Shown here in pieces: positions 1 through 64,000 of a stretch of DNA of 64,000 nucleotides (position 1 is the stretch's first letter; each line of letters begins with the position of its first letter). The stretch lies in the NCBI GenBank assembly GCA_963665325.3, contig CAXXWS020000003.1:96001-160000 (forward strand). Reading direction: 5' to 3'. The translations under genes and the position numbers were made by a program. Origin of the DNA: Alphaproteobacteria bacterium. Its GTDB lineage: Bacteria > Pseudomonadota > Alphaproteobacteria > Bin95. The notes below the pieces were generated by a model that did not search any database, was not told where the DNA came from, and saw only the letters and a program-made list of their open reading frames with translations.

Positions 1-1608
<1,608 letters not shown>

Positions 1609-1691
1609 GCGTCGCAGTCCTCCGGGGCGGATGCAGGAAGGCCGGTTTGTATCGGCAGGCCCGGCGGCTGTCCACCGGCGGCGAGGCTCCG

Positions 1692-2507
1692 TCAGGCTAT
1701 CCGTGCATTGCCGCCGGGGTCGCCTTCGATGCGGAACTCGGAGCGGCCGTAGCCGGCTTCCTCGGGAATGCGCATGATCCGCCCGCCGTCGATGAACTCG
1801 ACCTCGGGCAGCACCGGCACCACCGCCGCGGCCTCCGCCGCGACGCGCGCCTCGGCCACGGTCCCGGAGCGGGCGAGCTTTCCCATGTTGAGCCGCGTCG
1901 GGAAGAGCACCGTGTAACGCCCCTCCGCCTGTCCTTTCAGCAGCGCGTCCCAGCCGATCCAGACGGAGTCCACGGATTCGCGCCCGTCATGCGCCGCAAC
2001 CTGCGCGGGCGGCGCTCCGGCCAGGTAGAAATGGGTGTCGAAGCGCTTGGGCATGTGTTCGGGCGTCACCCAGTGGGCGAAGCGGGTGAGCGCGTCGGTT
2101 GCGAATTCCAGGTCCTCGGCTTCCGCCATCTCGGCCATGGCGGCATGGTCCTGCTCCAGCGCGAGGCGCCAGCGGGCGCCGAGTTCCGCGAGCCTGTCCG
2201 GCCCCACATAGTCGTCGCTGCCCCGCTCCCGGGCGAGCAGCACGCCCGCTTCCTCGAACGCCTCGCGCACGCAGGCCGTACGGATCGCCAGCGCGGCGTC
2301 GGAGAGCTCCTCGCCGCCCCGGCAGCGGGCGCGCAGGCGCGGGTCGCGGTCCGCATCCTCAACCTTGCCGCCGGGGAACACCAGCGCGCCGGTGGCAAAA
2401 TCGATGCGGTGGTGGCGCACCACCATGAAGACCTCGATGCCGCCCGGCCCGTCGCGGCCCAGCATCATGGTCGCGGCGAGCCGGGCCTCGACAGGCTTGC
2501 CGCTCAA
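1692..2507 (-). CDS. NUDIX hydrolase (NUDT19-like, possibly acyl-CoA diphosphatase)
   Basis: [11 protein letters not shown]...[11 protein letters not shown] Nudix box and the WVTP...KRFDTHF motif. Confidence 0.85.
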
Positions 2508-2962
2508 TTCTCACGCCCCTTCATCATGCGCACCGCCTTGTAGGTCACCACCGTCTCGCCGCGCTGGTTCACCACATCGTTCTTCGTCGTCACGATGCCG
2601 CGATTGCCCTTGCTGGTGGCGCGCACATTCAGCACCTCGACCTCGACATGGATGGTGTCGCCGACATTGGTGGGACCCAACACCTTGAGCTCGGTCTCCA
2701 GCATGGCGAGCCCGGTGTGCTGCATAGTGGACTGCACCAGCAGCCCCTCGGCGAAGGCGTAGCAGAGCGCGCCCGGCACCGGCCGCGCGCCCGCAATCGC
2801 GCCCTGGCCGGCATAGGTGGTGTCGGTGAAGATCATCTCCACCATGCCGCAGGCATTGATGAAGTTCACCAGGTCCGCTTCGGTCACGGTGCGGTTAATG
2901 GTGCGGAACCGCTCGCCGGTTTCGAGTTCGTCCCAATGCAGGCCAAGGCCGACAGTGCGCAT
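2504..2962 (-). CDS. MaoC/hotdog-fold acyl-CoA dehydratase
   Basis: RTVTEADLVNF...GDTIHVEVEV...NQRGETV MaoC pattern; 4-nt overlap with the NUDIX gene. Confidence 0.85.
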   Translation of the reverse strand: MRTVGLGLHWDELETGERFRTINRTVTEADLVNFINACGMVEMIFTDTTYAGQGAIAGARPVPGALCYAFAEGLLVQSTMQHTGLAMLETELKVLGPTNVGDTIHVEVEVLNVRATSKGNRGIVTTKNDVVNQRGETVVTYKAVRMMKGREN

Positions 2963-3010
2963 GGGCTGGGTTTTCCTTGTGCTTCGGTAGGGGGCGGTTG
3001 CGGGCCGGGC

Positions 3011-4381
3011 TTACCCGGCCGGTTCGGTCGGTTCGGGTCCCCGACCCATTTCCATCAGAAGTTGGACGTCGTGTTCTGTCGGGGAGTGCTCCCCAATCCC
3101 TCCAAGTATGAATTCGCCCATGTTGAACATGGTACGGACGGCTTCTCCGATCAGGAAAGCTCGGAAGCTCGGAATCGGGCAGACCAGCCTGTCGTCCGCT
3201 CCCTCCTGCAGTGCGCCCCTGTGAATGAGGTGTTCGAGGAACTCTTCCGGCGAAATGCCGTTAGGCAGCCGCCTGGCGCTGCTGCCTTCGCGCCTGTCCC
3301 GGATACGTGCGCGGATGGCATCGACGATTTGGTACCTGTGAAGCCCGCCATCCCCAACCGCTACCATGAGGTGGCCGACAAGGATGACCGCACCCCGCAT
3401 CTCCGGGCTTCTGCGCTGCCTGTAGGATTCGAGCCGCCATGCCTGCGCGCGGCGAAGCACCGCCGTTTCATCGACCGCGGAGAGCACGCCGCCAGCCTTC
3501 AACAGCCCCTCACCGAGCGCCCGCATCGCGTTTTGAAGATGCTGCGGCCAGCGGTCCGAATCGTGCTCCAGCAGCGCAGCCCACCGCTCGGTTTCGGCGT
3601 CCTCCGCCCCAATGTGGAACCGGGCCAGCATCCGCCGCACGGCTTCCGCTGCCTGCCCGGCGTCAAGGCGACCGAGCGTATGCACAGCGCCCGTCGAGAG
3701 GCGGGAAATGCCCCCTTGTTTGGCGAGGGCCTCCTGCGAGCTCGCCAAGCCGGCCAGGACCGGCACGATAGGAAGGCCGTCGCCCGCCAAGTGCAACGGT
3801 CGAAGCAAGGCGGCCTGATGCTGAGTCAAACCCTGTACCTCATCGACCATCAGGCAGAGCGGGCGCGTCCATGCCTCGGCGGGAAACAGCATCCGAAGCG
3901 CGCCGAAATCCGGGGGTGGCGGCGCCGTCGCAGCGCCCCATGTCCCGCCTACGCCTACACCGAGCACTCCCGCCTTTGCCTCTCCACCCGAAGTGGTTGT
4001 CCGGCGAAATTCAATTGCCTTGGCCGGGTCGATGGCTTCGGCGATGCGCGTCATAATCGCTGCCGGGTCCCCGAGCTCCGATGGATCGACATACAGGGCA
4101 GCCGGCGCCAACGCCGCGTCGGCCATTGCCCACTTTTCCCGGAGGTGCTTGAGCAAGGCAGTCTTACCGGCGCCCGGTGCGCCCTGTATGAGTACGGTTG
4201 CGCCCGCCAATGCCGTACCTTCTCGAAAACGGCGAAACGCCAGATCGCAGGTTCTCTCGACATACTCGACCTGTGTACTTCGCCCCACGAAGAACCATGC
4301 AGCATTCCGGTCCCGTTCCTCGATGAAGTCCGGGAGCCTGTCCAGATCGGGGGTGTAATTCTGTCCGGTGTTTGCCGTCAT
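3011..4381 (-). CDS. P-loop AAA ATPase (AAA_16/STAND-like), uncharacterised
   Basis: FFVGR motif, Walker A GAPGAGKT, Walker B LCLMVDEVQ, later WPQHLQ; start placed at ATG 4381. Confidence 0.75.
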   Translation of the reverse strand: MTANTGQNYTPDLDRLPDFIEERDRNAAWFFVGRSTQVEYVERTCDLAFRRFREGTALAGATVLIQGAPGAGKTALLKHLREKWAMADAALAPAALYVDPSELGDPAAIMTRIAEAIDPAKAIEFRRTTTSGGEAKAGVLGVGVGGTWGAATAPPPPDFGALRMLFPAEAWTRPLCLMVDEVQGLTQHQAALLRPLHLAGDGLPIVPVLAGLASSQEALAKQGGISRLSTGAVHTLGRLDAGQAAEAVRRMLARFHIGAEDAETERWAALLEHDSDRWPQHLQNAMRALGEGLLKAGGVLSAVDETAVLRRAQAWRLESYRQRRSPEMRGAVILVGHLMVAVGDGGLHRYQIVDAIRARIRDRREGSSARRLPNGISPEEFLEHLIHRGALQEGADDRLVCPIPSFRAFLIGEAVRTMFNMGEFILGGIGEHSPTEHDVQLLMEMGRGPEPTEPAG

Positions 4382-4462
4382 CTTCGTCGAACCCGCCGCC
4401 CGGCGCGCCGTTGCATGTCCGGGCAACCTAGCGACTGCGGAACGCCGTGCAAGCCGGGCAGC

Positions 4463-5650
4463 TCACACGGCTGCGCCGGCGGCCTTGAGCGCGTCGATCT
4501 CGGCCGCCGCGTAGCCCGCTTCGGCCAGCAGTTCGGCGGTGTGCTGGCCGAGGCGCGGCGGGTGATGCGCATAGACATGGCCGCTCTTCTCGAAGCGCAC
4601 CGGGAAATCCGGCTGGACGATGGGGCCTTCGCTGGGGTGCTCCATGTGGCGAAAGAAGCCCACCGCCTTCAGGTGCGGGTCCTCGACCAGGTCCTCCAGC
4701 GCGTTCATGCGCATATAGGGGATCTCCAGCCGCTCCAGCGCTTCCACCCATTCTTCCGTTGTCCGCGTGGAGAGGATTTCGCCGACGACGACGTAGAGAC
4801 TTTCGACATTCTCCGTGCGCGCGCCCATGTCGGCATAGAGCGGGTCGTCCGCGAGTTCCGGCCGGCCTGCCGCCTCGACGAAGCGCCGCCACTGGCCGTC
4901 ATTGTAGGCGAGCACGTTCAGGTGCCCGTCCGCGGTCGGATAGGGCTTGCGCCAGCGGGCGAGCACGCGCGGATAACCCATCGGGGCCAGCGGCGGGTCG
5001 AACACATGGCCGTAGAGATGTTCCATGGTGTTGAAATGGGCCATGGCCTCGAACATCGGCACCTCGACGAACTGGCCCTCGCCGGTGCGTTCCCGGTGCA
5101 GCAGCGCGGCCGTCACGGCCGAGGTCGCCATAAGCCCGCAGGTCTTGTCGGCGGCCACCATGGGCGTGAAGCGCGGCTCGCCCGCGAGCGGCTCCATCAG
5201 CGCCGCCAGCCCGGAGCCTCCCTGGATGATGTCGTCATAGGCAGGCCGCCCGGCATAGGGCCCGGCTTCGGAGAAGCCGTGCAACCCGACATAGACGATG
5301 CGCGGATTGCGGGCCCGCACCGCGTCGGGGCCGAAACCCAGCCGGGCTATGGCCTGCGGGCGGATCGAGTGGATGAAGACGTCTGCCGTGTCCACAAGCC
5401 GCCAGAGGGCCTCGCGCGCCTCTTCGTGCTTGAGATCGAGGCAGATGCTGCGCTTGTTGCGGTTGCAGAGCAGGAAGAACGCGGCCATGCCGGGATTATG
5501 GCCGGGCCCCGTCTTGCGCGTCGTGTCGCCGGCAGGCGCCTCGATCTTCACGACATCGGCGCCCATGTCGCCCAGCAGCATGGTGCAATAGGGGCCGAAC
5601 AGCACGGAAGTGAGGTCGAGGACCCTTATGCCTTCCATCGGCGCGGTCAC
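4463..5650 (-). CDS. CaiB/BaiF family III CoA-transferase
   Basis: GIRVLDLTSVLFGPYCTMLLGDMGADVVKIE, NRNKRSICLDLK, PAYDDIIQ; GTG start overlaps the stop of the upstream SDR (GTGA). Confidence 0.92.
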   Translation of the reverse strand: MTAPMEGIRVLDLTSVLFGPYCTMLLGDMGADVVKIEAPAGDTTRKTGPGHNPGMAAFFLLCNRNKRSICLDLKHEEAREALWRLVDTADVFIHSIRPQAIARLGFGPDAVRARNPRIVYVGLHGFSEAGPYAGRPAYDDIIQGGSGLAALMEPLAGEPRFTPMVAADKTCGLMATSAVTAALLHRERTGEGQFVEVPMFEAMAHFNTMEHLYGHVFDPPLAPMGYPRVLARWRKPYPTADGHLNVLAYNDGQWRRFVEAAGRPELADDPLYADMGARTENVESLYVVVGEILSTRTTEEWVEALERLEIPYMRMNALEDLVEDPHLKAVGFFRHMEHPSEGPIVQPDFPVRFEKSGHVYAHHPPRLGQHTAELLAEAGYAAAEIDALKAAGAAV

Positions 5651-6534
5651 AGCCCGTCCTCCCGCTTGGCATCCGAATAGTCGAGCTCGAATCGGGACGG
5701 CCGCCCGAACGCCCACGGGTCGCCCCAGAGCTGCTGGCCGCCGTCCACCGTCACCACCTCGCCGGTGACGAACTTGCCCGACGGCGCGGAGAGATAGGCG
5801 ATGGCCTCGGCTACATCCCACTCGTCGCCAGCGCGCAGCATCGGGTTGGACTGCGCGAAGGTCGCGGCTCCCGACGCCGGGTAGCGGCCGAAGGCGGTCG
5901 TCTCGCAGCAGCCGGGCGCGACGCAGTTGATGCGGATGCCGAGCGGCGCCCACTCGACGGCAACCGTCTTGGAGAGATAGACCACGCCAGCGCGCGCGGC
6001 CGCCGTGTGCGCCACTCCGGGTATGCCGCGCCAGATATCGGCCACCACATTCACGATGGAGCCGCCCTCCTCCCGCTCCCGCCAGAGCTGCGCGGCCGTC
6101 TGCATCATCCACCATGTGCCGTTCAGATTGGTGTCGATGACCGCCCGCCAGCCCTTGACCGAGAAGTCGATGGCGTCCTGCGCGAACTGCCCGCCGGCAT
6201 TGTTGACGAGGTGGTCCAGCCGCCCGTGCTCCTCGAACACGCGCCCGAGCAGCGCGCCCACCGCTTCCGGATCGCGGATGTTGCAGACGGCGGCGTCCAG
6301 GCCGAGGCCGTTCTGCCGGAACTGCGCCTCCAGCGCGTCCAACTTGGCCCTGTCGCGTCCGATGACGACCACCGTAGCGCCGAGCCGCGCGAACAGGATC
6401 GCCGTCGCCCTGCCGAGCCCGCTGCCGCCGCCGGTGACCAGCGCCGTTTCGCCCTGGAACAGGTCCGCGCGATAGACCGTCGGCCAGTCGAACATGCGCT
6501 CGTCATGGCCGTATTCCGCTTGGCCGCCGGTCAT
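5647..6534 (-). CDS. SDR oxidoreductase (trans-2-enoyl-CoA reductase/citronellol dehydrogenase-like)
   Basis: TGGGSGLG, LVNNAGGQF, HTAAARAG motifs. Confidence 0.85.
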   Translation of the reverse strand: MTGGQAEYGHDERMFDWPTVYRADLFQGETALVTGGGSGLGRATAILFARLGATVVVIGRDRAKLDALEAQFRQNGLGLDAAVCNIRDPEAVGALLGRVFEEHGRLDHLVNNAGGQFAQDAIDFSVKGWRAVIDTNLNGTWWMMQTAAQLWREREEGGSIVNVVADIWRGIPGVAHTAAARAGVVYLSKTVAVEWAPLGIRINCVAPGCCETTAFGRYPASGAATFAQSNPMLRAGDEWDVAEAIAYLSAPSGKFVTGEVVTVDGGQQLWGDPWAFGRPSRFELDYSDAKREDGL

Positions 6535-6538
6535 GCTT

Positions 6539-7690
6539 TCAGGCGGCCTCCAGGCCGAGCGCATCCCTCACCTGGGCATGGAAATGCGCGAGCGCGGGCT
6601 CGTTGCGCCCGAAGGTGATGTGGCTCTGCGCCAGTGAGTGAAAGCCGCGCTGCATGTCCTCGCCCACGGGGAAGTCCTCCAGCTCGACCGTGCGCATCAG
6701 CAGGTCGAAATTATTGTCCCAGTGGCGCCGTGCGCTGTCGGTCAGCGCCGGCTCGGGCGTGTAGAGCGAGATTCGCATGACGCATCGGTCCGGGTCGCCC
6801 GGCACCGGGAAGACATGCCAGGTCTCGATATGGTCGCCCTGCACGAGGAACACCGTGTTCGGGAAGAGCACATAAACGACGACCGTGTGGCGGATTACGT
6901 CCCAGTCCGTTTCCGGCTGGGCGCGCATCTCCTCGATGGACCGCCGGGCGCCGGTCATGCGCAGATGCCGGCCCATCGGGTCGAACGCGCAGAGGTTGGT
7001 GTGGATGATCGGGTGGATCGTCTCGGTGTGCAGTGTCGAGAGGTGGTAGGTCTCGAGGAAGGTATCTACCAGCAGCTTCCAGTTGAACGCCCGGCTCCGC
7101 TCGCGCGTCTCGTAGTGGTGGTAGCCGGCAAGGCCGTAGGCGGCGAGGTCGCCTGCGACCGGCCCGAGATGCGCGTCGAGGTCAAGGTCGCCGCCCGGCG
7201 TTGCCGAGGCCCAGATAATGCCGTCGCGCTCGATGCAGGGGATTTCGGTAAGGCCGCTGGTCGCCTTCTCGACCTCCGCGAAGGACTGCTCGTCCGGGCG
7301 CGACAACAGCTTCCCGTCGAGCCCGTAGGTCCAGGCGTGGTAGGGGCAGGTGAAGGCGGATGCGTGGCCGCAGCCCTGGGCGAGCTTGGCGCCCCGGTGG
7401 CGGCAGACATTCAGGAAGCCGCCGAGGCTGCCGTCCCGCTGGCGGACGAACAGCAGCGGGTCGCCGGAATGGTCGTGGGCGAGGAAGTCGCCCGGCTCCG
7501 GCAGCAGGCAGGACAGGCCGATGGCGAGCGGCATGCGGCGGAAGAACGACCGTTCCTCCGCGGCGAGTTGCTCGCGGCAGGTGTAGTCCTCCACGCCGAG
7601 GCGGAACACCGCACCCGTCCGGTCGGTGGATTTCGCGTCGAGATGCGCGAGCAGCCTGTGTCCGACCCTGATCTGCTCGGCCCGCTCCAT
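6539..7690 (-). CDS. Rieske aromatic ring-hydroxylating oxygenase, alpha subunit
   Basis: Rieske ligands CRHRG...CPYHAW; NWKLLVDTFLETYHLSTLH mononuclear-iron motif. Confidence 0.92.
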   Translation of the reverse strand: MERAEQIRVGHRLLAHLDAKSTDRTGAVFRLGVEDYTCREQLAAEERSFFRRMPLAIGLSCLLPEPGDFLAHDHSGDPLLFVRQRDGSLGGFLNVCRHRGAKLAQGCGHASAFTCPYHAWTYGLDGKLLSRPDEQSFAEVEKATSGLTEIPCIERDGIIWASATPGGDLDLDAHLGPVAGDLAAYGLAGYHHYETRERSRAFNWKLLVDTFLETYHLSTLHTETIHPIIHTNLCAFDPMGRHLRMTGARRSIEEMRAQPETDWDVIRHTVVVYVLFPNTVFLVQGDHIETWHVFPVPGDPDRCVMRISLYTPEPALTDSARRHWDNNFDLLMRTVELEDFPVGEDMQRGFHSLAQSHITFGRNEPALAHFHAQVRDALGLEAA

Positions 7691-7765
7691 GGCCCCTTTC
7701 CCCCTTGCTTTTTCGGCGCGGGCGGAATGTGGCAGCCCCCGCGCCGCCGCGCAACCGGCCTGCCC

Positions 7766-8323
7766 TCAGGCGTGCTCTTCCGCTGCCGTCAGCAGCCGAA
7801 GCGCCTCGTCCGCGTCTTCGGCGAAGGCGGTGCTTTCGAGCAGTTCCGGCGAGGTGAAGCCCGCGCGCTCCATCTCAGAAAGCAGGCGGGACAGCGGTGA
7901 CCAGAAGGCGCGGTCTACCAGGATCACGGGCTTGCGGTGCAGGTCCAGGCTGATCCAGGACAGCGCTTCGGCGACTTCGTCGAGCGTGCCTATCCCGCCG
8001 GGCAGGACGAGGAAGGCGTCCGACCGGCTGTGCATCTCGGCCTTGCGCTCATGCATGGACCGGGTCACCAGCAGTTCCGTAAGGCCGGTATGCATCACCT
8101 CCCGCTCATGCAGGAACTCGGGAATGATGCCCACCACCTCGCCGCCGGCCGCCAGTGCGGCATCGGCAAGGACGCCCATGAGCCCCACATGTCCGCCGCC
8201 ATAGACGGTGCGCAGCCCGGCTTCGGCGATGCGCCGGCCGGTCTCTTCCGCGAGCGCGCGGCGCTCTGGCCGGTTCCCGACCCTGGAACCGCAGAACACG
8301 CAAACACTCTCGATCTTCGTCAT
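7766..8323 (-). CDS. LOG family protein (TIGR00730, nucleotide phosphoribohydrolase)
   Basis: VCVFCGS, YGGGHVGLMG, MHERK, PGGIGTLDE motifs. Confidence 0.92.
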   Translation of the reverse strand: MTKIESVCVFCGSRVGNRPERRALAEETGRRIAEAGLRTVYGGGHVGLMGVLADAALAAGGEVVGIIPEFLHEREVMHTGLTELLVTRSMHERKAEMHSRSDAFLVLPGGIGTLDEVAEALSWISLDLHRKPVILVDRAFWSPLSRLLSEMERAGFTSPELLESTAFAEDADEALRLLTAAEEHA

Positions 8324-8386
8324 GTCGAACCTTTCATCGACGGATAGCGCGGTCTATGTTGCCATCGTAACGAAACGGCGGCGTTC

Positions 8387-10963
8387 GTGGCCCGTATTAT
8401 TCCCATAGCCATCGTCGGCCTGGCACTGGTCCTCTATGCCTTGTGGCGGGGCGCCTACCCCGACCTGTTCGAGGAGGCTGGGCCGCCGCCCGCGCAGACA
8501 GCGGCGGTGCCTGCCGAGACGGCGACGGAGCCCGCCGCGGAGGCTCCGGCCGCGACCGAGGCGCCGAAGGCGTCCGACCGCGAGCCTGAAGCGGCGCCCG
8601 CCGAGCTGCCGGCAACGCCGCAACTCGACGTCGTGCGCATCGACAAGGACGGCGACACCGTGATTGCCGGCAAGGCCGAACCCGGCGCGTCGGTGACCAT
8701 CGCCACCCAGGACCGGACCCTTGCCGTGGTCAAGGCCGACGACCGCGGCAAATGGGTCGCGCTCCCGGAAAAGCCGCTGCCCGCAGGCGACCATGCGGTG
8801 ACGATCGAAGCGACGGGCAAGGACGGCAAGACGGAAGTCGGCGACAAGACGATCATTGTGTCGATCCCGGAGGGGAACACGGGCGAGAAGCCGCTGGTGG
8901 TCGCCGTTCCTACAAAGGATTTCGGCGCGAGCGAGGTTCTCCAGCGGCCCGGGCCGCCACCCGGCGCCGAGGAGCCGGCCGGCATCGGCCGCGAGCCGCC
9001 GCCCGACGCTCCGGCTCCATCCGAAAAGCCGATCGTCGTGGCGGAGGCGCCGAAGGCGCTGGCGCAACCGGCCGGGACCGTTACTGTGGCCCCGGAGTCG
9101 CAGCGGGCGGAGACAGCGGACGAAGGTGCGACAGAAAGCAGCGGAGCCGACAAGCCGACTGTCGTGGCCGGGACGCCTGCAACGCGCGCCGCACAGCCCG
9201 CGCAACCGGACAGAGCCGCTGCGCTCGAGGACGAAGTCGGCAAACCGCCGACGGACGCGCAGGCCTCGGCGGGCAGCTCCGAGGCCCCGTCCGGGCAGCA
9301 GCAGGCGACTGCCGCGCCGGATAGGGAGGCGTTGCCGGAGAGCAAGGCCGGCGAAGCCCCCGCGGCCGTGGCCGGAACGGTAGCGAAGCCGGGCGTGAAC
9401 AAGCTCGCGCCCGGCGAGGGCAAGTCCGGCGAAAGCCCCGCGGCCGTGGCCGGAACGGTGGCGAAGCCGAGCGTGAACAAGCTCGCGCCCGACGACGGCA
9501 AGTCCGAGGAATCCCCTGCGGCCGTGGCCGGAACGGTGGCAAAGCCGAGCGTGAACAAGCTCGCGCCCGACGACGGCAAGTCCGAGGAATCCCCTGCGAG
9601 GGTGGCGGAAACGGTGGCGAAACCGGGCGTGAACAAGCCCGCGCCCCGGGACGGCAAGTCCGGCGAAGCCCCCGCGGCCGTGGCAGAAACGGTGGCGAAG
9701 CCGGGCGTGAACAAGCTCGCGCCCGGCGACGGCAAGTCCGGCGAAGCCCCCGCGGCCATGGCCGGACCGGTGGCGAAGCCGGGCGTGAACAAGCTCGCGC
9801 CCGGCGACGGCAAGTCCGAGGAATCCCCTGCGGCCGTGGCCGGAACGGTGGCGAAGCCGAGCGTGAACAAGCTCGCGCCCGGCGACGGCAAGTCCGGCGA
9901 AGCCCCTGCGGCCGTGGCCGGAACGGTGGCGAAGCCGAGCGTGAACAAGCTCGCGCCCGACGACGGCAAGTCTGGCGAATCCCCTGCGGCCGTGGCCGGA
10001 ACGGCGGCGACGCCGGGTGCGGACAAGGCCGCGCCCGGCGACGGCAAGTCCGAGGAAGCCCCCGCGGCCGTGGCCGGAACGGCGGCGAAGCCGGGCGTGA
10101 ATAAGGCCGCGTCCGGGGACGGCAAGTCCGCTGAAGCCCCTGCAAGGGTGGCCAAGCCGAGCGTGAACAAGCTCGCGCCCCGGGACGGCAAGTCCGGCGA
10201 AACCCCCGCGGCCGTGGCGGAAACGGCGGCGACGCCCGGTGCGGACAAGGCTGCGCCGGGGGACAGCAGAGTCGACAAGCCCTCCGCCGTCGCCGGCAGA
10301 GCCGCCGAAGAGACGCAGCCGACCGGTCCCGCCGCCGCCCCGGCTGGCGGAGGGATGAAAAAGCCGCCTGCAGCAGTCGCCGAGGCTGCCCCTGCCCCGG
10401 CGCCATCGGGGACGGGGTCTCCTGCTCCGGCCGCAACCGCCCGGCAGCAGCAGGCGGCAGCCGCGCCGCAGCCGCCGCAGAAGGGCGTTTCGGTCGATTC
10501 GGTCGACTATGACGACCAGGGCAATCTCGCGCTTGCAGGCAAGGCGGAGCCCGGATCGGTCGTCGAGCCGAAAATCGCGTCCGGGGGCGCCGGATCCGAA
10601 TCGCTTGGCAAGGTCCGGGCGGACGAGAAGGGCGAGTGGCGCCTCGAGGTCGAACGCCCGGTCGCTCCCGGCCGCTACGACCTCACCGTCGAGGAACGCA
10701 CTCCGGAAGGTACGCCGCGCTCGCGCATCCGCCTGCCGTTCGAGCGGGCGGACCCGATCGCCGACTTCCCCGCGGGCGCGGTCGTGGTCGTCCAGCCCGG
10801 CAACAGCCTCTGGCGCATCGCCCGCAAGATCTACGGGCGCGGCGTCCGTTACACGGTCATCTACGCCGCGAACCGGACGCAGATCGGCAATCCCAACCTG
10901 ATCTTCCCGGGACAGATCTTCACGGTGCCGCAGGAAAATCGGCCCGACCGCGTACCGGGCTAG
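8387..10963 (+). CDS. Membrane-anchored LysM peptidoglycan-binding protein with two Ig-like modules and a long repeat linker
   Basis: N-terminal TM helix; DVVRIDKDGDTVIAGKAEPG and VDYDDQGNLALAGKAEPG modules; C-terminal LysM VVQPGNSLWRIARKIYG...IYAANRTQIGNPNLIFPGQ. Confidence 0.9.
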   Translation: MARIIPIAIVGLALVLYALWRGAYPDLFEEAGPPPAQTAAVPAETATEPAAEAPAATEAPKASDREPEAAPAELPATPQLDVVRIDKDGDTVIAGKAEPGASVTIATQDRTLAVVKADDRGKWVALPEKPLPAGDHAVTIEATGKDGKTEVGDKTIIVSIPEGNTGEKPLVVAVPTKDFGASEVLQRPGPPPGAEEPAGIGREPPPDAPAPSEKPIVVAEAPKALAQPAGTVTVAPESQRAETADEGATESSGADKPTVVAGTPATRAAQPAQPDRAAALEDEVGKPPTDAQASAGSSEAPSGQQQATAAPDREALPESKAGEAPAAVAGTVAKPGVNKLAPGEGKSGESPAAVAGTVAKPSVNKLAPDDGKSEESPAAVAGTVAKPSVNKLAPDDGKSEESPARVAETVAKPGVNKPAPRDGKSGEAPAAVAETVAKPGVNKLAPGDGKSGEAPAAMAGPVAKPGVNKLAPGDGKSEESPAAVAGTVAKPSVNKLAPGDGKSGEAPAAVAGTVAKPSVNKLAPDDGKSGESPAAVAGTAATPGADKAAPGDGKSEEAPAAVAGTAAKPGVNKAASGDGKSAEAPARVAKPSVNKLAPRDGKSGETPAAVAETAATPGADKAAPGDSRVDKPSAVAGRAAEETQPTGPAAAPAGGGMKKPPAAVAEAAPAPAPSGTGSPAPAATARQQQAAAAPQPPQKGVSVDSVDYDDQGNLALAGKAEPGSVVEPKIASGGAGSESLGKVRADEKGEWRLEVERPVAPGRYDLTVEERTPEGTPRSRIRLPFERADPIADFPAGAVVVVQPGNSLWRIARKIYGRGVRYTVIYAANRTQIGNPNLIFPGQIFTVPQENRPDRVPG
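9341..10264 (+). repeat. Intragenic 78-bp (26-aa) tandem repeat, 12 copies (one shortened to 22 aa)
   Basis: Unit approximately GKSGEAPAAVAGTVAKPGVNKLAPGD; CAAGTCCG recurs at 9421, 9499 and onward. Confidence 0.95.
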
Positions 10964-10973
10964 GCGTACCGGG

Positions 10974-11195
10974 TCAGGCCGCGGCGCGCGCCGCCTCGCG
11001 CTCCTCGTCGGGATCGCGATAAGCCATCTCGACATGGCGGGCGCAATAGGAATGCGGCGCCAGCGTCGGTGCGCCGCAATAGCGGAACGTCTCGTCGTCC
11101 TGCGGGTCGCCGAACGGCCATTGGCAGTTGCGGAAGGGCGATTGCGTCGCGGTTTCGGGCAGGGAGCGCACGGAGGCGCCTTTGGCAGCGGACAT
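10974..11195 (-). CDS. Short GcrA-family protein (C-terminal Cys/His domain only)
   Basis: CQWPFGDP...FRYCGAP...SYCARHVEMAY matches the GcrA C-terminal motif; the N-terminal HTH is absent. Confidence 0.75.
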   Translation of the reverse strand: MSAAKGASVRSLPETATQSPFRNCQWPFGDPQDDETFRYCGAPTLAPHSYCARHVEMAYRDPDEEREAARAAA

Positions 11196-11218
11196 GGGTC
11201 ATGTCTCCGAAGAGATGG

Positions 11219-11250
11219 TGCGTTGCAGCGGAGAATGTTGCATTGCAGCA
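11219..11250. promoter_or_regulatory. Two tandem PhaR-like boxes in a divergent promoter region
   Basis: TGCGTTGCAGCG (11219-11230) and TGCATTGCAGCA (11239-11250), compared with the recalled rhizobial PhaR consensus TGCRNYGCASMA. Confidence 0.45.
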
Positions 11251-11372
11251 TGCGGGTCAAGCGGTTTCGTTCGCGCCCGCAATACCGGTGCGTTTGCGGC
11301 AGAATGGGGCGGCTAGGCGGGAATTCAAGGCCCCGTCGCGGAAAAAAGTAATTTCAATTACGCTCGCCGCAC

Positions 11373-12608
11373 ATGCAGGACCTTTCGCGACTGCCGGCCT
11401 GGCCGGGTCCCAGCCTCACGCGCGTGCCGTTCGAGGTTTACCGCGACCGGGCGCTCTACGAGGCGGAACAGGAGCGCCTGTTTCGCGGGCCCGCCTGGCA
11501 TTTCCTGTGCATGGAGGCGGAACTGCCGGAGCCTGCCTCCTGGCGCACCACCTTCGTCGGCGAAACGCCAGTGATCGTCAGCCGCGACGGACAGGGGGCG
11601 CTGCATGCCTTCGAGAACCGCTGCGCCCATCGCGGCGCGCTGATCTGCCTCGGCGAGGGCGGCAGCGGGCGGCGCATCCAGTGCGTCTATCACGCCTGGA
11701 ACTACGATCTCGAGGGCAATCTGCGCGGCGTGGCCTTCGAGGGTGGCATAGACGGCGCGGGCGGCATGCCGGAGGGCTTCGACAAGTCCCGGCACGGACC
11801 GCGCAAGCTTCGCGTCGCGGCATGGTGCGGGCTGGTATTCGGCACATTCAGCCCGGATGTGGCGGACTTGGAAATCTGGCTCGGCCCGGAAATATGCGCC
11901 CGGCTCGCCCGGGTGCTGGGCAAGCCGGTCAGGCTGCTTGGCCGCCACCGCCAGATGCTGCCGAACAACTGGAAGCTCTATGTCGAGAATGTGAAGGACA
12001 GCTACCACGCCAGCCTGCTGCATTCCTTCTTCGCCACCTTCCGGCTGAACCGCCTGACCCAGGAGGGCGGCGTGGAGGTGGACGAGAGCGGCGGGCACCA
12101 TGTGAGCTGGTCGCGCATGCAGACCGACCGGCCGAACGAAGACTATGAGAAAGGCGGGCTGCGCGCCTGGAAGGACGATTACGCGCTTGCCGACCCGCGC
12201 CTCATCCACGGCCGCGACGAGTTCGGCGACGGCGTCTCGCTCCAGATCCTGACCGTCTTCCCCACCTTCGTCTCGCAGCAGGTGCAGAACGCGCTGGCCG
12301 TGCGCCAGGTGGTCCCGAAGGGCGTGGACCGCACCGAACTGCTCTGGACCTATTACGGCTTCGAGGACGACGACCCCGAGCTTGCCGAACAGCGCCTGCT
12401 CCAGGCCAATCTGGTGGGGCCGGCGGGCTTCATCTCGATGGAGGACGGCGCGGTCGGCGGCTTCGTGCAGCGCGGCGCGGCGGGCGCGGACGGGCTCGAC
12501 AGCGTGGTCGAGATGGGCGGCGCCGGCACGGAAAGCCAGCGGGGCCGCGCCACCGAGACCTCGGTGCGCGGCTTCTGGAAGGCCTGGCGGGCGGTCATGG
12601 GGCTGTGA
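11373..12608 (+). CDS. Rieske oxygenase large subunit, salicylate 5-hydroxylase (NagG)-like
   Basis: NRCAHRGA...CVYHAWNY; [19 protein letters not shown]; [16 protein letters not shown]. Confidence 0.9.
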
Positions 12609-13057
12609 GCGGCCTCCAGGACGAGGTGGACGGCCTGTTCGCGCGCTACGCCATGGCCATAGACGACGACCGGCTGGAGGACTGGCTTGAGCTGTTCGCG
12701 GAGGACTGCCGCTACCGCATCGCCTCGCGCGACAATTTCGAGGCCGGCCTGCCGGTCTCGGTGGTCTATGCCGACGGGCGCGCCATGCTGGCCGACCGCG
12801 TGGCGGCGCTCCGCCGGGCGAATATCTACGAGGCGCAGCGCTACCGCCATGTGATCGGGCGCGCGCTGGTGGACGCGGGGCCGCCCGTCACCGCGCGCGC
12901 CGGCTACCATGTCGCGCGCATCATGCGCGAGGGCGATGTCATGCTGTTCAGCACCGGCGAATACCGCGCCGCCTTCGACGAGACGCTGCGTATCCGTGAG
13001 ATGACCGTGGTGTACGACAATGCCCGTATCGACACCCTTCTGGCGCTGCCGCTGTGA
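12605..13057 (+). CDS. Ring-hydroxylating oxygenase small (beta) subunit, NagH-like
   Basis: [13 protein letters not shown]...MLADRV...ANIYE...RYRH...IDTLLALPL; 4-nt overlap with the alpha subunit. Confidence 0.9.
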
Positions 13058-13347
13058 CGGGCGAGGAGGCCAGGGACGAACTGCTCATCCGGGGCGCACT
13101 GGAGCTCTGGGGCGCGGAGCCCGAAGGCGTGGCGGCTGCGCGCGAGGAGACGCCGCTCGGGGCCGCCTGGCGGGTCACGGGGCCGGACGGGCTGAGCCGC
13201 CTGCATCCCTCGATCTCGGGCGCGCTCCGCCATCTGCGTGCGCTCGTCGCGCCGGAGCGCCGGGCCAGCCGCGTGCTGTTCATGCGCCACCCCGCCGACG
13301 GGGTGAATCCGGATATCTCCGGCGATAGGGCGGCGGACCCCGAATGA
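13054..13347 (+). CDS. Hypothetical protein
   Basis: Translationally coupled on both sides (GTGA and ATGA overlaps); no recognised motif. Confidence 0.55.
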   Translation: MTGEEARDELLIRGALELWGAEPEGVAAAREETPLGAAWRVTGPDGLSRLHPSISGALRHLRALVAPERRASRVLFMRHPADGVNPDISGDRAADPE

Positions 13348-14261
13348 GCCGCGTCATCGCCATCACGGGCTTTCTCGGTTCCGGCAAGACGACCTTGCTG
13401 AAGGCCCTGCTTGCGCATGAGGCGCTCGGCGGCGACGGGGTGATCGTCAACGAGTTCGGCGATGTCGGCATCGATCATGCGCTGCTGGAGGCGGGCGAGG
13501 AGGAGCTGGTGGAGCTGGACTCCGGGTGCCTGTGCTGCGCAGCGAGGGGCGACATTCCCGCCGCTGTCGCCCGCCTGCAGGCGCAGCGGCCCTGCGAGCG
13601 CATCTGGCTGGAGACGAGCGGCCTCGCCGACCCCGCGCCTATCCTCCAGACGCTGATCGCCGCACACGGCCTCGAAGCGGGCGGCCTCGCCGCGACGGTC
13701 GATGCGGTGAACGGCGCGGAGACGCTTGCGCGCTATCCCGAGGCGGTGAAGCAGGCGGCGCTGGCGGACCTGCTGATCGTCACCAAGCGCGACCTCGCCC
13801 CGGCGGACGATCTCGAAGCCCGCCTCCGCCGGCTCAACCCGGGCGCGGAGATTGTCGAGGCGAGCTTCGGCGCGCTCGACCCGGGACGCCTGCTGGAGAT
13901 CACGCCCCGGCTCGACGCGCCCGACGGCCACGACCACGCCGCCGGCATCTCGACCTTCACGCTGCGGCGCGCCGAGCCCGTCCCCGCCGTCGCGCTCACG
14001 CTCTTCCTGGAGACGCTGGCCGACGCGGCGGGGCCGGACCTCTTGCGCCTCAAGGGCCTCGTGCGGATCGCCGAGGCGCCGGAGCAGCCCGTCGTCGTGC
14101 ATGGCGTGCAGCATGTTTTCCATCCGCTGGAGCGGCTTTCGCGCTGGCCGGGGGCCGACCGCACCACGAGACTGGTCGTCATCGGGCGCGGTATCCGGCA
14201 GGATTGGGCCGATGCGCTTCTGGAAGCGCTCATCGAGGAGGTTGAAGCATGTTCGATCTGA
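13344..14261 (+). CDS. CobW/COG0523 GTP-binding metallochaperone
   Basis: TGFLGSGKTT, VIVNEFG, GCLCC, ETSGLADP, LLRLKG...HGVQH. Confidence 0.93.
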   Translation: MSRVIAITGFLGSGKTTLLKALLAHEALGGDGVIVNEFGDVGIDHALLEAGEEELVELDSGCLCCAARGDIPAAVARLQAQRPCERIWLETSGLADPAPILQTLIAAHGLEAGGLAATVDAVNGAETLARYPEAVKQAALADLLIVTKRDLAPADDLEARLRRLNPGAEIVEASFGALDPGRLLEITPRLDAPDGHDHAAGISTFTLRRAEPVPAVALTLFLETLADAAGPDLLRLKGLVRIAEAPEQPVVVHGVQHVFHPLERLSRWPGADRTTRLVVIGRGIRQDWADALLEALIEEVEACSI

Positions 14262-15673
14262 TCCTGCGCAGCGACCGGGTGGTGACGCCGCAAGGCGTGG
14301 GCGCGCACGATGTGGCGGTCTCGGGCGAGCGCATCGCGGCCGTGGCCGAGCGGGGCGCGATCCCGGACGACTCCGCCCGTCGGGTCGTGGACGCCACGGG
14401 CCGGATCGTCATGCCGGGCGGCATCGACCCGCATGTGCACTGCCTCTGGCACCTGCCGCTGCCCGACGGCACGGCGATGCTGACCGACCCGCCCTCCGTG
14501 GTGAGCCGCGCCGCGCTCCACGGCGGCACCACGACGATGATCGACTTCGCCGCCCGCCAGGAGCCGCTGCCGCTGAAGGAGGTGATCGCCCGGCGCGACG
14601 CGGACTGGGACGGCGCCTGCTATTGCGACTACGCCTACCATGTGATGCTGCTCGGCGACATTCCGCCGGAGACGGTCTCCGAACTGGAAGGCGTGATCGC
14701 GGACGGCTATCCGACGGTCAAGATCTTCACCACCGACATCACGCCGTCCAGGCGCGGACGGATGGTGCATTTCGGAGACATCTGGGAGGTCTTCAAGGCT
14801 ATTACCCGCGCGGGCGGCCTCGGCGTCATCCATGCCGAGGACAACGACATCGTCATGCACATGTACGAGACCCTGATCCGCGAGGGCAGGGTCGGCTTCG
14901 AGAACATGGCGGAGGTCCACAACGCGCTCTCGGAGGACCTGTCCTTCCGCCGCGTGCTGAGGCTGGCGGAGGCCGGGAGGACGCCGCTCTACATGATGCA
15001 TGTGAGCGCGGCGACCGGCGTGCAGGCGATCCGCGAGGCCCGCGCCAAGGGCAGCCCGATCTACGGCGAGACGCTCCACCAGTACATGCTCTACAACAGC
15101 GACGACTACAAACGCCCGAACGGCCAGATCTACCACACCTATCCCTCGCTCAAGTCCCCGGAAGACCAGGCGGCGCTCTGGGCCGGCACGCTCGACGGCG
15201 CGATCAACTGCGTCGCAACCGACGAGATCTGCTGCACGCTCAAGGTCAAGACCATCGGCAACCGCATCGACGACACCACGGGCGGCAATGCCGGCGTCGA
15301 GCCGCGCATGGGCGTGATGTATGACGAGATGGTGACAAAGCGCGGCTACAGCCTGGAGCGTTATGCGGACCTGGTCTCGACCAACGCCGCCAAGATCATG
15401 GGCCTCTGGCCCCGCAAGGGCGCACTGGCTCCCGGCTCCGACGCCGACATCTGCGTGCTCGACCCCGAGGCGCGCGGCACCGTCCGCGCCGAAGACCTCC
15501 ACGAAGCCGACTACACCCCCTGGGAAGGCCACGCGATCACCGGCTGGCCCGCCATGACAATCCTGCGCGGGAAGGTGATGGTGGAAGACGGCAAGTTCCA
15601 CGGCGAGCCGGCAGACGGGAAGTATCTCAAGCGCGAGGTGACGGAGGCGGTGCGCGAGGGGCCAAGCCTGTAG
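14249..15673 (+). CDS. Cyclic amidohydrolase (dihydropyrimidinase/hydantoinase-like)
   Basis: MPGGIDPHVH, GGTTTMIDF, IHAED, YGETLHQY, KGALAPGSDADI. Confidence 0.88.
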   Translation: MFDLILRSDRVVTPQGVGAHDVAVSGERIAAVAERGAIPDDSARRVVDATGRIVMPGGIDPHVHCLWHLPLPDGTAMLTDPPSVVSRAALHGGTTTMIDFAARQEPLPLKEVIARRDADWDGACYCDYAYHVMLLGDIPPETVSELEGVIADGYPTVKIFTTDITPSRRGRMVHFGDIWEVFKAITRAGGLGVIHAEDNDIVMHMYETLIREGRVGFENMAEVHNALSEDLSFRRVLRLAEAGRTPLYMMHVSAATGVQAIREARAKGSPIYGETLHQYMLYNSDDYKRPNGQIYHTYPSLKSPEDQAALWAGTLDGAINCVATDEICCTLKVKTIGNRIDDTTGGNAGVEPRMGVMYDEMVTKRGYSLERYADLVSTNAAKIMGLWPRKGALAPGSDADICVLDPEARGTVRAEDLHEADYTPWEGHAITGWPAMTILRGKVMVEDGKFHGEPADGKYLKREVTEAVREGPSL

Positions 15674-15685
15674 GGGGGCTGCGTC

Positions 15686-15969
15686 ATGCTCATGCACGAC
15701 CCGTCCATCCCGGCGGCGTGATCCGGCGGCAATGTCTCGATCCGATGGAATTGACGGTGACCGAAACCGCCAAGGGCCTTGCGGTATCGCGCACCACGCT
15801 CTCCATGCTCCTCAACGGCCGCCTCGGAATTTCTCCCGAAATAGCGCTCCGGCTTTCGGAGGCTTTCGGAAGCGGCCCGGAAAGCTGGCTGCTTCAGCAG
15901 ATGCAATACGACCTCTGGCAGGCGAAGGCGAACCGCGGGCAGGTCGCCATCCGCAGATTCGCCGCGTGA
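15686..15969 (+). pseudogene. higA: HigA-family antitoxin (XRE HTH), apparently frameshifted near its 5' end; no adjacent toxin
   Basis: ATG CTC ATG CAC GAC CCG TC|CAT CCC GGC GGC GTG ATC reads MLMHDP, then a missing base, then HPGGVIRRQCLDP...LTVTETAKGLAVSRTTLS...ISPEIALRL...WLLQQ..YDL. Confidence 0.75.
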
Positions 15970-16084
15970 ACCCCGCGCTGCCGCCCGAAGGACTGCCGTT
16001 TCTTCCGCTTGACCGGCAGGCGCGTTCGGAGAAGGCTGCTGGCGTGGCGAACGGGGACAGGGAATCGGCGGCGGAAGGGTTGCG

Positions 16085-17281
16085 ATGCGGTTTATCGAGA
16101 GCCTGAGACTGGCCGGCCTGCTCTCCTTTCCGCCGGACATGGAGCCGTTTGAGCTCGAATCCCTCAATGTCCTCATCGGCCCGAACGGGTCCGGCAAGTC
16201 GAACTTCATCGAATCGTTCGAATTGTTGAAAGCACTTCCGAACGACCTCGCGGTGGCGATTCGCCAAGGTGGAGGCATACGGGATTGGATTTGGAAGGGT
16301 GCTTCATCGGGGGGAAAAGCAGAAATTGGATTGACTACTATACGCCGAACAATACCCAATGTCTTTGAAACACTACCCGCAATTGATTACCTTATTGAAT
16401 TTCAGGAAATACACGACCGAATCGATATCTGTGGTGAAATAATATCTAGATCTACAATAGAAAATGAAGAGCCATTGGTTTATTTCAACAATGGACCAGA
16501 CTTATTTGACATCAATGTTCTGGAGGATTCAAGAAACGAGAAAACATATAGAAAGCTTACCGTTTCGGATTTTTCATATGGCCAATCGATTCTTTCACAG
16601 CTGAGGGATCCGACAAAATACCGACAAATAAACTGGCTCGGCAGGGAATTTTCCTCGATCCAAACCTTCCGAGAGTGGTCGTTTGGTCGTGACGCAGAAC
16701 TTCGAAGGCCTCAAAGAGCCGATTTGCCAGATGACCGTCTCCTTCCTGACAACCAAAATTTAGCTATGGTACTAAACAAAATAGAGCATCACAAAGGGAA
16801 GACATTTGATGAGTTGCTCCGAAGGTTCTTTCCTCGTTTCGAGCGAATGACCACGCGGGTGTCGGGAGGGATCGTTCAGTTCTACTTACACGAAGAGAGG
16901 TTTTCCTCTCCAATTCCAGCAACCCGCATCTCCGACGGCACACTCCGTTTCATCGCCATGCTGGCGGTGCTGCTGTCGCCGGAGCCGCCGCCGCTGGTTT
17001 GCATCGAAGAGCCGGAATTGGGGCTGCATCCGGACGCAGTGGCGCTGATGGCGGAGGTATTGTCCGAAGCGTCGGAGCGGATGCAGCTTGTGGTGACCAC
17101 GCACTCGGACACGCTGGTCTCAGCGCTGACGAGCCGTCCCAGCGCCATCATCGCCTGCGAGCGCCCCGGCGACGGCACGATGTTACGGCGGCTGGATCCC
17201 GAGCGGCTCGCCCACTGGCTTGAAGACGATTACGGCCTCGGAGACCTCTGGCGTATGGGGGCGCTGGGCGCAAACCCGTGA
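16085..17281 (+). CDS. ABC-type ATPase (AAA_21/AAA_15 family)
   Basis: Walker A IGPNGSGKSN, signature ISDGTLRF, Walker B/D-loop CIEEPELGLHP, H-loop VTTHS. Confidence 0.9.
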   Translation: MRFIESLRLAGLLSFPPDMEPFELESLNVLIGPNGSGKSNFIESFELLKALPNDLAVAIRQGGGIRDWIWKGASSGGKAEIGLTTIRRTIPNVFETLPAIDYLIEFQEIHDRIDICGEIISRSTIENEEPLVYFNNGPDLFDINVLEDSRNEKTYRKLTVSDFSYGQSILSQLRDPTKYRQINWLGREFSSIQTFREWSFGRDAELRRPQRADLPDDRLLPDNQNLAMVLNKIEHHKGKTFDELLRRFFPRFERMTTRVSGGIVQFYLHEERFSSPIPATRISDGTLRFIAMLAVLLSPEPPPLVCIEEPELGLHPDAVALMAEVLSEASERMQLVVTTHSDTLVSALTSRPSAIIACERPGDGTMLRRLDPERLAHWLEDDYGLGDLWRMGALGANP

Positions 17282-17889
17282 GCGCCGTTTCGATCTTCAT
17301 GGAGGGAGGGGGACCCCGTGCGGCCGGTCAGGACCGGCTTCGGCGGGGCATGGACGTGTTCCTGCAAGAGTTGAGGGAGGCGGCTAGAGCCGCCTCCTGG
17401 CGCTGGCGGCTCATCTGTTGCGGAGACCGGGGCCGCGCATTCAAGGCATTCGAGGCGGAGGTAAAGCAGGGCGAATCGGGGCTTGCCGTGCTTCTGGTCG
17501 ATTCCGAGGACCCGGTGACTGCGGACACGTTCCGGGAGCATCTTGAAAGGCGGGACGGATGGACAATCGATTTCGTCCCGGACGGCAGGATTCATCTCAT
17601 GGTCCAGACGATGGAAACATGGATCGTCGCCGACAGGCCGGCATTGGAAGAATATTACGGCGATGGGTTGAAAGCCGATGAGCTTCCCGGAGCGGACGAT
17701 CTGGAATCGGCATCCGGCGTCGATAAATCCCTGGAGAGGGCGACAAGAAACACAACGCACGGAGAATATCGCAAAATCGGCCATGCAAGCGACTTGCTCC
17801 AACGGATAGACCCGGAGACGGTGCAACGACGCTGCCCGGCCTGCCGGCGCCTGTTCGAGACGCTGGCGAAGGAAATCGGGCGGCAATAG
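17278..17889 (+). CDS. DUF4276-like (TOPRIM-like) partner of the ATPase
   Basis: IFMEGGG, ICCG, LLVDSED, MVQTMETWIVAD, YRKIGH motifs; GTGA coupling to the ATPase. Confidence 0.8.
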   Translation: MSAVSIFMEGGGPRAAGQDRLRRGMDVFLQELREAARAASWRWRLICCGDRGRAFKAFEAEVKQGESGLAVLLVDSEDPVTADTFREHLERRDGWTIDFVPDGRIHLMVQTMETWIVADRPALEEYYGDGLKADELPGADDLESASGVDKSLERATRNTTHGEYRKIGHASDLLQRIDPETVQRRCPACRRLFETLAKEIGRQ

Positions 17890-17950
17890 CCGGGGACTGC
17901 GCGCCTCTTCCTCCGGCTGCTGTCCGTCGCCCCCGAAGAATCTCCCCACG

Positions 17951-18340
17951 GGGGTTGAAATCGCGCACTGTTCGTATTATGTTCCATTCTGTGCACAGCA
18001 ACCGGAACCCGGCGGCGCGCGCGGCCGGTGGGTTTTTCGGCCCCCTCCCGGGGAACGGGTGAAGTGCGTCCTGTGCCCGCTTCGCGCGCGGGGGCGCAGG
18101 CGCAATCAGGCGCGCGAACCGCGCCGGCGCTAACGCGCGCGGACGGGCGCGCGATACGCGCGGCAAGGGGTCCCGCCGCTCTGGCGCCGGGCCAGCGGCG
18201 ATGAGGGAATGGAGGAGAACGGAACGCGATGGAGGAACGATATGCGGGAACGGAACGGCAAGGCTGCGGCGGGGGCATGGCGAACATGACATCGCATGAC
18301 AGAACATGACAATTCATGACATTCCGCTGGAGTGGGCCCC
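17951..18340 (+). repeat. Dispersed non-coding element, copy A
   Basis: Shares an exact 32-mer (18099-18130), CGCGATACGCGCG, AGAACGGAACG, CATGGCGAA, 10-bp-phased CATGAC repeats (18285, 18295, 18305, 18315) and GTGGGCCCC, in the same order, with 43268-43708. Confidence 0.85.
17970..17984. promoter_or_regulatory. Alphaproteobacterial LexA (SOS) box overlapping a sigma70-like promoter
   Basis: GTTC-GTATTAT-GTTC is an exact GTTC-N7-GTTC; TTGAAA at 17955 lies 17 nt before TATGTT at 17978. Confidence 0.6.
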
Positions 18341-18554
18341 TGGGTCCGGACAGTTTGGTTGAATGCAATTGACGGGTGCGCGGGCATTGGAAGGATCACA
18401 GCCCATGAGGAAGCACCGCACACCGCTGGAACCTTCACCCGTCGGGTGACCCCCAAGGCACTCTCTCAATCCGCTCTTAGACCCAATCTAAAACCGAGCC
18501 CCAGAAAACCCCCACCCTCAAATGCCGGATCTAGGATAACAAGCCATCCCGCCC

Positions 18555-20054
18555 CTAGCCCGCCTCCTGCCACCGCAGCACCGGCTTGCGCGCCGCCTGG
18601 GTCTCGTCCAGCCGGCGTCTCGGCGCGTGGAAGGGAGCCTCCGTCAGCGGCGCGCCGTCCTTCGCACGATCCGCCAGGCCGCGCATGATGGCGACGAAGC
18701 GGTCCAAGCTTGCGCGGGTCTCGGTTTCCGTGGGTTCCACCAGCATCGCGCCATGCACCACCAGCGGAAAGTAGACCGTCATCGGGTGCAGGCCCTCGTC
18801 GATCATCGCCTTGGCGATGTCCAGCGTGGAGACGCCGGTATCCTTGAGCGCGCGGTCGTCGAACAGCGCCTCGTGCATGGCCGGGCCGGCATGGGCGAAG
18901 GGCGCGGAATACACGTCCTCGAGCTGGCGCAGCAGGTAGTTTGCATTCAGCACCGCATCGCCCGAGACCTGTCGGAGCCCGTCCGCCCCGTGGCTCATCA
19001 TGTAGGCGAGCGCGCGCACGAACATGCCCATCTGGCCGTGGAAGGCCTTCATCCGCCCGAAGGCCCGCCCGTTCGCCTCCTCCAGCCTGAACACCCCGTC
19101 TTCCTCGACAATGCGCGGCACCGGCGCGAAGGGCGCCAGCGCGTCGGAGAACACCACCGGCCCCGAGCCCGGCCCGCCGCCGCCGTGCGGGGTCGAGAAG
19201 GTCTTGTGCAGGTTGATGTGCATGGCATCGACGCCGAGATCGCCCGGGCGCACGCGCCCGACGATGGCGTTGAAATTGGCCCCGTCGCAGTAGAAATAGC
19301 CGCCGGCTTCGTGGACGGCGTCGGCGATGCGCCGGATGTCGTTCTCGAACACGCCGCAGGTGTTGGGGTTGGTCAGCATCACCGCCGCAACCCCGCCCTC
19401 GCCCGCCAGCGCCTCGAAGCGTTCCGGATCGACCCGCCCCCGTCCGTCCTCCGGGATCGAGACGACCTCGAAACCGAGCGCGGCGGCCGTCGCCGGGTTT
19501 GTGCCATGCGCCGAATCCGGCACCAGAACGCGCTTCCGGTCCGCATTCGCCGCGCCGCCTGCGTCGAGCGCGGCGCGGATCGCCATCATGCCGCAAAGCT
19601 CGCCATGCGCGCCGGCGCCGGGCGTGAGCGCGACGCCCGGCATGCCGGTCAGCACGGTCAGCCAGCGCTGCAGCTCGCGGCAGAGCGCGAGCGCCCCCTG
19701 CACCGTGCTCTCCGGCTGAAGCGGGTGGATGTCCGCAAAGCCCGGCAGCCGCGCCACGCGCTCGTTCAGGCGTGGATTGTGCTTCATGGTGCAGGAGCCG
19801 AGCGGGAAGAGGCCCGTGTCGATGCCGTAATTCTTCTGCGAGAGACGGGTGTAGTGGCGCACCACGGTCGGCTCCGCGAGGCTCGGCAGACCGATGGGGC
19901 CCGAGCGCCCAAGCCCGCCCAGCCGGTCGGGGCCCGGCTCCGCTTCAGGCCAGTCCACGCCGAGGGCGCCGGGGCTGTCCTGCTCGAAGATCAGCGGCTC
20001 CTCGATGCGGAGCCCGAGATCGCCGGAGACCGTGTCGTGGGACGAACCGCTCAT
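18555..20054 (-). CDS. gcvPB: Glycine dehydrogenase (decarboxylating) subunit 2
   Basis: [48 protein letters not shown]. Confidence 0.96.
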
Positions 20055-21370
20055 GACAATGCCTCCGCCAGGGCCGCCAGGTCTTCCTCGGCCGCCGTCT
20101 CGGTCACCGCGACCAGCAGCAGGTCGTCGAGCCCCGCGCCCGGATAGAGGCGCGAAACGGGTACGCCCGCAAGGATGCCTTCACCGGCCAGCCGCTCGAC
20201 CGTTTCCGCCGCATCGCCGTCCAGCCGGACGGTGAACTCGTTGAAGAAGGCCGGGGTGACCACGCGCCCGCCCAACCGGTCGGCCAGCGCCACGGCGCCG
20301 GCATGGTTGAGCGCGGCGAGGCGCTTCAGCCCGGTCTCGCCCAGCAGGGTCAGATGGATGGTGAAGGCGAGCGAACAGAGGCCGGAATTGGTGCAGATAT
20401 TGCTGGTCGCGCGCTCGCGGCGGATGTGCTGCTCGCGCGTCGCCAGGGTCAGCACATAGCCGCGCCGGCCGTCGGCATCCACGGTCTCGCCGCAAAGCCG
20501 GCCCGGCATCTGGCGCATATGGCGGGTGCGGGCGGCGAACAGGCCGAGATGCGGGCCGCCAAAGCCCATTGCATTGCCGAGCGACTGGCCCTCGGCCGCA
20601 ACGATATCGGCCCCCATCTCGCCCGGCGGCCTGAGCGCGCCGAGCGCCACGATCTCGGTGACGACGACCACCAGCAGCGCGCCCTTCGCATGGGCGGCCT
20701 CCGCCAGCGCGGAGTAGTCGGCGACATTGCCGAACAGGTCCGGATACTGGACGACGACGCAGGAGGTTTCCTCGTCGATGCGCGACGCCAGGTCCTCGCC
20801 GCCGGCGGGCATGGGCGGGCCGGCCTCCAGCGTGAAGCCCTGGAAGCGCGCGAGCGTCGCCGCCGTGTCGCGGTAATGCGGGTGGAGATTGCCGGAGACC
20901 ACGGCCTTCGAGCGCCGGGTGACGCGGTTCGCCATCGTCACGGCCTCTGCCGCGGCCGTCGCGCCGTCGTACATGGAGGCGTTGGCGACCTCCATGCCGG
21001 TCAGCAGGCAGACCTGGGTCTGAAACTCGAACAGGTATTGCAGCGTGCCCTGGGCGATTTCCGGCTGATAGGGCGTATAGGAGGTGAGGAACTCGCCGCG
21101 CTGGATCAGGTAGTCCACGGCCGCCGGGATGTGGTGGCGGTAGCTGCCGGCCCCGCAGAAGAAGGGGCCCGCGCCCGCCGCCCGGTTCCGCGCGGCAAGC
21201 CGCGAGAGCCGCCGCTCGACCTCGAACTCGCCGGCATGGTGCGGCAGGTCCACCGGCTCCGCCAGCAGCGCGCCTTCGGGCACGTCCGCGAACAGGGCCT
21301 CCACCGACGGCGCGCCGATCGCCTGGAGCATCCCGCTGCGGTCGGCGTCGGTGATCGGCAGGTAGCGCAT
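20051..21370 (-). CDS. gcvPA: Glycine dehydrogenase (decarboxylating) subunit 1
   Basis: [42 protein letters not shown]. Confidence 0.96.
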
Positions 21371-21750
21371 CAGTCGAGTTCCTCGACGAAGGCCTGGTAG
21401 CCCTCTTCGTCCATCAGCTCGTCGAGCTCGCCCTCGTCGTCGATCTGCATGCGGAAGAACCAGCCCTGGTCCTCGGCGGACTCGTTGACGAGGTCGGGCG
21501 ACTCTTCGAGCCGGTCGTTGACCGCGAGGATCGTGCCGGTCAGCGGCGCATAGACGTCGCTTGCCGCCTTGGTGCTCTCAACCACCGCGGCCTCGCCGTC
21601 GCGGGCGACCTGCACGCCTACCTCCGGCAGTTCGACATAGACGACGTCGCCCAATTGCGTCTGGGCGTAATCGGTGATGCCGCAGATCGCAGCACCGTCC
21701 TCGATCCGCACCCATTCATGTTCGCGCGTGTAGTAGGTCTTGACGGCCAT
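21370..21750 (-). CDS. gcvH: Glycine cleavage system H protein
   Basis: [32 protein letters not shown] with the lipoyl lysine. Confidence 0.96.
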
Positions 21751-21758
21751 CGGACTTC

Positions 21759-22838
21759 TCAGCCTCGGAAATAGTTGTGGGGAACGAAGGGAAGGCGGAC
21801 GACCCGCCCGGGCCGCGGCTTCCCGCGGATATCGAAGTCGATTTCCGTGCCGGGCGCGGTGAGCGCGACCGGCAGGTAGCCCATGGCGACCGGGCCACCG
21901 AGCACCGGCGAGAAACCGCCGCTGGCCACCCAGCCGACCGCCTCTCCGGAGCCGTCGAGCAGGTCGGAGCCCTCGCGCGCGATCACCCGGCCCTCGGGCC
22001 TCACGCCGACGCGGCGCCGGGCGGGAGGGGTGTCGAGAATGCGCGCCGCGCCGGGGAAGCCGCGCTCCTCGCGGCGGCGCTTCGGCAGGGTCCAGCCGAG
22101 GCCGGCTTCCAGCGGCGTCGTATCCTCGTCGAGGTCCCGCCCGTAGAGGCAGAGGCCCGCTTCCAGCCGCAGCGAGTTGCGCGCATCGAGCCCCGCCCAG
22201 GCGACGGCTTCATGGGCGAGCAGCCGCCTGGCGAGCGCTTCGGCGTCGGCGCCGGCGACCGACAGCTCGAAACCGTCCTCGCCCGTATAGCCCGAGCGCG
22301 AGACGCGCGCCGGCACGCCGCAGGCCTCGCCCTCGCGCCAGGCCATGAACGGCAGATCGGCGAAATCCGGCAGCACCGCCGCCGCCGCCGGCCCCTGCAG
22401 GGCCAGCAGGGCGCGGTCCGGCTCCGGCACGATATCCACCCTGCCGCCAAGATGGCGGCGAAGATGTTCTATGTCCTGGTTCCTGCGCCCGGCATTGACC
22501 ACAAGTCCGAGGCCGCCCGGCACGCGCGAAACGATCAGGTCGTCCAGAATGCCGCCGTTCTCGAGGGTGAAGAGGGTGTAACGCATGGCGCCGTCGCCGA
22601 GGCCACAGATATCGCCGGTCACGAGCGTCTCCAGCGCCTCGTCGGCACCCGGACCCATCAGCCGCAGCTGGCCCATATGGCTGACATCGAACAGCGCCGC
22701 CCGGTTGCGGGCCTGATTGTGCTCGGCAACGCTGCCCTCCGGATAGCGCAGCGGCATGTCGAAGCCCACGAAAGGCTCCATGCGCGCGCCGGCGGCGAGG
22801 TGCATTGCGTGCAACGGTGTCTTCAGCAGTTCGGTCAT
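21759..22838 (-). CDS. gcvT: Glycine cleavage aminomethyltransferase T
   Basis: LFDVSHMGQ, GILDD, SRSGYTGEDGFE, ARNSLRLEAGLCLYG. Confidence 0.96.
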   Translation of the reverse strand: MTELLKTPLHAMHLAAGARMEPFVGFDMPLRYPEGSVAEHNQARNRAALFDVSHMGQLRLMGPGADEALETLVTGDICGLGDGAMRYTLFTLENGGILDDLIVSRVPGGLGLVVNAGRRNQDIEHLRRHLGGRVDIVPEPDRALLALQGPAAAAVLPDFADLPFMAWREGEACGVPARVSRSGYTGEDGFELSVAGADAEALARRLLAHEAVAWAGLDARNSLRLEAGLCLYGRDLDEDTTPLEAGLGWTLPKRRREERGFPGAARILDTPPARRRVGVRPEGRVIAREGSDLLDGSGEAVGWVASGGFSPVLGGPVAMGYLPVALTAPGTEIDFDIRGKPRPGRVVRLPFVPHNYFRG

Positions 22839-22883
22839 CGACGGACCCTCCGGCTTCCGGGCCCGCCTTGCGGCCTGCCCGTC

Positions 22884-23056
22884 TGCCCCCTCTGTCCGTC
22901 CGACCTGAAAGAATCCGGCTTAGCCGTTACATCTTCGGTGGGGCGTATGCGCCCGCTTTCCAGAGTTGCCTCCCCGCGCGGTCCGGGTGCCTGAGAGTTT
23001 CCGGGGCGGTTGCTCCTTCGGCGCCGGCTCGCAATGCCGGACTCTCCCGCGCAGAT
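22884..23056 (-). ncRNA. Tandem glycine riboswitch
   Basis: Minus strand: GCGGGAGAG...CGCCGAAGGAGCAA...AAACTCTCAGG (aptamer 1), then CTCTGGAAAG...CACCGAAGATG...CTTTCAGG...GGACAGAG (aptamer 2), directly upstream of gcvT. Confidence 0.92.
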
Positions 23057-23095
23057 CGACGGCAGAAGGATGGTCGCAGACGCCGGGCCGGCTTG

Positions 23096-23914
23096 TCAAT
23101 GCGCCATGAACACCGGAAGTTCGGCATTGAACAGGATGTAGTTGGTCGGCCCGCCGAACAGCGCCTGGCGCAACCGGCCGCGCGTATAGCCGCCCTTCAA
23201 CAGCAGGTCCGCGCCGCGCTCCGCCGCGATTTCCAGGGTCTTGTGGCCGCTCTCCCCGAGCCCCGCCTCCACGACCAGCGAGCCGGCCTCGATACCCTCG
23301 CGTCCGAGCTGGCGCGCCACCGCTTCGCCCGTCGGCCCCGGCACCGTCATGCCGGTAACGGTCAGCACCGTGACCTGTTCGGCAAGGCGCAGCAGGTCCA
23401 GCGCCGCACGGATGGTGCGGACGGTTTCGGAGGAGCCGTTCCACGCGATCAGAATGTTGCGGCCCAACTCGGCAGGAGCCCGGGCCGGCACCGCCAGAAT
23501 CGCCTGGCCGCTGTCGAACAGGGCCGTTTCGAGCGTTCCGAGGGACGGGCCGCTGGAACCTTTCACCGGCCGGCCTACCACCACCACATCGTACACGCGG
23601 GCATGGTTGCCGAGATTGTCGAGGCCGGATTCGCTCTCGGACCAGACCGCCCGGTCGCCGATCCCGGCGGCCTCGACGAAGGCCTCGAAACGGCGCCGCG
23701 CCTCGGCGGCGCGGCGGTCATCCTCGCGCTCGAACCGCTCGACGAGCGCCGGCAAGGCAGCGCCGCTGTCGTCGGTCGCCATGATGGCGGAGGGGTCGGT
23801 GTGGAAATGCGCGGCCTCGAGCCAGCCGTCGATGCGGCCGCGGAGGCATTCGGCGGCAGTGAGCACGCTCTCTAGGGAATCCAGGTCGTTGGTAGGCACC
23901 AGAATCGATTTCAT
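23096..23914 (-). CDS. Universal stress protein (tandem USP)
   Basis: MKSILVP..., DVVVVGRP, ILIAWNGSSETVR, ADLLLKGGYTRGRLRQALFGGPT...LPVFMAH. Confidence 0.9.
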   Translation of the reverse strand: MKSILVPTNDLDSLESVLTAAECLRGRIDGWLEAAHFHTDPSAIMATDDSGAALPALVERFEREDDRRAAEARRRFEAFVEAAGIGDRAVWSESESGLDNLGNHARVYDVVVVGRPVKGSSGPSLGTLETALFDSGQAILAVPARAPAELGRNILIAWNGSSETVRTIRAALDLLRLAEQVTVLTVTGMTVPGPTGEAVARQLGREGIEAGSLVVEAGLGESGHKTLEIAAERGADLLLKGGYTRGRLRQALFGGPTNYILFNAELPVFMAH

Positions 23915-24041
23915 CGTCTCATCCTCGCTTCGCCGGAAATGGCGGCCGGCGGGGTGACAAACCGCTCGCCATGGGCCAGTCTCGGGACTGGACCGGCGGG
24001 CGGCGCGCGCCCGCAGTATCGCAGCAAAGAGGAAGATGCGC

Positions 24042-24215
24042 ATGACGGACTTGCAGGACCGCCGGGCCGCACTCGAGGCCCAGCATGCTGCACTCGACGA
24101 CGAGCTTCGCGATCTTGAAAACGACCCCTCCGCCGACGACCTGAAAGTACAGACCCTGAAGAAACGCAAACTCGCGCTGAAGGACGAGATGGCCGCCTTG
24201 GAGCGGTCCGGCTGA
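24042..24215 (+). CDS. Small DUF465/YdcH-family coiled-coil protein
   Basis: Manual translation MTDLQDRRAALEAQHAALDDEL...LKKRKLALKDEM; AGAGGA RBS upstream; below the ORF-track length cutoff. Confidence 0.8.
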   Translation: MTDLQDRRAALEAQHAALDDELRDLENDPSADDLKVQTLKKRKLALKDEMAALERSG

Positions 24216-24286
24216 GGCCCGCCCGGGGGATGCGCGGCTGAACCCGCCGACAGCGTAGTCGCCCGGCCGGCGTCGGAAGGGCCGGA

Positions 24287-25909
24287 ATGGACCATCCCAG
24301 CTATCTCGCCGACGTCCTGATCTTCCTGCTGGCAGCGGTAGTCGCCGTGCCGGTATTCCGCCGCCTCGGGCTTGCGGCGGTGCTCGGATATATCGGCGCC
24401 GGGGCCGTCATCGGCCCGCACGCGCTGGGCCTGGTCGAACGGATCGACAGCGCCCGTGCGCTGGCCGAGTTCGGCGTTGTCTTCCTGCTGTTCACGGTCG
24501 GGCTCGAATTGCCGCTCGACCGCCTGCGGGCGCTTGGCGGCGGCAAGTTCGCGCTGGGCCTGCTGCAGATCCTCCTCACCATGGCGGCGTTTTCGGGAGC
24601 GGGAATGGCGCTCGGGGTGTCGCCGCAGGCCGCCATTGTCATAGCGGCGGCGCTCACGCTCTCCTCGACCGCCATGGTGCTGCAATTGCTCGCCGAACGG
24701 GGCGAGTTGACGAGCCAGGCCGGCCGGTCCGCCTTCGCCGTACTGCTGGTCCAGGATATCGCCGTCGGTCCGCTTCTCGTCGTGACGTTGGTGCTCGGCG
24801 GCGCGCCGGAGGCGGTGGCGGAAGCGCTCTTCTGGTCGGTGCTGAAGGCGCTGGTTGCCGTGGTCGGCATCCTCGCTGTCGGGCGCTGGGTGGTGCGTCC
24901 GATCTACGGGCCGGTCTCCGAGGGCGGCCAGATCGAAACCTTCACTGCGCTGACCCTGCTGATCGTGCTGGCGACTGGCCTCGCCACCGAACTCGCCGGA
25001 CTGTCCATGGCCTTCGGCGCCTTCCTTGCCGGCATGTTGCTGGCCGATACCCGCCACCGCCACCAGGTCGCGGCCGTCATCCAGCCCTTCCGGGGCCTGT
25101 TGCTCGGGCTCTTCTTCATGACCGTCGGCATGGCGATCGACGCGGGCGGGGTCATCGCGCGCGCCGGCGCGCTGGCGGCGATCGTGGTCGGCCTGCTGGT
25201 CATCAAGACCGCCGTTGCAGCCGCGATCGGGTCCGCACTCGGGATGCCGATCGGGCGGGCGGTCTATGTCGGGTTGCTCCTCGCAGGCAGCGGGGAGTTC
25301 GGGTTCGTGTTGCTGGGCGCGGCAGTCGGCCGCTCGCTGCTCGAGGGGCCCGACGCGCAATTGCTCGGCATGGCGATCACATTGTCCATGGCGGCGACAC
25401 CGCTGCTGGCGTTCTTCGGGCGCCGGGCGCTCCCTGATATCGCGCAGGAGTCGGGCGAGCGCGTAGAGGCCGCGGGGCCGCATTCGGGGCATGTCGTCGT
25501 GGCGGGCTTCGGGCGGGCCGGCCGGGAATGCGCCGCGCAATTGCGCGAGGCGGGCAAGCTGCCGGTCGGCATCGATGTCCATGCAGACAATATTGCCGCC
25601 GGCCGCCGGCTGGGCTTCGAGGTGTTCCACGGCGATGCGGCGCGCCCCGAAGTGCTGGAGGCGGCCGATGTCGAGAACGCCAGCGCTGTCGTCGTGGCGT
25701 TCAACGACCCGAAGCGCGCCGTGACCATTGTCGGCCAAATGCGCTACATATTCCCCCGTCTGCGTATCGTTGCCCGGGCCCATGACGACCAGTGGGCCGA
25801 AGAGCTGCGCCGGGTCGGCGCAGACGCGGTCGCCGTCGAAATGCAGGGGGTTGCGGACGAACTCGTCGGCGCTATCGAGGGCGTTGAGCCCGGTGCAGCG
25901 ACCGAATGA
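24287..25909 (+). CDS. CPA2 cation:proton antiporter with KTN/TrkA-N domain (KefB/KefC-like)
   Basis: [38 protein letters not shown]; C-terminal [10 protein letters not shown]...GDAARPEVL. Confidence 0.9.
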
Positions 25910-25991
25910 CGGGCGCCGGAAGGAGCGGTTGCCGCCCGGGCCGCTTTGGTATAGACAACGCGGCTGCCAGATGTCCGGAAGAGGATGCCCG

Positions 25992-26180
25992 ATGGCTGTT
26001 CCGAAGAAGAAGGTGAGCCGGTCGCGCCGCGACAAGCGGCGTTCGCATCACCGCCTCGGCGCCGAAACGCATATCGAATGCCCGAATTGCGGCGAACGGA
26101 CGCGCCCGCACCACGTTTGCGCGGAGTGCGGCTATTACCGCGGCCGCGAAGTCGTCGCAGCCAGAGACGAAGCCGCCTAA
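25992..26180 (+). CDS. rpmF: 50S ribosomal protein L32
   Basis: [19 protein letters not shown]...[18 protein letters not shown]; GAGGA RBS. Confidence 0.96.
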
Positions 26181-26187
26181 GGCTCCT

Positions 26188-27225
26188 GTGCCCGACCCCA
26201 TCGTCATTGCGCTCGACGGCATGGGTGGCGATCGGGCGCCTGATATTGTGCTCCGAGGCGCGGCCCTTGCCGGCGAACGCTACCCGGAAGCGCGTTTCCA
26301 GATCCACGGCGATCCCGCACGGATGGAACGCGGCCTCGCGGCGTTGAAGGCATTCGGCGACCGGGTCGAATTGCACCCCGCAGAGAAGGTCATTGCCGAC
26401 GACGCCAAGCCTTCCTCAGCGCTACGCGGCGGCGAAGGCTCGTCGATGTGGAACGCCGTGCAGAAAGTGCGGGACGGCCAGGCCGCCGGCGTTGTCTCCG
26501 CCGGCAATACCGGCGCGCTGATGGCCGTCTCAAAGTTTCTGCTGCGCACGCCTCCGGGCGTCGGCCGCCCGGCGATCTGCTCGATCATGCCCACCCTGCG
26601 GGCCGAAATCGCCATGCTCGACCTCGGCGCGAATATCGAATGCGACGGCGAAAACCTTTTCCAGTTCGCGGTCATGGGCGCCGCATTCGCATCGGCGGTT
26701 CTGGGTCGGCGGCCGACGGTCGGGCTGCTGAATGTCGGCCAGGAGGAGTTGAAGGGCGGGTCGGCGCTGCGTGACGCCGCTGCCCGGCTCCGCGCCGTCT
26801 CCAACCCGCCCTTCGACTTCAAGGGTTTCATCGAGGGAGACGACATTACCGGCGGCGCCGTCGATGTGGTGGTCACGGACGGCTTTACGGGCAATGTCGC
26901 ACTAAAGGCGCTTGAGGGTTCGGCGCGCCTTTACGGCGCAGCCCTTCGGCGGGCAGTTAAGAGTTCGTTCGGCGGCATGGCGGGCTTCTGGCTGGCGCGC
27001 CGGGCCTTGAACAAGGTGCGCGACCGCTTCGACCCGCGACGCTACAACGGCGCCGTTTTCGTTGGGTTGAACGGCGTTGTCGTCAAGGCTCACGGCGGTT
27101 CGGACGCCTTCGCGTTTTCCAATGCGATCGGGTTTGCGGTCGATATGGCGCGCCACGGTTTCCTCGACGATGTCCGCTCGGCCTTCGAGAGCACAGCGCC
27201 ACCGGTTGCGGCGACGGCCTCTTGA
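26188..27225 (+). CDS. plsX: Phosphate acyltransferase PlsX
   Basis: [43 protein letters not shown]. Confidence 0.96.
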
Positions 27226-28187
27226 CCGGCCGGCGGGCGCAATTCCGGGGCGTCGGCGCCTACCTGCCGGAGCGCGTCGTCACCAATGACGAACTTGCGG
27301 CCGGCATGGACACTTCGGATGTCTGGATCCGCGAGCGCACGGGCATCCGGGAGCGGCGGATTGCCGCGCCCGGCGAGAAGACGTCGGACCTCGCGCTCGA
27401 GGCGTCGAGGCGTGCGCTTGCGGCCGCCGGGAAGGACGCCCGCGAGCTGGACCTGATCGTGCTCGCCACCGCGACGCCCGACCGTACTTTTCCCGCTACC
27501 GCGACGGCGGTCCAGGCCCGGCTTGGCATGACCGAAGGCGTCGCCTTCGATGTCCAGGCGGTCTGCTCGGGCTTCATCTATGCCCTGGCCGTGGCCGACA
27601 ATTTCATCCGCGCCGGGCAGGCCCGCAGCGCGCTGGTGATCGGCGCGGAGACCTTTTCGCGGATCCTCGACTGGAACGAGCGCGAGACCAGCGTGCTTTT
27701 CGGGGACGGGGCGGGGGCCGTAGTGCTGGAGGCCTGCGAAGACGATCCGCGCCATCTGCTGTCCACCCACCTGCATTCGGACGGACGCCACGGCGAACTG
27801 CTCTATGTCGATGGCGGCCCTTCATCGACCGGCACTGTCGGGCATTTGCGGATGAAGGGACGGGAAGTCTTCAAGCATGCCGTCACGAATCTCGCGCAGG
27901 TGGTGGAGGAGGCGCTGACTGCCAACGGCCTCGGGCCGGAGGCCATCGACTGGATCGTGCCGCACCAGGCCAATCTGCGCATCCTGCGCGCCACCGGACG
28001 CAAGCTCGGCATCGGCGAGGACCGGGTCATCGTCACGGTGGACCGCCACGCCAATACCTCGGCGGCCTCGGTACCGCTGGCGCTGGCGGCCGGCGTTGAG
28101 GACGGGCGCATCGCGAAAGGCGACATGCTGCTGCTCGAAGCCATGGGCGGCGGCTTCACCTGGGGCGCGGCGCTCGCCCGGTGGTGA
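27222..28187 (+). CDS. fabH: 3-oxoacyl-ACP synthase III
   Basis: [40 protein letters not shown]. Confidence 0.96.
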
Positions 28188-28248
28188 GTTCGAACCCCGC
28201 TCGCACCTGCGTTGACCGGAGCCGCGCGTCCGGGTTAGCGTCCGTTCC

Positions 28249-28557
28249 ATGACTGGCAACACCCTGACGCGCGCCGACCTCTGCGAGGCGGTCTATCGTA
28301 ATATCGGCCTCTCGCGAAGCGATTCGGCAATGCTCGTGGAAGCCGTTCTGGAAGAACTCGCTGAAGCGCTGGAAACGGAAGGGACGGTCAAGATCTCTTC
28401 CTTCGGCACTTTCGCCCTGCGGAAAAAAGGCGAGAGGACCGGGCGTAACCCGCGCACCGGCGAGGAAGTCGCCATTCCGCCGCGCCGTGTGGTCGCTTTC
28501 CGCGCTTCTCAAGTGCTGAAGCAGCGCGTCAATGCGAGCCGGGCGGCTGCGGAGTAG
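28249..28557 (+). CDS. ihfA: Integration host factor alpha subunit
   Basis: TLTRADL...VKISSFGTF...[22 protein letters not shown]; conserved position after fabH. Confidence 0.95.
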
Positions 28558-28569
28558 GCGCCCGTTTCC

Positions 28570-28887
28570 ATGGAAAAGCATCCGACCGCCTATCGCACGA
28601 TATCGGAAGTCGCGCGGGAGGTCGGCCTCGAACCCCATGTGTTGCGGTTCTGGGAAAGCAAATTTCCACAATTGCAGCCGCTGAAGCGGGCTGGCGGGCG
28701 GCGCTACTACCGCCCGGAGGACGTCGAGACAATCGTTACCATTCGCGAATTGCTGCATGAACGCCGCTTCACGATCGAGGGCGCGCGCAGGGCGCTTTCG
28801 GGGCAGGACGTACCGGAATCGGAATTGCGGAGCATTCTGGAGGAGTTGCGGGATATCCGCGCGCTCATGGACTCAAACGTGGTATAA
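28570..28887 (+). CDS. MerR-family transcriptional regulator
   Basis: RTISEVA...[11 protein letters not shown]...[10 protein letters not shown]; conserved position after ihfA. Confidence 0.92.
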
Positions 28888-28989
28888 TCTGCCGCCTTAA
28901 CATGGCGGATTGCGTCGCGACCACGTCGCGTGACGTTGAAAAATACCTGAAGAGAGACGACGTGGCGTGACTAAGGAGTGTCGATTCGT

Positions 28990-29199
28990 ATGGCTACCGG
29001 TACTGTGAAGTGGTTCAACACGACCAAAGGATACGGGTTCATCGAACCCGATGAGGGCGGAGCCGATGTGTTCGTCCATATTTCGGCAGTGCAGCGCGCC
29101 GGTCTCAATGCCCCGGCCGAAGGCCAGCGGATCAGCTATGAACTGCGTCGGGACCCGCGCAAGGGCAAATTCGCGGCCGACAACATCCAATTCGTCTAA
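28990..29199 (+). CDS. Cold-shock protein
   Basis: [18 protein letters not shown]...DVFVHISAV (RNP1/RNP2). Confidence 0.95.
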
Positions 29200-29322
29200 T
29201 CGGTTCCCCTTGGCCCGTCGCCGGGGATGCCGTTCCGTTGACAGCAGCGGGCCTCGTTTCTAAATCTCGGGTGACGGGCGGGACGCCTTCGGGCCGGCCC
29301 ACGATCTTTCGAGGAACACTTC

Positions 29323-32016
29323 ATGCTCGGCGTAGTCGCCAAGCGCCTGTTCGGCACCCATAACGACCGCTTCCTGAAGCGCCTGCGGCCCGAGGTCGCA
29401 GCGATAAACGCGCTCGAACCGGAACTGGAGGCGTTGTCGGACAGCGCGCTTCGGGCCCGCACCGACGAATTCCGCCAGCGCGTGCAGGGCGGCGCCGATC
29501 TGGACGACCTGCTCGTCGAGGCATTCGCCACCGTGCGCGAGGCCTCCAAGCGCACACTCGGCCAGCGCCATTTCGATGTCCAGCTCCTGGGCGGCATGGT
29601 GCTCCACCAGGGGATGATCTCGGAAATGAAGACCGGCGAGGGCAAGACGCTCGCGGCGACCTTGCCGGTCTATCTGAACGCGCTGGCCGGCAGGGGCGTC
29701 CATGTCGTCACGGTGAACGACTATCTCGCCCAGCGCGACGCCGAGTGGATGGGCCGCATCTACAACTTCCTCGGCCTTACCGTCGGCTGCATCATGCACG
29801 GGCTGCCGGACAGCGAGCGGCGCCAGCAATACGCCGCCGACGTCACCTACGGAACCAACAACGAGCTCGGTTTCGACTATCTGCGCGACAACATGAAGTT
29901 CGCGCTCGACGAAATGGTCCAGCGCGAGTTCGCCTACGCCATCGTGGACGAGGTGGACTCGATCCTGATCGACGAGGCGCGCACGCCGCTCATCATTTCG
30001 GGGGCCGCCGAGCAGTCGTCGGAACTCTATGTGCGCTGCGACGGATTGATGGCGGAGGTCCAGCCCGAGCATTACGAAAAGGATGAGAAGCAGCGCAGCG
30101 TCTCCCTGAACGAGGCCGGCCAGGAACACAGCGAGGCGCTGTTGCGCAAACACGGGCTCCTCACGGAAGGGAGCCTCTACGACATTCACAACATCTCCCT
30201 GCTTCACCATATGAACCAGTCGCTGCGCGCCCACACGCTGTTCGAGCGCGACGTCGACTACATGGTCCGCGACGGCAAGGTCGTCATCATCGACGAATTC
30301 ACCGGCCGCGCGATGGAAGGGCGCCGTTACTCCGAGGGGTTGCACCAGGCGCTGGAAGCCAAGGAGGGGGTCCCGGTCCAGCTTGAGAACCAGACGCTCG
30401 CGCAGATCACCTTCCAGAACTATTTCCGTCTCTACGACAAGCTCGCGGGCATGACCGGCACGGCGATCACCGAGGCAGGCGAATTCGCGGAAATCTACGG
30501 GCTCGAGGCCATAGAAGTCCCCACCAACCTGCCGACCGTGCGTGCCGACCACGATGACGAGGTCTATCGCACAGCGCGGGAAAAGAACGACGCCATCCTG
30601 GCCCAGATCCACGATTGTGTGGCGCGCCGCCAGCCCGTGCTGGTCGGCACGGTCTCCATCGAGAAGTCGGAGGAGCTTGGCAAGCAGCTGAAAGGCGAAA
30701 AGATCGCCCACCAGATCCTGAATGCGCGCTATCACGAGCAGGAAGCGGCCATTATCGCGCAAGCGGGAAAGCCGGCCGCGGTGACCATCGCCACCAACAT
30801 GGCGGGGCGCGGCACGGATATCCAGCTCGGAGGCAACGCGGAGATGCTGATCCGCGCCGAGGGCGAGGAGCGGGAAGCCGCGATCCTGGAGCAGGTAGCG
30901 CGGGACAAGCAAGTGGTGATCGAGGCGGGTGGCCTCTATGTGCTTGCCACCGAGCGCCATGAGAGCCGGCGGATCGACAACCAGCTCCGCGGGCGTTCGG
31001 GACGGCAGGGCGACCCCGGCGCCTCCAAGTTCTTCGTCTCGCTCGAAGACGACCTGATGCGCATTTTCGGTTCCGAGCGCATGGACGGAATGCTGCGCCG
31101 GCTGGGCCTCGAGGACGGCGAAGCCATCGTGCATCCCTGGATCAACAAGGCGCTCGAGAAGGCGCAGCAGAAGGTCGAGGCGCGCAATTTCGAGATTCGC
31201 AAGAACCTGCTGAAGTTCGACGATGTGATGAACGACCAGCGCAAGGTCGTTTACGAACAGCGCCGCGACCTGATGCAGGTGGACGATGTCCATGACGAGG
31301 TCGTGGACATGCGTCACCAGGTCGTCGAGGACGTCGTCCAGCGTTTCATCCCGGAGAAGGCGCTGCCGGAGCAATGGGACGCGCAAGGCCTTCAGGACGA
31401 GCTGCGCCGCGTGCTTTCCATCGACTTCCCGGCCCGCGAGTGGGCCGAGGAGGAAGGCATCGCCGACGAGGAGATCACCCGGCGAATTCTCGGCGCGCTC
31501 GACCGGCGCATGGCGGAGAAGGCGGCAAACTGGGGTGCGGACATCATGCGCCAGGCGGAGAAGAGCGTCCTGCTCCAGCTTCTCGACCAGATCTGGAAGG
31601 AGCACCTGCTCCAGCTCGACCATCTGCGCCAGGGCATCGGGTTGCGCGCCTATGCCCAGAAGGACCCGCTGAACGAATACAAGCAGGAAGCCTTCGAACT
31701 GTTCGATGCCATGCTGGCCAGGCTGCGCGAGGCGGTGACGGGAACGCTCGCCCATCTCGAAGTACAGCTGAACGCGCCCTCCGACGACCTGATGCCGCGC
31801 TCCGAAGAGGACGGCGACTGGCGTCAGGTGCATGACGAGCCGGAGCCTGCATTCGCCGGCAACGGCGCTGCCGTGCAGGGCACCCGGCAATTGCGCCGGC
31901 CGAGCGGCCCGCCCAATCCGGGCGACCCCGCGAGTTGGGGCAAGGTGGCCCGCAATGCGGCCTGTCCCTGCGGGTCCGGCAAGAAATACAAGCATTGCCA
32001 CGGCCGGCTCGCCTGA
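29323..32016 (+). CDS. secA: Preprotein translocase ATPase SecA
   Basis: [41 protein letters not shown]-terminal [14 protein letters not shown]. Confidence 0.98.
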
Positions 32017-32073
32017 ACCGTAACCCGCCTCCCGTCCGCCGACCCGATCCTCCAGCGAAGGAAACGCCTGCCC

Positions 32074-32646
32074 TTGTCCCTATCTCCGCCCGCAATCCGC
32101 CGCCATCTCCACAGCCGCCAGGTCCGCTGCGAGGGCTTCCTGCGCGAGGACGGCCTCTGGGACCTCGAGGCCGAACTCGTCGATTCGAAGACCTACGCTT
32201 TCGAGAACTACTGGCGCGGGCAAGTCAAGCCGGGCGTCCCGGTGCACCGGATGCGGGTGCGGCTCACTCTCGACGACCGCCTGACGATCCTCGCTGCAGA
32301 GGCGGAGACACTGGAGAGTCCCTATGCCGTTTGCGGGAACGCCGCCGGCAATTTCTCCCGGCTCGTCGGGCTGCGTATCGGCCCCGGCTGGATGCGCCGG
32401 GTCAAGGAACGATACGGCAGGACTGCCGGCTGCACCCACATCCTGGAGCTGCTCTATCCGCTCGGCACGAGCGCCTACCAGACGCTCGGCCCCTGGCACG
32501 AGCACCAGCGCCGCCAGGCCGGCATGACCGAGGCGGAAAGCATGAAGGGAGGGCCGGCGCTCGATTCATGCATGGCTTTCGCCCGGTCGAGTCCTGTGGT
32601 CAGGACGCTCTGGCCGGAGGAACACCGCGAGGCGGAACCGGCCTAG
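32074..32646 (+). CDS. DUF2889 family protein
   Basis: RRHLHSR...GFLREDGLWDLEA...GCTHILEL...DSC. Confidence 0.8.
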   Translation: MSLSPPAIRRHLHSRQVRCEGFLREDGLWDLEAELVDSKTYAFENYWRGQVKPGVPVHRMRVRLTLDDRLTILAAEAETLESPYAVCGNAAGNFSRLVGLRIGPGWMRRVKERYGRTAGCTHILELLYPLGTSAYQTLGPWHEHQRRQAGMTEAESMKGGPALDSCMAFARSSPVVRTLWPEEHREAEPA

Positions 32647-32702
32647 CCCGCATGTCCCACGAAAGTCATGGTCTGCGCGGCGCTGGTGAGAAATGCGGAC
32701 TA
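32644..32702. repeat. 59-bp element with imperfect 17-bp terminal inverted repeats between convergent genes
   Basis: TAGCCCGCATGTCCCAC ... GTGAGAAATGCGGACTA, 14/17 complementary. Confidence 0.55.
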
Positions 32703-32960
32703 TCCGTCGGTTGCCCGGATCGACAGCGCATGCACCGGCCCCGCCATTTCCTCGGCAAGCACGTCATAAACGGCCTTCTGCCGCGCCACGCGGCTCATGT
32801 CCCGGAAGGCCCCGGCCGCGATCTCGACGCGGAAATGCGTCTCTCCCCCGGGCCGGGCGCCGACATGGCCGACATGCATGTGCGATTCGTCGATGACCTC
32901 GAGCCGGCTCGGCCGGAAGGCCTCACGGAGCTTGCGGGCGATATCGTCGCGGACAGGCAT
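32700..32960 (-). CDS. bolA: BolA family protein
   Basis: LEVIDESHMHVGH...GETHFRV...VHALSI. Confidence 0.93.
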   Translation of the reverse strand: MPVRDDIARKLREAFRPSRLEVIDESHMHVGHVGARPGGETHFRVEIAAGAFRDMSRVARQKAVYDVLAEEMAGPVHALSIRATDG

Positions 32961-33010
32961 GGCCCGGCCCCCTTGTTCCCTCGGCGCGGTGTTTCCATAC
33001 TCGGACCGTC

Positions 33011-33550
33011 ATGGTCTATCACACCCGACAGCGTCCCGCTCCCGGCGCCCGCTGCGAATCGCCCGGCTGCCCGGAAGCGGCCGCCTACCCCGCGCCGCGC
33101 GCGCCGGACCAGTTGCATGACTATGTCTGGTTCTGCCTGGACCATGTCCGCGCCTACAACCGCGAATGGAGCTACTGTCCCGGCATGGACCGGGCGGAGA
33201 TCGACGCGGCGGTACGCGCCAGCATGGAGTTCGGGCGGCGGCCTCTGGGCGGAGGCTTCGGCGCCCCGCCGGTCTTCAGCGACCCTTGCGACATCTTTGC
33301 CGGAGCCCACGAGCGCGCTCCGCCCTCGCGGCGCTGGCCGCCCGGAAGCCCGGAAGCGGAAGCGGCGGCCGCGATGTCGCTTTCCGACGACATGACTCTC
33401 CCTGCGCTGAAATCGCGCTATAAGGAACTGGTCAAGCACCACCACCCCGATGCCAATGGCGGCTGCCCGGCGTCGGAGGAACGAATGAAATCCATAACCC
33501 GTGCCTACCGGGTCCTGCAAGATGCGCTCTCGGCAGCGCCGGCCCGGTAA
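33011..33550 (+). CDS. DnaJ-domain protein
   Basis: [12 protein letters not shown]-terminal region; [16 protein letters not shown]-domain; conserved position before cobS. Confidence 0.88.
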
Positions 33551-33578
33551 CCTGTCACCCAGCAGACTGGAAGAACGC

Positions 33579-34586
33579 ATGAGCACGATGCACGGCATCC
33601 AGAGCGACGCGCATACCCGCGAGCCCGACAAGACGATATCCGTGCGCGAGGTCTTCGGATTCGACACGGACATGATTGCGCCCGCCTTTTCGGAGCCGAA
33701 CGACTACGTGCCCGAGGTCGATCCCACCTACCATTTCGACGAACAGACCACGCTCGTGATCCTGGCCGGCTTCGCCCACAACCGCCGGGTGATGATCCAG
33801 GGCTACCACGGCACCGGCAAATCGACCCATATCGAGCAGGTCGCTGCCCGGCTGAACTGGCCGTGCATCCGCATCAACCTCGACAGCCATGTGAGCCGCA
33901 TCGATCTGGTCGGCCGTGACGCCATCGTCGTGCGCGACGGCAAGCAGGTCACCGAATTCCGCGAGGGCATGCTCCCCTGGGCGCTTCAGCATGCGACCGC
34001 GATCGTCTTCGACGAATACGATGCCGGCCGCCCGGACGTGATGTTCGTCATCCAGCGCGTGCTGGAGGTCGAGGGCAAAATGACGCTGCTCGACCAGAAC
34101 CGGGTCATCCGCCCGCATCCGTCCTTCCGGCTGTTTTCGACCTCCAACACCGTCGGCCTCGGCGACACGACCGGCCTCTATCACGGCACCCAGCAGATCA
34201 ACCAGGGCCAGATGGACCGCTGGAACGTGGTGGCGACCTTGAACTACCTGCCCGAGGACGACGAGCTGAAGATCGTCCTCGCCAAGGTGCCGGAGCTCTC
34301 CGACGAAAAGGGGCTCAAACGCGGCAAGCAGATGATCCAGCTCGCCGAACTCACCCGCCGGGGCTTCATGAACGGGGACATCTCGACCGTCATGTCGCCG
34401 CGCACCGTCATCACCTGGGCTGAGAACACGCGCATCTTCAACGATCTCGGCTTTGCGTTCCGCGTCACATTCCTCAACAAGTGCGACGAGGCGGAGCGGC
34501 CGATCGTGGCGGAATACTTCCAGCGCTGCTTCGACAGCGAGCTGCCCGAGTCGGTGGTGGCCTCGGGGATCGGCCTCACCCCATGA
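33579..34586 (+). CDS. cobS: Cobaltochelatase subunit CobS (AAA+)
   Basis: [50 protein letters not shown]. Confidence 0.95.
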
Positions 34587-36448
34587 GTCTCACCGGCGAC
34601 AAGGAGACGCCGCTCGACGCTTTCAAGCGGGTGACCGGCGCCACGATGCGCGCCATGGGCGACATCGACGAGCTGGAAGTCTCCTTCGGTCCGGACAGGG
34701 CATCCTTGGAGCGCGGCCACGCCAAACTGCCGATGCCGGGCCGCGACCTTCCACCCGCCGAGGCCGCCTTCGTGCGCGGCGAGGCCGACTCGCTGGCGCT
34801 CCGCGAGCGCCATCACGACGCGGTGGTGCATGCCCGGCTCTCGCGGGGCGGGCCGCAGGCGCGTGCGGTGTTCGACGCGCTGGAGCAGGCGCGGGTGGAG
34901 GCCTGGGGCTCGCGTTACATGGCGGGCGCGGCGCGAAATCTCTCGGAGGCGGTCGATGAGCGTTGCCGCCGGCAGGGCTACGCCCGCGCCTCCTCCGCCG
35001 ACGATGTGCCGCTGGCGGAAGCTGTCGGGCTCTATGCCCGCGAAACCCTCTCCGGGCGGGCCGCTTCGCCCGTGGCGGCCGGGGTCCTCGACCTCTGGCG
35101 CGATTGGTTCGACCAGCGCGCGGCGGACGCCTTCGCCGATCTGGCGGGCCAGATTCACGACCAGGAGGCGTTTGCGACGCTGGCCGGGCGCCTGATGGAA
35201 GACCTGGAGCTGCTGGACGACTCCGCTTCGGGCGAAGAAGAAGGGTCCGAGGACGACGCCGACGATGCCTCCGAGGACGGCGAGGGCGACGGGGCGGAGG
35301 GCGAAAGCGACGGCACGCTGATGTCCGATGCTTCGGACATGTCGGACGCCGAAGGGGAAGATACCGGCGAGTCCGGCGATGACGACGCCGATGCGGAAAT
35401 CATGCCGGGCATGGGCGACGAGGAACCCGGGCGGTCCTCGCCGCAGGAACACCCGATGCACGGCCGCAACGACAATGCCGGTCCGGCCTACTTGCCGTGG
35501 ACGGGCGAATTCGACGAAATCATCCATGCGGACGAGCTTTGCGACGCGGACGAGCTCGCCCGGCTGCGCCATCATCTCGACCAGCAGCTCGCCAGCCTCC
35601 AGGGCGTCGTCAGCCGGCTGGCCAACCGCCTGCAGCGGCGACTGATGGCCCAGCAGGTGCGGGCCTGGCAGTTCGACCTGGAAGAGGGCCTGCTCGACGC
35701 TGCACGCCTGGCGCGCGTCGTCGCCGACCCGATCCATTCGCTGTCCTACAAGATGGAGAAGCAGACCGATTTCCGCGACACCGTGGTATCGCTGCTGATC
35801 GACAATTCCGGCTCGATGCGCGGCCGGCCGATTTCGGTGGCGGCCATGAGCGCCGACATCCTCGCGCGCACGCTGGAGCGGTGCGGCGTCAAGACCGAGG
35901 TTCTGGGCTTTACCACACGCGCCTGGAAGGGCGGGCAGTCGCGCGAGAAATGGCTGGCGGCCGGCAAGCCCGCCAATCCGGGCCGGCTGAACGACCTGCG
36001 CCATATCATCTACAAGGAAGCCGATTCGCCGCTGCGCCGGGCGCGCAAGAATCTCGGGCTGATGCTCCGCGAGGGCATCCTGAAGGAAAACATAGACGGC
36101 GAGGCGCTGCTCTGGGCGCACCACCGCCTGCTCGGCCGGCCCGAGGACAGGCGCATCCTGATGGTCATCTCCGACGGCGCTCCGGTGGACGACTCTACGC
36201 TGTCGGTCAATCCCGGCAACTATCTCGAACGCCATCTGCGCGAGGTCATCGAGTGGATCGAGACGCGCTCGCCGGTGGAACTGATCGCCATCGGCATCGG
36301 CCACGACGTGACGCGCTACTACCGCCATGCGGTGACGATCTTCGACGCCGACCAGCTCGGCGGCGCGATGATGGAGCAGCTCGCCGGCCTCTTCGACGAG
36401 GAAAGCCGCCGCCAGCAGGGGCGCAAGGCGGGCAGGCCATCGCGGTGA
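34583..36448 (+). CDS. cobT: Cobaltochelatase subunit CobT (vWA)
   Basis: Acidic linker; [36 protein letters not shown]. Confidence 0.95.
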
Positions 36449-38112
36449 CCGTTCCGCTCAGGCCGCGCGCGGCGCTGGCGACGCATGAGGTCTTCAACAT
36501 GCCGCCCCACCTGGGCGACCGGGACCTGTGGACGCAGGATGCGGCGCTGCGGGAGGGCGTGCGGCGCGAGGGGGCGGCCTGGGCCGAGGAGCGCATCGCC
36601 GCGTTCGGGCGCCTTGTCGGCCGCGCCGATGTGGCGGAGAAGGCGGAAAAGGCCAACCGCCACGGCCCGGAACTGAAACCGTTCGACCGCTACGGCATGC
36701 GGATCGACCGGGTCGAATACCACCCCGCCTATCACGACCTTGTGGCGCTCGCGGTCGAGAACGAGGTTGCGAGCTTCGCCTGGAACCATGCCGGGCCGGG
36801 CGCGCATGTCGGCCACATGGCGCTGACCTATCTGTTCAGTCAGATGGAAGGCGGCGCGATGTGCCCGATGGCGATGACCTATGCGGCGATCCCCGCACTC
36901 AACGCGTCGCCGGAAATCGCCGAAGCCTGGATCCCCCGCCTGCTGTCGAACCGCTATGACGGGCGCGACGTGCCGGTCGAACAAAAGCCCGGCGCCACCA
37001 TCGGCATGTTCATGACCGAGAAGCAGGGCGGTTCGGACGTCCGTTCCAACTCGACGCTTGCCAGGCCCGCGGATGGCGCGGCGGACGGGTCCTGGCGGCT
37101 TATCGGGCACAAATATTTCTGCTCCGCGCCCATGTCCGACGCCTTCCTGACGCTCGCCCGGACCGATGCCGGCATTTCCTGCTTCCTGCTGCCGCGCTGG
37201 ACCCCGGACGGGGAACGCAACGCCATTTCGATCCAGCATCTCAAGGACAAGCTCGGCAACCGCTCCAACGCCTCGGTGGAGATCGAGTTCGAGGATGCCT
37301 GGGCGGTCATGGTCGGCGAGGACGGGCGCGGCATCCGCACGATCATCGACATGGTGCAGGGCAACCGGCTCTATTGCGCTGTCAGCTCAGCGGCGATCAT
37401 GCGCCAGGGCGTCGCACAGGCCCTTCACCACACCCGCCACCGCAGCGCCTTCCAGCGCCGGCTCGTCGACCAGCCGCTGATGCGCAATGTGCTGGCCGAC
37501 CTGGCGCTCGAAGCCGAGGCGGCGCTGGCGCTTGGCCTCCGGATTGCGCGCGCCGTGGACGAGGCCGGCGACGGCCCGGAGGCGCAGGCATTTGCGCGCA
37601 TCGGCACGGCGATCGCCAAATACTGGGTCTGCAAGCGCGCCCCGGGCCATGCCTTCGAGGCGCTGGAGTGCCATGGCGGGCCCGGATATGTCGAGGACGG
37701 GCCGATGGCCCGGCTCTACCGCGAGGCGCCGCTCAACAGCATCTGGGAAGGCTCGGGCAATGTGCTCTGCCTCGACGTGCTGCGCGCCATGGCCCGGCAG
37801 GAGGAGGCCGTGCCGGCACTGCTGGCCGAGCTCGACGCCGCCCGCGGCGCGCACCCGGCGCTCGACAGGGCAGCCGACGCGCTCAGGGACGACCTCGCAA
37901 GGCCGGAAGAGTTCGAGACCGGCGCCCGCGCACTCACCGAGCGGATGGCACTGGCGCTGCAGGCCTCGCTGCTCGTCCGCCACGCGCCGCCGGCCGTCTC
38001 TGACGCCTTCTGCGCCGCTCGGCTGGGCGAACGCTGGACCGGCGCCTACGGCACCCTTCCGCCCGCAACCGACACCGACGCCATCCTCGCCCGCGCCCTG
38101 CCGGCGGCGTGA
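36445..38112 (+). CDS. Acyl-CoA dehydrogenase, AidB-like
   Basis: [51 protein letters not shown]. Confidence 0.92.
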
Positions 38113-38288
38113 CGCGACGGCGAAAGAACGGTATCCGACAGGCCCGGGCCGGTATGAGAGCCCCGCCGACTCTGTCGCCGCCCCGCCCCTGAGCCGAGGC
38201 CATCCACGGGCCCGCAAGCCGGCCACTGGCTGCGCTTCACGGCAGTCTATACTGTGGCGAGGTCACAGGTTCGAAACCCGATCACGAC

Positions 38289-38849
38289 ATGCGGGCGACC
38301 GGCAGCATGAAGCCAAGACCCCGAGCTATCATCCGGCGGCATATTCTCGCGCTTGCTGCGCTTGCAATCGCGATACTGTTCTTCGCCTACGACATTGTCG
38401 CGGACTGGTTGTACGAAGACGAATACGGGACCTTTCACTTTCTTGTCGAACTCGTCGTGTTTGTCGGCGTATCCATGGCGCTCATTTTCGGCCTCAGGGA
38501 CCTGCGCCGATTGCGCGTTCGGTTGAACCGCGAGGAGCACCGGAACAGGCTGTTCTCCACGGCGCTCGCGGAAAGCATCGACGAGCAGTTGGATGAATGG
38601 CGGATGACCCGGAGCGAAAAAGACGTCGCCTGGTTCATTATCAAGGGGTACCGCTTTGCCGAGATCGCCAGGATCCGCGGAGTCAAGGAAAGCACAGCGC
38701 GGTTGCAGGCCACTTCTCTCTATGCGAAGGCCGACGTAAACGGGCGGGCGGAATTCGTTGCCGAAATCATTCAGCCGCTGCTGATGTCCATTCCGAGCGA
38801 CTCCTCACCTCGCGACAGCGAAGCCGGCGGCAGGACGAATCCACCTTGA
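38289..38849 (+). CDS. Membrane-anchored LuxR-type HTH regulator
   Basis: Two hydrophobic helices, then WRMTRSEKDVAWFIIKG..FAEIARIRGVKESTARLQATSLYAKA...RAEFV; alternative start at 38307. Confidence 0.85.
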   Translation: MRATGSMKPRPRAIIRRHILALAALAIAILFFAYDIVADWLYEDEYGTFHFLVELVVFVGVSMALIFGLRDLRRLRVRLNREEHRNRLFSTALAESIDEQLDEWRMTRSEKDVAWFIIKGYRFAEIARIRGVKESTARLQATSLYAKADVNGRAEFVAEIIQPLLMSIPSDSSPRDSEAGGRTNPP

Positions 38850-40408
38850 AGCCGCGACAAGTTCCCGGTGGCGACACCTGGTTCTGCATTCGGCGAAACG
38901 GATCGGTCCGGCGCAAGGGTTGGATCGAGGGCGGCCCGCTGGCCGGGATACGCCGCATTGTCGGCGCGCGCTCCGATGAGGCAGTGGAATTGTGCATTGC
39001 CAGCGACTTCCGGCGCGTAGCGCACAAGCGTTTCGCACGCGCGTTCTATCCTCGCGCCTGCGGACTGGTCGGGATGGAGGTGGCTTTCCGCGGTGAGATT
39101 GTCCGCTTCGCGCCAACACACATGCTGGCTGCCAACCTTGGGTTCCGCCGCGCTCTGGAGAGATTCCTCGACGAGCGGGAGGCCAGCCGCGACGACTTCG
39201 CGAGAGAGGGCGCTCTCCGCGCCTTCCGCGCCGAGCAGTACCTGTTGCCCCCGGGAAACGGGCGCGGGCCTGTAGAGCTTTTTCGCGGCGGGACCCTGGT
39301 TGAAGCCGTATCGACCGGCGACACGGACTGCGCGGCGGACCTTGAAGACGGAATCGGGCAGTGGATGCTTCGCAACCTGTCCGCTGACGGAGCGCTGCCT
39401 TACAAATACTGGCCGAGCCGCGGCACGGAATCGCCTGCGGACAATGCTATTCGCCGCTTCCTGGCATCGTTGTCCCTCGCTCGTCTGGGCGAGTTCCGCC
39501 GCTCTGCGGAAATCCGCGAAGCCGCACGGCGAAACCTGCGCTTCAACCTGGCGCGGTATTTTCGGGCGATAGGCGGCGGTCGAGGAGCCATCGTGGAGCG
39601 CACCGGAGCGAAGCTCGGCGCCGCCGCGCTCGCCGGGCTGGCAATTATCGAAAATCCTGCGAGAGAAGAGTTTGCCGACGAACTGGCCATGCTGGCGGCA
39701 GGCATCGAGTCTCTTGCGGACGACGAGCATGGGTTCCGCACGTTCTTTTTCCCGGCCGAGCGCGATGGCGAGAATTGGAACTTCTATTCCGGGGAAGCAC
39801 TGCTGTTCTGGGCCGAGGCGGCGCGAAGAGGGCTTTCGATTGCGCCGAGCCTGGAGCGGTGCGCCTCAGCGTTCGAGCGGTGTCGCGAAAGGCACTATCG
39901 GAAACGGAATCCTGCTTTCGTGCCTTGGCACACCCAGGCTTGCGCGTCGTTGTTCGCCCAGACCGGGCGGCGCGAATTCGCGGAATTCGTGCTGGAGGCG
40001 AACGACTGGCTCCTGGCGATGCAGCAGTGGGACGGACTCGATCCCGACTTGCGCGGGAGGTTCTACAATCCGCGCCGTCCCGAATTCGGCCCGCCGCACG
40101 CGGCGTCCACCGGAGCGTATCTGGAAGGGCTGGCGGACGCAGCAGCGCTGGCCCGTGCGCTCGGCGAAACGCGGCGGGCTTCGAGCTACGAGCGGGCCAT
40201 TCGTCGTGGGCTGAGGTCCCTGCGGCAACTGCAATTTAGAGATTGGCGCGACATGTACTATGTCTCCAGGACACGCCGCGTTCTTGGCGCATTGCGGACA
40301 GAAGTTTACGACAACGCCGTGCGAGTAGACTCAGCGGCCCACGCCCTCCTGGCGGCGATCAAGATACTCAGACCAATGGAATTCGATAGCCGCCCTTCAG
40401 ACGTGTGA
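38846..40408 (+). CDS. Uncharacterised enzyme: AMMECR1-like N-terminal region plus alpha/alpha-toroid-like domain
   Basis: TTG start overlaps the LuxR stop (TTGA). Motifs GALPYKYWP, KLGAAALAGLA, NFYSGEAL, FVPWHTQA, GALRT...VRVDSAAHAL. Fold assignment is recalled resemblance, not a search result. Confidence 0.7.
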   Translation: MKPRQVPGGDTWFCIRRNGSVRRKGWIEGGPLAGIRRIVGARSDEAVELCIASDFRRVAHKRFARAFYPRACGLVGMEVAFRGEIVRFAPTHMLAANLGFRRALERFLDEREASRDDFAREGALRAFRAEQYLLPPGNGRGPVELFRGGTLVEAVSTGDTDCAADLEDGIGQWMLRNLSADGALPYKYWPSRGTESPADNAIRRFLASLSLARLGEFRRSAEIREAARRNLRFNLARYFRAIGGGRGAIVERTGAKLGAAALAGLAIIENPAREEFADELAMLAAGIESLADDEHGFRTFFFPAERDGENWNFYSGEALLFWAEAARRGLSIAPSLERCASAFERCRERHYRKRNPAFVPWHTQACASLFAQTGRREFAEFVLEANDWLLAMQQWDGLDPDLRGRFYNPRRPEFGPPHAASTGAYLEGLADAAALARALGETRRASSYERAIRRGLRSLRQLQFRDWRDMYYVSRTRRVLGALRTEVYDNAVRVDSAAHALLAAIKILRPMEFDSRPSDV

Positions 40409-41044
40409 CCGCGACGATGTTTCAGGGTGAGGGGGCAAGACGTGGAGCCCGCGGCCAGGGGCCGGGAGGACATCGAATATCAGATGTACACGGGGCTCGG
40501 AGGAAGGATTGTCGGCGAAGTGCCGAGCCTTGTTGTCGAATGCCCAGAGCTCTCCCTCATGCATCACGACAGTCTCGTCGCCGGCGGTAAGCGGACTTCC
40601 CTCTGCGCTCTTCAAGACCAGATGCAGCCGGTCCCGGACCCGGTAGTAAGCCCCGGCATCGACATGGGGGAAAACCCGGCATTGCGGCAACAGCGTCACC
40701 AGGGTCGCCCGCCCCAGCCCGGCTTCGAGCTCAGCGGCAACCCGCTCGCAGAACGCCAATGCGAGAGGAAGTTTCCCGGCTGCCGGTGTAAGCCGGCTCT
40801 CATGGACATCGTTGGCATTCCTTGCACCCGGCGGAAGCGGCTTTTTCGGCGCGCGGAGGAAGATGTTCCGGGTATGGCGTTGGCAACGAACCTTTCGCTG
40901 ACGACTCGTGTCCACCGACCACATTTCCGGCGCGGCATCCAATTCTCTCAACAACGGAACGATGTCCACGCATTCTGCGATCCGGGTGAAATGGGCCCGG
41001 CCGTCTGCAATTCCGGAGTTCGTCATCGTCTTTCTCCCCGACAT
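40397..41044 (-). CDS. Aspartyl/asparaginyl beta-hydroxylase-family 2OG-Fe(II) oxygenase
   Basis: HxD (FPHVDAG), RLHLVL, GELWAFDNKARH (distal His), PRVHLIFD (2OG-binding Arg); no signal peptide. Confidence 0.88.
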   Translation of the reverse strand: MSGRKTMTNSGIADGRAHFTRIAECVDIVPLLRELDAAPEMWSVDTSRQRKVRCQRHTRNIFLRAPKKPLPPGARNANDVHESRLTPAAGKLPLALAFCERVAAELEAGLGRATLVTLLPQCRVFPHVDAGAYYRVRDRLHLVLKSAEGSPLTAGDETVVMHEGELWAFDNKARHFADNPSSEPRVHLIFDVLPAPGRGLHVLPPHPETSSRSHV

Positions 41045-41050
41045 AAACCT

Positions 41051-41296
41051 TCAGGATCCGGCTGGAGTCGCGCCGCAGGCGCGGGCCTGTTCTCTCATTG
41101 AGGCGTAGTCTTTCAGCATCGCAACGATCGCCGAGTCCTCGGGCAGCCGTTCGATCTCGCTCGCGGCCCGCTCCCGGAAGTCTGCGGCATAAGCGACCAG
41201 GGACGGACAGGCACCTGTAGACCCGGTTTCAGAAGCTCCCGTCGCGCAGGCCGTCAACAAGACCGTCGCGGCCGCCAGACTGATTATTCGTCTCAT
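41051..41296 (-). CDS. Small lipoprotein (81 aa), o-spanin/Rz1-like
   Basis: [17 protein letters not shown] lipobox, CPSLVAY...[12 protein letters not shown]; its start lies inside the 3' end of the GD-repeat gene in another frame. Confidence 0.75.
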
Positions 41297-41981
41297 TGTT
41301 GCCGCCCTTGCTGCCGTCGCCATCTCCGTCACCATCGCCATCCCCGTCGCCATCGCCGTCGCCATCCCCATCCCCGTCACCGTCGCCATCGCCGTCTCCG
41401 TCTCCGTCGCCATCGCCGTCTCCGTCTCCGTCGCCATCGCCGTCTCCGTCTCCGTCGCCATCGCCGTCTCCGTCCCCGTCCCCATCGCCGTCTCCATCCC
41501 CGTCGCCGTCTCCATCCCCGTCGCCGTCTCCATCCCCGTCGCCATCGCCGTCCCCATCCCCGTCGCCGTCTCCGTCCCCATCCCCGTCGCCGTCCCCATC
41601 CCCGTCTCCGTCTCCGTCCCCGTCTCCGTCTCCGTCTCCGTCCCCGTCGCCGTCTCCGTCCCCATCCCCGTCGCCGTCCCCATCCCCGTCGCCGTCTCCG
41701 TCTCCATCGCCGTCGCCGTCTCCGTCCCCGTCGCCATCGCCATCGCCGTCTCCGTCCCCGTCGCCATCGCCATCGCCATCGCCGTCTCCGTCCCCGTCCC
41801 CGTCGCCATCGCCATCGCCGTTGGCGCGAGCTTCCTGGAAAATATGAGGTGGCGCTTTTCCACCCAGAATGTGGATTCCGTTGCTCATCGTCAGGACAAA
41901 CGTCACAAGGAGGCCGCTCAGAGCCAGAGCCAGTCGCCGCAGAAAAGTCGGTGTACGCCCGTGAACCTTCTTCGAATTCAT
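41229..41981 (-). CDS. Signal/TM-anchored poly(Gly-Asp) protein, 250 aa with (GD)84
   Basis: GGGAG RBS before ATG 41981; basic N-terminus, hydrophobic helix [18 protein letters not shown], then 84 GD pairs and a 28-aa tail. Codons vary only synonymously (GGN GAY). Confidence 0.85.
41316..41819 (-). repeat. Degenerate hexanucleotide repeat (GGNGAY)84
   Basis: 504 bp of RTCNCC units on the + strand. Confidence 0.97.
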
Positions 41982-42294
41982 GACGCCTGCTCCCGCGAAT
42001 CCATCGGGTTTCACGGAAGAGCGTCCCGCTATTCGAATGGCGGCGCCACAGCCCTTTGTTATAAGAGCTGCCACTTATAATGTTTGCTATATCCGGAAAG
42101 GAGACGCGGCAAGTCGCGTACGCTGGCGCGCTTGCAACCGCTACCTCATCCGACTCCCGAACGACGTCCCGGCCCTGGTCGAGCTTCCTGCCCAGACGAC
42201 GATGGACTGCACCCCGGCTCGCCGCTGGCGCGGCGTCCGGGGTGACTGTTGGGGACGTTTCGCTGGTCTCGGCTCAAAGAGATCGGATCGTGTT

Positions 42295-43071
42295 CTACCG
42301 CCCCTTGAAGACGGGTTCGCGTTTTTCGATGAAGGCGGCCATGCCTTCCTTCTGGTCTTCGGTGGCGAAGGTCGAGTGGAACATGCGCCGCTCGAACTTC
42401 ACCCCTTCGCTGAGCGGCATTTCGTAGGCGCGGTTCACGCATTCCTTGGTAATCATGACGGCCGGGCGGGATTTCGCCGCAATCGACGCCGCGACCTCGA
42501 CTGCCGTATCGAGCAGCTTGTCGGCGGGCACCACGCGGCTCACAAGGCCGGAGCGCTCCGCCTCCGCCGCATCCATCATCCGCCCGGTCAGGCACATGTC
42601 CATGGTCTTCGACTTGCCGATGAAGCGTGCGAGGCGCTGCGTGCCGCCGCCGCCTGGCAGCGCGCCCAGATTGATCTCGGGCTGGCCGAACCGCGCCGTG
42701 TCGGCGGCGATGATGAAATCGCACATCATGGCCATCTCGCAGCCGCCGCCGAGCGCGTAGCCCGCCACCGCGGCGACCACCGGCTTGCGGCAGCTCGTCA
42801 CCCGCTCCCAGCCCACGGTGATGAAGTCTTCGAGATAGGCATCCATATAGGTCTTCGGCTGCATCTCCTTGATGTCGGCCCCGGCGGCGAAGGCCCTGTC
42901 GGAGCCCGTAATGACGACACAGCCGATGGCGTTGTCGGCCTCGAAGCCGTCGAGCACTTCGGCCAGTTCCGAGATCAGCTTCGCACAAAGCGCATTCAGC
43001 GCCGTCGGGCGGTTCAGGGTGACGATGCCGACCGCCCCCCGGGTTTCGACGAGGATATGTTCGTAGCTCAT
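42295..43071 (-). CDS. Enoyl-CoA hydratase
   Basis: [43 protein letters not shown]. Confidence 0.95.
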
Positions 43072-43267
43072 CGGGTGCGCTTCTGCCTCCGTTACAGCAG
43101 CCGTTGAAAGAGGCGCGAATCTGACGCCCGGTTCCCGCAGGGTCAACCGGCCCGGCCGGCGCCGGCGGGGACGAAGCAATCGGGCGGAAGCGCTTCGCGA
43201 ACGGCAGGACCGGGCCATGACCGGAAGCTGCAATTTGTTCAAGAATTCTGAAATAAATCCTGATAGA

Positions 43268-43708
43268 GGGGTTGACCTGAAAATATCCGTGCTAGAATGG
43301 ATCAGGAGGAAGCGGTATCCGCGGGCCGCTTCGCCTGTTGCCTCGCGCCGGCGCGAAAAAACCCCAACGGAACGCACGGGATAAGTGCGCCCTGCATTTG
43401 CCTCGCGCGCGGGCGCAATCAGGCGCGCGAACCGCGCCGGCGCCAACACCCGCCCGCGCCCGCACGCGATACGCGCGAAACAGGGTCCGCCTCCCGGGGG
43501 AACCGGGTGGCGGGAAGAACGGAACGAAACGAGTGCGGAGGGGAAGGCTCATGGCGAAGACGGAGTGGCGGGCAAACCGGGGAACCGGCCGGGAGCTCTC
43601 GTGCGAAACGACAGCATCATGCTCGGACTGGTGACCGGATATGAGCCTTGCGCATAGGGGATCATGACGAAACATGACATTTCATGACACTTCCGTGGGG
43701 TGGGCCCC
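43268..43708 (+). repeat. Dispersed non-coding element, copy B
   Basis: GGGGTTGACC...TGCTAGAAT promoter-like start; exact 32-mer at 43412-43443; CATGAC at 43663, 43673, 43683; ends GTGGGCCCC; homologous to 17951-18340. Confidence 0.85.
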
Positions 43709-43785
43709 GAGGCCGGCAGCGATACGGGCGGCAGCGCCGCCCGAGGCCATGACCGCGGCAGGAATTCCGGGCTAGAATGGCGGCA

Positions 43786-45042
43786 ATGCAGCGCTATTCG
43801 ATCTTTTCGCTCCTCCGGGGCGCGCTGTCGGGACACCGCGACTGGCAGCCGGCCTGGCGCGCACCGGAACCGAAACCCTCCTACGATGTCGTCATTGTCG
43901 GCGGCGGCGGCCATGGCCTCGCCACGGCCTATTATCTCGCCCGCAACCACGGCATTACGAATGTCGCCGTGCTGGAGCGCGGCTGGATCGGCGGCGGCAA
44001 TACCGGGCGCAACACCACCATCGTGCGCTCGAACTACCTGCTGCCGGAGAACCAGCGCTTCTACGAGCACTCGCTCAAGCTCTGGGAGGGGCTCAGCCGG
44101 GACCTCAACTACAATGTGATGTTCTCGCCGCGCGGCGTCATCAATGTCTTCCACACCGACGCCCAGCGCGACTACTGGATCCGGCGGCATAACGGCATGC
44201 GCTATGCCGGCATCGACGCGGAATTGCTGACCCGGGCCGATCTTGCGCGCCTCGTCCCGGCGCTCGACCTCTCGCCCGGAATCCGCCACCCCATCACCGG
44301 CGGCGTCATCCAGCCGCGCGGCGGCGTCGCGCGGCACGATGCCGTCGCCTGGGGCTATGCGCGCGCCGCCGATGCGCTCGGCGTCGATATCATCCAGGAC
44401 TGTGAGGTGACCGGCATCGACGTCCAGGCCGGCAGGGTCACGGGGCTGCAGACGAGCCGGGGGCCCATCGGCGCCGGGCGCATCGGCCTCGCCGTCGCCG
44501 GGCATTCCTCCAGGCTGGCGGAAATGGCGGGCGTTCGCCTTCCCATCGAGACGCACCTGCTCACGGCGACGGTTTCCGAGCCGGTCAAACCCTTCATGGA
44601 CAAGGTCGTCTCAGTGGCGGCGGCGCATGTCTATGTCAGCCAGACCGACAAGGGCGAAGTGCTGATCGGCGGCACTCTCGACGGCTACAATTCCTGGTCG
44701 CAGCGCGGCAGTCCCGCGCGGCTGGAAGACATATTGTCGGCGGCCTGCGAGTATTTCCCGCGCGTCTCGCGCCTGCGCCAGCTCCGGCACTGGGCGGGCG
44801 TCGTGGACATGAGCATGGACGGCAGCCCGATCGTCGCCAAGCTGCCGGTCGAGGGCCTCGCCATGACCGGCGGCTGGTGCTATGGCGGCTTCAAGGCGAC
44901 GCCCGCCTCGGGCTGGTGCCTCGCCTGGACGCTCGCCAACGATGCGCCGCACGCGCTGAACGCACCCTTCTCGCTCGAACGCTTCCGCACCGGAGCCGTG
45001 CTGGACGAGAACGGCGCCGGGCCGGTGGCGTGGGGCCATTGA
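43786..45042 (+). CDS. soxB: Sarcosine oxidase beta subunit
   Basis: YDVVIVGGGGHGLATAYYLA, GGNTGRNTTIVRSNY, ARHDAVAWGYAR, GGFKATP; alternative start at 43777. Confidence 0.94.
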   Translation: MQRYSIFSLLRGALSGHRDWQPAWRAPEPKPSYDVVIVGGGGHGLATAYYLARNHGITNVAVLERGWIGGGNTGRNTTIVRSNYLLPENQRFYEHSLKLWEGLSRDLNYNVMFSPRGVINVFHTDAQRDYWIRRHNGMRYAGIDAELLTRADLARLVPALDLSPGIRHPITGGVIQPRGGVARHDAVAWGYARAADALGVDIIQDCEVTGIDVQAGRVTGLQTSRGPIGAGRIGLAVAGHSSRLAEMAGVRLPIETHLLTATVSEPVKPFMDKVVSVAAAHVYVSQTDKGEVLIGGTLDGYNSWSQRGSPARLEDILSAACEYFPRVSRLRQLRHWAGVVDMSMDGSPIVAKLPVEGLAMTGGWCYGGFKATPASGWCLAWTLANDAPHALNAPFSLERFRTGAVLDENGAGPVAWGH

Positions 45043-45055
45043 GGGGGCTGGACGC

Positions 45056-45316
45056 ATGCTTCTGATTCCCTGCCCGTTCTGCGGCGACCGCGACGAAACT
45101 GAGTTCGCCTATGGCGGCGAAGCCGGAAACGAACGTCCGGCAGACCCCGGGGCCGCGACCGATGAAGCCTGGACCGACTATCTCTGCTTCCACGACAACC
45201 CGAAGGGCCCGCACCGCGAACTCTGGTTCCATCGCGACGGCTGCAGGCGCTGGCTGACGGTCGAGCGAGATACCTACACCCACGAACTCCGCACGGCGCG
45301 GTTGAGCCGGCCATGA
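45056..45316 (+). CDS. soxD: Sarcosine oxidase delta subunit
   Basis: IPCPFCG.RDETEF.YGG...H..GCRRW. Confidence 0.94.
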   Translation: MLLIPCPFCGDRDETEFAYGGEAGNERPADPGAATDEAWTDYLCFHDNPKGPHRELWFHRDGCRRWLTVERDTYTHELRTARLSRP

Positions 45317-48261
45317 GGCGCCAGCCCTTCCGCACGGTCGAGGGCGGCCACCTGATCGACCGCTCGCAGCCGCTGCGCTTCGATTTCGACGGTCACCGCC
45401 ATGAAGGCTACCGGGGCGACAGCCTGGCCTCCGGGCTGCTGGCGGCCGGCGTGCGCATCGCGGCGCGGAGCTTCAAGTACCACCGCCCGCGCAGCATCTG
45501 GGGCTTCGGCTCGGAAGAGCCCAACGCCATGGTCACGACCGGCGTTCGGGAGGAAGCCCGGCCTAACCTGAAGGCGACGGAGATTCCGCTCTCGGACGGC
45601 CTCAAGGCCTTCGGGCAGAACGCCTGGCCCTCGGTCCAGTGGGACATCGGCGGCGCGCTCGGGCTTGCCGGCGACATCCTGCCGGCGGGCTTCTACTACA
45701 AGACCTTCATGTGGCCGACGCGCTGGTGGCACGGCCTGTACGAACCGCTGCTGCGCCGCATGGCGGGCTTCGGGCCGGCGCCGGCGGCGCCCGACGACGC
45801 CTTCTACGCCAAGCGGCGCATCCATGCCGATGTGCTGGTGGCAGGCGGCGGGCCGGCGGGCGTGGCGGCGGCGCTTGCGGCGGCGCGCGCCGGGGCGCGG
45901 GTCGTGCTTGCCGACGAGAATGTCCGTTTCGGCGGCGACCTGTTGCGCACGCCGGGGGAGATCGGGGAGGGCGACGGACTCGCCTGGATCGACACTGCGG
46001 TCGGCGAGCTGGAGTCGATGAGCAATGTCCGCCTGCTGCCGCGCGCCACCGTGACCGGCTATTACGACCACAACCTGCTTCTGGTCGCGGAACGGGCCGG
46101 CGAGGAGGCGCCGCCCGGCACGCCGCAGACACGCCTCTGGTTCGTGCGGGCGCGGGACGTCGTGATCGCTGCCGGCGCGCATGAGCGGCCGCTGCTCTTC
46201 GCCGGAAACGACCGGCCGGGCGTCATGTCGGCATCCGCGGCAGGCGGCTATGCCCATGCATACGGTGTGCTGGCTGGGCGGCGCGCCGTGGTCGCGGGCA
46301 ACAATGACAGCATCTACCCGGTGGCCCGGCTGCTGCAGAGTGCGGGCGTCTCGATCGCCGCCGTCGCCGATACCCGGCCCGACGGCGAAGCGCCGGACCT
46401 GCCCTGCCGCGCGGGTCAGGCCGTCGAGCGGGCACTCGGGAGCCGCCGGGTGCGCGGCGCGCTGCTTCGCCGGACGGACGGCCGGGCAGGCGGCCGGAGC
46501 CAGCGGATCGCCTGCGATCTGGTCGCCGTTGCCGGCGGCTGGAGCCCGGCCGTGCATCTTCACGCCCAGTCGCGCGGCAGCCTGCGCTACGACGAGGAAC
46601 GGGGATTGATCCTGCCCGACCGGCCGGGCGGCGCGAACCGGAGCGCCGGCGCGGCCGCCGGGCGCTTCGACCTCGACGGCTGTCTCGCGGAAGGCTGGGC
46701 CGCCGGGACCGCCGCGGCTGCATCCTCGGGCCACGAGCGCGCCGCCGGCGACCCGCCGCGTTCGCCCGACCGCAACGCCGGGGACGCGCCCGTCTTCTGG
46801 CAGATGGGCGCCGGCAAGCGCTTCGTCGATCTGCAATACGACGTGACCGCGGCGGATGTGGAGCTTTCCGCCCGCGAGGGCTACCGCTCGGTCGAGCATG
46901 TGAAACGCTATACCGCGCTCGGCATGGGCACGGACCAGGGCAAGACTTCCAGCATGGCGGGCCTCGTACTGCTGTCCGAGGCGCTCGGGCGGCCCGTCGC
47001 CCGGACCGGCACGACGACCTTCCGCCCGCCCTACACGCCGGTGCCGATGGCGGCCATGGCCGCCGGCCTCATCGGCGAGGGCCATGACGCGCTGCGCCGC
47101 ACGGCGGTCGACGACTGGCACGAAGCCCGGGGTGCCGTCTTCACCGCCGCCGGCCACTGGCGCCGGCCCAGCTACTATCCGCGCGAAGGCATGAACGAGG
47201 ACGAAGCCATCGAGGCGGAGGTGCGCGAGACCCGCGCCGGGGTCGGCATCGTGGATGTCGGCACGCTCGGCAAGGTCGATGTCCAGGGACCGGATGCGGC
47301 GGCCTTTCTCGACCTCGTCTACGCGAACCGGATTTCGAGCCTCAGGACCGGGCGCGGACGTTACGGGCTGATGCTGCGCGAGGACGGACGCGTGTTCGAC
47401 GACGGTGTCGTCATGCGCCTCGGCGAAAACCATTTCTACCTGACGACCACGACCGCGCAGCACCACGCCGTGGTGCAGCATATGGAATTCCTGCTCCAGA
47501 CCGTCTGGCCGGAGCTGGAGGTCCATGCGACCGATGTATCGGAGCACTGGTTCACCGCCGCGCTTGCCGGTCCCGGCTCGCGGTTGCTGCTGGGCGATGT
47601 CGCGCCCGAACTCGACGTGTCGGACGAAGCTTTCCCGATGATGGCGGTGCACGCGGCCACGGTCGCCGACCTGCCGGCCCTCGTCTTCCGAATGAGCTAT
47701 TCCGGCGAGCTCTCCTACGAGATCGCCGTGCCCGCCGACTACGGGCTGGCGCTCTGGACGCGGCTGCTGACGGCAGGCCGCGAGCACGGGCTCACGCCTT
47801 ACGGCCTCGAGGCCATGGGCGTCATGCGCATAGAGAAGGGGCATGTGACCCATGCCGAGGCGGACGGCCGCACGACCCCGGACGATCTGGGGCTCGGGCG
47901 CATGGTCAGGGCGGATGCGCGCAGCATCGGCGTGCGCTCGCTGGAACTGCCGGCGCTCCGCCGGAAGGGCCGCCAGCAGCTTGTCGGCCTCTCCGTCATC
48001 GACCCCGAAACCCGTATCCCGCCGGGCTGCCAGGTGGCGGAAAGCGACGACCTGCAACCCGCCCCGCCGCTCGGCCATGTCACTGCCTTCTGCTACAGCC
48101 CGACGCTCGGCCGCTCGCTCGCGCTCGCGCTGATCGAGAACGGGCGGGCCCGGACCGGCCAGACGGTCCATGTCACCTCGCCGGTCATCGGCTTTTCCAC
48201 CGCGGCGGAGGTCGTGTCGCCGGTGTTCTACGACCCGGAAGGGAAACGCCTCCATGTTTGA
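45313..48261 (+). CDS. soxA: Sarcosine oxidase alpha subunit
   Basis: [36 protein letters not shown], GcvT-like C-terminal half. Confidence 0.95.
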
Positions 48262-48859
48262 CGATTCCGCCGAGGCGCGGCGGAGCCCCCTTGCCGGGCT
48301 CGACCTCGGCTCGCGCGCCGGCGGGGCGGGCGGCGTCCTGCTCGGCGAGGGGCAGGCGCGGGAGAGCTTCGTGCTGCGCGGCCCCCCCGACGACGAGGCC
48401 TTTGCGCGCGCCGTCGAGGCGGCGCTCGGCGCAGACCCGCCACGGGGGCCGGGCGAGGGCCGGGAGTGCGGAGAGGATACGCTGCTCATCCACCTCGGCC
48501 CCGACGAATGGCGCCTCGTCGCGCCGCTTTCCGACGACGGCCGGCTCGCCGCCCGCCTTGCCTCCGAACTCGTCGGCGGGCGAGGCGCACTCGTCAATGT
48601 CTCCTCCGCCGCGACCGTCATTACCGTTGCGGGCGAGCACGCGGCGGACCTGCTGGCCACCGGCACCGGCATCGATCTCGACCCGGTGGCCTTTCCGCCG
48701 GGCCGCGCGGTGCGAACCCGCATCGGCAATGCCCAGGCGCTCATCCACCGAAGAGCCGAGGACGCCTTCGAACTCCATGTTCCCCGCAGCTATGCCCGTT
48801 CCTTCTGGGAATGGCTGGAAGAGCGCGGCCGCGAGTTCCACGCCGCCGTCGCGCTCTGA
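48254..48859 (+). CDS. soxG: Sarcosine oxidase gamma subunit
   Basis: LGPDEW, IDLDP..F, PRSYA...W; position after soxA. Confidence 0.88.
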
Positions 48860-48881
48860 GGCAGGGACAGCGGAAAGCCTC

Positions 48882-49412
48882 ATGGCGGAGACAATCCTCC
48901 CGGTCGAGCCGCTGACCCGCGCCGCCTTCGCACCGTTTGGCGATGCGATCGAGGCGGCCGGGGCCGAGCACTTCGAGATCAACAACGGCTCGACGACCCG
49001 CTTCCACGACCTCGCCCGCGTCGATGTGGAGGCGGAGGACGGGCATGTGCTCGTCAACATCTTCCGCGCCCGACCGCTGCCCATGCCGCTCACCGTCGCG
49101 ATGATGGAGAAGCACCCGCTCGGCTCGCAGGCCTTCGTCCCGCTTGAGGCTGCGCCCTTCCTGGTCGTCGTCGCGCCGCCCGGAGAGGCCGTTGCGCCGC
49201 AGGACTTGCGCGCCTTCCTCGCCGTGGCCGGCCAGGGCGTCAACTACGCCCGCGGCGTCTGGCACCATCCCGTCATCGCGCTGGACCGCGAGACCGATTT
49301 CCTGGTCATCGACCGAGGCGGCCCCGGCGACAATCTCGCCGAGTTCTTCTTCGACGAGAGCGAGCAACGTATCGTCGAGGTCAGTCGATCGGCAGAGGCT
49401 TCATCTCCCTGA
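48882..49412 (+). CDS. allA: Ureidoglycolate lyase
   Basis: [45 protein letters not shown]. Confidence 0.92.
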
Positions 49413-51198
49413 TCGCCTCCAGAAACACCTGCCCGTAGCGCTGCAGCTTTGTGGCGCCGACGCCGGGGACTTCGGCCATCTTCTCCAAGGTGGTCGGGCG
49501 ACGGTCCAGCATGTCGTGGAGCACGCTGTCATGGAACACCATGAAGGGCGCCACGCCCTGCTCCGAAGCCAGCCTGCGCCGCAGCGCGCGGAGCGCCTCG
49601 AAGCCTTCCCTGTCCGCTGCCGTCCCCGCCGTTCCCCGTTCCCGGCGCGCTTGCCGCTGCCGGGCCGGGCCGGGCTCCCGCTTTTCGCGCCGGAACTGCA
49701 CCGTCCGCTCGCCCCGCAGCACGGCGCGCGCCTCCGGCCCGAGGCGGAGCACGTTGAAGCTGTCCAGGCGCTCGACGACCACAAGCTCCGCAACTGTCAA
49801 CTGGCGCAGGATCGAGCGCCACTCGCTCACACTCCGCTCCTTGCCGACGCCGTAGGTGGGCAGCCGGTCGTGGCCGAGGCGCAGGACGCGTTCGGTTTCC
49901 CGCGCGCGCAGCACGTCGATAATGTGCCCGCTCCCGAAGCGCTGGCCCGTGCGGTAGATCGCGGAGAGCGCCATCTGCGCCGCTTCCGCGCCGTCGAACA
50001 TCTCGGGCGGATCGAGGCAGATATCGCAATTGCCGCAGGGCTCGCAGTCGTCGCCGAAATAGCCCAGCAGGATCCGCCGCCGGCAGGTCGCTGCCTCGGC
50101 ATAGCCCAGGAGCGCCTCCAGCTTGGCCCGCTCGATGCGCTTCTGCTCCTCCGGGGCCTCCGAGACCTCGATGAAGCGCCCCAGCTGCGCCGCGTCGCCG
50201 GGGCCGTAGAGCATCCAGGCCTCCGCCGGCAGGCCGTCGCGCCCGGCCCGGCCGGTCTCCTGATAGTAGGCTTCGGGGCTCTTCGGCAGGTCGAGATGGG
50301 CAACGAAGCGCACATCCGGCTTGTCGATGCCCATGCCGAAGGCGACCGTCGCCACCATCACCGCATCGTCCGAGGCGACGAAGCGGGCCTGCCGCTCCGT
50401 GCGCTCGCCCGCCTCCAGCCCCGCATGGTAGGCGAGCGCCGGGACGCCGGCCCGGTTCAGCTCCGCCGCGACCTCTTCGACGCGCTTGCGCGTCATGCAA
50501 TAGACGATGCCGGCGTCGCCCGGCCGTCCGGCCAGGAAGCCCAGCAACTGCTGCACACGCTGCCGGCGCGGCTTCACCGTGTAACGGATATTGGGCCGGT
50601 CGAAACCGGACACGAACCGCTGCGCCCCTTCCAGCCGGAGCTCGCGGGCGATGTCGGCGCGGGTCTCGGCATCGGCCGTGGCGGTGAGCGCAATGCGGGG
50701 CACACCCGGAAAGCGCTCCGCCAGCACAGCGAGCCGCCGGTAGTCCGGGCGGAAGTCGTGGCCCCACTGGCTGACGCAATGCGCCTCGTCGATGGCGAAC
50801 AGCGCAATCGGCGCCCCATCCAGCATGTCGAGGAAGCCCGGCGCGGCGAACCGCTCCGGCGAGACATAGACGAGATCGAGCCGTCCCTCGCGCATCGCCC
50901 GCTCGACGCCCGCCCGCTCGCGCCCGTCGAGGGTCGAGTTGAAGGCCGCCGCGCGCACCCCGTTCTGGGCGAGCGCCGCCACCTGGTCCTGCATCAGCGC
51001 GATCAGCGGCGAGACGACGACCGCAACGCCCGGCCGGACCAGAGCCGGCACCTGGTAGCAGAGCGACTTGCCCGCGCCCGTCGGCATCAGCACCAGCGCA
51101 TCCTCGCCCGCGACCACCGCGTCGATTGCCGCGCGCTGGTGGCCGCGAAACGCCTCGAAGCCGAAGACCCGCCGGAGGACCTCCAGCGGCTCCGGCAC
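49381..51198 (-). CDS. recQ: ATP-dependent DNA helicase RecQ
   Basis: [41 protein letters not shown], Zn cysteines, RQC and HRDC domains. Confidence 0.96.
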
Positions 51199-51221
51199 CT
51201 GCAGTCCGTCTTTGGAGGGCG

Positions 51222-51926
51222 TCAGCCCTGCAGCGCCTTTTCGAACAGCGCGGTCGTGCGCCCGTTGGCGAGCGCGGCGTTCTCCTCGTCATAGGGCTGG
51301 CCGCCGATGCGCGCGAAGGCGTGGTCCATGCCCGGATAGGAGTGGACCTCCGCATGGGCGTTGCCGGCGAGCCCGTCCCTGACCGCCGCTTGCGCTTCCT
51401 TCGGCACGAAGCCGTCTTCCTCCGCGATATGCAGCATGAGCGGGGCGGAGATGTTCGCCGCCTCGTCCAGCATCTCCTCGATGCCGACGCCGTAATAGCC
51501 GACATTGGCGTCGAGGTCGGCCCGGCAGGCCAGCATGTAGGCGAGCTTGCCGCCGAGGCAGAAGCCGACCGTGCCGATCTTGCCGTTGCAGCCCGCCATG
51601 GCGCGCATATGCGCGGCGGTGGCCTTCAGGTCGTCGATGCCCTTGTCCACGTCGAAGCCCTGGTAGAGCTCGAAGGCCTTTTTCCACTCCTCTTCCGTTT
51701 GGTCCGTGATGTCCACGCCCGGCTCCTGGCGCCAGAAGAGGTCCGGCGCCACGGCGACATAGCCTTGGCTCGCCCAGTATTCGGCGATGTCGCGCATGGC
51801 GTGGTTGACGCCGAAGATCTCCTGGATGCAGAGCACGCCCGGCCCGGAGCCCGAGGCCGGCATGGCGCAATAGGCGGTGAACTCTCCCGAGCCGTCATTC
51901 GCCCGGATGGTGATGGTCTCGGCCAT
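51222..51926 (-). CDS. Dienelactone hydrolase family protein
   Basis: QEIFGVN, APDLFWR, GFCLGG nucleophile elbow, HAF. Confidence 0.93.
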   Translation of the reverse strand: MAETITIRANDGSGEFTAYCAMPASGSGPGVLCIQEIFGVNHAMRDIAEYWASQGYVAVAPDLFWRQEPGVDITDQTEEEWKKAFELYQGFDVDKGIDDLKATAAHMRAMAGCNGKIGTVGFCLGGKLAYMLACRADLDANVGYYGVGIEEMLDEAANISAPLMLHIAEEDGFVPKEAQAAVRDGLAGNAHAEVHSYPGMDHAFARIGGQPYDEENAALANGRTTALFEKALQG

Positions 51927-52259
51927 GTGGCCCTCCCTCTCGAACTGCGGGGCCCGTCCAACGGGCCCATGAAACGATGCCGGCGCCGACTCCCTCCCGA
52001 CAGGAATGCCGGTCCGCATACTCCCGGCCACCATAGCCACGCGCTGCGCCGCCGCACAAGCCGGCCGGCGGAAAGGTTGGTGTCCTAACACCGCAATAGC
52101 AACAAATGACGCAAACAATACAACCGGCGCCCAGCATGACGGTCGGCAACCGGGTCGCTCAAGCTGCCGCAACGGGCAGCGACGCGCCCCGGCTGACGAG
52201 CTGACGCCATCCATGCCATTCTCGCGTCCAGGCAAACGACCTGCGAAGACGGAGGTTCG

Positions 52260-52973
52260 ATGGCGGCGATTGCGGTTACGGGAGCCAATCGGGGGATCGG
52301 GGCTGGCATTGCGGCGGCGCTGGCGGAGCGGGGCTTTGCGGTGGCCTGCCTCACGCGCTCAGGCCGCGGGCCCGAAGGGCTGGATCTGCCGGCCTGGCCG
52401 GTAGATGTGACCGACACGGCCGGCCTCGCCCGCGCGCTCGACGCGGCGGCCAAGGAGCTGGGCGGGCTGGAGGGGCTGGTCAACAATGCCGGCGTCCATT
52501 TGCAGGGGCCGAGCGCGGACTTCCCGGTCGAGGACTTCGCCCGCACCATGGCGGTCAACACCACCGCCGTCTTCGCCGCAGCCCAGGCAGCCTATCCGCA
52601 TCTCAAGGCCAATGGCGGCGGCATCGTCGTCAATCTCGGCTCCTACTGGGAGCGGCTCGGCGTGCGCGCCAACACCGCCTACTGCGCCTCCAAGGCGGCC
52701 GTCTCCGGCCTGACCCGCTGCCTCGCGGTGGAGTGGGCGCGGGACAATATTTCCGTCTATACCGTCGCGCCCGGCTATGTGGAGACGGACATGAATGCCG
52801 AAATCCTCGCCAGTCCCCGGTTTCGCAACTGGCTGGAGCGGCGCATCCCGGTCGGTCGGCCCGGAAGCGTGGACGAAGTGGCGCGCTTCGTGGCACTGCT
52901 GTTCGCCGAGAAAATCCACTACCTCACCGGCGAGACCATCGTGATGGACGGGGCCCAGAGCATAAACCAATGA
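52260..52973 (+). CDS. SDR oxidoreductase
   Basis: TGANRGIG, LVNNAG, YCASK. Confidence 0.9.
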   Translation: MAAIAVTGANRGIGAGIAAALAERGFAVACLTRSGRGPEGLDLPAWPVDVTDTAGLARALDAAAKELGGLEGLVNNAGVHLQGPSADFPVEDFARTMAVNTTAVFAAAQAAYPHLKANGGGIVVNLGSYWERLGVRANTAYCASKAAVSGLTRCLAVEWARDNISVYTVAPGYVETDMNAEILASPRFRNWLERRIPVGRPGSVDEVARFVALLFAEKIHYLTGETIVMDGAQSINQ

Positions 52974-54142
52974 CCGTGCTCGACCGTCTCGACGCCCGCC
53001 TCGAAGCCCTGCCGGAAGAGGAAGCGGCGGTGCTGGAAGCCGTGAAGCGCCTGGCCGAGCGCGTCGTGGCCCCTGCCGCCGCCGCCCTAGACGCGGAAAG
53101 CCGTTTCCCCTGGGACAATCTCGCCGCGATGCGGGAACTCGAACTCAACCGCATGTTCATTCCTGAAGCTTATGGCGGCGCCGGGCTCTCCTTCGCCTGC
53201 TACATCCGCGCGGCGCACGAGATGGCGCGGGCCTGCGCGTCGACCGGCATCGTCTGGTCCACCGTGTTCCACGCCATCAAGCCGGTCATCGACTTCGGCA
53301 GCGAGGAGCTGAAGCAGCGCGTGCTGCCGCGCATCGCGGATGGCGGCCTCGCCTCGCTCTGCATCACCGAGACCGATGCCGGCTCCGACGCCACCGGCAT
53401 GCGGACCCGCTTCCGGCCGGAGGGCGGCGATATCGTCATCGACGGCGCCAAGACCTTCATCACCAGCGGCGATGTGGCGGACGTCTACGTGCTGTTCGGC
53501 AAATGGACGGAGATCGAGGACGGCCGCGCGGCGATCACGGCGCTTGTCGTCGAGAAGGAGGCTCCCGGCATCGGCGTGCTGCGGCTGGAGGACAAGCTCG
53601 GCCTGCGCGCGAGTTCTACCGCCGCGCTTGCCTTCGAGGGCGTGCGGGTCCCGCGCGCGAACCTTATCCTCGGGCCGGGCGAGGGGCTGAAGGTGCTGTT
53701 CGGCGCGCTCAACAAGTCGCGGCCGTCGATTGCCGCCCATGCGCTCGGCATCGCGCGCGCCGCCTTCGACGATGCCGTGGCCTATATCGGTGCCCGGCGC
53801 CAGTCCGGTCGGCGCATAGCGGATTTCCAGGGCATCCAGTTCATGCTGGCCGACCTCGCTACCGAGCTCGCGCAGGCGGAACTCTGGCTAGGCTATGTCG
53901 CCGGGCTGGTGGATGAGGGCCTCGACGATATCGGCATCGAGGCCTCTATGGCCAAGCTCACCGCATCCGATCTCGCCATGAAGGCCGCCGATATGGGCGT
54001 GCAGTTGCATGGCGGTTACGGCTATATCAGGGACTATCGCGCGGAACGGCTGCTGCGCGATGCCAAGATCACCCAGATCTGGGAAGGGACCAACCAGGTC
54101 CACCGTCAACTTATTGGCCGCAGTTTCGCGAGGCGCCCATGA
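52970..54142 (+). CDS. Acyl-CoA dehydrogenase
   Basis: ITETDAGSDA, KLGLRAS, QLHGGYGY...RDAKITQIWEGTN. Confidence 0.93.
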   Translation: MTVLDRLDARLEALPEEEAAVLEAVKRLAERVVAPAAAALDAESRFPWDNLAAMRELELNRMFIPEAYGGAGLSFACYIRAAHEMARACASTGIVWSTVFHAIKPVIDFGSEELKQRVLPRIADGGLASLCITETDAGSDATGMRTRFRPEGGDIVIDGAKTFITSGDVADVYVLFGKWTEIEDGRAAITALVVEKEAPGIGVLRLEDKLGLRASSTAALAFEGVRVPRANLILGPGEGLKVLFGALNKSRPSIAAHALGIARAAFDDAVAYIGARRQSGRRIADFQGIQFMLADLATELAQAELWLGYVAGLVDEGLDDIGIEASMAKLTASDLAMKAADMGVQLHGGYGYIRDYRAERLLRDAKITQIWEGTNQVHRQLIGRSFARRP

Positions 54143-55407
54143 CCACTCCCCATCTCCTTTCCGGCCTCGACGCCGCCGCCGCCATCCGGGCGGGGGACCT
54201 GACTTCCGAGAGGCTGGTCGAGTCCTGCCTCGCGCATATCGAGGCTCGCGACGAGCAGGTCGGCGCGTGGATCCATCTCGACCCGGAAGCCGCGCTCGCG
54301 GAAGCACGGCAGCGCGACCGGGAGGAGCCCCGCTCGGCGCTCCACGGCGTGCCGGCAGGCATCAAGGACATCATCGACACGCATGACATGCCGACCGGCT
54401 ACGGCTCGCCGATCTACACGCCCGGCAACCGCCCGGCCTGGGACGCAGCGCCCGTGGCGCTCTTGCGCGAGGCGGGCATGGTGGTGCTCGGCAAGACCGT
54501 GACGACCGAGTTCGCCATGCGCCATCCGGGCAAGACCCGCAACCCCGCGAACCCGGAGCACACGCCCGGCGGCTCCTCGCAGGGCTCGGCCGCCGGGGTC
54601 GCCGACCACCAGGTACCGCTTGCCATCGGCACCCAGACCGCGGGCTCGGTCGTTCGCCCGGCCTCCTATTGCGGCGCGGTCGGCTTCAAGCCCACCTTCG
54701 GCACGGTGCCGCGTGCGGGCGTGAAACCGATTTCCGAGACGCTGGACACGGTGGGCTCCATGGCGCGCACGGCCGCCGACGCCGGCGCCTTCGTGCAGGC
54801 CATGGCCGGCATTCCCATCGAGCCTGTCGAGGCGCGGGAGGTTCGTTTCGCCGTCTGCCGGAGCCCGGCCTGGCATGCGGTCGAGCCGTCCTCCGCCGAG
54901 GCGATGGAGGTTGCGCGCGCGGCCGCCGGCGCCATACCCGGCGACCTGGAGCTGCCATCGCCCTGCGACGAGATACTGGCTGCCCACGATGTCATCATGC
55001 CCTATGAGGGCGCGCGCCTGCTCGCTTACGAATACCGCATGCGCCGGGAGGACATGAGCGAGGCCATCCGCCAGGTCGTGGAGACCGGGCTCGGCATCGA
55101 CCGCGACCGCTATCTCTGGGCGCTCGTCGTCCGCGAGGCGGCGCGTGCGGCTTTCGAGAGCGTCTTCGAGGACGTGGATGCGCTGATTACCCCTGCGGCT
55201 CCGGGCGAGGCGCCGGAAGGGCTCGGCTGGACCGGCTCGCCCGAATTCAACCGCATCTGGACGACGATGGGCGTGCCCTGCATCACCTTGCCCGGGTTTT
55301 CGCCTGGCAACGGGCTGCCGGTCGGAGTCCAGCTCGTCGGCCGAACGGGCGGCGATGCCGACCTGCTCGCCGCCGCCGCCTGGCTGCATCCGCGCCTCGC
55401 CGGGTGA
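54139..55407 (+). CDS. Amidase (amidase signature family)
   Basis: GIKD, GGSSQGSAA, GTQTAGSVVRPASYCG. Confidence 0.93.
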   Translation: MTTPHLLSGLDAAAAIRAGDLTSERLVESCLAHIEARDEQVGAWIHLDPEAALAEARQRDREEPRSALHGVPAGIKDIIDTHDMPTGYGSPIYTPGNRPAWDAAPVALLREAGMVVLGKTVTTEFAMRHPGKTRNPANPEHTPGGSSQGSAAGVADHQVPLAIGTQTAGSVVRPASYCGAVGFKPTFGTVPRAGVKPISETLDTVGSMARTAADAGAFVQAMAGIPIEPVEAREVRFAVCRSPAWHAVEPSSAEAMEVARAAAGAIPGDLELPSPCDEILAAHDVIMPYEGARLLAYEYRMRREDMSEAIRQVVETGLGIDRDRYLWALVVREAARAAFESVFEDVDALITPAAPGEAPEGLGWTGSPEFNRIWTTMGVPCITLPGFSPGNGLPVGVQLVGRTGGDADLLAAAAWLHPRLAG

Positions 55408-55415
55408 GGACGGCC

Positions 55416-56321
55416 ATGGGCAGCTTCGAGGCCTTTCGGGCGCTTCCCCACGCGATCACGCTGCTGGGCATGTCGGGGGTCGGCAAGACCGTGCTCTCGA
55501 CATCGCTGCGCCGGTCGGCCAACTGGTACCACTATTCGGCCGACTACCGCATCGGCACGCGCTACCTGGCCGAGCACATACTCGACAACATCAAGTTCAA
55601 GATCATGTCGATGGCGGACCGCTTCGTCGCCGACCTGCTGCGATCCGATTCGATCTATATCGAGCACAATATCTCGGTCGACAATCTGGAGCCGGTCTCG
55701 ACTTTCCTCGGCATGTACGGCGATCCGGATGCGGGCGGGCTCGACATGGAGACCTTCCTCTGGCGCCAGGGCCTCTACCGGGACGCCGAGATACAGTCGA
55801 TGCTCGACATGCCGGACTTCATCGCCAAGGGCTGGCGGCTCTATGGCTGCGAGAGTTTCGTCAATGACGCCTCCGGCTCGCTCTGCGAGGTGGTCGATCT
55901 CGACAATCCGGAGGACCCGGTGCTGGAACGGCTCACGGGCCACAGCCTGATCGTCTATATCCGCGCGGACGCCGCCTTCGAGGAGACGCTGAAGGAGCGC
56001 GCCCGCACCCATCCGAAACCGCTGTTCTATAATCCCGACTTCCTGATGCCGCGCCTGGAGGGCATGCCCGGGGATGGCGCGGGCGTCGATCCGGTAGGAT
56101 TCGTGCGCCCGCTCTTTCCCGAGCTGCTGGCCTTTCGCCGGCCCCGCTATGAGCGCCTCGCCCGTCACGGCCTGGCGCTGGAGACCGCAGACGTGTTCCC
56201 GAATAACAGCGTTCCCGATGCGGACGGCTTCCTCGCGACCCTCTGGGAGTGCGGCGGCGACCGGCTGGACGGCTACGTCGAGATCTGCGAGCGGCGCCGG
56301 GCGGAAAGGAAGGGCGGCTGA
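55416..56321 (+). CDS. Uncharacterised P-loop NTPase/kinase-like protein
   Basis: LLGMSGVGKT Walker A; HYSADYRIGTRYL, DASGSLCEV, HPKP. Confidence 0.75.
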   Translation: MGSFEAFRALPHAITLLGMSGVGKTVLSTSLRRSANWYHYSADYRIGTRYLAEHILDNIKFKIMSMADRFVADLLRSDSIYIEHNISVDNLEPVSTFLGMYGDPDAGGLDMETFLWRQGLYRDAEIQSMLDMPDFIAKGWRLYGCESFVNDASGSLCEVVDLDNPEDPVLERLTGHSLIVYIRADAAFEETLKERARTHPKPLFYNPDFLMPRLEGMPGDGAGVDPVGFVRPLFPELLAFRRPRYERLARHGLALETADVFPNNSVPDADGFLATLWECGGDRLDGYVEICERRRAERKGG

Positions 56322-57199
56322 TGGCCATTCGGCTTGCAGAAGGACTGCCGGCGGCGGCCGAGCTTGCGCGAGAGGGCGTACCGCTCTTCTCCGACGACCG
56401 GCCGGCGCGGCGCGTCCTCATGGTCAACCTCATGCCGGAGAAACAGAAGACCGAGCGCCAGATCGGGCGCAAGCTCGGGCTCGCCGGCCCCGATATCGCG
56501 CTCTCGCTCGCGGTTCCGTCGCGCTACCGGGGCAAGAACGCCGATCCCGGACACATGGCCGCCTTCTACGGGGGGCTGGAAGCAGCGGATCAAGCGGACG
56601 GCGTGATCCTGACCGGCGCGCCCATCGAACTGCTGGACTTCCAGGAGGTCGATTACTGGGAGGAAATCGCGCATATGCTGGACGGGCTGCGTGCCCGGAA
56701 GACGCCGCTTTTCACGCTCTGCTGGGCGGCGCAGGCGGCGCTCTACCGCTATTACGGCGTACCGAAACACGCGCTGCCTGAAAAGCGCTTCGGCGTGTTC
56801 GAGCACCGGATCGCCGCGCCCGCGAACCCCGCCATGGCCGGGATCGAGGGGCCGGTGGCGATGCCGGTCTCGCGCCATACCGAGACACGCCGCGAGGACC
56901 TCGAACGGGTCGGCGAAGGCCTCGACCTGCTGCTGGATCATGACGAGGCGAATGTCGGCGCCATCTGCGAACCGGCGCTCGGCCATGTCCACGCGCTCAA
57001 CCATTTCGAATATGAGGCGGGGACGCTCGACGACGAATACCGCCGCGATCTCGGACGCCGCGACGACGTGCCGGCGCCGAAGGCCTACTACCCGGACGAC
57101 GACCCGACGCAACCGCCCGGGGACCGCTGGCGCGCCGCCGGCGAGCGCTTCTATGCAAACTGGGTGGCCATGCTGGCGCGCCGGGAGCAGAACCGGTGA
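56321..57199 (+). CDS. metA: MetA-family homoserine O-acyltransferase (probably acetyltransferase)
   Basis: NLMPEK..TE.Q, LTGAPIE, LCWAAQA (catalytic Cys), SRH, HFEY. Confidence 0.88.
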   Translation: MAIRLAEGLPAAAELAREGVPLFSDDRPARRVLMVNLMPEKQKTERQIGRKLGLAGPDIALSLAVPSRYRGKNADPGHMAAFYGGLEAADQADGVILTGAPIELLDFQEVDYWEEIAHMLDGLRARKTPLFTLCWAAQAALYRYYGVPKHALPEKRFGVFEHRIAAPANPAMAGIEGPVAMPVSRHTETRREDLERVGEGLDLLLDHDEANVGAICEPALGHVHALNHFEYEAGTLDDEYRRDLGRRDDVPAPKAYYPDDDPTQPPGDRWRAAGERFYANWVAMLARREQNR

Positions 57200-57813
57200 G
57201 CTACACGCTATACAACCGGCCGGGCTCGGGCGGCTTTGTGGTCGAGGCGGCGTTGACGCTGGCGGAGGCGCGGTTCGAACTCGTCGAGCTGGACTCGAAG
57301 GCCGGAACGCCGTTGCCGGATAGCTTTCGCACCACTAACCCCTGGGGCCAGTTGCCGACCCTGATCCTGCCGGACAGCACGGTCATGACCGAGACCTCGG
57401 CGATCCTGATCCACCTCGCGGCCTGCTTCCCGGAAAAGGGCCTGGCGCCCCCGTCCGGCACGCCGGCGCACGCGGCCTTCCTGCGCTGGACGGTCTTCGC
57501 CAATATCAATCTTTACGAAGCAGTGCTCAGGCGGGGCTACCCGTTCCGCTTTACCGACGATGCCGGGGGACACGACGCGCTCCGGAGCGCCGCCATCCGC
57601 CGTATGGGCGAGGCGCTGGCCCTCGTCGACGCGCATGTCGAGGGGCCGTTCCTGCTGGGCGATGACATGACGGTGGCGGACATCTACCTCGCCATGTTCC
57701 TTCTCTGGTACCGTGGCGACATCGACGCGCCCCGCCTCGCCCGGATCGGGAAAGCGGTTCGCCGCCACCCGGTCGTCGGCCCGATCTGGCGCCGCCATTA
57801 CGGCGACCGGTAA
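57196..57813 (+). CDS. Glutathione S-transferase family protein
   Basis: NPWGQLPTL...MTETSAIL...FLLGDDMTVADIY. Confidence 0.9.
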   Translation: MSYTLYNRPGSGGFVVEAALTLAEARFELVELDSKAGTPLPDSFRTTNPWGQLPTLILPDSTVMTETSAILIHLAACFPEKGLAPPSGTPAHAAFLRWTVFANINLYEAVLRRGYPFRFTDDAGGHDALRSAAIRRMGEALALVDAHVEGPFLLGDDMTVADIYLAMFLLWYRGDIDAPRLARIGKAVRRHPVVGPIWRRHYGDR

Positions 57814-57849
57814 GGGGAAGGAGAGGGTCGCCCCTGTCTGTTGACGCCC

Positions 57850-57885
57850 TTGACGTTCGGTCTTTACTTAGTCCATATTGGACTA
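57850..57885 (+). promoter_or_regulatory. TA promoter with palindromic operator
   Basis: TTGACG at 57850; TAGTCCA-TAT-TGGACTA inverted repeat at 57869-57885 covers the -10 region. Confidence 0.65.
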
Positions 57886-57907
57886 GATAAATGAATCCGG
57901 GGAAGCG

Positions 57908-58192
57908 ATGAGCAGCAAACGCCCAGGGGCCCGCCGGGTCTGGACCGTCGCCGAAGCCAAGTCGCGCCTGTCCGAAGTGCTGCGCCTGGCTGAGGAAGAG
58001 GGGCCGCAGCATATCGGCAGGAGGCGGGCTTTCGTGGTCGTGCCCGCCGGCGAGTGGTATGCGAAGACGCAGCCCCGGCCGCCCATGGGCCGATGGCTGG
58101 TGGAGAACATGCCCCGCGGCACCAATCTCGATCTTCCCCCGGACAGGCGGTCCCGGAGGGAGATTCCCTTTGCAGACGGCGCCGGTGAATGA
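57908..58192 (+). CDS. Phd/YefM-family antitoxin
   Basis: WTVAEAKSRLSEVLRLAEEEGPQ.I...VVV. Confidence 0.85.
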   Translation: MSSKRPGARRVWTVAEAKSRLSEVLRLAEEEGPQHIGRRRAFVVVPAGEWYAKTQPRPPMGRWLVENMPRGTNLDLPPDRRSRREIPFADGAGE

Positions 58193-58608
58193 CGGGATTC
58201 CTGCTCGACACGAATGTGGTGTCGGAACTGACGAGGGACGCAGCCGATCCAAGCGTTCTGGTGTTCCTTGCCGAGCATGACGATTTGTGGCTGTCCACCA
58301 TCGTCCTGCACGAACTGGACTATGGCGCGGGCCTGCTTCCATCCGGGCGACGCCGGGACGCGATAAGCAGCGCGCTGGCGGCGTTCGTGGCGAAATACGA
58401 AGACCGCATCCTTCCGATCGGGCGTCCGGAAGCCGCCGAGGCGGCGGCGCTCCGGGCCCGGGCGCGGCATTCGGGCCGCGTGCTGGACCTGGGCGACGCA
58501 CTCATTGCGGGAACCGCCGGCGCGAACGACCTCTCGGTCGCGACGAGGAACGTTCGGGATTTCGAAGGCCTCGGCCTCGCTGTCGTGAACCCCTGGAACC
58601 CGCTGTAG
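58189..58608 (+). CDS. vapC: VapC PIN-domain toxin
   Basis: LLDTNVVSE, LHEL, DALIAGTA, TRNVRDF. Confidence 0.92.
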   Translation: MTGFLLDTNVVSELTRDAADPSVLVFLAEHDDLWLSTIVLHELDYGAGLLPSGRRRDAISSALAAFVAKYEDRILPIGRPEAAEAAALRARARHSGRVLDLGDALIAGTAGANDLSVATRNVRDFEGLGLAVVNPWNPL

Positions 58609-58643
58609 CAGGTATCGCCGGGCCGCGCCGCAGACAAGGTCGT

Positions 58644-58961
58644 TCAGGCCGCGACGGAGATCGCGCCTGCGTCGTTGTCCACGATTACCGGCGACTCGAA
58701 AATCTCTATCGACGGCTCGGCGCCGTAGCGCTCGCGGATGCTGGCCTTCCAGGCGTCGTCGTAGAGCCGTTCGGCGTCCTCCCGCGACTCGAACACATAG
58801 ACGCCGCCGCCGGTCCGCGCTTCCTCGGAGAAAAGATAATATTTCCGCACCAGGCCCCGGACGCTGCGATAGCGCGGGGCGGATGCCTCAAAAGCGGCCG
58901 TGGCCGCCTCGCGCGTCATGCCAGCCGAGAGCGGGATGCGAACGATTGCAGTTACCGCCAT
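58644..58961 (-). CDS. YdhR-like putative monooxygenase (dimeric alpha+beta barrel)
   Basis: SAPRY..V.GL.RKY...GGGVY.FES. Confidence 0.7.
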   Translation of the reverse strand: MAVTAIVRIPLSAGMTREAATAAFEASAPRYRSVRGLVRKYYLFSEEARTGGGVYVFESREDAERLYDDAWKASIRERYGAEPSIEIFESPVIVDNDAGAISVAA

Positions 58962-59041
58962 GATTCAGGTCCTCCCAGGTTCGCCGTTTCGCGGCCAGAC
59001 TATCACCCGGACCGCACCCCGTCACCGGGTCCGGCGCGGCG

Positions 59042-59335
59042 TCAATCGACCCCTTCGACCATCCGCAGGTCGCGCTCGACCGCCCCTTCGAGCTTTGCGG
59101 CCGCCGCTTGGTAGGCCTCGCTGTCATGGGTCGCCACGGCCTGCTCGAAGCTCGCGAACTCGATGACCACGGTGCGCTCCCCGATGCCCGCTTCATAGGC
59201 CTGCACCCGCCCGCCGCGCGCGAGAAACCTGCCGCCGCCCGCCTCTATCGCCGGCCCCGCGAGCTTTGCATATTCCACCAGCGCGTCGGGATTCGTTATC
59301 GACCGGTAACAGCTCACCCAGTAACCCTTCGCCAT
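59042..59335 (-). CDS. DUF1330 family protein
   Basis: GGRFLARGG...R.VVIEF.S...YQ. Confidence 0.88.
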   Translation of the reverse strand: MAKGYWVSCYRSITNPDALVEYAKLAGPAIEAGGGRFLARGGRVQAYEAGIGERTVVIEFASFEQAVATHDSEAYQAAAAKLEGAVERDLRMVEGVD

Positions 59336-59428
59336 CCTGTCCTCCCTGCCGACGGTGCGTCCAGAGGAGCATAGCCCGGTCCGGCGCGCGCGGTAAATTC
59401 ATCAGGAAACCCGGGGCCTCTGCCGGAA

Positions 59429-59980
59429 CTATGCGCTGCCGCGCCTCAGCAGGGCGTCCAGCGAGACGGGGCCGGCGCCGCGGGCGATGGGGATGAGCAG
59501 CAGGAAGATCCAGAAGAGCCGCTGGTCGAGGATTTTCGCGTCCGGCACATTGTCGAACCACATGCCGATCGTTGCCGCGTCGGCTCCATGGCCCACGATA
59601 TCGACAAAGCTCATCACCAGGATGAACCCGATCATGGCGAGGCTGGCGGCGCGGGTGAACAGGCCCACCACGATCAGCGCCGGGATGATGAACTCCGCCC
59701 ATGTGCCGGCCAGCACGATGAGGTCCGCGATAAAGCCGAGCTGCGACTCGTTATAGCCGACCGCCTCCATCTGCGCCGGGAGTATCTGCACATAGGCGCC
59801 GGCCGACAGCGAGAAGATGCCGCCGATCCCTTCCCCGAGCTTGGTCATTGCCGACGACCAGAAGAAGGTGGCGAGCGTCGCCAGAAACACCAGGCGCGCG
59901 AGGGTCGGCACGGCCGCGCCGTCGAGGAACCGCCCGACCGGTCCCAGAATGGCGTCTTCGAGGCGGTAGAGAGCATTCAT
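59429..59980 (-). CDS. DoxX-family membrane protein (BufD-like)
   Basis: LARLVFLATLATFFWSSAMTK, AEFIIPALIVVGLFTR, GAGPVSLD. Confidence 0.88.
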   Translation of the reverse strand: MNALYRLEDAILGPVGRFLDGAAVPTLARLVFLATLATFFWSSAMTKLGEGIGGIFSLSAGAYVQILPAQMEAVGYNESQLGFIADLIVLAGTWAEFIIPALIVVGLFTRAASLAMIGFILVMSFVDIVGHGADAATIGMWFDNVPDAKILDQRLFWIFLLLIPIARGAGPVSLDALLRRGSA

Positions 59981-59999
59981 TGCGAGTTCTCCCGACATT

Positions 60000-60749
60000 T
60001 CACACTGAGATTATCCCGATGGCCTGCGCGGCGAAGACCACGCTGAGAGTGGCGCCGAGATCGAAATCCGGCGCGTGCGCCATGGCCTTGTCCGCTGCCC
60101 GCCCCAGCGGCTCTCCGGCCCGGAGCGCCAGCAGGAAGCCGGCGCCGCCCGGAGGAAGGAGGTGCATGAGCACGGCGTCTGCCGGCCGCGACACCAGCAC
60201 ATCCTCGGCAGCGGGCAGGACCGGGGCCTTGTCCTCCGTCGCGTTGAAGCGCCAGATCGAATAGACCGGATGCGCCGAGCGAACGACATGGCATGCGGCC
60301 CGCAGGACGAGCCGGGTTTGCATGAGCGCCGCCGCCTCGCGCTCGCCCAGGACCGAGGGGTCGGCGGCGGGGTCGTCGGCTGCGTGGTAGGACACGCGGC
60401 GGGCATGTTCGAGACGCGCCACATCCGGCAGGTAGGCGAACCTGTCCACGGGCTCGAAGCTCTCCAGAAACGCCGCGAAACCTTCCCCGTAGAACATCAT
60501 GCGCGGCGACGAAGGCGGATGGGCGCGCACATAGACGCCCGCCATCGCCTCGAAGAATTCCTCGCCGACAAGCGCCCGCACGACAGGGAACGCCTCGCCG
60601 AGCGCTTCGATGAGCGCGACAACGACATTGTTGCGGTAGATGTCGAAACGCCGCCCCGCCGGCAGGCCGTTCGGCCGGACCAGGCCCGCCGGGACCGGTT
60701 TCGCCGGATCGAGCAGGGCCTCCACGAACGCGCTCTGGTAGTCAGGCAT
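60000..60749 (-). CDS. DUF2063 partner/RRE-like protein (BufC-like)
   Basis: RRFDIYRNNV...FPVV..LVGEEFF...YLPDVARLE. Confidence 0.9.
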   Translation of the reverse strand: MPDYQSAFVEALLDPAKPVPAGLVRPNGLPAGRRFDIYRNNVVVALIEALGEAFPVVRALVGEEFFEAMAGVYVRAHPPSSPRMMFYGEGFAAFLESFEPVDRFAYLPDVARLEHARRVSYHAADDPAADPSVLGEREAAALMQTRLVLRAACHVVRSAHPVYSIWRFNATEDKAPVLPAAEDVLVSRPADAVLMHLLPPGGAGFLLALRAGEPLGRAADKAMAHAPDFDLGATLSVVFAAQAIGIISV

Positions 60750-61599
60750 GGCAGTTCGCGAGCATCGCACCGGCCCGCGCGGCCTCGGCGGCGAGTACCG
60801 GCCATTCGGGCACGTCGTTGTCCCATTCGATCAGGGTCGGAAGCGGCCCCCAGCGCGCCAGCACACGGGCGAAGAGCGTCCAGACGGCGTCGGCGACGGG
60901 ATTGTTGTGCGCATCGATCAGCAGCGGGCCGCCATCCTCATCCGCCTCCGCCTCGTGGCCGGCGAGATGGATTTCCCCGACAAGGGCCATGGGGAAGGCG
61001 TCGAGATAGGCCTCGGCATCGCAGGCCCCGTTGACCGCCGAGACATACACATTGTTGACATCGAGCAGGAGGCCGCAGCCGGTGCGCGCGGCAACCGCGC
61101 CCAGGAACTCGACCTCGGCCACCGTGCTGGAGGAGAAGCCGAGATAGTTGGAGGGGTTCTCAAGCAGGATGCGGCGGCCAAGGCGCGCCTGCACTTCGTC
61201 GATATGGTCCGAGACCCGCGCGAGAGTCGCCTCGTCGCAGGGCAGCGGTAGGAGATCGGCCAGATATCCGCCGCCATGGCTGGACCAGGCGAGATGTTCG
61301 GAAACGCTTGCGGGCTGCAGCCAGGAGACCAGATGCGCCAGCCGCCCCAGATGCTCTGCGTCAAGCGGTCCCTCCGACCCGATGGAAAGGCCGACGCCGT
61401 GGCAGGAAATCGGGAGCCGCTCGGCGACCCGCCGGAGCCCGGCGATCGCGGGGCCGCCGCCGACCATGTAGTTTTCCGCGTGAATCTCGACCCAGGAGAC
61501 CGGGCCGGGCGATGCGAGGATGTCTTCGAGATGCCGGGGCTTGAAACCGACGCCGGCCTCGGGAGGCAGGCCGCTCCACACTCTGTCCATGCCGTCCAT
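60742..61599 (-). CDS. DUF692 multinuclear non-heme iron oxidative enzyme (MNIO, BufB-like)
   Basis: EIHAENYM, HGVGLSIG, SEHLAW, LLENPSNY, LLDVNN, EIHLAGH, IDAH, LIEWD. Confidence 0.95.
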   Translation of the reverse strand: MDGMDRVWSGLPPEAGVGFKPRHLEDILASPGPVSWVEIHAENYMVGGGPAIAGLRRVAERLPISCHGVGLSIGSEGPLDAEHLGRLAHLVSWLQPASVSEHLAWSSHGGGYLADLLPLPCDEATLARVSDHIDEVQARLGRRILLENPSNYLGFSSSTVAEVEFLGAVAARTGCGLLLDVNNVYVSAVNGACDAEAYLDAFPMALVGEIHLAGHEAEADEDGGPLLIDAHNNPVADAVWTLFARVLARWGPLPTLIEWDNDVPEWPVLAAEAARAGAMLANCHA

Positions 61600-61632
61600 C
61601 GCGAGTCCTCTGCCGCCAGGCAAGGGCGGTCG

Positions 61633-61661
61633 TCCGCGTCCCGGATTCCCCGGGACGCGGA
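61633..61661 (-). terminator. GC-rich stem-loop after the bufferin precursor gene (attenuator or mRNA stabiliser)
   Basis: TCCGCGTCCCGG-ATTCC-CCGGGACGCGGA, a perfect 12-bp stem without a U tract. Confidence 0.6.
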
Positions 61662-61671
61662 GGCGCCGTCC

Positions 61672-61965
61672 TCAGCTGGGAAGGTCGCGGTCCAGCGCTT
61701 CCAGCGAGCCGTTGCGGTCGCCGGGCACGTCCATGGTCAGGCAGGTGCCCTTGGGCACGAGCGTCCAGGCATTGCCCTGGTAATCGACGGTGGAGGTGCC
61801 CGCGCAAGTGGTGCCGGGGCCCGCGGCGCAGTCGTTCTTGCCGGCGAGCGAGACGCCGTAGCACTTCTCCTTGTCGCCTGCAGCAGCCGGCGTGGCGGTC
61901 TGCATGGCGAGCGCCGCCGCGACGGCGCTCGCGACTGCGAGGCCCTTGAGTGTCGATGTCTTCAT
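61672..61965 (-). CDS. DUF2282 bufferin-type precursor peptide (BufA1-like)
   Basis: Signal peptide, then EKCYGV...NDC...TCAG...GTC four-Cys motif; AAAGGA RBS. Confidence 0.92.
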
Positions 61966-62235
61966 TGCATGTCCTTTCACATTGTCGAGGGTTCAGCAGG
62001 GGCGGTCCGAATCGGTCCACATGCAGATCGTTCCGTTGCCATCGCATGTTTCGCCGCGATCCCGTGCATTGCCATAAGATAGGAACAGTCCCGCGATCCG
62101 CCAAACGCCATGTCGCGACGGCGAACATCAAATCTCGGTGAACGTGCCCGCGATCCGGAATGGGGATGACCGCTCCGGCGGCCGGCCTTACCCTCCGGCC
62201 CGGTCGTTTCCCGAGAAATTCAACGGAGCAGAGCC

Positions 62236-62982
62236 ATGCCCGATCCGCTGTTCGACTTCACCGGCAAGACCGTGCTCGTCACCGGCGGCAGCCGGGGGCT
62301 CGGGCGCGAGATGGCGCTGGGCTTCGCCCGGCGCGGGGCCGATGCGGTCATCGTCTCCCGGCGCGAGGAATCCTGCCGGGCCGTGGCGGCGGAGGTCGAG
62401 GCGCTCGGCCGGCGCGCCTGGGCGATGCCCTGCAACGTCTCGGACTGGGATGCGCTGGAGGACCTGGCGAAGCGGGCCTGGTCGGAGGCCGGCGGCATCG
62501 ACGTGCTGGTCAACAATGCGGGCTCCTCGCCGCTCGCGCCCTCCTCGCTGGAAACGCCGGAGGGGCTGTTCGACAAGGTGCTGGCGCTCAACTTCAAGGG
62601 GCCGTTCCGGCTGACGGCGCTGCTGGGCTCGGCCATGGCGGCGGGCCGGGGCGGAGCTGTGGTCAACATTTCCAGCACCGGCGCCATCCGCCCGCGCCCC
62701 GAGCTCGCGCCCTATGCCGGGGCCAAGGCGGCGCTGAATGCGGTGACGGAGGCCTTTGCCCGCGAATATGCCCCGAAGGTCCGCGTCAACGGAATCATGC
62801 CGGGGCGCTTCCTCACCGACATCTCGCATGCCTGGGACGATGAGACGCGCCGCAACCCCGAAGCCGCGCTCCAGCGCAGCGGCGAGCCGGAAGAAATCGT
62901 CACCGCCGCTCTCTACCTCGCCTCGGACGCCAGCGGCTTCACCACCGGCTCCATCATCCGCGTGGACGGTGGCGCGCCCTGA
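62236..62982 (+). CDS. SDR oxidoreductase
   Basis: TGGSRGLG, LVNNAG, YAGAK. Confidence 0.9.
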   Translation: MPDPLFDFTGKTVLVTGGSRGLGREMALGFARRGADAVIVSRREESCRAVAAEVEALGRRAWAMPCNVSDWDALEDLAKRAWSEAGGIDVLVNNAGSSPLAPSSLETPEGLFDKVLALNFKGPFRLTALLGSAMAAGRGGAVVNISSTGAIRPRPELAPYAGAKAALNAVTEAFAREYAPKVRVNGIMPGRFLTDISHAWDDETRRNPEAALQRSGEPEEIVTAALYLASDASGFTTGSIIRVDGGAP

Positions 62983-63032
62983 GGGGCAGGCGCGTCTGCT
63001 CCAAACGCCGGAAAGAGGTCAGGGTAGCAACG

Positions 63033-64000
63033 CTATCCGCTCGGCCCGTAGACGAGGTCCGGCAGCCAGAGCACAAATTCCGGGAACAGTGCGATCAGGA
63101 CGATCACGACGACATAGGTGAGCAGGAACGGGATCACGGCCACCGAAATCCTGTCGATGCTCAAATTCGTCAATCGTGTCGCAACGAACAGGTTTGCCCC
63201 GACCGGCGGCGTGAGGAAGCCAATCTCGCAGGCGATCACCATGATCACTCCGAACACCACCGGGTCGATGCCGATCGAAACCGCGATGGGAAGCATCAGC
63301 GGGGTCAGCAGGATGATCTGGGCAATCGACTCGAGGAACATGCCGGTGATGATCAGGATCGCGGCGATGACCAGGAGCAGGATGAAGCTGCTGTCCGTGA
63401 AGCCGGTCAGGAATTCGCCGATCAGGAACGGCACATCCATCAGGCTCAGCAATTCGCCGAAGGCCTTGGCCGGACCGACGATGATCAGGACGGCGCCCGA
63501 AATCATCGCCGTGGTCTTCAGGCAGGACAGGATCGCGTCCCAGGTCAGCTCGCGGTGCACGAATTGACCGACGAGAAAGGCGTAAACCACCGCGACCGAA
63601 GCCGCTTCGGTAGGCGTGAAGGCCCCGCTGTAGATGCCGCCGAGGATCAGGACGGGAGCGCCGATAGCCCATTTGCCGTCCCAGCAGGCCCGCCCGACGC
63701 GCACCCATGCAAAACTGTGATCGGTCTGCCCGCCATAGCCGCGCCGGCGCGCGATCAGCCATGTGACCACCAGGAGCAATGCACTCGCGATCAGCCCCGG
63801 CAGGACGCCGGCAAGGAACATGCGCGGGATCGAAGTGTCCGAAACCACACCGTAGATGATCATCAGGTTGCTCGGCGGAATAAGGCTTCCCAACGCACCG
63901 CCGGAGGCGACGATCGCGCCGCCATAGGCCGGGTCGTAGCGCTCGCGGACCATCGCCGGAATCATAACGGCGCCGATCGCCGCCGTCGTTGCGGGCCCCG
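63033..64000 (-). CDS. TRAP transporter large permease DctM (3' part; start lies beyond the window)
   Basis: LIPPSN.MIIYG, GAFTPTEAA, IGFLTPPVGANLFV. Confidence 0.92.
   Translation of the reverse strand, partial: GPATTAAIGAVMIPAMVRERYDPAYGGAIVASGGALGSLIPPSNLMIIYGVVSDTSIPRMFLAGVLPGLIASALLLVVTWLIARRRGYGGQTDHSFAWVRVGRACWDGKWAIGAPVLILGGIYSGAFTPTEAASVAVVYAFLVGQFVHRELTWDAILSCLKTTAMISGAVLIIVGPAKAFGELLSLMDVPFLIGEFLTGFTDSSFILLLVIAAILIITGMFLESIAQIILLTPLMLPIAVSIGIDPVVFGVIMVIACEIGFLTPPVGANLFVATRLTNLSIDRISVAVIPFLLTYVVVIVLIALFPEFVLWLPDLVYGPSG

Follow-up and report, generated by a model that had tools for sequence, protein, structure and literature searches.

Organization of the island

The window analysed here is a stretch of 64,000 nucleotides in which five tightly packed genes form an island, flanked by genes for an AidB-like acyl-CoA dehydrogenase and an enoyl-CoA hydratase (ORF list, Pfam). 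The first gene on the forward strand (38289–38849) encodes a predicted membrane-anchored regulator of 186 aa, and the second (38846–40408) encodes a 520-aa enzyme of an unnamed family; the letters TTGA are common to the regulator stop and the TTG start of the 520-aa gene. The 3' end of this second gene overlaps by 12 bp with that of a convergent gene on the reverse strand (40397–41044), whose 215-aa product matches PF05118 and is predicted to be an Fe(II)/2-oxoglutarate oxygenase of the Asp/Asn beta-hydroxylase family. A gene for a small lipoprotein of 81 aa (41051–41296, reverse strand; lipobox LLTAC, LPAM_1 E 0.0022) ends 6 bp before the start of the hydroxylase gene. This gene has a 68-bp overlap, in a different frame, with the 3' end of the fifth gene (41229–41981, reverse strand), which encodes the GD protein of 250 aa. 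The GD frame is open to 42074, and the ATG at 41981 is the likely start, in agreement with the N-termini of relatives.

The GC3 of the five island genes is 0.65–0.74, compared to 0.85–0.90 in the six flanking genes measured, and by this lower GC3 the island was clearly acquired by import. The sequence-only reading had described the five genes, their coordinates, their packing and the reduced GC3, all of which were borne out by the ORF list and the GC3 count.

The GD protein and its array

The GD protein begins with a short basic stretch, followed by a single hydrophobic helix, a juxtamembrane segment that is conserved, the (GD)84 array and a C-terminal tail. The helix, a signal-anchor or transmembrane segment read from the translation (approximately 41883–41936, reverse strand), is predicted to anchor the protein in the membrane, and tblastn shows the N-terminal segment to be conserved in relatives. 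The array spans 168 codons (41316–41819, reverse strand) and is followed by the 28-aa tail (41232–41315, reverse strand), which ends in LRDGSF.

The array is perfect as protein and codon-scrambled as DNA, with DNA units matching at only 82–83% by Tandem Repeats Finder. Asp is encoded by GAC 56 times and GAT 28 times, and Gly by GGC (35), GGG (24), GGA (23) and GGT (2); therefore all nucleotide variation is synonymous in the GD frame. The relatives are scrambled as well, with both Asp codons present in 76 of 76 arrays and at least three Gly codons in 64 of 76. Variation that is solely synonymous points to protein-level selection on the arrays. When a degenerate (GD)10 DNA pattern was searched against the 5.58-Mb genome, this array was the sole match and the reversed control pattern gave 0 matches; (GD)84 is far beyond chance.

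Homology to phage spanins

In a two-component spanin of the Rz/Rz1 type, a small lipoprotein is paired with an inner-membrane protein that has an N-terminal helix. The island lipoprotein, which has two conserved Cys residues in its mature part, is matched by phrog_26778 (E 6.4e-18) and aligns by hhalign with a lipoprotein ORF of Rhodobacter phage RcRudolph (probability 98.5%, E 2.9e-15, 65 columns). All 13 IMG/VR viral homologues of the lipoprotein overlap an upstream gene for a transmembrane protein and directly follow an M15 peptidase gene. The overlapped layout is found in these 13 viral contigs and in two phage genomes, where the neighbours encode an M15 peptidase, lysozyme or CHAP hydrolase. 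Among 13 GD tails, L35, R36 and F40 are invariant, and the tail profile aligns with a viral i-spanin-like profile (hhalign probability 96.4%, E 1.4e-9, 29 columns) in an alignment that reaches both C-termini. By these profile matches the overlapping pair of GD protein and lipoprotein is homologous to a phage two-component spanin, with (GD)84 in place of the coiled coil. The spanin homology of the pair is a new point here.

A role for the lipoprotein as a generic accessory was rejected in favour of an o-spanin-like partner of the GD protein, based on phage homology and gene layout. The phage homologues of the GD tail and lipoprotein are annotated merely as hypothetical proteins.

Homology of both components to proteins of phage lysis cassettes might suggest that the pair is a remnant or active lysis unit, functionally unrelated to the neighbouring enzymes. 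This is highly improbable, as the ORF list and Pfam identified neither an endolysin or holin nor any further phage gene in the island, and the flanking genes encode fatty-acid-type enzymes. The (GD)84 array also replaces the coiled coil, the part thought to drive spanin action. Further, the spanin-type carrier is just one of several GD carrier types that have the same enzymes, and the lipoprotein is kept together with the enzymes in 14 loci of the 85-locus set described below.

Predicted enzymes and regulator

The hydroxylase matches PF05118 with an E value of 5.1e-15 (56.1 bits, cut-off 22.6), and no signal peptide is visible in its 215 aa. An alignment of 35 homologues shows H127, D129 and R185 to be invariant and H175 to be present in at least 90%, and from these residues the oxygenase looks active.

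The structural model of the 520-aa protein (pLDDT 94.9) comprises an N-terminal alpha/beta domain at residues 1–150 and a six-hairpin (alpha/alpha)6 barrel at residues 154–512. The toroid fold that had been proposed for this protein is thus upheld by a confident model and by a fold search. No convincing Pfam match was found in 58 members of the family, and a profile search of PDB sequences returned 0 matches. The fold search also showed the six-hairpin fold to be common to hydrolases, lyases, epimerases and cyclases, and because it is shared by so many enzyme classes the fold does not identify the reaction. Of the 21 long relatives examined, seven have the 520-aa domain joined to PF05118, and eight have it joined to a Mur-ligase (5), ATP-grasp (2) or PGA_cap (1) domain.

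The regulator contains two N-terminal hydrophobic helices with conserved charged residues, followed by a divergent LuxR/GerE-type helix-turn-helix at approximately residues 105–164. Residues F32, D35, D39, H50, F51, E54 and F58 are invariant. The protein matches the NCBIfam LIC13292 family with an E value of 2.4e-13, below the cut-off. Its earlier designation as a transmembrane LuxR sensor is weakly supported: a profile of 23 homologues matches the DNA-binding domains of VraR, GerE and NarL (E 1.1e-4 to 2e-3), but Pfam GerE stays below the cut-off and is weak in 22 of the 23 family members (best E 1.4e-4), which leaves the label tentative. Of the 85 related loci, 28 have the regulator, and most of these are titled Proteobacteria.

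Recurrence of the module

A set of 85 loci was fetched with the 520-aa protein as the query. The PF05118 hydroxylase is present in 77 of these, a (GD)≥6 array in 76 and both in 72, with arrays of (GD)6–136 located 0.4–3.3 kb away. Of the 77 loci with the hydroxylase, 74 have its gene in convergent orientation to that of the 520-aa enzyme. In the subset with at least 3 kb downstream (n = 65), the oxygenase occurs in 61 loci and a GD array in 62. The reverse query with the hydroxylase recovered the 520-aa gene in 78 of 80 loci and a GD array in 76. GD ORFs had been expected to recur near both enzymes and do so with either query, and the objection that hydroxylase homologues might never adjoin Asp-rich repeats fails. 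Among genome G000 and 60 relatives, (GD)≥10 arrays occur in five of the six genomes with the 520-aa gene versus one of the 55 without it. At least five phyla are named in the record titles of the loci, and two sponge metagenome runs contain near-identical DNA; none of the runs listed as carrying the locus is an RNA run. These gene neighbourhoods show the 520-aa enzyme, the predicted PF05118 oxygenase and the (GD)n protein as a conserved gene module, and indicate that it has spread horizontally across phyla.

Exceptions were also found. Two loci (L024 and L053) have both enzymes and no GD array within 8 kb, the 520-aa gene stands by itself in locus L033 and in genome G002, and genome G037 has a (GD)≥10 array and no 520-aa gene, even by profile search. 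The predicted hydroxylation is not universal: in all four of the most distant loci of the first set, the oxygenase was not found by tblastn. The broader 520-aa family, sampled in 79 loci, has GD arrays in 43 and a tblastn oxygenase match in 18, with none detected in 61, and some distant GD-array loci adjoin Mur-ligase/PGA_cap or ATP-grasp ligases. It is the 520-aa enzyme and not the hydroxylase that most commonly accompanies the GD arrays found here.

This distribution raises the possibility that the 520-aa protein is the true GD-directed enzyme, with the Asp side-chain carboxylate as the main site of a cyanophycin-like ligation or activation, and that the oxygenase is a lineage-specific accessory, maybe with another substrate. 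GD arrays persist beside the 520-aa gene where the oxygenase is undetected and ligases adjoin, with Mur-ligase+PGA_cap fusions next door in L083 and L087 and a double ATP-grasp protein in L085; the ligase-type fusions in 8 of 21 long relatives and the ratio of arrays to oxygenases in the broader family point the same way. This reading is nevertheless rather unlikely for the window, where no ligase gene was identified in the island (ORF list, Pfam). The oxygenase is near-universal in the window's subfamily (77/85, and 78/80 in reverse) and is fused to the 520-aa domain or the GD protein in other genomes. Hydroxylation of Asp in a DG motif is demonstrated by SmaO (PMC12186529).

The carriers of GD arrays include signal-anchor proteins, lipoproteins with poly-D tails, carriers of RTX-like repeats and carriers with large N-terminal domains, and the GD module is the only part common to these very different proteins. 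Nine Thermoanaerobaculia loci have the hydroxylase in frame with the GD/poly-D protein in a single ORF, with a lipoprotein signal followed by the GD array and the oxygenase. The sequence-only reading of the GD polymer as the hydroxylase's substrate is partly supported. The putative enzyme-substrate link gains from the fusion of one enzyme to the other in 7 of 21 long relatives, from the ORF shared by GD protein and hydroxylase in these nine loci, and from the published precedent of SmaO.

The array could alternatively be a mere flexible acidic spacer, with the enzymes acting on a lipid, as LpxO does, or on a small molecule, and co-travelling via a mobile island. The lipid A hydroxylase LpxO also belongs to PF05118, though its NCBIfam model fits the island protein very weakly (E 0.23); carbohydrates or terpenoids are the usual substrates of six-hairpin enzymes, and the island is clearly imported. 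The spacer reading is improbable, however. Genes that merely hitch-hike would not keep their GD arrays perfect while the codons are scrambled. The arrays stay beside the enzymes across phyla in carriers that are wholly different elsewhere, and array and oxygenase are fused in frame in nine loci.

Siderophores are known to use beta-hydroxy-Asp as an Fe(III) ligand, and a further reading holds that the GD polymer is a multi-core precursor, cut after modification into small hydroxy-Asp peptides that are secreted as siderophore-like RiPP chelators. An enzyme pair adjoining a repetitive peptide gene follows RiPP-like logic, and the SmaO/SmaX precedent belongs to RiPP clusters (PMC12186529). Against this, when the ORFs of 86 loci were clustered, solely the families of the 520-aa protein, the oxygenase and the regulator recurred, everything else being shadow ORFs, and neither a protease nor an exporter was conserved. 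The proteins that bear GD arrays are anchored or are lipoproteins, and many of them have folded domains or end in a conserved docking tail, which speaks for a polymer that remains attached and makes secreted peptides an improbable outcome.

Proposed function

The island is proposed, with somewhat better than even confidence, to encode a system dedicated to modifying an envelope protein in its poly(Gly-Asp) segment, which is made by the ribosome. The two enzymes probably modify the GD membrane protein chemically. The oxygenase would hydroxylate the beta-carbon of Asp residues preceding Gly, before or during export, and the 520-aa enzyme would then act on the same polymer. It may carry out a second tailoring of the hydroxy-Asp side chain (epimerisation, elimination or an aldol-type reaction at the carbon next to the carboxylate), or it may hold the polyanion for the oxygenase. 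If the lipoprotein signal of the Thermoanaerobaculia fusions works, the oxygenase would lie outside the cytoplasm there, a poor fit with simple pre-export modification.

In this bacterium, a phage spanin pair would have been exapted as the carrier. The GD protein would be held in the inner membrane through its N-terminal helix, (GD)84 would cross the periplasm, standing in for the spanin coiled coil, and the conserved tail is predicted to contact the lipoprotein encoded by the overlapping gene. The outcome would be a modified, cation-binding polyanionic tether linking both membranes. Regulation of the module probably falls to the membrane-bound LuxR-type protein, whose gene is in translational coupling with that of the 520-aa enzyme.

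Comparison with known systems

The module is judged to be a real system, and the claim that no such system has been described stands for the literature searched apart from the SmaO/SmaX precedent. Like the Rz/Rz1 spanins, it combines a small lipoprotein with an inner-membrane protein that has an N-terminal helix, and the lipoprotein gene overlaps its partner gene at the 3' end in another frame; it differs from phage spanins in having (GD)84 for the coiled coil, two modifying enzymes and a regulator linked to the pair, and no endolysin or holin nearby.

The staphylococcal Sdr/Clf Ser-Asp repeat proteins have dedicated glycosyltransferases, SdgA and SdgB. The likeness lies in an Asp at every second position, an envelope-anchored stalk and dedicated modifying enzymes, whereas the island has a Gly-Asp repeat, an oxygenase with a six-hairpin protein, and neither an LPXTG anchor nor an adhesin domain. 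Through low complexity only, and far below the cut-offs, the models of SdrC, SdrD, ClfA and ClfB match the array in their SD-repeat regions (E 1e-21 to 4e-18).

Cyanophycin and poly-gamma-glutamate, made by CphA, CapB/PgsB and CapA/PgsA, are polyanionic amino-acid polymers produced without ribosomes. The GD segment is likewise a polyanionic amino-acid polymer, and relatives of the 520-aa protein are fused or adjacent to Mur-ligase, ATP-grasp or PGA_cap domains, but its backbone is ribosomal and the island is without a ligase. Compared to the AGE-superfamily epimerases/isomerases and GH76/GH88, the 520-aa protein lies outside their sequence families and has an extra N-terminal domain, and its context suggests a peptide and not the carbohydrate of those six-hairpin enzymes.

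The closest published precedent is SmaO/SmaX, a two-enzyme cascade for which SmaA is the RiPP precursor (Kim et al., J Am Chem Soc 2025; PMC12186529). SmaO is an Fe(II)/2OG oxygenase that hydroxylates both Asp residues of GDGDG and requires the following Gly, SmaX acts only on the hydroxylated product, SmaO is fused to its second enzyme in some genomes, and many putative precursors have Asp within Gly-rich regions (PMC12186529). SmaX belongs to the HD-domain iron enzymes and makes aminomalonate, while the second enzyme here has a Pfam-less N-terminal domain and a six-hairpin barrel. SmaA is short, with a GG leader and PCAT export, in contrast to the 7–136 uninterrupted GD pairs in anchored envelope proteins, and the present loci have no conserved transporter or protease. 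The likeness is that of an oxygenase with a second enzyme, sometimes fused to it, and a GD-type motif.

Gene organization of the island

The island is composed of five genes, all of which were found by ORF calling at the coordinates given in the sequence-only reading. On the plus strand, a gene encoding a 186-aa membrane protein, the putative regulator (38289–38849), is followed by the gene for a 520-aa protein (38846–40408); the stop of the first and the start of the second both fall within the four letters TTGA, which bears out the proposed coupling. The minus-strand unit encodes the GD protein (open frame 41229–42074, likely ATG at 41981), an 81-aa lipoprotein (41051–41296) with a lipobox and a 215-aa oxygenase (40397–41044) identified by the Pfam profile PF05118. 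This unit is packed as tightly as had been described: 6 bp separate the lipoprotein stop from the oxygenase start, and the first 68 bp of the lipoprotein gene overlap the GD gene at its 3' end, in a different frame. The two units are convergent and overlap by 12 bp.

The codon bias that had set the island apart from its surroundings was also recovered. The GC3 of the five genes is 0.65–0.74, compared with 0.85–0.90 for the flanking cobS, cobT, AidB-like, enoyl-CoA hydratase and sarcosine oxidase genes, which indicates that the island was imported. Neither of its immediate neighbours in the window, which encode an AidB-like dehydrogenase and an enoyl-CoA hydratase, adjoins the island in four congeners that share it (1.5-kb flanks; 16 kb for the congener G008), so the island evidently occupies differing sites in different genomes. 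A promoter scan of the locus returned no sites and a terminator scan returned five against 3.8 expected, neither of which is informative. No RNA run covering the locus was listed. Further out, the enoyl-CoA hydratase gene is followed by genes that appear to encode sarcosine oxidase-like beta, delta and alpha subunits (43777–48261), which have a high GC3 and are ordinary metabolic flanks. The CobT-like protein (34481–36448) contains a long acidic insert rich in Asp, Glu and Ser at roughly residues 235–300 that is unrelated to the GD island.

Recurrence of the module

Loci related to the 520-aa protein were collected from congeners (5) and species-representative genomes (80) and analyzed by tblastn and a six-frame scan, with an array defined as an uninterrupted run of (GD)≥6. 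The oxygenase is present in 77 of these 85 loci, and its gene converges with the 520-aa gene in 74 of the 77; a GD array is present in 76, at a distance of 0.4–3.3 kb from the 520-aa gene; the longest run per locus is 7–136 pairs (median 46). Both features occur together in 72 of the 85, the regulator in 28 and the lipoprotein in 14. When only loci with at least 3 kb of downstream sequence are counted, the oxygenase is found in 61/65 and the array in 62/65. Loci that lack either feature are mostly short contigs. The genuine exceptions are loci L024 and L053, which encode both enzymes with no GD array within 8 kb, and locus L033 and genome G002, which carry the 520-aa gene alone.

The check proposed in the sequence-only reading, a search with the oxygenase for neighbouring Asp-rich repeats, gave a matching result. 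Among the best 80 of its 202 relatives, a GD array accompanies the oxygenase in 76 and the 520-aa gene in 78; with 3 kb available on both sides, the corresponding values are 62/64 and 63/64. The 85- and 80-locus sets overlap heavily, and their counts include a few duplicates (L005 is the same region as L008, and L064 is near-identical to L065). Genome G000 and 60 relatives were scanned with a degenerate (GD)10 pattern, which was matched in five of the six genomes with the 520-aa gene versus one of the 55 without it; the reversed control pattern had no matches in any of them. The one match among the 55 is genome G037, from the same class and another family, which contains a (GD)≥10 array (7 overlapping matches), and no 520-aa homologue was found there, profile search included. 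These counts establish the module and its link to GD arrays.

The record titles of carrier loci include Alpha- and Gammaproteobacteria, Gemmatimonadota, Binatia, Chloroflexi and, within Acidobacteriota, Vicinamibacterales, Thermoanaerobaculia and Bryobacterales. The module proteins are 55–84% identical across these groups, which points to horizontal spread of the module. Judging by titles and read sets, carrier genomes show a strong enrichment for sponge and other host-associated communities. Two runs labelled as sponge metagenomes, from two studies, contain contigs that cover the island at about 96% identity, and all short-read contigs over the island break at the GD array.

The GD array and its carrier proteins

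The repeat length given by the sequence-only reading is exact: the GD protein contains (GD)84, encoded by four Gly and two Asp codons that are intermixed, and Asp precedes Gly at every position. The repeat units are alike at only 82–83% in DNA, and it follows from the codon mix that all nucleotide differences between units are synonymous in the GD frame. The same property is seen throughout the 85-locus set, where both Asp codons are present in 76/76 arrays and at least three Gly codons are used in 64/76; the longest run of identical 6-nt units per array has a median of 3. This codon usage indicates selection on the peptide over scrambled DNA, unlike a simple microsatellite.

The carriers of the arrays differ widely between loci, the GD module being their common feature. 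That of the window appears from its sequence to be a 250-aa membrane protein with an N-terminal hydrophobic helix, and it belongs to type A, the signal-anchor proteins in which the juxtamembrane segment and the C-terminal tail are conserved. The Vicinamibacterales and Gemmatimonadota carriers are lipoproteins that end in GD followed by a poly-Asp tail of 7–35 residues. Other types are lipoproteins with a folded C-terminal domain, large proteins with the array at the extreme C-terminus, and proteins with RTX-like repeats C-terminal to the array. Calcium-binding RTX repeats have the nonapeptide periodicity GGxGxDxUx, and an RTX identity of the GD array itself is ruled out by its strict dipeptide repeat; RTX-like repeats occur only in some relatives (L014, L036, L040 and L086), as segments separate from the array. 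Pfam TrAA12 and MSCRAMM matches of the GD protein were dismissed as low-complexity artefacts. In the congener G008, GD-pattern matches were observed on both strands (58 forward and 14 reverse), and a second GD array may be present away from the enzyme locus.

The PF05118 oxygenase

The oxygenase matches PF05118 with 56.1 bits against a cut-off of 22.6 (E-value 5.1e-15, profile positions 47–154 of 157). Across 35 homologues, H127, D129 and R185 never vary and H175 is kept in at least 90%; one row of alignment A2, L044:11237–12007, was disregarded as a spurious ORF. We take H127, D129 and H175 to form the HxD...H iron-binding motif and the basic residue R185 to be the 2-oxoglutarate contact, and the conservation fits an active Fe(II)/2-oxoglutarate centre. 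In nine Thermoanaerobaculia loci (L044, L058, L060, L062, L064–L067 and L069, at about 9.5–11.7 kb in each), a single stop-free ORF encodes a lipoprotein signal, GD, poly-Asp and the oxygenase domain in that order. Use of this signal would mean export of the oxygenase along with its presumed substrate. Hydroxylation of Asp within the GD polymer is probable.

The 520-aa enzyme and its broader family

No match to the 520-aa protein was found in Pfam, NCBIfam or PHROG. Relatives number 1225 proteins at E≤1e-3 among 8000 candidates scored, and the best 120 of the 1225 are 66–99% identical, the four named entries among them each being a 'hypothetical protein'. In a set of representatives at 50% identity, the number of matching clusters is 1322 at E≤1e-3 and 309 at E≤1e-30. 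The AlphaFold2 model, built from a 58-sequence alignment (pLDDT 94.9, pTM 0.93), consists of an alpha/beta domain (1–150) and a six-hairpin (alpha/alpha)6 barrel (154–512); together with a fold search, it upholds the toroid fold that had been proposed, which is that of six-hairpin enzymes such as AGE epimerases, GH76 and GH88. The 58-sequence profile gave no matches among PDB sequences, and no convincing match of the family to Pfam was found. Atlas clusters neighbouring the homologue P0121 carry C5-epim_C in 11–49% and AMMECR1 in 12–13% of their members; these labels lack Pfam confirmation and are leads only. Residues R147, R203, K256, H362, H418, R444, R484, R493 and H499 are near-invariant in the family, and such a set of Arg, Lys and His residues is compatible with an anionic substrate. 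D387 and E427 are near-invariant as well. Pfam analysis of 21 longer relatives identified fusions of the 520-aa domain to the PF05118 oxygenase (7), to Mur-ligase M and C domains (5), to ATP-grasp (2), to PGA_cap (1) and to methyltransferase and FAD-binding domains (1), with no further Pfam domain in the other five. The 520-aa enzyme likely acts in some way on the GD polymer.

The four most distant loci of the 85 (L082, L083, L085 and L087; 40–48% identity) contain GD arrays and have no detectable oxygenase. Beside the array and the distant 520-aa relative, L083 (5066–7750) and L087 (2619–5264) encode a Mur-ligase and PGA_cap fusion, and L085 (9740–13865) encodes a double ATP-grasp protein and an LPG_synthase_C-like protein. 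These neighbours hint that GD polymers may be decorated by ligases. In L082, a subtilase lies within the GD-bearing frame. A further 79 loci of the broader family were sampled with the fused relative P0131 as query (34–66% identical to the window enzyme), and 43 of them contain (GD)≥6 arrays and 18 an oxygenase match. Within these data, GD arrays are accompanied most often by the 520-aa family, and the oxygenase is the usual second enzyme within the subfamily of the window. In two Kofleriaceae loci of the broader family (L231 and L239), Asp-rich runs broken by Phe or Gly were observed without GD arrays.

Related modules are carried by cultured bacteria, namely Stella vacuolata ATCC 43931, Algihabitans albus ac2, Paracoccus sp. 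IB05 and several Pseudogemmobacter species, so the system is directly open to experiment. In Stella vacuolata (L265), which is among the 79 loci of the broader family, a (GD)80 array and a LysR regulator adjoin the 520-aa homologue. Directly before this homologue is a 286-aa ORF (5122–5982) without a Pfam match, which might be a divergent partner enzyme.

Regulator

The 23 regulator homologues all have two hydrophobic helices, with D35, D39, H50 and E54 invariant. The earlier LuxR label stands at the profile level, where residues 105–164 match the C-terminal DNA-binding domains of VraR, GerE and NarL (E-value 1.1e-4 to 2e-3), but not by Pfam, where the window protein stays under the GerE (PF00196) cut-off (E-value 0.028, 14.5 bits against 23.5). 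PF00196 matches weakly in 22 of the 23 homologues (best E-value 1.4e-4). From the buried charged residues, it could be speculated that the regulator senses cations.

Spanin homology of the lipoprotein and GD protein

The window lipoprotein matches phrog_26778 (E-value 6.4e-18) and has matches in the genomes of five Rhodobacter or Roseobacter phages. Its homologue in RcRudolph and CRP-235 is encoded by a small lipoprotein ORF, which shares the 3' end of a membrane-protein gene but reads it in another frame. The membrane protein is about 80–96 aa long and has an N-terminal helix; its gene follows that of a cell-wall hydrolase or lysozyme by one or two genes. Scanning IMG/VR returned 13 viral contigs (L102–L114, about 1450–2680 in each), and all 13 have the order M15 peptidase with a hydrophobic C-terminal segment, i-spanin-like protein (about 91 aa, comprising a helix plus a charged helical segment), and overlapping o-spanin-like lipoprotein. 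The phage homologues are annotated in public records only as 'hypothetical protein'; we take this gene order to be the layout of two-component spanins.

Profile comparison supports homology of each member of the pair to phage proteins. The lipoprotein profile aligns with the phage ORF by hhalign with a probability of 98.5% (E-value 2.9e-15), and 13 GD-protein tails align with 11 viral membrane proteins over 29 columns (probability 96.4%, E-value 1.4e-9). The tail alignment reaches both C-termini, and each group ends in LRDG and two residues; it is significant only as a profile-profile comparison, the single-sequence comparison of a tail with one phage protein not being significant (probability 2.9%). 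The tail of the window protein is 28 aa long, and the mature lipoprotein has two conserved Cys residues.

The window pair thus resembles a two-component spanin in its small lipoprotein homologous to those of phage lysis cassettes, in the 68-bp overlap of the lipoprotein gene with the 3' end of a membrane-protein gene in another frame, and in the N-terminal helix and homologous C-terminal end of the GD protein. It differs in having (GD)84 between helix and tail and no periplasmic coiled coil, and in lying outside a lysis cassette with no adjoining endolysin. The homology of lipoprotein and tail and the overlapping layout indicate a spanin pair in which (GD)84 replaces the coiled coil, and at the sequence level these comparisons give good support to a putative spanin-derived tether in the window bacterium.

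Proposed function

In the proposed scheme, a genetically encoded poly(Gly-Asp) would be converted by enzymes into a new polyanionic, metal-chelating envelope material. The PF05118 oxygenase would first beta-hydroxylate Asp residues of the polymer, and the six-hairpin enzyme would then react at the carbon adjoining the side-chain carboxylate. Decoration of the polymer in other lineages would instead fall to amino-acid ligases. In the window bacterium, the modified polymer would stand where a captured phage spanin had its coiled coil, forming an anionic tether that spans the periplasm from the inner to the outer membrane. Taken as a whole, this reading, a cross-phylum poly(Gly-Asp) system with hydroxylation and a six-hairpin step, ligases elsewhere and a spanin-based tether here, is put forward tentatively and falls somewhat short of being the probable one.

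If true, it would define a new class of polyamino-acid made by ribosomal synthesis and enzymatic tailoring, offer a genetic route to a poly(beta-hydroxy-Asp-Gly)-like material and provide a first function and natural substrate for the uncharacterised 520-aa family with its 1322 clusters at 50% identity. The window pair would represent a phage spanin rebuilt as a cellular envelope component. The enrichment in sponge and host-associated communities, along with movement between phyla at 60–80% protein identity, suggests a selectable trait in that habitat, for which cation handling, envelope protection or host interaction are suggested as candidates.

Comparison with known systems

The statement of the sequence-only reading that no such system had been described holds for the literature searched, in which no account of the GD module was found. 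SD-repeat proteins with their glycosyltransferases, cyanophycin and poly-gamma-glutamate synthesis are analogies only. The closest published case is the SmaO/SmaX cascade acting on the RiPP precursor SmaA (PMC12186529). There, SmaO converts both Asp residues of GDGDG to L-erythro-hydroxy-Asp and requires a Gly after the Asp, and SmaX, an HD-domain iron enzyme (DUF6817/HD_4), makes aminomalonate after the SmaO step; the two are fused in some cases, and their substrate is a short precursor that carries a GG leader and is exported by a PCAT (PMC12186529). Clustering of the genes at 86 loci of the GD module found no HD-domain enzyme, PCAT or other transporter, or protease conserved nearby. The window resembles the cascade in that (GD)84 meets the requirement for Asp before Gly in a Gly-rich core. 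It differs in its second enzyme, which is a Pfam-less, modelled six-hairpin barrel and not an HD-domain protein, and in the scale and cellular setting of the substrate, which is carried here by a 250-aa membrane protein.

What the first reader, a model, noticed from the sequence alone, without database searches (positions are those of the whole stretch)
41051..41315. GD-protein tail and overlapping lipoprotein look like a domesticated phage spanin (Rz/Rz1) pair
Seen: an N-terminally membrane-anchored protein whose last roughly 22 codons (...[13 protein letters not shown]) overlap, in another frame, the start of a small Cys-containing lipoprotein. Established: this is the architecture of overlapped two-component spanins, where the i-spanin C-terminus binds the outer-membrane o-spanin. 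From memory and unverified: alphaproteobacterial prophage lysis modules carry proteins ending roughly 'RDxLxxxLRDGxF' followed by a 'CPxxVxY...DYxxMRxQARAC' lipoprotein. Inference: the i-spanin coiled coil was replaced by (GD)84, giving a flexible acidic inner-to-outer membrane tether, or the GD gene was fused onto a phage remnant. No endolysin or holin is nearby.
Basis: partly seen in the sequence, partly recalled or inferred. Interest (0 to 1): 0.7.

Follow-up and report, generated by a model that had tools for sequence, protein, structure and literature searches.

The report
Domesticated spanin pair with GD stalk
A membrane protein made of 84 glycine-aspartate pairs ends in the tail of a phage cell-bursting protein and overlaps the gene of that protein's outer-membrane partner, so a phage lysis device seems to have been rebuilt into a non-lytic bridge across the bacterial envelope.

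Summary
On the minus strand, a TM-anchored (GD)84 protein (41229..41981) overlaps by 68 nt, in another frame, an 81-aa lipoprotein (41051..41296).

The spanin reading is supported. The lipoprotein belongs to phrog_26778. In phages and 76 of 80 alphaproteobacterial loci its relatives are overlapped by a short TM protein ending ..LRDGxF. That partner usually follows an M15 endolysin-like peptidase, and some partners match "Rz-like spanin" phrog_1026. The GD tail aligns end to end with these tails (hhalign 88.7%). It also keeps the family's exact stop-to-lipobox register.

The GD version is not in a lysis cassette. It lies in a 3.85-kb cassette found in 7 genomes, always with an Asp/Asn-hydroxylase-family oxygenase, an alpha/alpha-toroid-like protein and a LuxR-type membrane regulator. 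Flanking genes are unrelated metabolic genes.

The hydroxylase-toroid pair also sits beside other (GD)n envelope proteins in metagenomes. These include lectin and TbpB-like lipoproteins, and a homologous TM-(GD)n protein without a spanin tail.

Best reading: a host GD-stalk protein fused onto a spanin remnant, giving a non-lytic inner-to-outer-membrane tether whose Asp residues may be hydroxylated. Binding and modification are inferred, not shown.

The parts
41229..41981 (-). GD protein, 250 aa from ATG 41981 (an upstream GTG at 42074 would give 281 aa). Layout: N-in signal anchor, (GD)84, then a spanin-type C-terminal tail.
41886..41933 (-). Hydrophobic core of the single transmembrane anchor ([16 protein letters not shown]). 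It is preceded by K, K, H, R, R, R, so N-in/C-out by the positive-inside rule.
   Evidence: Read from the translation. The N-terminal module is conserved in congeners and in the tail-less L109 protein (57.5% identity over 40 aa).
41316..41819 (-). Perfect (GD)84 repeat with 7 hexamer types. Only third codon positions vary.
   Evidence: Relatives carry 24 to 152 units.
41232..41315 (-). 28-residue C-terminal tail [28 protein letters not shown]. The last 13-20 residues are homologous to i-spanin tails.
   Evidence: hhalign A5 against A6: probability 88.7, E 2.6e-6, 20 columns, C-terminus to C-terminus. Alignment shown.
41229..41296 (-). Dual-coding overlap of 68 nt. The i-spanin-type tail and the lipoprotein signal peptide plus lipobox are read from the same bases. 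The tail's stop codon starts 17 nt after the first base of the lipobox Cys codon.
   Evidence: The +17 register occurs in 82 of 91 loci.
41051..41296 (-). o-spanin-type lipoprotein, 81 aa. Lipobox LLTAC (Cys17, Ala +2), conserved Cys30 and Cys74, and a predicted helical hairpin (residues 38-49 and 56-75).
   Evidence: phrog_26778 at 6.4e-18. LPAM_1 at 18.8 bits, just under the cut-off of 20. Alignments A1 and A3. AF2 mean pLDDT 81.6.
40397..41044 (-). Fe(II)/2-oxoglutarate oxygenase of the Asp/Asn beta-hydroxylase family. It starts 7 nt after the lipoprotein stop, so it is probably in the same operon.
   Evidence: PF05118 at 5.1e-15, 56.1 bits against a cut-off of 22.6. HxD...H aligned with 4p7w. 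dN/dS 0.07-0.13. Linked to (GD)n ORFs in 19 of 21 metagenome loci.
38843..40408 (+). Protein of about 521 aa of no named family, convergent with the hydroxylase. Probably an N-terminal alpha/beta domain plus an alpha/alpha toroid. The start codon is uncertain.
   Evidence: No Pfam, NCBIfam or PADLOC hit. The atlas gives leads only. The AF2 model is poor, pLDDT 53.6. Weak Foldseek hits to (alpha/alpha)6 carbohydrate-active enzymes, best E 5.6e-3. It lies beside the hydroxylase in 27 of 28 metagenome loci.
38289..38849 (+). Membrane-anchored LuxR/GerE-type regulator.
   Evidence: GerE at 0.028, below cut-off. NF047608 at 2.4e-13, below cut-off. Conserved in all 7 cassettes and in 14 of 28 metagenome loci.
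38242..42095 (.). The 3.85-kb cassette shared with congeners at 72-80% nucleotide identity. Sequence outside it is not shared.
   Evidence: blastn, tblastn. GC3 is about 0.70-0.74 inside and about 0.85 in the flanks.

Best explanation
The pair is a spanin-derived but non-lytic trans-envelope tether. A host-type envelope protein (N-in membrane anchor plus a long (GD)n stalk) has been fused in frame to the last ~20 codons of a phage i-spanin gene. The overlapping o-spanin lipoprotein gene was kept.

Shown: the two ORFs and their overlap; homology of the lipoprotein and of the tail to an alphaproteobacterial phage spanin pair; the absence of endolysin and holin; conservation of the pair in a 5-gene cassette in 7 genomes under purifying selection; and genetic linkage of the cassette's hydroxylase and toroid genes to (GD)n proteins of several architectures.

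Inferred: the GD protein sits N-in/C-out in the inner membrane. The lipoprotein goes to the outer membrane (Ala at +2). The C-terminal [13 protein letters not shown] docks on the lipoprotein's helical hairpin. The polyanionic, flexible (GD)84 chain (contour about 60 nm) threads the peptidoglycan, giving a slack acidic inner-to-outer-membrane link. Without the helical fusogenic domain and without an endolysin it cannot lyse the cell.

Also inferred: the co-transcribed Fe/2OG oxygenase beta-hydroxylates Asp in the D-G units before export. The toroid enzyme acts on the same stalk and the LuxR-type membrane regulator controls the operon. Plausible pay-offs are protection of the isomerisation-prone Asp-Gly bonds and tighter divalent-cation binding.
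For: **Lipoprotein homology.**
- It matches phrog_26778 at 6.4e-18.
- tblastn finds 6 phage records. In the 3 examined it lies directly after an endolysin and small TM proteins.

**Genomic relatives.**
- A GTDB scan gave 105 relatives, of which 80 were kept.
- 76 are classical pairs, 3 are GD-type and 1 is cut by a contig end.
- 56 of the 68 classical loci with >=900 nt upstream have an M15 peptidase within 1.2 kb upstream.
- That peptidase matches phrog_894 'endolysin' at 4e-27.
- The context in L037 is capsid, connector, head completion, DUF6127, M15, then the pair.

**TM partners and tail.**
- The TM partners of L010, L011 and CRP-212 match phrog_1026 'Rz-like spanin' at 6e-6, 4.2e-5 and 3.4e-6.
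- hhalign of the tails gives 88.7% probability, E 2.6e-6.
- The stop codon starts 17 nt after the lipobox Cys codon in 82 of 91 loci, including every GD-type locus.

**Domestication.**
- The same 5 genes occur in 7 genomes.
- Flanks differ and are metabolic in each.
- The own genome has no PF08291 peptidase and no classical i-spanin.
- dN/dS against the window is 0.19-0.47 for the lipoprotein, 0.31-0.61 for the GD N-terminus and 0.07-0.13 for the hydroxylase.
- (GD)n is near-perfect in all 7, with 24 to 84 units, and varies only at synonymous sites in the window.

**Fusion origin.**
- L109 has a homologous anchor plus (GD)72+27 without a spanin tail or o-spanin.

**Hydroxylase link.**
- Hydroxylase and toroid are adjacent in 27 of 28 metagenome loci.
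- A (GD)>=6 ORF lies upstream on the same strand in 19 of the 21 loci with >=1 kb upstream.
- These ORFs include a B_lectin lipoprotein and a weakly TbpB_B_D-like lipoprotein (22.8 bits, below the 26 cut-off); L109 carries a separate TbpB_B_D lipoprotein gene.
- The own genome has a single (GD) run.
- Chemical precedent: SmaO, an Fe/2OG enzyme, hydroxylates Asp in DGDG and needs the following Gly (PMC12186529, sections 7, 8 and 11 read).

**Docking (weak).**
- Complex prediction scored 0.36 against a best control of 0.00.
- That mark was reached by 58 of 80 solved complexes and 2 of 110 mismatched pairs. At 0.60 or under it was reached by only 7 of those 80 solved complexes and by both mismatches that passed.
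- The runs agree in >=79% of contacts and the partner's pLDDT is >=58.
- My own alignments were used, so these counts hold only roughly.
Against: - **No experiments.** Nothing shows that this spanin family, classical or GD-type, is a spanin. phrog_26778 and phrog_27122 are labelled 'unknown function', and the phage genes are annotated 'hypothetical'.
- **Dual coding.** The tail residues DGLRDGSF-stop are read from the same bases as the lipobox [10 protein letters not shown]. Part of the tail's conservation may therefore be forced by the lipoprotein frame and not by a binding function.
- **No N-terminal similarity.** The N-terminal anchor has no detectable similarity to classical i-spanins.
- **Weak docking support.** The complex prediction is only weak support.
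- **Compartment mismatch.** The hydroxylase has no signal peptide that I can see, while the stalk should be periplasmic. Modification would have to precede export.
- **Substrate uncertain.** The hydroxylase's nearest solved relative is a free L-proline hydroxylase (E 1.1e-3). Its substrate could be a free amino acid.
- **Exceptions to the linkage.** Two metagenome loci with ample upstream sequence (L117, L118) lack a (GD) ORF. Many of the 28 loci are near-duplicates from related assemblies, so the independent architectures number about eight or nine, not 19.
- **Patchy and variable.** The cassette is present in only 5 of 17 genomes of the genus. Stalk length varies sixfold (24-152 units), which argues against a precise ruler.
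Confidence: 0.6

Rival explanations
1. The tail and the lipoprotein no longer interact. The GD protein is simply one member of a family of (GD)n envelope proteins serviced by the hydroxylase and toroid enzymes. It would act as an acidic periplasmic or surface polymer for cation binding or as a spacer. The overlapped lipoprotein would then have an independent role, or be kept only because its start is locked inside the GD gene.
For: (GD)n proteins with quite different ends sit beside the same enzyme pair. These include the tail-less L109. Tail conservation can be partly explained by dual coding with the lipobox. The complex score is only weak support.
Against: The lipoprotein's non-overlapping part is under purifying selection, with dN/dS 0.19-0.47, and Cys30, Cys74 and the hairpin are conserved. 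All 7 genomes and 3 metagenome types (L105/L107, L108) keep both the tail and the lipoprotein. The tail keeps L, L-R, G and the terminal F shared with phage partners.
Confidence: 0.17
2. It is still a working spanin. It would disrupt the outer membrane when a peptidoglycan hydrolase and holin encoded elsewhere are expressed, for example from a prophage, a gene transfer agent or a T10SS-like secretion module. The GD stretch would act as an extended version of the flexible linker that lambda Rz tolerates.
For: The lambda Rz linker accepts Gly-Ser insertions, and more than 120 catalogued i-spanins have no predicted coiled coil (PMC6139136, passages read). Spanins work in host secretion systems such as ChiY/ChiZ (PMC13284979, passages read).
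Against: No endolysin or holin lies in any of the 7 cassettes or their flanks. The own genome has no PF08291 peptidase. The whole helical periplasmic domain of the classical partner is missing, not just a linker. The pair travels with a hydroxylase, a toroid protein and a regulator instead. I did not search the genome for other endolysin families or for gene transfer agent genes.
Confidence: 0.12
3. It is a decaying prophage remnant in which a hexanucleotide repeat expanded by slippage. On this reading it has no function.
For: Hexamer arrays do expand by slippage, and higher-order 18, 24 and 42-nt periods are visible. Unit number differs between near-identical relatives: 84 here against 89 and 90 in loci whose hydroxylase is 96% identical. 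The cassette is patchy in the genus.
Against: Both frames are intact in 7 genomes that differ by 20-28% in nucleotide sequence. In the window there is no non-synonymous change in 168 codons despite 7 hexamer types. dN/dS is below 1. No other phage genes are present.
Confidence: 0.05
4. The repeat is really read on the plus strand as (SP)n (ORF 41296..41847) or in the Thr/Ala/Met-rich frame, and the GD protein is an artefact.
For: The antisense SP frame shares its third positions with the GD frame, so the synonymous-only variation fits both.
Against: The SP frame would use CCA for 34% of Pro codons and TCT for 27% of Ser codons. Flanking genes use these for 2% and 1%. The SP frame has no anchor, no conserved ends and an inferred TTG start. 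The GD frame has a conserved anchor and a homologous tail in all relatives.
Confidence: 0.03

Closest known systems
Overlapped two-component spanins of phages (prototype lambda Rz/Rz1; catalogue in Kongari et al. 2018, PMC6139136)
   Same: A type-II inner-membrane protein whose 3' end overlaps, in another frame, the start of an outer-membrane lipoprotein gene. The C-terminal part of the first is thought to bind the second.
   Different: There is no neighbouring holin or endolysin. The helical or coiled-coil periplasmic domain is replaced by (GD)84. The pair is chromosomal, in a non-phage cassette, and is predicted to be non-fusogenic.
The alphaproteobacterial spanin pair phrog_1026 or phrog_27122 with phrog_26778 (Roseobacter phage CRP-212, Rhizobium phage RHph_I20, Rhodobacter phage RcRudolph, and the widespread DUF6127 / M15 peptidase / pair element, e.g. 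L037)
   Same: A homologous lipoprotein (30-59% identity), a homologous tail motif, and the identical +17-nt stop-to-lipobox register.
   Different: The classical partner is 74-96 aa with a short helical periplasmic domain and sits behind an endolysin. Here the anchor is unrelated and the middle is a dipeptide repeat.
Type 10 secretion systems with spanins (Serratia ChiWXYZ: holin, hydrolase, spanins ChiY/ChiZ; PMC13284979, passages read)
   Same: Phage spanins retained by a host for a host function.
   Different: T10SS is defined by a holin plus a peptidoglycan hydrolase. Neither is present here.
Staphylococcal serine-aspartate repeat proteins (ClfA, SdrC/D) with their glycosyltransferases SdgA/SdgB (PMC3794999 and PMC8561734, search listing and abstracts only)
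   Same: A long X-Asp dipeptide repeat serves as a wall-spanning stalk of an envelope protein, with dedicated enzymes that modify the repeat. The GD repeat even gives spurious hits to the Sdr/Clf models.
   Different: That system is Gram-positive, sortase-anchored, uses Ser-Asp and not Gly-Asp, and is glycosylated on Ser. The NCBIfam scores (64-76 bits) are far below the cut-offs (999-2500). This is an analogy, not membership.
SmaO/SmaA (Fe(II)/2OG oxygenase that beta-hydroxylates Asp in a DGDG motif of a ribosomal peptide; PMC12186529)
   Same: An Fe/2OG oxygenase encoded next to a ribosomal product with Asp-Gly units. The Gly after the Asp is required.
   Different: SmaA is a short exported peptide with two modified Asp residues, and a second HD-domain enzyme converts them to aminomalonate. 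Here the putative substrate has 84 units in a membrane protein, and the second enzyme is toroid-like, not HD. Sequence relatedness to SmaO could not be tested because no sequence was at hand.

Membership tests
Two-component spanin (overlapped architecture) | i-spanin: an inner-membrane protein with one N-terminal transmembrane domain, N-in/C-out. | tested here: met
   One hydrophobic segment preceded by six basic residues. Topology follows the positive-inside rule and was not measured.
Two-component spanin (overlapped architecture) | o-spanin: a small lipoprotein with signal peptide and lipobox, and no inner-membrane retention residue at +2. | tested here: met
   LLTAC with Ala at +2. LPAM_1 scores 18.8 bits, just under the cut-off of 20. 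Cys17 is in the 90%-or-more conserved class across the 77 relatives.
Two-component spanin (overlapped architecture) | The o-spanin gene starts inside the 3' end of the i-spanin gene in another frame and runs beyond it. | tested here: met
   A 68-nt overlap at 41229..41296. The register is shared with 82 of 91 loci.
Two-component spanin (overlapped architecture) | Sequence homology to recognised spanins. | tested here: met
   The lipoprotein matches phrog_26778 at 6.4e-18. Partners of its relatives match phrog_1026 'Rz-like spanin'. hhalign of the tails gives 88.7%. The GD protein itself hits no PHROG.
Two-component spanin (overlapped architecture) | Location in a lysis cassette with endolysin and holin. 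| tested here: not met
Two-component spanin (overlapped architecture) | A helical (often coiled-coil) periplasmic domain in the i-spanin that drives membrane fusion. | tested here: not met
   The periplasmic part is (GD)84 plus a 28-residue tail. Note that more than 120 catalogued i-spanins lack a predicted coiled coil (PMC6139136).
Two-component spanin (overlapped architecture) | The i-spanin C-terminus binds the o-spanin. | tested here: inconclusive
   Complex prediction gave weak support: 0.36 against a best control of 0.00. The mark was reached by 58 of 80 solved complexes and 2 of 110 mismatched pairs, but at 0.60 or under by only 7 of those 80 and by both mismatches that passed. The runs agree in at least 79% of contacts and the partner's pLDDT is at least 58; my own alignments were used, so the counts hold only roughly.
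Two-component spanin (overlapped architecture) | Outer-membrane disruption at the end of lysis. | not testable with these tools
   Needs a lysis or complementation assay.
Type 10 secretion system | A holin plus a peptidoglycan hydrolase as the core. | tested here: not met
   Neither is in the cassette or its flanks. No PF08291 peptidase is in the genome.
Asp/Asn beta-hydroxylase family (PF05118), for the downstream gene | Profile match above the curated cut-off and an intact HxD...H iron site. | tested here: met
   56.1 bits against 22.6. PHVD and the distal His align with L-proline cis-4-hydroxylase 4p7w. Substrate not tested.
MSCRAMM Sdr/Clf adhesins | Score above the NCBIfam cut-off, with a ligand-binding A domain and an LPXTG anchor. 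| tested here: not met
   64-76 bits against cut-offs of 999-2500. The match covers only the dipeptide repeat.
Known anti-phage defence systems (PADLOC) | Any model match for the five cassette proteins. | tested here: not met
   0 families for 5 proteins at E <= 0.01.

The most novel reading that the evidence does not exclude
Some Alphaproteobacteria may possess a previously undescribed envelope 'stalk' system. Long ribosomal poly(Gly-Asp) segments would be beta-hydroxylated on every Asp by a dedicated Fe/2OG oxygenase, and further processed by a toroid enzyme. These stalks would hold protein heads (lectin or TbpB-like barrels) or, as here, a captured phage spanin docking pair. That would create a covalently continuous, cation-binding poly(hydroxy-Asp) cable from the inner membrane through the peptidoglycan to the outer membrane. 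This would be a Gram-negative counterpart of the modified Ser-Asp stalks of staphylococci, and the first spanin exapted as a structural connector and not as a fusogen.
Probability: 0.25. Interest if true: 0.85.

Novelty: new variant of a known kind. Interest (0 to 1): 0.72.

Why it matters
Spanins are known only as terminal lysis or secretion fusogens. A spanin docking pair kept without endolysin, holin or fusogenic helix would show that phage lysis parts can be exapted as plain envelope connectors. It would be joined to a host dipeptide-repeat stalk and inherited with modifying enzymes.

The work also does two further things:
- It names a widespread, so far unlabelled alphaproteobacterial spanin family (phrog_26778 and phrog_27122).
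- It uncovers a tight genetic link between an Asp/Asn-hydroxylase-family enzyme and (GD)n proteins. That gives a directly testable candidate for large-scale protein Asp hydroxylation in bacteria.

The length-variable stalk (24-152 units) offers a natural series for asking how inner-to-outer-membrane links tolerate or set periplasmic width.

Tried and rejected

**Family and fold searches that gave nothing useful.**
- NCBIfam gave nothing meaningful for the lipoprotein.
- The Pfam TrAA12 hit of the GD protein and the Sdr/Clf hits are low-complexity matches to the repeat. I rejected them.
- Foldseek of the lipoprotein model against BFVD gave no match below E 3.7.
- The AF2 model of the 521-aa protein was poor (pLDDT 53.6). 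Its Foldseek hits to GH76, polysaccharide lyase and epimerase folds (best E 5.6e-3, TM <= 0.5) and the atlas rows are leads only.
- PADLOC gave nothing.

**Cassette ends and signals.**
- The cassette ends show only a weak 28-nt, 71% inverted repeat.
- No promoter-like site was found. Terminator-like sites were at the chance level, 5 found against 3.8 expected.

**Sequencing runs.**
- The look-up of sequencing runs and read laying used four runs, all kept as contigs.
- No contig crosses 41312..41831. This says nothing about repeat-length variation or expression. No RNA run held more than 0.08 of the words, and none was laid.
- The four runs also hold a second, diverged copy of the locus. I did not follow this up.

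**Literature.** The following searches found no description of a domesticated spanin of this kind or of bacterial (GD)n proteins in the held library:
- spanin, domesticated, Alphaproteobacteria;
- six Gly-Asp repeat phrasings;
- spanin with exaptation, co-opted, non-lytic and similar terms;
- GDGDGDGD and related strings.

Supplements were closed. The SmaO sequence and family tables of PMC12186529 and the spanin tables of PMC6139136 could therefore not be checked.

**Not done.**
- No search of the own genome for other endolysin families, holins or gene transfer agents.
- No signal-peptidase prediction for ARA|N.
- No check of how the cassette moves.
- The organism's name was not determined.
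Full report
**What is there**

On the minus strand of the window, ORF 41229..42074 encodes a protein with four parts:
- a basic N-terminus;
- one hydrophobic segment;
- a perfect (GD)84;
- a 28-residue tail ending [13 protein letters not shown].

The start conserved in relatives is the ATG at 41981, giving 250 aa.

ORF 41051..41296 encodes an 81-aa lipoprotein. It has the lipobox LLTAC with Ala at +2, and further Cys residues at 30 and 74. The two frames share 68 nt (41229..41296).

Seven nucleotides after the lipoprotein stop begins a 215-aa protein of the Asp/Asn beta-hydroxylase family (PF05118, 56.1 bits against a cut-off of 22.6).

The repeat is 84 hexamers of 7 types. Positions 1, 2, 4 and 5 never vary, and all variation is at third codon positions. 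The antisense (SP)n frame shares those third positions. It would, however, need CCA for 34% of Pro codons and TCT for 27% of Ser codons, against 2% and 1% in flanking genes. It also has no conserved ends. The GD frame is therefore the coding one. The 5.58-Mb genome contains no other (GD)>=5 run in any frame.

**The lipoprotein and the tail come from a phage spanin pair**

The lipoprotein matches phrog_26778 (6.4e-18, 'unknown function'). tblastn against 50,697 phage records found 6 phages. I examined three:

| Phage | Gene order | TM protein ends in |
|---|---|---|
| Rhodobacter phage RcRudolph | endolysin, small TM protein(s), TM protein, overlapped lipoprotein | RLRDGSA |
| Rhizobium phage RHph_I20 | same | ALRDGLF |
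| Roseobacter phage CRP-212 | same | RLRRDGL |

In each, the last TM protein overlaps the lipoprotein start.

A scan of one genome per GTDB species gave 105 relatives, of which 80 were kept:
- 76 have such a classical partner, 3 are GD-type, and 1 is cut by a contig end.
- 68 classical loci have at least 900 nt upstream. In 56 of these an M15 peptidase lies within 1.2 kb upstream on the same strand.
- That peptidase matches phrog_894 'endolysin' at 4e-27.
- In L037 the order is capsid, connector, head completion, DUF6127, M15, then the pair.

The TM partners of L010, L011 and CRP-212 match phrog_1026 'Rz-like spanin' (6e-6, 4.2e-5, 3.4e-6). L009 and L011 match phrog_27122.

A profile of the seven GD-type tails aligns with a profile of 15 classical partners, C-terminus to C-terminus, over 20 columns (hhalign 88.7%, E 2.6e-6).

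The partner's stop codon starts exactly 17 nt after the first base of the lipobox Cys codon in 82 of 91 loci. These include every GD-type locus and two of the three phages. One phage has +5, and 8 loci escaped my pattern. L018 repeats L007, and L001 is the window. This shared register is hard to explain except by common descent of the overlapped pair.

**A caveat on the tail**

The tail residues D-G-L-R-D-G-S-F-stop are read from the same bases as [10 protein letters not shown] of the lipoprotein. Part of the tail's conservation may therefore be imposed by the lipobox, and the reverse may also be true. The tail homology shows descent. It does not prove a retained binding function.

**It is not a lysis cassette**

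Among congeners, only window 38242..42095 is shared, at 72-80% nucleotide identity. That block holds five genes:
- a membrane-anchored LuxR-type regulator;
- a protein of about 521 aa of no named family;
- the hydroxylase;
- the lipoprotein;
- the GD protein.

All five are present in 7 genomes: the window, G011, G008, G006 and G003, plus G061 and G062 reached through L019 and L025. In L019 the 521-aa gene is inverted.

The flanks differ in each genome and are metabolic:

| Genome / locus | Flanking genes |
|---|---|
| Window | SecA, CobS/T, AidB-like dehydrogenase; enoyl-CoA hydratase, sarcosine oxidase, RecQ |
| L014 (G011) | NAD synthase |
| L015 (G008) | HpcH aldolase and a Mu-type transposase |
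| L016 (G003) | a histidine kinase; histidinol dehydrogenase |
| L019 (G061) | a luciferase-like oxygenase; hydantoinase B |
| L025 (G062) | dienelactone hydrolase; a 2-hydroxyacid dehydrogenase |

Further points:
- No homologue of eight lysis or capsid proteins occurs in the window.
- The own genome has no PF08291 peptidase and no classical partner.
- GC3 of the cassette genes is about 0.70-0.74, against about 0.85 in the flanks.
- The cassette is patchy: 5 of 17 genomes of the genus and 5 of 37 of the order.

**It is maintained by selection**

- Against the window, dN/dS is 0.19-0.47 for the non-overlapping part of the lipoprotein, 0.31-0.61 for the 50 residues before the repeat, and 0.07-0.13 for the hydroxylase.
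- The repeat has 84, 70, 67, 24, 72, 72 and 83 GD units in the seven genomes. The only departures are one GN and, in L019, regular GGS or GSS insertions.
- Metagenome relatives whose hydroxylase is 96% identical carry 89 and 90 units. One at 81% identity carries 152 units.

**Structure and docking**

AF2 on a 77-row alignment gives the mature lipoprotein as a confident helical hairpin (residues 38-49 and 56-75; blocks 41-70 have pLDDT 96-97).

Predicted docking of the 40-residue tail on the mature lipoprotein got weak support:
- The score was 0.36 against a best control of 0.00.
- The mark was reached by 58 of 80 solved complexes and 2 of 110 mismatched pairs. At 0.60 or under it was reached by only 7 of those 80 and by both mismatches that passed.
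- The runs agree in at least 79% of contacts, and the partner's pLDDT is at least 58.
- My own alignments were used, so these counts hold only roughly.

**The hydroxylase belongs to the GD repeat, not to the spanin**

A metagenome scan with the hydroxylase alignment gave 28 loci at 55-96% identity.
- The 521-aa gene lies beside the hydroxylase in 27 of them.
- Of the 21 loci with at least 1 kb upstream, 19 have a (GD)>=6 ORF upstream on the same strand. L117 and L118 do not.
- Many loci are near-duplicates from related assemblies. The distinct architectures number about eight or nine.

The architectures seen:
- the spanin type (L105/L107, L108);
- a lipoprotein, (GD)75, then a B_lectin domain (38.8 bits against 32.4);
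- a lipoprotein, (GD)39-102, poly-Asp, then a TbpB_B_D-like barrel (22.8 bits, below the cut-off of 26);
- a lipoprotein ending in (GD)127-132;
- a 650-aa protein ending in (GD)24 and D18;
- L109/L110, described next.

In L109/L110 the membrane anchor is homologous to the window's (57.5% over 40 aa). The protein carries (GD)72+27 with neither a spanin tail nor an o-spanin. It is followed by a TbpB-type lipoprotein (9e-21).

The GD stalk with its two enzymes is therefore a module of its own. The window's protein is best read as such a stalk protein fused to the last ~20 codons of an i-spanin gene. This agrees with the absence of any similarity between its anchor and classical i-spanin anchors.

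**Chemical precedent and doubts**

SmaO is an Fe(II)/2OG oxygenase. It beta-hydroxylates both Asp residues of a DGDG motif in a ribosomal peptide and needs the Gly after the Asp (PMC12186529; sections 7, 8 and 11 read).

The window's enzyme keeps HxD...H, aligned with L-proline cis-4-hydroxylase 4p7w (E 1.1e-3). That nearest solved relative acts on a free amino acid, so a free-amino-acid substrate is not excluded.

The enzyme has no visible signal peptide, whereas the stalk should be periplasmic. Modification would have to precede export.

From general knowledge, Asp-Gly is the sequence most prone to succinimide and isoaspartate formation, and beta-hydroxy-Asp binds Ca2+ and Fe3+ well. Either could be the reason for the modification. 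Both points are inference.

**How it most likely works**

The operon GD gene, lipoprotein, hydroxylase is expressed, perhaps under the LuxR-type membrane regulator. The remaining steps are all inferred:
1. The stalk is modified in the cytoplasm.
2. The GD protein inserts N-in/C-out.
3. The lipoprotein is lipidated and sent to the outer membrane.
4. The tail docks on the hairpin.

The result is a flexible polyanionic link through the peptidoglycan. With no helical domain and no endolysin it should not fuse membranes. The sixfold range of stalk length argues for a slack tether or cation-binding cable, and against a ruler.

**Comparison with what is known**

It works like the docking half of a two-component spanin and descends from one. 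It fails two features of the family, the lysis-cassette context and the helical fusogenic domain.

| Known system | Relation to this locus |
|---|---|
| T10SS (PMC13284979, passages read) | Retains spanins for host use, but always with a holin and a hydrolase |
| Staphylococcal Ser-Asp stalks with the SdgA/SdgB modifying enzymes (search listing and abstracts only) | The closest functional analogy |
| Lambda Rz (PMC6139136, passages read) | Its linker tolerates Gly-Ser insertions, and more than 120 catalogued i-spanins lack a predicted coiled coil. A residual lytic role cannot be excluded on sequence alone |

**Verdict**

- The origin is refined: a GD-stalk gene fused onto a spanin remnant.
- A new element is added: a hydroxylase-plus-toroid module dedicated to (GD)n.
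- I found no description of either in four literature searches.
- Novelty: a new variant of a known kind. Interest 0.72.

Noticed in passing
L037:2712-4231 and most of L020-L097: A module of DUF6127, M15 peptidase, an 85-91-aa TM protein and an overlapped lipoprotein is nearly identical in very distant Alphaproteobacteria (Brucella, Paracoccus, Sphingomonas, Rhodovulum, Caenispirillum and others). The TM protein reads ...RLAERLETSEKTNDVQRQMLDAAARRPRDRxDLADRLRDGRF in nearly all. The upstream structural genes differ: the L037-type capsid is seen in only 4 of 56 loci. The pair is unlabelled in PHROGs (26778 and 27122 are 'unknown function'). It looks like a widely exchanged lysis module.
   Followed up: partly
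L109-L128 (metagenome loci): The hydroxylase and the 521-aa protein sit beside (GD)n proteins of other kinds. These are lipoprotein-(GD)75-B_lectin; lipoprotein-(GD)39-102-polyAsp-TbpB-like barrel; lipoprotein-(GD)127-132; and a 650-aa protein ending in (GD)24 plus D18. Two loci (L117, L118) have the enzyme pair but no (GD) ORF within 1.7-3.5 kb upstream.
   Followed up: partly
L105:603-1166, L107:1971-2504, L108:1926-2837: Repeat number differs between close relatives. The window has 84 units. Loci whose hydroxylase is 96% identical have 89 and 90 units, one with GE or GG interruptions. A locus at 81% identity has 152 units. This suggests ongoing expansion and contraction.
   Followed up: no
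window 38597..38850: The first ~80 codons of the 603-aa ORF 38597..40408 overlap the LuxR-type gene in another frame and are probably not coding. Conservation of the protein begins near 38843-38880 (compare L019, where the protein starts at an ATG). No ATG is evident there in the window, so the true start codon is open.
   Followed up: partly
window 41296..41847 (+) and 41051..41863 (-): Long open frames reading (SP)n on the plus strand and a Thr/Ala/Met/Glu-rich frame on the minus strand. They are by-products of the hexamer repeat and would mislead gene callers.
   Followed up: yes
window 40397..41311, runs X1, X3, X5, X6: Each of the four sequencing runs laid holds both an exact copy and a second copy that differs at 64-68 of 466 positions (52 of 401 in X6). 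The loose end of that second copy at 41278 resembles the G011-type tail region. The runs may hold two strains or two species.
   Followed up: no
window 38242..42095 against its flanks: The cassette genes have lower third-position G+C (about 0.70-0.74) than the neighbouring housekeeping genes (about 0.85). The cassette sits on a 1.10-Mb contig (C4) of a five-contig genome. Both points are consistent with horizontal acquisition. No integrase or clear terminal repeats were found.
   Followed up: partly
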